In this document: piece after piece, positions 1 through 18,290 of the stretch | Layout: every line of letters starts with the position of its first letter | Position numbering within the stretch: the stretch's first letter is position 1 | Assembly: GCA_050125095.1 (NCBI GenBank) | Contig: JASFEA010000064.1 | Location: 1-18,290, forward strand | Source of the DNA: a bacterium | GTDB taxonomy: Bacteria > Arandabacterota > Arandabacteria > Arandabacterales > JALGWA01 | Direction: 5' to 3' | DNA length: 18,290 bases | Program-made: the position numbers and the translations under genes | The notes under the pieces: model-generated | Seen by the model: only the letters and a program-made list of their open reading frames with translations | Told to the model about the DNA's origin: nothing | Databases searched by the model: none

Positions 1-660
1 GTGCCGGAATCACTGAAAAGAGCGGCCGAGGAAGCGGCTGGTCGAGGCCAGGCAGCCATCTACATGATTCGGGGAACAAAGGCCCTATCGGTCTTCGCCG
101 TGGCCGACGCCATTCGGGAGGAGAGCCGCGAAGCCGTTCGTGCGCTGCATGACCGAGGTATCGAAGTGGCAATGCTCACCGGAGACGCACAGGCAGTTGC
201 GGATGCTGTCGCCGTCGAACTGGGCATTGATACTGTGTTTGCGCAGGTTCTTCCCGGGGACAAGGCAAATAGAGTGCAGGAACTGCAGCGACAGGGGAAA
301 AAGGTGGCGATGGTGGGCGACGGGGTCAACGATGCCCCCGCCCTGGCAACCGCCGATATCGGGATCGCCATCGGCGCAGGCACGGACGTCGCCGTGGAGG
401 CCGGGCACATAGTCCTGGTCCGGTCCGATCCTCGCGATATACCTCGAATCATCTCCCTGTCCGGCGCCACCTACCGGAAGATGCTGCAGAACCTGTGGTG
501 GGCGGCAGGTTATAACACGTTTGCCATTCCCCTGGCCGCCGGCGTGCTAGCCGCGTGGGGTATCCTGCTTACACCGGCTGTAGGCGCGGTGCTCATGTCG
601 GCGAGCACCGTGGTGGTGGCGATAAACGCTCAGCTTCTCAAGCGGGTGCAATTGAGATGA
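1..660 (+). CDS. copB: Heavy-metal (copper) translocating P1B-type ATPase, C-terminal part (5' end outside the window)
   Basis: MLTGD and [11 protein letters not shown] motifs. The last TM helices carry WAAGYN and MSAST, as in the P1B-3/CopB subgroup. The CPx helix lies outside the window. Confidence 0.85.
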
Positions 661-779
661 CCAAACCCATATTCAATATCAACCGCGCCCCCGTTCTGGC
701 CCTCTGGGGACCTGTTGTGGCAGAAGGGCTCGGGTACGATACCCGACCCGCTCTCTCGCGGATTGACCTGCACGTCTGA
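657..779 (+). pseudogene. Internally deleted, frameshifted paralog of the 2719..3249 gene
   Basis: 657-759 aligns to 2722-2824 ([29 protein letters not shown] vs MTRPIVKINRAPVLTLWGAVVAERLGYDT). From 760 the sequence aligns to 3243 onward (ggattgacctgcacgtctgaatcca vs ggattgatctgcacctctgaatcca). The ATG overlaps the ATPase stop (ATGA). Confidence 0.9.
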
Positions 780-1065
780 ATCCAGTGAGGCCGCGTTGAG
801 GTGTGGGCCCTGATTCGGAGCGGTAGTAGTTATTCGATCAGGCATGAACACAGGGGGCTTGGTGAGTCTGGTCGGTTTTCTGGATAAGAAGTCGGAGGTA
901 GGAACACCGCTCTCGATCAAGGTAATGATCATCTGGTGCAGCGGCGAGGACTATCGGCATTCCCCGGGTTCATTAATGAAACAGGTCGGATGAGCCTGGA
1001 AATCAAGACCGATTAGGCAGGGGGGAATGATTGACAGAGAGAATAGATGCTGGGGGAACATCGAT

Positions 1066-2652
1066 ATGAAACGAACAGCACTTGTTGTGTGCCTTTTGCT
1101 GGCAACAGCGATGAGCATCAGCGCCCGGGAAGAGGGCGTTCAGGACAGCCAGAAGATCAAAGATGAGGTGTTTTCGGCGGCCCGGAAGGGGGACTTCAAT
1201 GCCGTCAAAGACCTGCTGGAGGAATATCCGGACCTCATTAATACCAGGGCAGCCGGCGGCTGGACCTTACTTCATGTGGCCTACGACAGCCCGGAACTGG
1301 TCGGGTACCTGATCGACAACGGAGCGGAAATCGATGCACGGAGCGATGGCCAGTGGACCCCATTGCACAACCAGGCCTACAGGGGGCATATAGACGGCGT
1401 GGAGCTCCTGCTCGAGCACGGGGCGGACCTTGAAGCCAAGACCTCCTTCGGCCATACGCCTTTATTGAGTTCGCTGCGCTGGGAACGGGTTGAGGTGACG
1501 AAGCTCCTGGTCAAAAGGGGAGCGGATGTCAATGCCAGCACCGAACTGGGAAGAACCGCCCTCATCGTCAGCACCATCGAAGGCAATTCGGAAATGGCCG
1601 GGCTTTTCCTGGAAAGCGGTGCGGATGTCGGCATGAAGGACAATAACTATGGAAGGACGGCGCTGCATTTTGCTGGCCTGTATGGCCAGCTGGATATTGC
1701 CGCAGCGCTTATAGAGAAGGGGGCGAATGTCAACGAAGAGGATGCGGACGGGCGAACGCCTCTTGATTACGCCAACCGGTACGGCCATGAGAAGGTGGCG
1801 AGACTTCTGAAATCCTCGGGAGCCCACGGGGAGATCGACCCGGGGCATTTCGGGTTTTCGCCTTATCTCAAAGAGGCCCTGGAAGAAGGCAAGGCTTATG
1901 CCTGGTATATGGGTGATGCCGGATACGCTGTAAAGACGAAAAACCTCTTCCTCCTGTTCAACTACGGCTACAACTCCGGCGCAGGTCTCCCGGCAGAGCC
2001 CCGGTTGGCCAACGGGCGCATACATCTCGACGAGATTGCTGATTGCCGCACCATCGTGTTTGCCGGAAGTATGCATCACTCTCATCACCATCCCGAAGGA
2101 TACAGCAAGTGGCAGCAGACCCACAAAGACATCACCTTCATCTACAGTTTCAAGGATACGCTCGGCAGGAATCCGAATTACTTCAAGGATGTGGAAGGGC
2201 CCGAGTACATCTATCTGCCCGACGGAGAGAAAACAACCATTCAGGGCGCAGAAGTGGAAACCATAGCGGTTTCGGGTTTTGGACCCCGCGGCTCGGGATT
2301 CCTGGTGGAAGTGGACGGACTGGTGATCTTTTACGGTGGCAACCACCTCCTGGGCAATGAATCCCAGAGAGAAGCCTTCTATGAGCCCATCGACGCACTG
2401 AAGGACAGGGGTATAGAGATCGACCTTCTGATCCTTCCGGGTAATTTCGCTTTGGGACGGATTTTCCCCATGAATATAGAGGGCGTCGAATATTCGGTTA
2501 GGACGCTCAAGCCCCAAGCCTACCTTGCCTCGGGAGGCGATTCGACGGAATTCGTCCTCTTGGAACTGGCCGCTGCTCTCGAGAAGTACAGAGACCAGAC
2601 GAGAATCTTCTGCCCCGAACACAGAGGAGATATGTTTAGATTAGATAATTGA
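1066..2652 (+). CDS. Secreted ankyrin-repeat protein with C-terminal metallo-beta-lactamase-fold domain (degenerate metal site)
   Basis: Signal peptide MKRTALVVCLLLATAMSISA after a G-rich RBS. About 6-7 ankyrin repeats (GWTLLH, WTPLH, GHTPL, GRTAL, GRTALH, GRTPL). C-terminal WYMGDAGYAVKT and GFLVEVDGLVIFYGGN resemble MBL-fold strands. Confidence 0.8.
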   Translation: MKRTALVVCLLLATAMSISAREEGVQDSQKIKDEVFSAARKGDFNAVKDLLEEYPDLINTRAAGGWTLLHVAYDSPELVGYLIDNGAEIDARSDGQWTPLHNQAYRGHIDGVELLLEHGADLEAKTSFGHTPLLSSLRWERVEVTKLLVKRGADVNASTELGRTALIVSTIEGNSEMAGLFLESGADVGMKDNNYGRTALHFAGLYGQLDIAAALIEKGANVNEEDADGRTPLDYANRYGHEKVARLLKSSGAHGEIDPGHFGFSPYLKEALEEGKAYAWYMGDAGYAVKTKNLFLLFNYGYNSGAGLPAEPRLANGRIHLDEIADCRTIVFAGSMHHSHHHPEGYSKWQQTHKDITFIYSFKDTLGRNPNYFKDVEGPEYIYLPDGEKTTIQGAEVETIAVSGFGPRGSGFLVEVDGLVIFYGGNHLLGNESQREAFYEPIDALKDRGIEIDLLILPGNFALGRIFPMNIEGVEYSVRTLKPQAYLASGGDSTEFVLLELAAALEKYRDQTRIFCPEHRGDMFRLDN

Positions 2653-2718
2653 GATTATTGCGAGCGCATTCGTTTCTGAAAATACGGCTCTGGGCCGTGT
2701 TACCGTCGTCAGGGAGCG

Positions 2719-3249
2719 ATGATGACCAGACCAATAGTAAAGATCAACCGGGCCCCCGTTCTCACTCTCTGGGGAGCTGTTGTTGCAGAACGGCTCGGGT
2801 ACGACACCCAGTCTGCCCTCTCGCTCGGGAAGGCGCTTTCAGGACTGAACGCCCAGGCCAAGGGCCGGCGACTTGGAATCTTCAATGCGAAGAAAGCCCC
2901 GGACGGCGGGCCGCCCAAAAAGGTTGGTTTAGGCGAGGAGTTCTGGATCGAGCTATGCGGGCGGGGCATCCCTTCGAAGAAGACTGCCGATGGAGTACGC
3001 GCCGTCGTCAAGGACAAGCCCGTGGATCCTGCGGCCGCCCAACGCTATCTGGAGAAGAAGTTCGGCGACGATCTGGACCGTGTGAAATCAGCCATGCGGG
3101 ACCTGGCGGAGTCGCTCGAACCGGAGGATCTTTCCGATCGAGCCTATTCGCTCTATGAGGAGTTCCGTCCCGTGATTCCCAAAGGCAAACGCGGATGGGG
3201 CGCCAAGGGTGATCTCGATCTTGCTCTGATTCGCTCCCTTGCGGATTGA
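2719..3249 (+). CDS. Conserved hypothetical protein (INRAPVLTLW...YEEFRP...GWGAKG motifs)
   Basis: 176-aa ORF with GGGAG RBS and protein-like composition. A diverged second copy of its ends lies at 657-835. Confidence 0.8.
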   Translation: MMTRPIVKINRAPVLTLWGAVVAERLGYDTQSALSLGKALSGLNAQAKGRRLGIFNAKKAPDGGPPKKVGLGEEFWIELCGRGIPSKKTADGVRAVVKDKPVDPAAAQRYLEKKFGDDLDRVKSAMRDLAESLEPEDLSDRAYSLYEEFRPVIPKGKRGWGAKGDLDLALIRSLAD

Positions 3250-3384
3250 TCTGCACCTCTGAATCCAATAAGACCATGGTGACACCCGGGCCATTGATTC
3301 GCCTGGTTGTACTGGATTTGCAGCCACGGGTAGGGTACACTGTGCTTCTCCGGGACACTCTTGTGATGCCGAAGGAGGCCTTCG

Positions 3385-5565
3385 ATGAAACAGCATTGCT
3401 CTCTCTATCTGATCTGCATCCTCTGCCTGCTGTTGGGATGTTCCGGGGACACAACCACCGGTCCTGATCCTGACGACGGCACATACACGCTGGAGGAGAC
3501 TCAAACCGTCGGAGCGGCGGGAGGCACAATCGAGATTGATGATTTTTCCCTCACGGTTCCGGCCGGGGCTTTCGACGGGGATCATACTCTGAAGCTGTTC
3601 GCCTCGTCTGAAGATCGCCCATTCGACCAGAACCAGGTGACGCGGGCCTTCCGTCTTGTGGGCCTGCCGGATGATTTTTCCTTGCCTCTGCGCCTGAGCA
3701 TCAAGTACGAAGGTACACTCTCCGAAGAGAGTCTTGTCGCCCTGGGAGGACGCTTTTTCGACTATGTTCGGGGCGATTCCGTGACGGCCTTCGGCCCTTA
3801 TGTTGCCTCCGATTCGTCAGGCCACCTGGTGTGTGAAATACCGCCCGATAGCAGCGAGACTATGCGGCCGCAACAGGCTGGCCCTAATGCGACCTTTGGC
3901 CCTTATAGACTGCCTGTGGAGCTCGTGGTAACCGGTCTGACCGGGTATGACACCAGATACATAGATCATTTCTGGATCGCCTTTCCTAAGAACCTCATCG
4001 AGGTTAGCGCGCCTGCAGTCGACGCAATGCTTGAAGAAATCTATACGAACATCACTACGGACTTCGGGTTCGAATGGCCCAGCCAGATACGGCTCAATGT
4101 CTTTGTCGAGGATCTCGGTCCTTCGATAGGTGCGTCCACTTCCTTTGTCATGCGCCATACTCCCATGCTGGCGATAAGCCGGCAGCATCTGAGCCGGGGA
4201 GATTTCACTGCGGTACGCGTGGACGTGGGCAAGCAGCTTCTTTCCTGGATACTGCTTGGCTATGACGAGTCGGGCCTGGACCCCGGGCACTCCTGGCTCT
4301 GGCATGCCATCGTCGCCTGGTCCGAAGAGGTCTTCACCGATGATGCACAGTATGCGTATCCAGGAGCGTTTCCGGGAAATGAGATGGCCCCTTTCAATGG
4401 AATGAAGGCGGGAGCTGGAGATGGCTCTGATGCCGATCAGGACGCTGACCACGGGCATGGCATGTCCGCCGTCATCAAGTGTCTGGTGGATGATAGCGGT
4501 TTCGGCATGGGGGGGATCAAGGCTACATACGAGGCTATCGAGGCCGGTTCCGACCCCGCGGCGGCACTGCTCAATGAAATGGACGCGATCATAACAGAGT
4601 GGTGGCCGGACTTCTTTCGGGATTACGTGGGAGGGGGGATCTACGGCGTCGGCGGCGACGTTTTCACGAACAGCCAGAACCTCTCCGGGACCTGGACTGT
4701 TGACAGTGGAAACGATACCCTTGCGTCCTTCGCCGGCGATTGTCCGGACCTCTCAGCCAATCTCTATCTCGTGAATCTCAGCTATGGCTCATTGGATGAA
4801 TCGGCGAGTTTGATGCTGACACTCACGGGGGAACTCACGACCCCCGTATGCGTAATGGCGTTTCGTGTGGACGGGACTTCTGTCGGCTACCTGGGCAGTT
4901 CAGCCTCTCAGGGTTCCGCGGCTCTGGAAGTCCCGAATCTCAGAGATCTCGTTGCAGGCGGTTTGAGCAAGCTCCTTGTCGTCGCCGTGAACTCTGATGT
5001 CTCGGAGACGTTTCTCGACGAGAGCAATCTAGATCTCGAGATGAAGATACGGACGAAGCCGGCTATTCCCGGATTCGACAGCTTCGACTTCCTGATCAGG
5101 GTCGTAGGTCAATGGCACTATGTCAGCGGGGATTTCACTTCTGATTACGAAGACGAGCTCGAGGAGGAGCCGTGGGGGCTGATTGATGTAATCCCCGGGG
5201 AAATGACAGACGAGACCACGTTCGAAGGGAGCTTCGAATCAGAAGGAGACAGCATAGGAGTGATTGCGACGTTCAGTCCTGAAATGGACAGCGTGCTCAC
5301 GCTCAGTCTGGAGATGACCTCGGAGCCACAGGACGGAAGGCGCTGGTCTCACAGTTTCGACGTCAGGGGTGTTCCGATATCAGATGATCTTGAAGATTGG
5401 GCCTGGTTCCGGGTCGATGGGGCCGCAGCTTGCACTTACCTTGATGATGTCCAGTACATGTATGCCAATCCGTCGGCCGACGAGTCTAGAACGTTGACCG
5501 GGTACTACTGCACCAGCGAGGGCTCATATCCCAGCCTCCTGATACTGCATTTCCATAAGGAATAA
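3385..5565 (+). CDS. Large acidic lipoprotein with N-terminal ZU5-like domain and a possible degenerate zincin-like middle domain
   Basis: AGGAGG RBS and lipobox LLGC. QTVGAAGGTI...LTVPAGAF matches the ZU5-like pattern. The middle region resembles a gluzincin helix pair but has no HExxH. Confidence 0.7.
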   Translation: MKQHCSLYLICILCLLLGCSGDTTTGPDPDDGTYTLEETQTVGAAGGTIEIDDFSLTVPAGAFDGDHTLKLFASSEDRPFDQNQVTRAFRLVGLPDDFSLPLRLSIKYEGTLSEESLVALGGRFFDYVRGDSVTAFGPYVASDSSGHLVCEIPPDSSETMRPQQAGPNATFGPYRLPVELVVTGLTGYDTRYIDHFWIAFPKNLIEVSAPAVDAMLEEIYTNITTDFGFEWPSQIRLNVFVEDLGPSIGASTSFVMRHTPMLAISRQHLSRGDFTAVRVDVGKQLLSWILLGYDESGLDPGHSWLWHAIVAWSEEVFTDDAQYAYPGAFPGNEMAPFNGMKAGAGDGSDADQDADHGHGMSAVIKCLVDDSGFGMGGIKATYEAIEAGSDPAAALLNEMDAIITEWWPDFFRDYVGGGIYGVGGDVFTNSQNLSGTWTVDSGNDTLASFAGDCPDLSANLYLVNLSYGSLDESASLMLTLTGELTTPVCVMAFRVDGTSVGYLGSSASQGSAALEVPNLRDLVAGGLSKLLVVAVNSDVSETFLDESNLDLEMKIRTKPAIPGFDSFDFLIRVVGQWHYVSGDFTSDYEDELEEEPWGLIDVIPGEMTDETTFEGSFESEGDSIGVIATFSPEMDSVLTLSLEMTSEPQDGRRWSHSFDVRGVPISDDLEDWAWFRVDGAAACTYLDDVQYMYANPSADESRTLTGYYCTSEGSYPSLLILHFHKE

Positions 5566-5765
5566 ACGCGTCGGAGGCTCAATCTGCAGGAGTAGATGCG
5601 ACTGACCGGTCAGGGGGGGCTCTATCCCGTTGTTCCTGGTGCCCTACGCCATCTTCTTCCACATGTTGTCGCGGTTGAACTATGCGATGCATGGTCGAAG
5701 GAGTTGAGAACGCGGCGCCGGACCTCAGGAGGATTATAGGTGACCTCCAACGTCGTAACTCTGCA

Positions 5766-5794
5766 TTGACGCAGCGGGGACGGTCGGGCATAAT
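5766..5794 (+). promoter_or_regulatory. Sigma70-type promoter
   Basis: TTGACG (5766-5771), 17-nt spacer, CATAAT (5789-5794), about 145 nt upstream of the GTG at 5939. Confidence 0.55.
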
Positions 5795-5938
5795 CCTTGC
5801 GGCTCAAGGCCGGTACTGGCTGGCCTCGAAGGTCATGCAAACCGTTATACTTCGTCACTTCTCGTCTATCAAGGGGCAAGTCTACGATACAGCAGATCCG
5901 CGGTGATGCGCTGAACGCGCAGAGGAAGGGGGTAAGAC

Positions 5939-6382
5939 GTGGAGAAGAACCGTGCCACCGAATACATGGCCAGTGGTTATGTGTGATCGGAGTCTGTTCT
6001 CCTGGCCGTGTGCCAGGAATTCGGACTCGAGCCGGAGAATGCGGCCATCCCACGAATAGCGTACGGGTTTGCCGGGGGAATCGGCAACACCGGATCCGTC
6101 TGCGGCGCGGTGGCCGGTGGAGTGATGGCCATCGGCCTCAGGCTGGGTCGAGGAGATACGATGGAGGGCATGCTTAAGAACCTGGGCGTGGTGGGGGAGT
6201 TCCGCCGGCGTTTCGAGGCCGAGATGGGACATATCGGCTGCCGCGAGCTTACCGGGCTGGACTTGAGCGCCAAAGAAGACATGGAGCGGCTGGTGAACTC
6301 CGACATTGCGCAGAAGGTGTGTTTCCCGGCGGTCGGTGCAGCCTACAGACTGGCTGTGGAACTTCTGAAAGAGGCGGAATAG
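5939..6382 (+). CDS. C_GCAxxG_C_C family redox protein, probable selenoprotein (Sec at TGA 5984-5986), 147 aa
   Basis: GTG 5939 follows a purine-rich RBS (gaggaaggggg). The frame reads MEKNRATEYMASGYV-TGA-SESVLLAVCQE, matching the family's GYNCAESVL start. Downstream motifs GFAGGIG, CGAVAG, CRELTG and the final Cys are intact. Confidence 0.88.
5987..6030 (+). promoter_or_regulatory. Bacterial SECIS-like hairpin
   Basis: Upper stem TCCTGGC (6000-6006)/GCCAGGA (6012-6018) with loop CGTGT. Lower stem GAGTCTG (5990-5996)/CGGACTC (6022-6028). The loop starts 20 nt after the UGA. Confidence 0.75.
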
Positions 6383-6443
6383 ACGAGCGCCGCGCCGGAA
6401 TGGGGCTTGCGGCCGATTCGCGGGCGTTCTGTAAGGGGAGAAT

Positions 6444-6773
6444 ATGAAAGAAGCATGCCGCAGGGCGGTAGTAGGCATAGGGACAATCGTCAGCCTGGGC
6501 CTCTCCGTCTTGATCGGCTCGTTTTGGGTGGCGAGAGCTCATGATGTAACTCATCCGTTCAGAGGATCGATGATTATTGCCGTCCTTCTCTTTGCAGGGC
6601 CGCTTGCTCTTGTCTTTCTGATCTTCTCCTCCATCACGTCTTTCAGGATTCAGGGCCCCGCCTGGTGCAATGCGACCCTTGCGGGGGTCAATATCATCGG
6701 GGCGATAATAGCGGCGTTACTCAGTCTATTTCTGCTTACGCTTGGACGAATAAGCCTATTCAATCCGGGATAG
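6444..6773 (+). CDS. Small membrane protein, about 3 TM helices, unknown function
   Basis: AAGGGGAG RBS before ATG; three hydrophobic segments; 109 aa. Confidence 0.7.
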   Translation: MKEACRRAVVGIGTIVSLGLSVLIGSFWVARAHDVTHPFRGSMIIAVLLFAGPLALVFLIFSSITSFRIQGPAWCNATLAGVNIIGAIIAALLSLFLLTLGRISLFNPG

Positions 6774-6774
6774 A

Positions 6775-6804
6775 TTGACAGATCAGCATTTTGCACCGTA
6801 TCAT
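6775..6804 (+). promoter_or_regulatory. Possible sigma70-type promoter
   Basis: TTGACA (6775-6780), 18-nt spacer, TATCAT (6799-6804). Confidence 0.4.
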
Positions 6805-6896
6805 TCGAGTGGCGCGAGGTCGGGAAGACGGTGAAGACGGGCATTCCCCGGCCAGGAGTAGTCACGTCAGGGTATGAAGAACGCAGGAGGTCACTC

Positions 6897-7073
6897 TTGA
6901 AAAAGCTACTCGGCTTCAAGAACACGGCAATCACAGTGGGAGCAGCTTTCTTTATCTCCGGGATCATCAAACTGGCGGTACGAGGCACGACGGACGTCGA
7001 TATCTTCGTAGGAGCAGCATTCCTGGTGTTCGGCATAGTGATTTCTCTGGCCGGGAAGAAATCACCTGAGTAG
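6897..7073 (+). CDS. Small 2-TM membrane protein (58 aa, TTG start)
   Basis: AGGAGG 6 nt before TTG 6897; two hydrophobic helices with basic termini. Confidence 0.65.
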   Translation: MKKLLGFKNTAITVGAAFFISGIIKLAVRGTTDVDIFVGAAFLVFGIVISLAGKKSPE

Positions 7074-7178
7074 TACGGATCCCGATTCCGTTTATGGGCC
7101 GCCTTTGACGACGGCGGGCTCCGCCGGTCTCACGAGTGTCGCCGGTAATAGGCGAACCGCCAGGCACCGCCGGAGGGA

Positions 7179-7583
7179 GTGAAGGACATGGAGTTCTGTA
7201 CGGTCATCAATTGCATGGACGGACGGGTGCAACTGCCCGTGATTGAGTATCTTCAGCGCAGGTTTGATGCCGGTTACGTAGACACCATAACCGAAGCAGG
7301 CCCGACGCTGATTCTGGCGAAGAGGAACGACGCTGCGCTGGTTCAGGGGATTCTCGAAAGAGTGAAAATCTCAATGGGAAAGCATAATTCAGTCGGCATA
7401 GCTGTCGTCGGCCACCAGGATTGTGCGGGAAATCCAGCGCCGTATGACGATCAACTTGCACAAATAAGGGATTCCGTCCAGTTCCTTCGCAGCCAATGCG
7501 GAGGCGCGAAGGTGATTGGATTGTGGGTTGATGGAGACTGGCGCGTCCATGAAGTTGTCGGCGACGCCGAAGAGAGTGGCTGA
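7179..7583 (+). CDS. Minimal beta-class carbonic anhydrase-like protein
   Basis: CMDGR (Cys-x-Asp-x-Arg) and HQDC (HxxC) zinc-ligand motifs of beta-CAs. Start is GTG 7179 or ATG 7188. Confidence 0.8.
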   Translation: MKDMEFCTVINCMDGRVQLPVIEYLQRRFDAGYVDTITEAGPTLILAKRNDAALVQGILERVKISMGKHNSVGIAVVGHQDCAGNPAPYDDQLAQIRDSVQFLRSQCGGAKVIGLWVDGDWRVHEVVGDAEESG

Positions 7584-7701
7584 CAGGGGCCCACAGCCGG
7601 CGCATATGACTTCGACTACATTGAGATGGACGGAAGATCATTCAGCGATGCGGCGGCTGAGGTCGTCGACTTGCTCCCGGGGTGGTTGGTGAAAGCAGGA
7701 A

Positions 7702-8301
7702 ATGTACAGAATCCCCGCAGAAGCGTACCGAACTGAAGAGATGATAAAACGGAGCAGGTTCATTGCTACGGTGGCGCATGCTTCAACAGAGGAGGATGCA
7801 AAGGCCTTTATTTCCGGTGTTAGAGACGAGTTTGCGGATGCCACCCATAATTGCTGGGCCTATGTCTCGGGCCCGCCCGGGGATACCGCCCGGGTCGGGA
7901 TGAGCGATGATGGAGAGCCTCACGGGACGGCGGGAAGACCGATGCTGACGGTTCTTCTGCATTCCGACATCGGAGAAGTAGTCGCGGTTGTTACGAGGTA
8001 TTACGGAGGCACAAAACTCGGAACTGGAGGACTTGTACGGGCTTATTCGGGCTCTGTCAAAAACGCGCTTGCAGGACTGTCTACTCAAGAGAAGAGAGAC
8101 CTTGTTATACTAACCGTTGGCTTTGACTATTCCAAAATCGCCGCCGTTAAGCAGCTGATTGTATCCTTCGATTCCGAGGTTATTGAGGAACATTATGAGG
8201 CTGATGTCTCGTTCAAAGTGGAACTGCCCCGAGACAATGAAGGCAGTTTCATCCTTGCCATCAAAGATGTGACTGGGGGTAAGGGGGTTATCGGGAAGTA
8301 A
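7702..8301 (+). CDS. yigZ: YigZ/IMPACT family protein
   Basis: IKRSRFI, ATHNCWAY, SDDGEPHGTAGRP and VTRYYGGTKLGTGGLVRAY signature motifs. Confidence 0.95.
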   Translation: MYRIPAEAYRTEEMIKRSRFIATVAHASTEEDAKAFISGVRDEFADATHNCWAYVSGPPGDTARVGMSDDGEPHGTAGRPMLTVLLHSDIGEVVAVVTRYYGGTKLGTGGLVRAYSGSVKNALAGLSTQEKRDLVILTVGFDYSKIAAVKQLIVSFDSEVIEEHYEADVSFKVELPRDNEGSFILAIKDVTGGKGVIGK

Positions 8302-8574
8302 TCTGGTGATCAATAACGGTAGAATTCGTTTAACAGGAGTTAAATGCTATTCATGAACGTGGCACGGAATATCCTCTGGGCGGCTGTAGTAGCGATTCTC
8401 CGCGCTTCCACTTCAGCCGGGGCACAGAGGCATGGCGGCCCGCCTGGTCGCAGGAGATTTCCTAAGCGCTCTTTACACCCATGTTGGCTGCCACCGTGGA
8501 CGCCCAGCACCGGCAAGCCAAAGAAGAAAGGCGGTTTCGTAAGTAGGTACACGCGCAATCGCCGCGCGGTTAAC

Positions 8575-9711
8575 TTGACCGCGCGCGTGATTCTGATACT
8601 GCTTTTGCTGATGCCGGCGGCCCTGGCCTGGTGCGGCCCAGCGCCGGAGGAACTAGAATCTGTCGATTACGCACCTCTCCCCGAAGGCGACATGAAGATA
8701 TGCACACCCGGAGAGCAGGGACTGGATCCCGGGGTGTTGGCGCGTCTCTATTGTGAGGCAGAGAAGCTGGAGACCCTCTACGGCCTGCTGGTGATGAGAA
8801 ACGGTCATCTCATAGGTGAGAAGTACTTCAACCAGGGGTCCATTGACCAGATATCGGGACGGCAGTCGTCCACCAAGAGCTTCGTGTCGGCGCTCGTAGG
8901 GATCGCGCTGGATCAAGGCTGCATTAAGAGCCTGGACCAGAAGATGATGGACTTTTTCCCCGAGTTCGCGGAAGAGATCATGGATCCGAGGAAGAAGCAG
9001 ATCACCATCGGCCAGCTGCTGGAGATGCGCGGCGGATATCCGGACGAGGAATTCACGCCGCCCCTTTTTGATAATATGTTCTTCCAGGGTAAATGGAGGT
9101 TCGTTCCGCACCTGGTCGATTTCCCGCTTGATAGCGATCCCGGGATGGAGTTCCATTACAGCAACCTGACCTCTCATCTGCTGGGCGTCATAGTTGCCCG
9201 CGCGTGCGATACGGATCTGGTCACATTCTCTCAGGAATACCTCTTCTCGCCTATGAATGCAGAAGTCCGCGGCTGGCAGGTTGATGACGACGGCTACTAC
9301 TGGGGATGTGGAGAGATCTATTTGACCGCCCGGGACATGGCCAAGTTCGGACTGATGTTCCTGGACGGCGGCGTCTTTGACGGCAAGCGCATCATCTCCG
9401 CCGAGTGGGTAGAGGCTTCATTCCAGCGTTACTCGGAGAACATCGCCCGCGGATGGCTATTGCCCCAGTACGGATACTTCCTTGATCTCGGCTACGGCTA
9501 TCAGTGGTGGTCATCCATGTGTGGGGCCCATTATTTCTGGTACGCCTCGGGCCATGGCGGTAACTACATCATATTGCTCCATGATCTAAACATGGTCATT
9601 GTCACCACGGCCGACCCGCTGCATGATAAGTGGGATGAAAATCCATGGAAGTACGAGGGGGCCATCAACAGACTGGTAGCGGAGTTCATAAAGTCCCTGC
9701 CGTCTGAGTGA
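8575..9711 (+). CDS. Serine hydrolase, beta-lactamase/AmpC-NylB-like family, probably exported (start uncertain; frame open from 8344)
   Basis: SxxK (SSTK), LLEMRGG, YxN (YSN), LTARDMAKFG, YGYQWW, GHGG. A hydrophobic leader VILILLLLMPAALA precedes the domain. Confidence 0.85.
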   Translation: MTARVILILLLLMPAALAWCGPAPEELESVDYAPLPEGDMKICTPGEQGLDPGVLARLYCEAEKLETLYGLLVMRNGHLIGEKYFNQGSIDQISGRQSSTKSFVSALVGIALDQGCIKSLDQKMMDFFPEFAEEIMDPRKKQITIGQLLEMRGGYPDEEFTPPLFDNMFFQGKWRFVPHLVDFPLDSDPGMEFHYSNLTSHLLGVIVARACDTDLVTFSQEYLFSPMNAEVRGWQVDDDGYYWGCGEIYLTARDMAKFGLMFLDGGVFDGKRIISAEWVEASFQRYSENIARGWLLPQYGYFLDLGYGYQWWSSMCGAHYFWYASGHGGNYIILLHDLNMVIVTTADPLHDKWDENPWKYEGAINRLVAEFIKSLPSE

Positions 9712-9734
9712 TGCTGAGTCCGGGTGTGGCCGGC

Positions 9735-9791
9735 CTACAACCGGTGGCGGCGGGCGGGGCGATACGCCGGCGCTCGACCGGGACGCTGTGC
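9735..9791 (+). repeat. Degenerate attC-like imperfect palindrome (57 bp)
   Basis: CTACAAC...GCTGTGC ends, with internal pairing ccggt/accgg, cgggcg/cgctcg and ggcg-ata-cgcc. Lies between a stop codon and the next RBS. Confidence 0.3.
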
Positions 9792-9816
9792 CGGGCATGG
9801 AAAGGACCGGTGGACA

Positions 9817-11004
9817 ATGAACCTGCATAAATGGTTCTCGCTCCTCTCAAGGCGACAACATGTCTGGCTTTTCGGGACCGCTGCCGCTGTGTTCATTATC
9901 ATGGCCTCCGGTATGTTTGTAAATCCACCCGGTGCGCCCGAGGTAGAGCACGGTTTCAGCATTGAGATGTCGATCAGTGATGTCGCCTCGAAACTTGAGG
10001 TAACAGGGAAGGCCCTTGCCCGCGAACTCAATCTGCCTCTCAATGTTTCCAAGAAAGCCCCCCTGCGCGAACTCGGCGTCAAAGAAGAAACGCTTCGGCA
10101 CGCAGTCCACCACCTTCTTTCTCACCGCGACACCACGTTGAAATACTATCTGTACGTGGCGCTGGTTCTCTGGGGGCTGGTATTCCTTGTCAGGCTGGGA
10201 CGCCCTGATTTGTCGGGTGTCGATCAAAAGGGCCAATGGTACCCTCGACTCCCCTACCTGATCCCGCTCGCCGTTTCGGCGATTGTTGCCGGATTCGCGT
10301 GGGGCAAGTCGCCCAACCCAATGGAAGGGGCAGTGAAGGTATTCAAGTCGATGGTGGGGCTATATCCTGATCCAATGGCGAAAGTGATCGCCCTGCTGTT
10401 CTTCATTGTACTCGCTATAGTCGGAAACAAACTCATCTGCGGCTGGGCATGCCCCTTTGGAGCTCTACAGGAGTTGATATACAGCATTCCGATCCTCGGA
10501 AGGATCAAACAGCGGAAGGTTCCATTTGTGCTGACAAACACGATCCGCGCCGCCCTGTTTGCGGCTATGTTGCTTTTCCTGTTCGGTATTGCCGGCGGGC
10601 AGAAAGGAATGGTCATCTACCATTACGTGAATCCTTTTAATTTATTCAATCTGGATTTTGAGACGCTCAGCATACTGCTGACCGTCATAATCACTCTATT
10701 GGTATCGTTCGTTCTGTATCGTCCGTTTTGTCAGCTCATTTGCCCCTTCGGATTCCTCTCCTGGATTGCCGAGCGGCTCAGTCTGTTTCGCATTCGAATC
10801 GACAAAGATAAGTGCACCGAATGCGGTGCCTGCATAAAGGCATGCCCCCTGGAGGCCGCGGAAGGCCGGGTTTACAGCAGCAAATTACCGGCTGACTGCT
10901 TCAGTTGTGCTCGTTGCTTAAATGTCTGCCCTGTGGACGCCATTCAATACCGGAGCATCTCCAGGGTTAGCAAGGCGAAACAGGTGAGAGAATCTTCGGG
11001 TTAG
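9817..11004 (+). CDS. Membrane 4Fe-4S binding protein (NapH/MauN/RdxA-like polyferredoxin)
   Basis: Multiple TM helices; two CxxxCPxG motifs (CGWACPFG, CQLICPFG); two CxxCxxCxxxCP motifs (CTECGACIKACP, CFSCARCLNVCP). Confidence 0.9.
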   Translation: MNLHKWFSLLSRRQHVWLFGTAAAVFIIMASGMFVNPPGAPEVEHGFSIEMSISDVASKLEVTGKALARELNLPLNVSKKAPLRELGVKEETLRHAVHHLLSHRDTTLKYYLYVALVLWGLVFLVRLGRPDLSGVDQKGQWYPRLPYLIPLAVSAIVAGFAWGKSPNPMEGAVKVFKSMVGLYPDPMAKVIALLFFIVLAIVGNKLICGWACPFGALQELIYSIPILGRIKQRKVPFVLTNTIRAALFAAMLLFLFGIAGGQKGMVIYHYVNPFNLFNLDFETLSILLTVIITLLVSFVLYRPFCQLICPFGFLSWIAERLSLFRIRIDKDKCTECGACIKACPLEAAEGRVYSSKLPADCFSCARCLNVCPVDAIQYRSISRVSKAKQVRESSG

Positions 11005-11075
11005 ATGCACCTTCAGTAAGGTCATTGACATACTCCGGTCGGCGGGTGGAGACTGCTCATGAGAGGAGCTACAGT

Positions 11076-11840
11076 GTGATAAGAAGCTTGGTGCTATTGT
11101 GTTCATTCCTCATCTGTCTTTTGGCGTGTTCTTCTACGCACGAAGTTGAGCCAACAGGGATAATCGCCAGATCAGGGAGCACACCGACAATTGACGGCGT
11201 ATTCGACCCGGGGGAATGGGACGATGCCGAAATCGTGCGGGCAGATACAGTCGAGCAGTTCAGGGTAAAGCACGACGGCGAGAACCTCTATTTCGCTGTG
11301 CGGGCCGGTGGGGGCAACATCCTGTTCGACACAGATTCGGGTGTGCGCGTCCTGCATTGGTCTGCTCAGCTGGGTTCGGCGGAATATGTGAAGTCCGACA
11401 CATCGACTCAACTGCTCGATAGACCTTTTGCCTATGAACTGTGGGGTCTGCAAAACGAGTCACCTGCCGTCATCCGGGACAGCCTTACGAAATACCTGGC
11501 CGAAAACGGCTGGGCGGGGAATACCGCCTCGATGGGCAACCTGATGGAATCAGAACTCGCGATCTCGCTTGACTGGCTGGGAGTAGACACCGGGTCGGGG
11601 CGGTTTGTAGAGCTCCCAGGCGTGCGTATTGGCGCTGGGCTCATGATTGCCAGGGGCGACCCGAGGGGAAAGGAGCTCCTGGCCATGTCCCGCGAGGAGA
11701 TGAAAGAGATGTATCCATCAGTATTCTGGCCATCTGAGTCTCCGCCAAGCGACTCTATAGGTATGGGTGGCGGCCTCCCGGATACCATTCGCGTGGATAA
11801 AGCGGATTACGGCAAGATCTGGATTGATCTTCGGATGTAA
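11076..11840 (+). CDS. Lipoprotein with CBM9/DOMON-like N-terminal motif
   Basis: GAGGAG RBS before GTG 11076; lipobox LLAC; PTIDGVFDPGEWDDA...KHDGENLYFAV pattern. Confidence 0.65.
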   Translation: MIRSLVLLCSFLICLLACSSTHEVEPTGIIARSGSTPTIDGVFDPGEWDDAEIVRADTVEQFRVKHDGENLYFAVRAGGGNILFDTDSGVRVLHWSAQLGSAEYVKSDTSTQLLDRPFAYELWGLQNESPAVIRDSLTKYLAENGWAGNTASMGNLMESELAISLDWLGVDTGSGRFVELPGVRIGAGLMIARGDPRGKELLAMSREEMKEMYPSVFWPSESPPSDSIGMGGGLPDTIRVDKADYGKIWIDLRM

Positions 11841-11898
11841 TGCGCCAGTCCGGGGCTGCAATTCCCTTTGCGGAGCCGGGGCTGGGAGTTGCTTTTCA

Positions 11899-11997
11899 GC
11901 CCGACAAGCGCTTTCAGCGGGCGGATCCAGTTCTTCACTCTGGGTGTTCAGTGCCCGGAGCCCCTGGTCGGCACGCAGCTGAATCAGAAAGCCGGCC
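11899..11997 (+). repeat. Degenerate attC-like site
   Basis: GCCCGAC (one change from RYYYAAC), then AAGCGCT, then TTCAGC (11913-11918), which pairs with GCTGAA (11978-11983). No intact GTTRRRY follows. Confidence 0.4.
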
Positions 11998-12021
11998 GAA
12001 CCTGGAATGGGGCAGGAGAAT

Positions 12022-12537
12022 ATGATCAATATTCGTGTTCGGGATCGCGTCTTGGCAATTCGCCCCATTGGGAAGGATGATGCGGATGCCGTGCTAAAGG
12101 TGTACCGGCAATGTGAGGATTTCCTGGCATCGGGACCAGTGCCCACCGCGTCGCTTGACATGGTGGCGGCCGACATCGAAAGGTCCCGGAAGTCCGGCGG
12201 CGTGTTCTGTGGCATCTACAGCGCTGATGGAGAGATGATCGGCATTATTGATTATGTCCCCGGCCACTTCGACGGAGATCCTGAGGTAGCGTTCATCGCC
12301 CTCCTGATGATTGCCGCATCGCAGCGAAATAAAGGGATTGGTACGGCCGTTGTCGAGGCCATCGAGCGGAAGATCACGGAGGGGGCTCCGGTCAGCATGA
12401 TCCTCTCTGGAGTGCAGGTCTGCAACCGGCATGCGATACGCTTCTGGCAGACTCAGGGGTATCGTATTGTCGGCGGTCCTGAGGTGCTTCCCGATCACAC
12501 CACAGTCTACAGGCTGCGAAAGGATGTATACCGATGA
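12022..12537 (+). CDS. GNAT family N-acetyltransferase
   Basis: Motif A LMIAASQRNKGIGT and motif B NRHAIRFWQTQGY; AGGAG RBS. Alternative start at 12007. Confidence 0.9.
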   Translation: MINIRVRDRVLAIRPIGKDDADAVLKVYRQCEDFLASGPVPTASLDMVAADIERSRKSGGVFCGIYSADGEMIGIIDYVPGHFDGDPEVAFIALLMIAASQRNKGIGTAVVEAIERKITEGAPVSMILSGVQVCNRHAIRFWQTQGYRIVGGPEVLPDHTTVYRLRKDVYR

Positions 12538-12642
12538 TCCGGGAGGACTCTGGGTTCGTGAAGTGGGTCAGGTGGAGGCCTCGCTGGCCCCTGGCCGTTG
12601 GGCGTATGTGACCTTGCTGTTACTTGTACAAGGAGGTCGAGA

Positions 12643-15135
12643 ATGAAGAGAATAGGCGCAGTATCTGGGGTTCTGGTTGCATTAGCGGTAGTAGCGTTTT
12701 CGATGGCGGCAGGCGCGGGGGCATCCAAAGAGAGAGCTGAGCCCGCAGGCGGGTGGCACTCTCCACCCGAGGATCTGCTGGAGGTGCTCTACGCGCCGCA
12801 GCTCCCCTGGATCTGGACTGCGCCCACCGGCGAATACATGCTGCTTGCCGATCCTGTGCTCTACCCGCCCCTCGCGGAGCTGGCCGCGCCTATGCACAAG
12901 CTGGCCGGCATGCGGGTCAATCCCGCTACCAACGGCTATCATGGCGTGCACGGGGGCACTTCCCCGCGCCTGGTCAGGGTCGAAGGCGGAGCTATTACAC
13001 GGCTCGCTCTGCCGGCGGACGCCGAGGTTCTGGGTGTGGAATGGGCGGCTGATGGCCGGCGCTTGGCGCTCATCGTCATGCACCCCGATCACATCGGCCT
13101 GTGGGTAGGCTCCGTAAAGGGCGACGTGAAGAAGGTATATGACCTCGCGCTTAATCCCCTGATGGGAACCGCCGTGAGCTGGCTGCCCGACCAGGAGCGC
13201 CTGCTGGTCCGCCGCGTCCCGGAGCGTGGCCCGGCTCCCGAGCCCCCGGCCATACCTGCGGGCCCGGAAATACTTGAGGGAGCGGGGGCTACAGCCCGTT
13301 CCACCTACGAGGCGCGCAATTTGCTCGTGACGGCTCATGATGATGAACTGTTTGAATACTACACGGCCTCCGAGCTCGTGATCATTGACCCGGAGACAGG
13401 CGCGGTGAAGGTCTTGGGCGAGCCCGCTACATATGCCACGGCCGAGTTCTCCCCGGACGGCGAATATCTTCTCATCGAGCGTCTTGCCGGTCCTTGGTCC
13501 CATGAGGTGGCCTGGTGGCGCTTCGCAAAAGAGATCGAGGTGTGGGACAATAACGGCGACGTGGTAGCGAGCATCGCTTCCCTGCCCGTCGCCGACCAGG
13601 TTCCCATCCACGGTGTGCCGCTCGGTCCGCGCTCTGTCTCATGGCGTTCTACGGCTCCCCACACTCTCTTCTGGGTCGAGGCGCTGGACGGCGGAGATCC
13701 CGTGGCCGAGGTGCCCCACCGCGACCGCCTTATGCGTCTGGGCGCGCCTTTCACGGGAGAGCCCGGGGAGGTCTTCCTTGCCGAGCACCGCATCCGGTAT
13801 CTGAACGGCTGGACGGCCACTGCCGGCACGCTGATGCTCACCCAGCGCGAGCGGATGCGCCGCTGGCGCTATATCTGGCTGTTGGACGTGGACGAGGGTA
13901 CTTCCCGCCTGTGGTACGATCTGGACGAGGACGACTCTTACGGCCACCCGGGCTATCCCGTGTACCGCATGCTAGCGAATGGGCGCTGGGTGATGCACCA
14001 GCAGGGAGACACGGTCTACTTCTGGGGGCGCGGGGCAACCGACGAGGGAGACCGGCCCTTCCTGGACCTGCGCCATCTTGAGACCGGAGAGACCGAGCGT
14101 CTTTTCCGCTGCGATCCGGAGCGATACGAGCACTTCGTGGCGTTCGCCGGCGATGAGGGCCGCTTCATATTGGGCTCCGAGTCCGCTGTCGACGTGCCCA
14201 ACTACTATCTTGCCACCCTTGAGGGCGAGATAGAGTCGGCCGAGGGCGAGGCGCCCCGGGCCCTGACGCGAATACCTATCACGCACTTCGAGGACCCCAC
14301 GCCCCGGCTGCGCGAAATCGAGAAGCGCATCGTGCGTTATGAGCGCGATGACGGCGTACCCCTGAGCTTCCAGCTGCATCTTCCCCCCGGCTACCGGGAG
14401 GGCACGGCCCTGCCCACGGTGCTCTATGCCTATCCGCTGGAGTATTCCGGTGCAACCACCGCCGGGCAGGTCAGGGGCTCGGCCCAGCGCTTCATGCGTT
14501 TGCACGGCGCTTCACACCTCTACTTCCTGCTCCGGGGCTATGCAGTGCTCGACCGGACCGCCATGCCGATGCTTGGAGATCCTGAGACCACCTACGACAC
14601 CTTCGTGTCCCAGCTGGTGGCCGACGCAGAGGCGGCGGTGAAGAAGGCCGTCGAGATGGGGGTTGCCGATCCCGACAGGATTGGCGTCATCGGCCACAGC
14701 CACGGCGGGCTCATGGTGGCCAACCTCCTGGCGCATACCGACCTGTTTCGGGCCGGCATCGCACGCAGCGGCTCATACAACAAGACCAACCAGCCTTTCG
14801 GCTTCCAGTCCGAGCGCCGTTCCCTTTTCGAGGCGAGGGAGGTCTATATCCAGGTCTCGCCAACCTTCTTCGCCGACCAGGTCAACGAGCCTGTACTGAT
14901 AATCCATGGTAAAGACGACTCCAACCCCGGCACCCTCACGTTCCAGTCCGAGGTCTTCTTCGAGGCCGTGCGCGGTTCGGGCGGCACCGCCCGGCTGGTG
15001 TTGCTGCCCTTCGAGGACCACGGCTACCGGGCCCGCGAGACCATAGAGCACGTGCTCTGGGAACAGCTCCGGTGGTTCGATAAATACGTGAAAAACGCCG
15101 GGACCGAAGAGCCCGGGGACTCGGGCCCGAAATAA
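12643..15135 (+). CDS. S9 prolyl-oligopeptidase family peptidase (glutamyl-endopeptidase-like), exported
   Basis: AAGGAGGT RBS and signal peptide; beta-propeller-like N-region; catalytic triad motifs GHSHG, IHGKDD, EDHGY; GIARSGSYN. Confidence 0.92.
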   Translation: MKRIGAVSGVLVALAVVAFSMAAGAGASKERAEPAGGWHSPPEDLLEVLYAPQLPWIWTAPTGEYMLLADPVLYPPLAELAAPMHKLAGMRVNPATNGYHGVHGGTSPRLVRVEGGAITRLALPADAEVLGVEWAADGRRLALIVMHPDHIGLWVGSVKGDVKKVYDLALNPLMGTAVSWLPDQERLLVRRVPERGPAPEPPAIPAGPEILEGAGATARSTYEARNLLVTAHDDELFEYYTASELVIIDPETGAVKVLGEPATYATAEFSPDGEYLLIERLAGPWSHEVAWWRFAKEIEVWDNNGDVVASIASLPVADQVPIHGVPLGPRSVSWRSTAPHTLFWVEALDGGDPVAEVPHRDRLMRLGAPFTGEPGEVFLAEHRIRYLNGWTATAGTLMLTQRERMRRWRYIWLLDVDEGTSRLWYDLDEDDSYGHPGYPVYRMLANGRWVMHQQGDTVYFWGRGATDEGDRPFLDLRHLETGETERLFRCDPERYEHFVAFAGDEGRFILGSESAVDVPNYYLATLEGEIESAEGEAPRALTRIPITHFEDPTPRLREIEKRIVRYERDDGVPLSFQLHLPPGYREGTALPTVLYAYPLEYSGATTAGQVRGSAQRFMRLHGASHLYFLLRGYAVLDRTAMPMLGDPETTYDTFVSQLVADAEAAVKKAVEMGVADPDRIGVIGHSHGGLMVANLLAHTDLFRAGIARSGSYNKTNQPFGFQSERRSLFEAREVYIQVSPTFFADQVNEPVLIIHGKDDSNPGTLTFQSEVFFEAVRGSGGTARLVLLPFEDHGYRARETIEHVLWEQLRWFDKYVKNAGTEEPGDSGPK

Positions 15136-15198
15136 CGCCAATAGGGGTCTGGGCCTGACGATGGGTCCAGACTGAGAGTATACAGCCCTGGTCTCTTG

Positions 15199-15227
15199 TT
15201 GTATGAAAAGACATAGAGCGTTATAAT
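15199..15227 (+). promoter_or_regulatory. Sigma70-type promoter
   Basis: TTGTAT (15199-15204), 17-nt spacer, TATAAT (15222-15227), upstream of ATG 15281. Confidence 0.55.
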
Positions 15228-15280
15228 CAGCCCAACCTGCACCATTGCACACGCCAGTAAGCGAGAAAAGGGAGCATATT

Positions 15281-16792
15281 ATGAGAAGCGCAATACTGGT
15301 TTGTTGCTTGCTTATTCTGTCAGCCACGAATTCATTTTCGCAGGAGATATTCGGGGCGGTAATGAGTGGCGACCTGGATAAAACAAAAGCGCTACTCGAA
15401 GAGCATCCGGAGTGGCTAAACGCGACTTCCTGGGGCAACTGGACCCCTCTGCATAGGGCCTCACTGGCCGGACATAAGGATATTGTCGCCTTTCTAATTT
15501 CTGAAGGGGCTGCTCTGGAGGCAAAATCAGACCTGGGTATGACTCCGTTATATGTGGCGATATACGAGCAGAGAGAAGACGTAGCCAGGCACTTAATTGA
15601 TAACGGTGCAGATGTCTTTGCCATGAGAGATGATGGTGAGACGATGCTGCACATTGCAGCCGCCGTCGGTAGTAAGTCCATTGTGGAACTGCTGATTGCC
15701 GAAGGACTGGATGCCAACATCAAGAGAAGATACGGCATAACACCGTTGCACCTGGCGTCTGTTTTCGGGCATGAAGACGTGGTGGAAACTCTCATTTCAA
15801 ACGGAGCGGGGATAAATATCAAGAATGATAACGGTAGCACTGCCTATCATCTCGCCGTTTCTTCGGGAGAGACACGCATTTCTGCGTTGTTGAGAGACAA
15901 AGGAGCAGAGGATACGCCAGAAGAGTACGTTGAAATAACCGGTGAGTATCTGGGTCAGAAACATCCGGGTTCAACGCCGGAACCCTTTGCGCCCGGCATA
16001 TTACTGAACGTCCATCGGCCGCATGGAGGTATCACTTTTTCGCCCGACGGAAAAGAGATCTTTTGGACCGCGGCCTTGACCTATGGCACCTATCAGAAGA
16101 TCTATATGATACGTCAGGTAAACGGCCTATGGGGTCCACCTGAAGCAGTTCAATACTCTGGCGACTACACCTATGGCGGTCCCGCGTTCTCACCGGATGG
16201 GCAACGACTATTCGTCAATGTCAGTAGGCCGGCGGTTGATGAGAACCAACCGCGTGACCATGACATACGTTACTTAGAGAGGACTTCGACCGGCTGGGGT
16301 GATTTGATCAATCCTGGGTCTCCGCTTAACTCAGACAAGTCCGAGATCGGGCCCTCGGTCAGCAGCAGTGGGAGCGTTTACTTTCAGAGTCATGACCTCG
16401 AGGAGCGATATGGTGCCATCGACATTTATCGTTCCAAGTTCACTGACGGCGGATATGACAAACCTGAAAATCTCGGCGATTCGATTAACAGCGGTTCAAT
16501 GGATATAGCCCCTTATGTCGCTCCGGATGAAAGTTATTTGTTGTTCTCCTCGTTTCGCCCCGGTGGTTACGGTGATTTCGATATTTACGTGAGTTATAAA
16601 AAGAAAGATGGAGCCTGGACGGAGGCGAAAAACCTGGGGGAGAGGATTAATACGCCTGCCAGAGAATCGACATCTATCGTGTCTCCTGACGGCAAATTCC
16701 TGTTTTTTCTTAGCAGAAGAAACGGAATAGGAGAGTATTTCTGGGTGGACGCGTCGATTATCGAGGACTTGAAACCACAGGAATTGAAGTAG
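15281..16792 (+). CDS. Secreted ankyrin-repeat plus PD40/TolB-like beta-propeller protein
   Basis: Signal peptide and about 5-6 ankyrin repeats. YLGQKHPGSTPEPFAPG linker. PD40-type repeats FSPDGKEIFW, FSPDGQRLF, VAPDESYLLFSS, VSPDGKFLFF. Confidence 0.88.
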   Translation: MRSAILVCCLLILSATNSFSQEIFGAVMSGDLDKTKALLEEHPEWLNATSWGNWTPLHRASLAGHKDIVAFLISEGAALEAKSDLGMTPLYVAIYEQREDVARHLIDNGADVFAMRDDGETMLHIAAAVGSKSIVELLIAEGLDANIKRRYGITPLHLASVFGHEDVVETLISNGAGINIKNDNGSTAYHLAVSSGETRISALLRDKGAEDTPEEYVEITGEYLGQKHPGSTPEPFAPGILLNVHRPHGGITFSPDGKEIFWTAALTYGTYQKIYMIRQVNGLWGPPEAVQYSGDYTYGGPAFSPDGQRLFVNVSRPAVDENQPRDHDIRYLERTSTGWGDLINPGSPLNSDKSEIGPSVSSSGSVYFQSHDLEERYGAIDIYRSKFTDGGYDKPENLGDSINSGSMDIAPYVAPDESYLLFSSFRPGGYGDFDIYVSYKKKDGAWTEAKNLGERINTPARESTSIVSPDGKFLFFLSRRNGIGEYFWVDASIIEDLKPQELK

Positions 16793-16991
16793 TCGTAGAG
16801 GGAGCATGGATCACGTCCATATGTTCAGCGTCCCGCAAGGAGACCTGGGATGAGTGAATTGCCCGAGTTGACATGCCCCATGGTTCTCCGGCAGACAGGA
16901 ACCATAGAGGACTGGGCGTTATGCTGGACTGGCACCCGCGTCACAGGTTGTTAGCAGGACGGGGAGAAGCACTGATTTTGAAGGAACAGAC

Positions 16992-17327
16992 ATGAAGAAC
17001 ATATTCCCGGAGCCAATCAGGAGCCTTCCGGAGGCAGATATACCGATCGACGGTCTTAAGGCCTATCTGTCGCAGGCTGCAGACCATCAACTGGTCTTTA
17101 TGCAATTCGAAAAAGAGGCGGATCTTCCCGAGCATTCTCACGCGGCTCAGGTGGGCTTTATTCTCAGCGGAGTTATTGAACTGACCATCGGCGGTGTCAG
17201 GAGGCGATATGGCAAAGGTGATATCTATTATATCCCGGCTGGTGTGAAACACTCGGGTAGAATCCATGCGGGGTATTCGGATATCACCTTTTTTGGTGAA
17301 TCTGATCGCTATAAGACCAGGAGATAG
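16992..17327 (+). CDS. Cupin domain protein
   Basis: PEHSHAAQVGFILSG and GDIYYIPAGVKH cupin motifs; AAGGAA RBS. Confidence 0.9.
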   Translation: MKNIFPEPIRSLPEADIPIDGLKAYLSQAADHQLVFMQFEKEADLPEHSHAAQVGFILSGVIELTIGGVRRRYGKGDIYYIPAGVKHSGRIHAGYSDITFFGESDRYKTRR

Positions 17328-17367
17328 GAATTTTCCATATCCAGTCTGTTAAGGGAGGTCCGGTCCG

Positions 17368-17398
17368 CTCTAACAGGCGTGTGCAGCCGACGGCCGCC
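17368..17398 (+). repeat. attC-like left half
   Basis: CTCTAAC-AGGCGTG-TGCAGCCGACGGCCGCC resembles the R''/L'' arm of attC sites. No matching right arm follows. Confidence 0.4.
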
Positions 17399-17433
17399 AT
17401 TTCACACGTGTAAACCCCCTGGAGGAGGTACTG

Positions 17434-18290
17434 ATGAGGCCATTACTGATGCTGGTTCTCATGTGCTGTGTTCTCGGGTCTGGCTGCTCGCAAGACCCCG
17501 ACGTGGTTTTCGATGACAGGTTCTCCGGGGTCCGTGAGCTCATCATCGAACAGGTGGAAGACGGGATTGTTCCTTCCATCGCGGTGGCCGTGGCGGAGGA
17601 TGGAGAGATCATCTGGGAAGAGGCATTCGGGTGGTCGGATTTGGAGAACAGGGTTCAGGCCACTCCGCATACCATGTACAGACTGGGCTCCATCACCAAG
17701 ACGATCACGGCCACCGGACTAATGCTGCTCGTGGAAGAAGGCAGGGTGGATCTGGACAGGCCTGCGGTGGAGTACCTGCCGGAGGATGTCAGGCCGCGGA
17801 CATACGTGGGGGAACCCGAGGATGTAACGGTCAGGCATCTGGTCAATCACCGGTCCGGCATGCCCGCCTATGCCGAGTCCTTCTATGAGGATGATCCCGA
17901 GGGTCCGCGTTCGCTAGGTGAGACTGTCCGTCGCTATGGGATCGTCGTCTACCCACCGGGTTGGTCGTTCATCTACTGCAATCTCGGCTATCAGATGCTT
18001 GGGAGTATCATCGCCGAAGTCTCGGGAGTGAGCTATGCCGAGTTCATCGAGGAGCGCGTCTTCGCGCCCCTGGGCATGACCGAGTCTCTTGTCTACGGGG
18101 GCCAGGCCTTGAGCAGGCCCTACGCGGTAAACTACACACAGGCACTCGAGCGAATCCCGCTGTATGTAGACGTATATCCCGGCGCTGATGGCAACTGCGC
18201 GAGCGCTCACGATCTCGTGCGCTTCGCTATGTTTCATCTGGAGGATCATCTGCCCGGCCAGGAGGCGATCCTCACAGATGAGAGCATCAG
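17434..18290 (+). CDS. Serine hydrolase, beta-lactamase family, probable lipoprotein (3' end outside the window; absent from the ORF track)
   Basis: GGAGGAGGT RBS. Manual translation gives MRPLLMLVLMCCVLGSGC...MYRLGSITKT (SxxK)...LVNHRSG...FIYCNLGY (YxN)...VFAPLGM, with no stop seen before the window end. Confidence 0.9.
   Translation, partial: MRPLLMLVLMCCVLGSGCSQDPDVVFDDRFSGVRELIIEQVEDGIVPSIAVAVAEDGEIIWEEAFGWSDLENRVQATPHTMYRLGSITKTITATGLMLLVEEGRVDLDRPAVEYLPEDVRPRTYVGEPEDVTVRHLVNHRSGMPAYAESFYEDDPEGPRSLGETVRRYGIVVYPPGWSFIYCNLGYQMLGSIIAEVSGVSYAEFIEERVFAPLGMTESLVYGGQALSRPYAVNYTQALERIPLYVDVYPGADGNCASAHDLVRFAMFHLEDHLPGQEAILTDESI

Follow-up and report, generated by a model that had tools for sequence, protein, structure and literature searches.

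A predicted selenocysteine codon at the first conserved cysteine of a C-GCAxxG-C-C family gene

The window, i.e., the whole stretch of 18,290 nucleotides that was analysed, contains at positions 5939–6382 a reading frame with one internal TGA codon. The following features are assigned to this locus, with the basis of each given in parentheses.

5766..5794, + strand: sigma-70-type promoter-like site TTGACG-17-CATAAT, about 145 nt 5' of the start (10 of 12 matches; weak)
5926..5933, + strand: Shine–Dalgarno-like purine run AAGGGGGT, 5 nt ahead of the GTG (sequence; purine-rich runs before most close homologs' starts)
5939..6382, + strand: gene for a 147-aa protein of the C-GCAxxG-C-C family, with residue 16 predicted to be selenocysteine (Sec) (frame, PF09719, homologs' start codon)
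5984..5986, + strand: in-frame TGA, predicted Sec16, at the family's first invariant Cys (alignments, conservation, metagenome contigs)
5990..6028, + strand: bacterial SECIS-type hairpin (RNAfold, conservation)
6008..6010, + strand: GTG (Val24) in the SECIS loop, the gene callers' start of a truncated 124-aa protein (ORF list, homologs)
6101..6103, + strand: Cys55 of the CGAxxG motif, invariant (family alignment)
6239..6241, + strand: Cys101, invariant (family alignment)
6320..6322, + strand: Cys128, nearly invariant (family alignment)

The plain list of open reading frames starts the gene at GTG 6008 and yields 124 amino acids, just as the original prediction had said. Its further claim, that the frame extends upstream to a GTG at 5939 with a ribosome-binding site and is broken by a single TGA, is confirmed by the sequence. 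The start GTG occupies 5939–5941, the upstream limit of the frame is an in-frame TAA at 5933–5935, and the translation reads VEKNRATEYMASGYV*SESVLLAVC, with the TGA at 5984–5986 and the stop TAG at 6380–6382; the product has 147 residues if TGA is translated as U. Most close homologs share the start codon of this frame. Truncation by standard gene callers, which had also been foreseen, is seen both in the 124-aa call in the window and in 60 of the 119 best close homologs, which are likewise short. The promoter-like site may be a chance match (one found, 0.6 expected in shuffles). Region 5400–6700, including the leader of about 145 nt that follows this site, matches no Rfam family up to E 1, and none of the public runs is listed as an RNA source for the gene.

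RNAfold of 5984–6045 reproduces all elements of the two-part hairpin described in the original prediction, that is, two 7-bp stems with one G-U pair and a CGUGU loop 20 nt past the UGA. The lower stem pairs 5990–5996 with 6022–6028 and contains the single U-G pair; the upper stem is perfect and pairs 6000–6006 with 6012–6018; the two are separated by a 3×3 internal loop, and the apical loop occupies 6007–6011. The energy of the fold is −29.3 kcal/mol (z −3.35), with one of 200 shuffles as good. Candidate bacterial SECIS elements were scored with our own loose script version of the published bSECIS rule, as summarised in the available part of PMC13188914, instead of bSECISearch. Under this rule the hairpin passes with the loop CGUGU at 20 nt, 7 bp and −23.8 kcal/mol. 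The rule is loose, since it is also passed by 183 of the 1344 TGA codons in the genome at which open frames of at least 250 aa terminate (five of the 1344 as strongly as the window's hairpin); hence, the hairpin by itself is only moderate evidence, and the decisive evidence is conservation. Compared with the E. coli fdhF-type SECIS consensus, as presented in the available part of PMC13188914, the hairpin has the same 5-nt loop with G at the second position followed by U, the same 20-nt spacing and a similar 7-bp upper stem, and its energy is far under −7.5 kcal/mol, whereas the symmetric 3×3 internal loop and the lower stem, poorly kept in orthologs, set it apart.

Membership in the C-GCAxxG-C-C family is seen from profile matches. 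The 147-aa product scores 87.4 bits against PF09719 over profile positions 1–117 (cut-off 27 bits), and the 124-aa call scores 71 bits over positions 12–117; the score against TIGR01909, named 'C-GCAxxG-C-C family (seleno)protein' in NCBIfam, is 65.7 bits (cut-off 47.4 bits). The window protein has the four conserved Cys positions as TGA16, C55 (in CGAVAG), C101 and C128. When 120 family members are aligned (A1), the first three of these positions are invariant, C128 is kept in at least 90%, and the consensus around the first is GYNCAESVL, so that the two profile matches and the alignment agree with the proposal that the TGA sits at the first signature Cys of a family starting with this string.

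The close homologs considered here are the best 120 of 1508 matches, or 119 after removal of the window's own entry. Their Sec column contains Cys in 57, Gly in one and Trp in one, while the remaining 60 are truncated before it; i.e., Cys is found in 57 of the 59 full-length close homologs. At least two of the truncations are missed Sec genes, since residues 28–147 of entries P0003 and P0107 match those of loci L038 and L039 exactly, and both loci carry TGA. Residue 24 is Val or Met in all 60 truncated homologs; in the full-length ones Thr dominates and Val is seen in 10 of 59. The GTG of this residue makes up the SECIS loop, and the constraint on the RNA is thus visible in the protein. A fifth conserved Cys, C25, is present in 119 of these 119 homologs. 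The Sec column holds Gly or Trp in P0099, P0106 and one further protein, which reflects either a single-base change from TGA or gene calls made under a code with TGA as Gly or Trp.

With the family at large the window protein has in common the four Cys positions with CGAxxG, a single Sec and a bacterial SECIS within the reading frame; it differs in belonging to a subfamily of about 147 aa that has the additional conserved C25 and stands alone, with no conserved neighbours. A homologous domain is found in the HUGP/GUXX-star fusion selenoprotein, NF045501 (E 2e-15; 57.1 bits against a cut-off of 325), and in the DVU_1555 family, NF045669 (E 7e-15; 55 bits against a cut-off of 103); unlike these, the window protein has no fused second domain.

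Conservation was assessed in close loci at 58–95% identity, of which 17 besides the window remain after exclusion of two duplicates and one locus cut before codon 16. All 17 have TGA at codon 16. The upper stem is 98.4% paired over the 18 rows, and four of its seven pairs never vary; L073 has a compensatory swap of G-C to C-G, which alters the Leu22 codon and replaces Gln26 with Glu, and in three rows a U-A pair has become U-G. Pairing reaches 76% in the lower stem of the close orthologs. The conserved element is the upper stem-loop, not the lower stem. These data bear out the expectation that homologs would keep the TGA together with compensatory stem changes, the latter being one swap and U-G wobbles in the upper stem; the opposite situation, with TGC or TGT and no hairpin in all close orthologs, is excluded.

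Covariation in the 18 close rows is weak, with 26 of 500 shuffles scoring at least as high, because these rows vary little. Synonymous constraint is a stronger test than covariation. All 17 distinct genes share codons 23, 24, 25 and 27, and 16 of them share codon 22; outside codons 16–31, none of the 39 conserved four- or six-fold codons and two of the 22 conserved two- or three-fold codons are invariant. RNAalifold yields no consensus structure for 15 mixed close and distant TGA regions, probably due to shifted stems in the distant forms. When the structure is named for the same 15 rows, no shuffle of 500 matches the pairing and one of 500 matches the covariation, with both values inflated by kinship. 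Public metagenome contigs pile up on 5975–6024. Over 5940–6060, 60 contigs from four public runs have no alternative letter at 5984–5986 or 6002–6024, while third positions around these segments vary; one near-identical contig among the 60 may be the source of the window DNA.

The original prediction implied selA, selB, selC and selD elsewhere in the genome, and all four are present above cut-off in the window genome (G000; 3.35 Mb, 268 contigs, 91% complete). Here, selA is found on contig C6 (561 bits), selB on C113 (380 bits) and tRNA-Sec on C59 (75.5 bits, above the Rfam cut-off), the latter being the only tRNA with a TCA anticodon; selD has two matches (355 and 398 bits), located on C59 and C26. 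The selD gene at C59:10192-11325 (L019, L001) itself has an in-frame TGA at C59:10222, with an 8-bp stem and a CGGGC loop 16 nt downstream, and lies directly 5' of the tRNA-Sec gene. The second selD, on C26 (L018), has no TGA and is part of a 753-aa open frame around 10850–11773 (+ strand), behind a domain that by eye resembles a NifS-type cysteine desulfurase. If this fusion is as it looks, selenium delivery would be coupled to selenophosphate synthesis.

Among other genomes with TGA forms, selA is found in five of the six examined, and selB is above cut-off in six of seven further TGA-form genomes and a partial match in one. Co-occurrence of selA is necessary, not diagnostic: it does not discriminate, since selA is also present in eight of 11 genomes with Cys forms. 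The exception in both the selA and the selB test is the same genome, G041, with neither gene. At its locus (L060:638-1078), which is 78% identical, the TGA is accompanied by a bacterial SECIS; the contig is 2.8 kb long, with an IS481 transposase beside the gene, and G041 is a 1.3-Mb bin labelled as a Thermoplasmatota archaeon; this contig is probably a mis-binned bacterial one. In two genomes of the same genus as the window genome (83% and 93% complete, both with selA), the gene was not found with the window query.

The distribution of Sec was further analysed in a second phylum, that of G045 (Halodesulfovibrio; deltaproteobacterial-type). Among 251 sampled genomes the family is present in 147, with 312 matches, of which 150 are considered here. 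These gave 33 candidates, comprising 20 TGA-flagged matches and 13 that begin at profile position 4 or 5. TGA is seen at the first Cys in 32 of the 33 and at the other three Cys in none, and 31 of the 32 TGA genes pass our bSECIS rule. With at least 32 cases among the 150 matches listed, Sec at the first Cys is, judging from the gene sequences, common in the family. The same rule is passed by 20 of 22 earlier close and distant TGA loci, three of them via a second, weaker hairpin, and by five of 25 Cys-codon homologs, all distant (at most 46% identity). L094 (G422:C30:14461-15120), considered as a Sec form, was rejected: its first site is Cys, its TGA falls at a non-Cys position and lacks a SECIS, and it is either a pseudogene or derived from a recoded genome.

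In a quick tree of residues 28–147 (97 rows, 120 columns), in which 45 of the 92 inner branches are open, close Cys forms fall among TGA forms, which suggests Sec-to-Cys reversions. A distant TGA form, L027, comes from G008, a genome of the same order as the window genome; its database entry P0290, labelled by NCBI as Candidatus Eisenbacteria, is truncated, and a truncation ahead of the first Cys likewise affects 30 of the 120 best homologs of L027.

Positions 5939–6382 very likely encode a 147-residue C-GCAxxG-C-C selenoprotein with the UGA at codon 16 read as Sec. The recoding case as a whole, i.e., a possible GTG start, a conserved stem-loop, Sec machinery and SelB-driven Sec insertion, is highly probable on sequence grounds. 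Translation would start at GTG 5939 and meet the UGA, with the conserved stem-loop 20 nt past it and G at loop position 2; SelA, SelB, SelD and tRNA-Sec would be supplied by the same genome; and SelB with Sec-tRNA would, almost certainly, bind the loop and insert Sec, so that the ribosome could proceed to the TAG that ends at 6382.

Other readings of the TGA have some observations in their favour. Gene callers do start at GTG 6008 or shorten the protein in half of the cases given above (60 of 119), as would be expected if only the 124-aa protein were made and the upstream frame were left untranslated; however, helix 1 and the first invariant Cys are missing from such a protein, its GTG is part of the hairpin loop and is not preceded by a purine-rich site, and residues 1–15 are conserved between TGA and Cys forms, making this reading very improbable. 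Even less probable is that the TGA arose by nonsense mutation, in a pseudogene, or by a fault in the assembly. The fragmented assembly of 268 contigs and the missing match in the two same-genus genomes would fit it, yet it is already refuted by conservation, as 17 other close loci, with identities as low as 58%, retain the TGA in frames that are otherwise intact, 32 distant genes have it too, and the 60 metagenome contigs have no alternative letter. Genome-wide reassignment of TGA to Trp or Gly, to which the single close homologs with Trp and with Gly at the Sec column might point, has a negligible probability: TCA occurs as an anticodon only in a tRNA-Sec, which scores above the Rfam cut-off; selA, selB and the C26 selD match have no internal TGA; and the column is occupied by Cys in 57 of 59 full-length homologs.

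The claim that Sec-containing members of the family have already been annotated agrees with the NCBIfam name and with a 2026 review, the available part of which has C-GCAxxG-C-C form 1 and form 2 with one Sec each and gives no motif (PMC13188914). The available parts of other papers place the family in a table, likewise with no motif (PMC9312934), and report a 'Putative redox protein' with three selenoprotein genes in a deltaproteobacterial symbiont (PMC1976440; Zhang and Gladyshev, 2007). Form 1 was described from the deltaproteobacterial-type group, and first-Cys Sec is common in the phylum of this type sampled here; none of the retrieved protein records carries a U. In Clostridium ljungdahlii, Cys-type members lie beside genes of an aldehyde oxidoreductase and an Fe-S oxidoreductase, according to the available part of PMC5640608. 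In the available parts of some open-access papers naming 'GCAxxG', we found no experimentally tested function of the family, and a term search yields no mention of it in PMC2398784 (text and supplements), PMC5029168 and bioRxiv 2022.07.06.499078. The gene is a further member of a known selenoprotein family, with no new family or recoding mechanism.

For annotation, this means that 60 of the best 119 database relatives, or about half, are like the gene itself called in a form with a shortened N-terminus that misses the first conserved Cys/Sec, and that for many truncated relatives the false start is the GUG of the SECIS loop itself. For biology, the proteins of this subfamily are small and well folded, and Sec and Cys versions about 70% identical exist among them, which makes these a convenient pair for studying the role of selenium at a likely metal-binding position.

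AlphaFold2 predicts an all-helical structure (pLDDT 95.7), where residue 16 begins a helix, C55 lies just ahead of one, and C101 begins another. The top Foldseek match is the split-Soret cytochrome c, 1h21_A (probability 0.99, TM 0.63, E 0.2), and all other matches have probability at most 0.14; in terms of the predicted model, no structure other than 1H21 is a convincing neighbour. This protein, from Desulfovibrio desulfuricans, also comes first with two profiles, at weak E-values (0.0085 and 0.01). The profile match spans GG-x-G-x-CGA-x-G and the helix with the last Cys, so that two of the four Cys, and no more, are aligned to 1H21, also with the second profile. With phmmer, the single protein yields nothing among PDB sequences up to E 10, and a Tat-like homolog used as a bridge to 1H21 gives unrelated weak matches only. 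Four long-frame matches, considered as split-Soret orthologs, were rejected as ordinary family members.

Split-Soret cytochrome c is treated in PMC11492766, PMC8359318, PMC8105010, PMC4429474 and PMC5701242, and its archaeal homologs are reported with predicted Tat signals (PMC8359318, PMC4429474), as far as the available parts of these papers go. Such an export signal is absent from the window protein, where the family domain begins at residue 14 with no N-terminal extension. Further, 1H21 is longer, at 247 residues, and carries two c-type haems, whereas the window protein has 147 residues, no CxxCH haem motif and 17% identity to it. Given that there is no CxxCH and no room for a signal peptide, we read it as a cytoplasmic, haem-less version. 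The PDB title of the 1H21 structure begins with 'A novel iron centre...'; this centre is presumably a cysteine-bound [2Fe-2S] centre in a homodimer.

Based on the model, the product would be an all-helical cytoplasmic protein with the split-Soret cytochrome c fold and no haem motif. By analogy with 1H21, it is moderately plausible that Sec16 and the three conserved Cys bind an Fe-S or other metal centre. Sec16, Cys55, Cys101 and Cys128 might then, with similar plausibility, form one metal site, most likely of the [2Fe-2S] type, in a small redox carrier. Gene context adds no partner: 70 flanking ORFs from 20 TGA loci compared with NCBIfam, and 23 of these compared with Pfam, have none in common, and the window gene's own neighbours are unrelated to it.

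A less probable, although by no means far-fetched, role for the same selenoprotein is that Sec16 acts as a catalytic selenol or binds arsenic or a soft metal(loid), in selenenyl-sulfide redox or detoxification with no Fe-S cluster. Restriction of Sec to the first Cys alone (32 of 33 candidates) suggests one reactive position. Among the best 150 representatives, five are fused to an ArsN2-like arsenic-resistance acetyltransferase, two of them above the NF040501 cut-off, and one to a class I methyltransferase (P0200, P0201, P0232, P0242, P0247 and P0227 for the six fusions), and a GNAT gene adjoins the distant TGA forms L027 and L028. However, there are four conserved Cys in the fold of a protein with a reported iron centre, neither CxxC spacing nor a thioredoxin fold is present, and no ars genes were identified beside close orthologs; twin-arginine-like N-termini, seen by eye in two representatives, fit the export of a bound cofactor. 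The metal-site reading can be extended, tentatively, to the whole group: haem-less C-GCAxxG-C-C proteins would be a stand-alone split-Soret iron-centre domain, with Sec as the first ligand in at least a fifth of the members in some anaerobic phyla. If this were true, they would constitute a widespread natural series of Sec- and Cys-ligated [2Fe-2S] proteins, in which pairs about 70% identical would have switched from Sec to Cys more than once, relaxing the SECIS-imposed Val24.

Elsewhere in the window, the frame 555–779 (+ strand) contains, at approximately 657–758, 34 residues that are 76% identical to the N-terminus of a 176-aa ORF at 2719–3249 (+ strand), which has no Pfam family; judging from the sequence, 555–779 looks like a truncated duplicate of that ORF. 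Two further genes, at 3385–5565 and 11025–11840 (both + strand), encode apparently exported proteins of 726 and 271 aa, respectively, that belong to no Pfam family.
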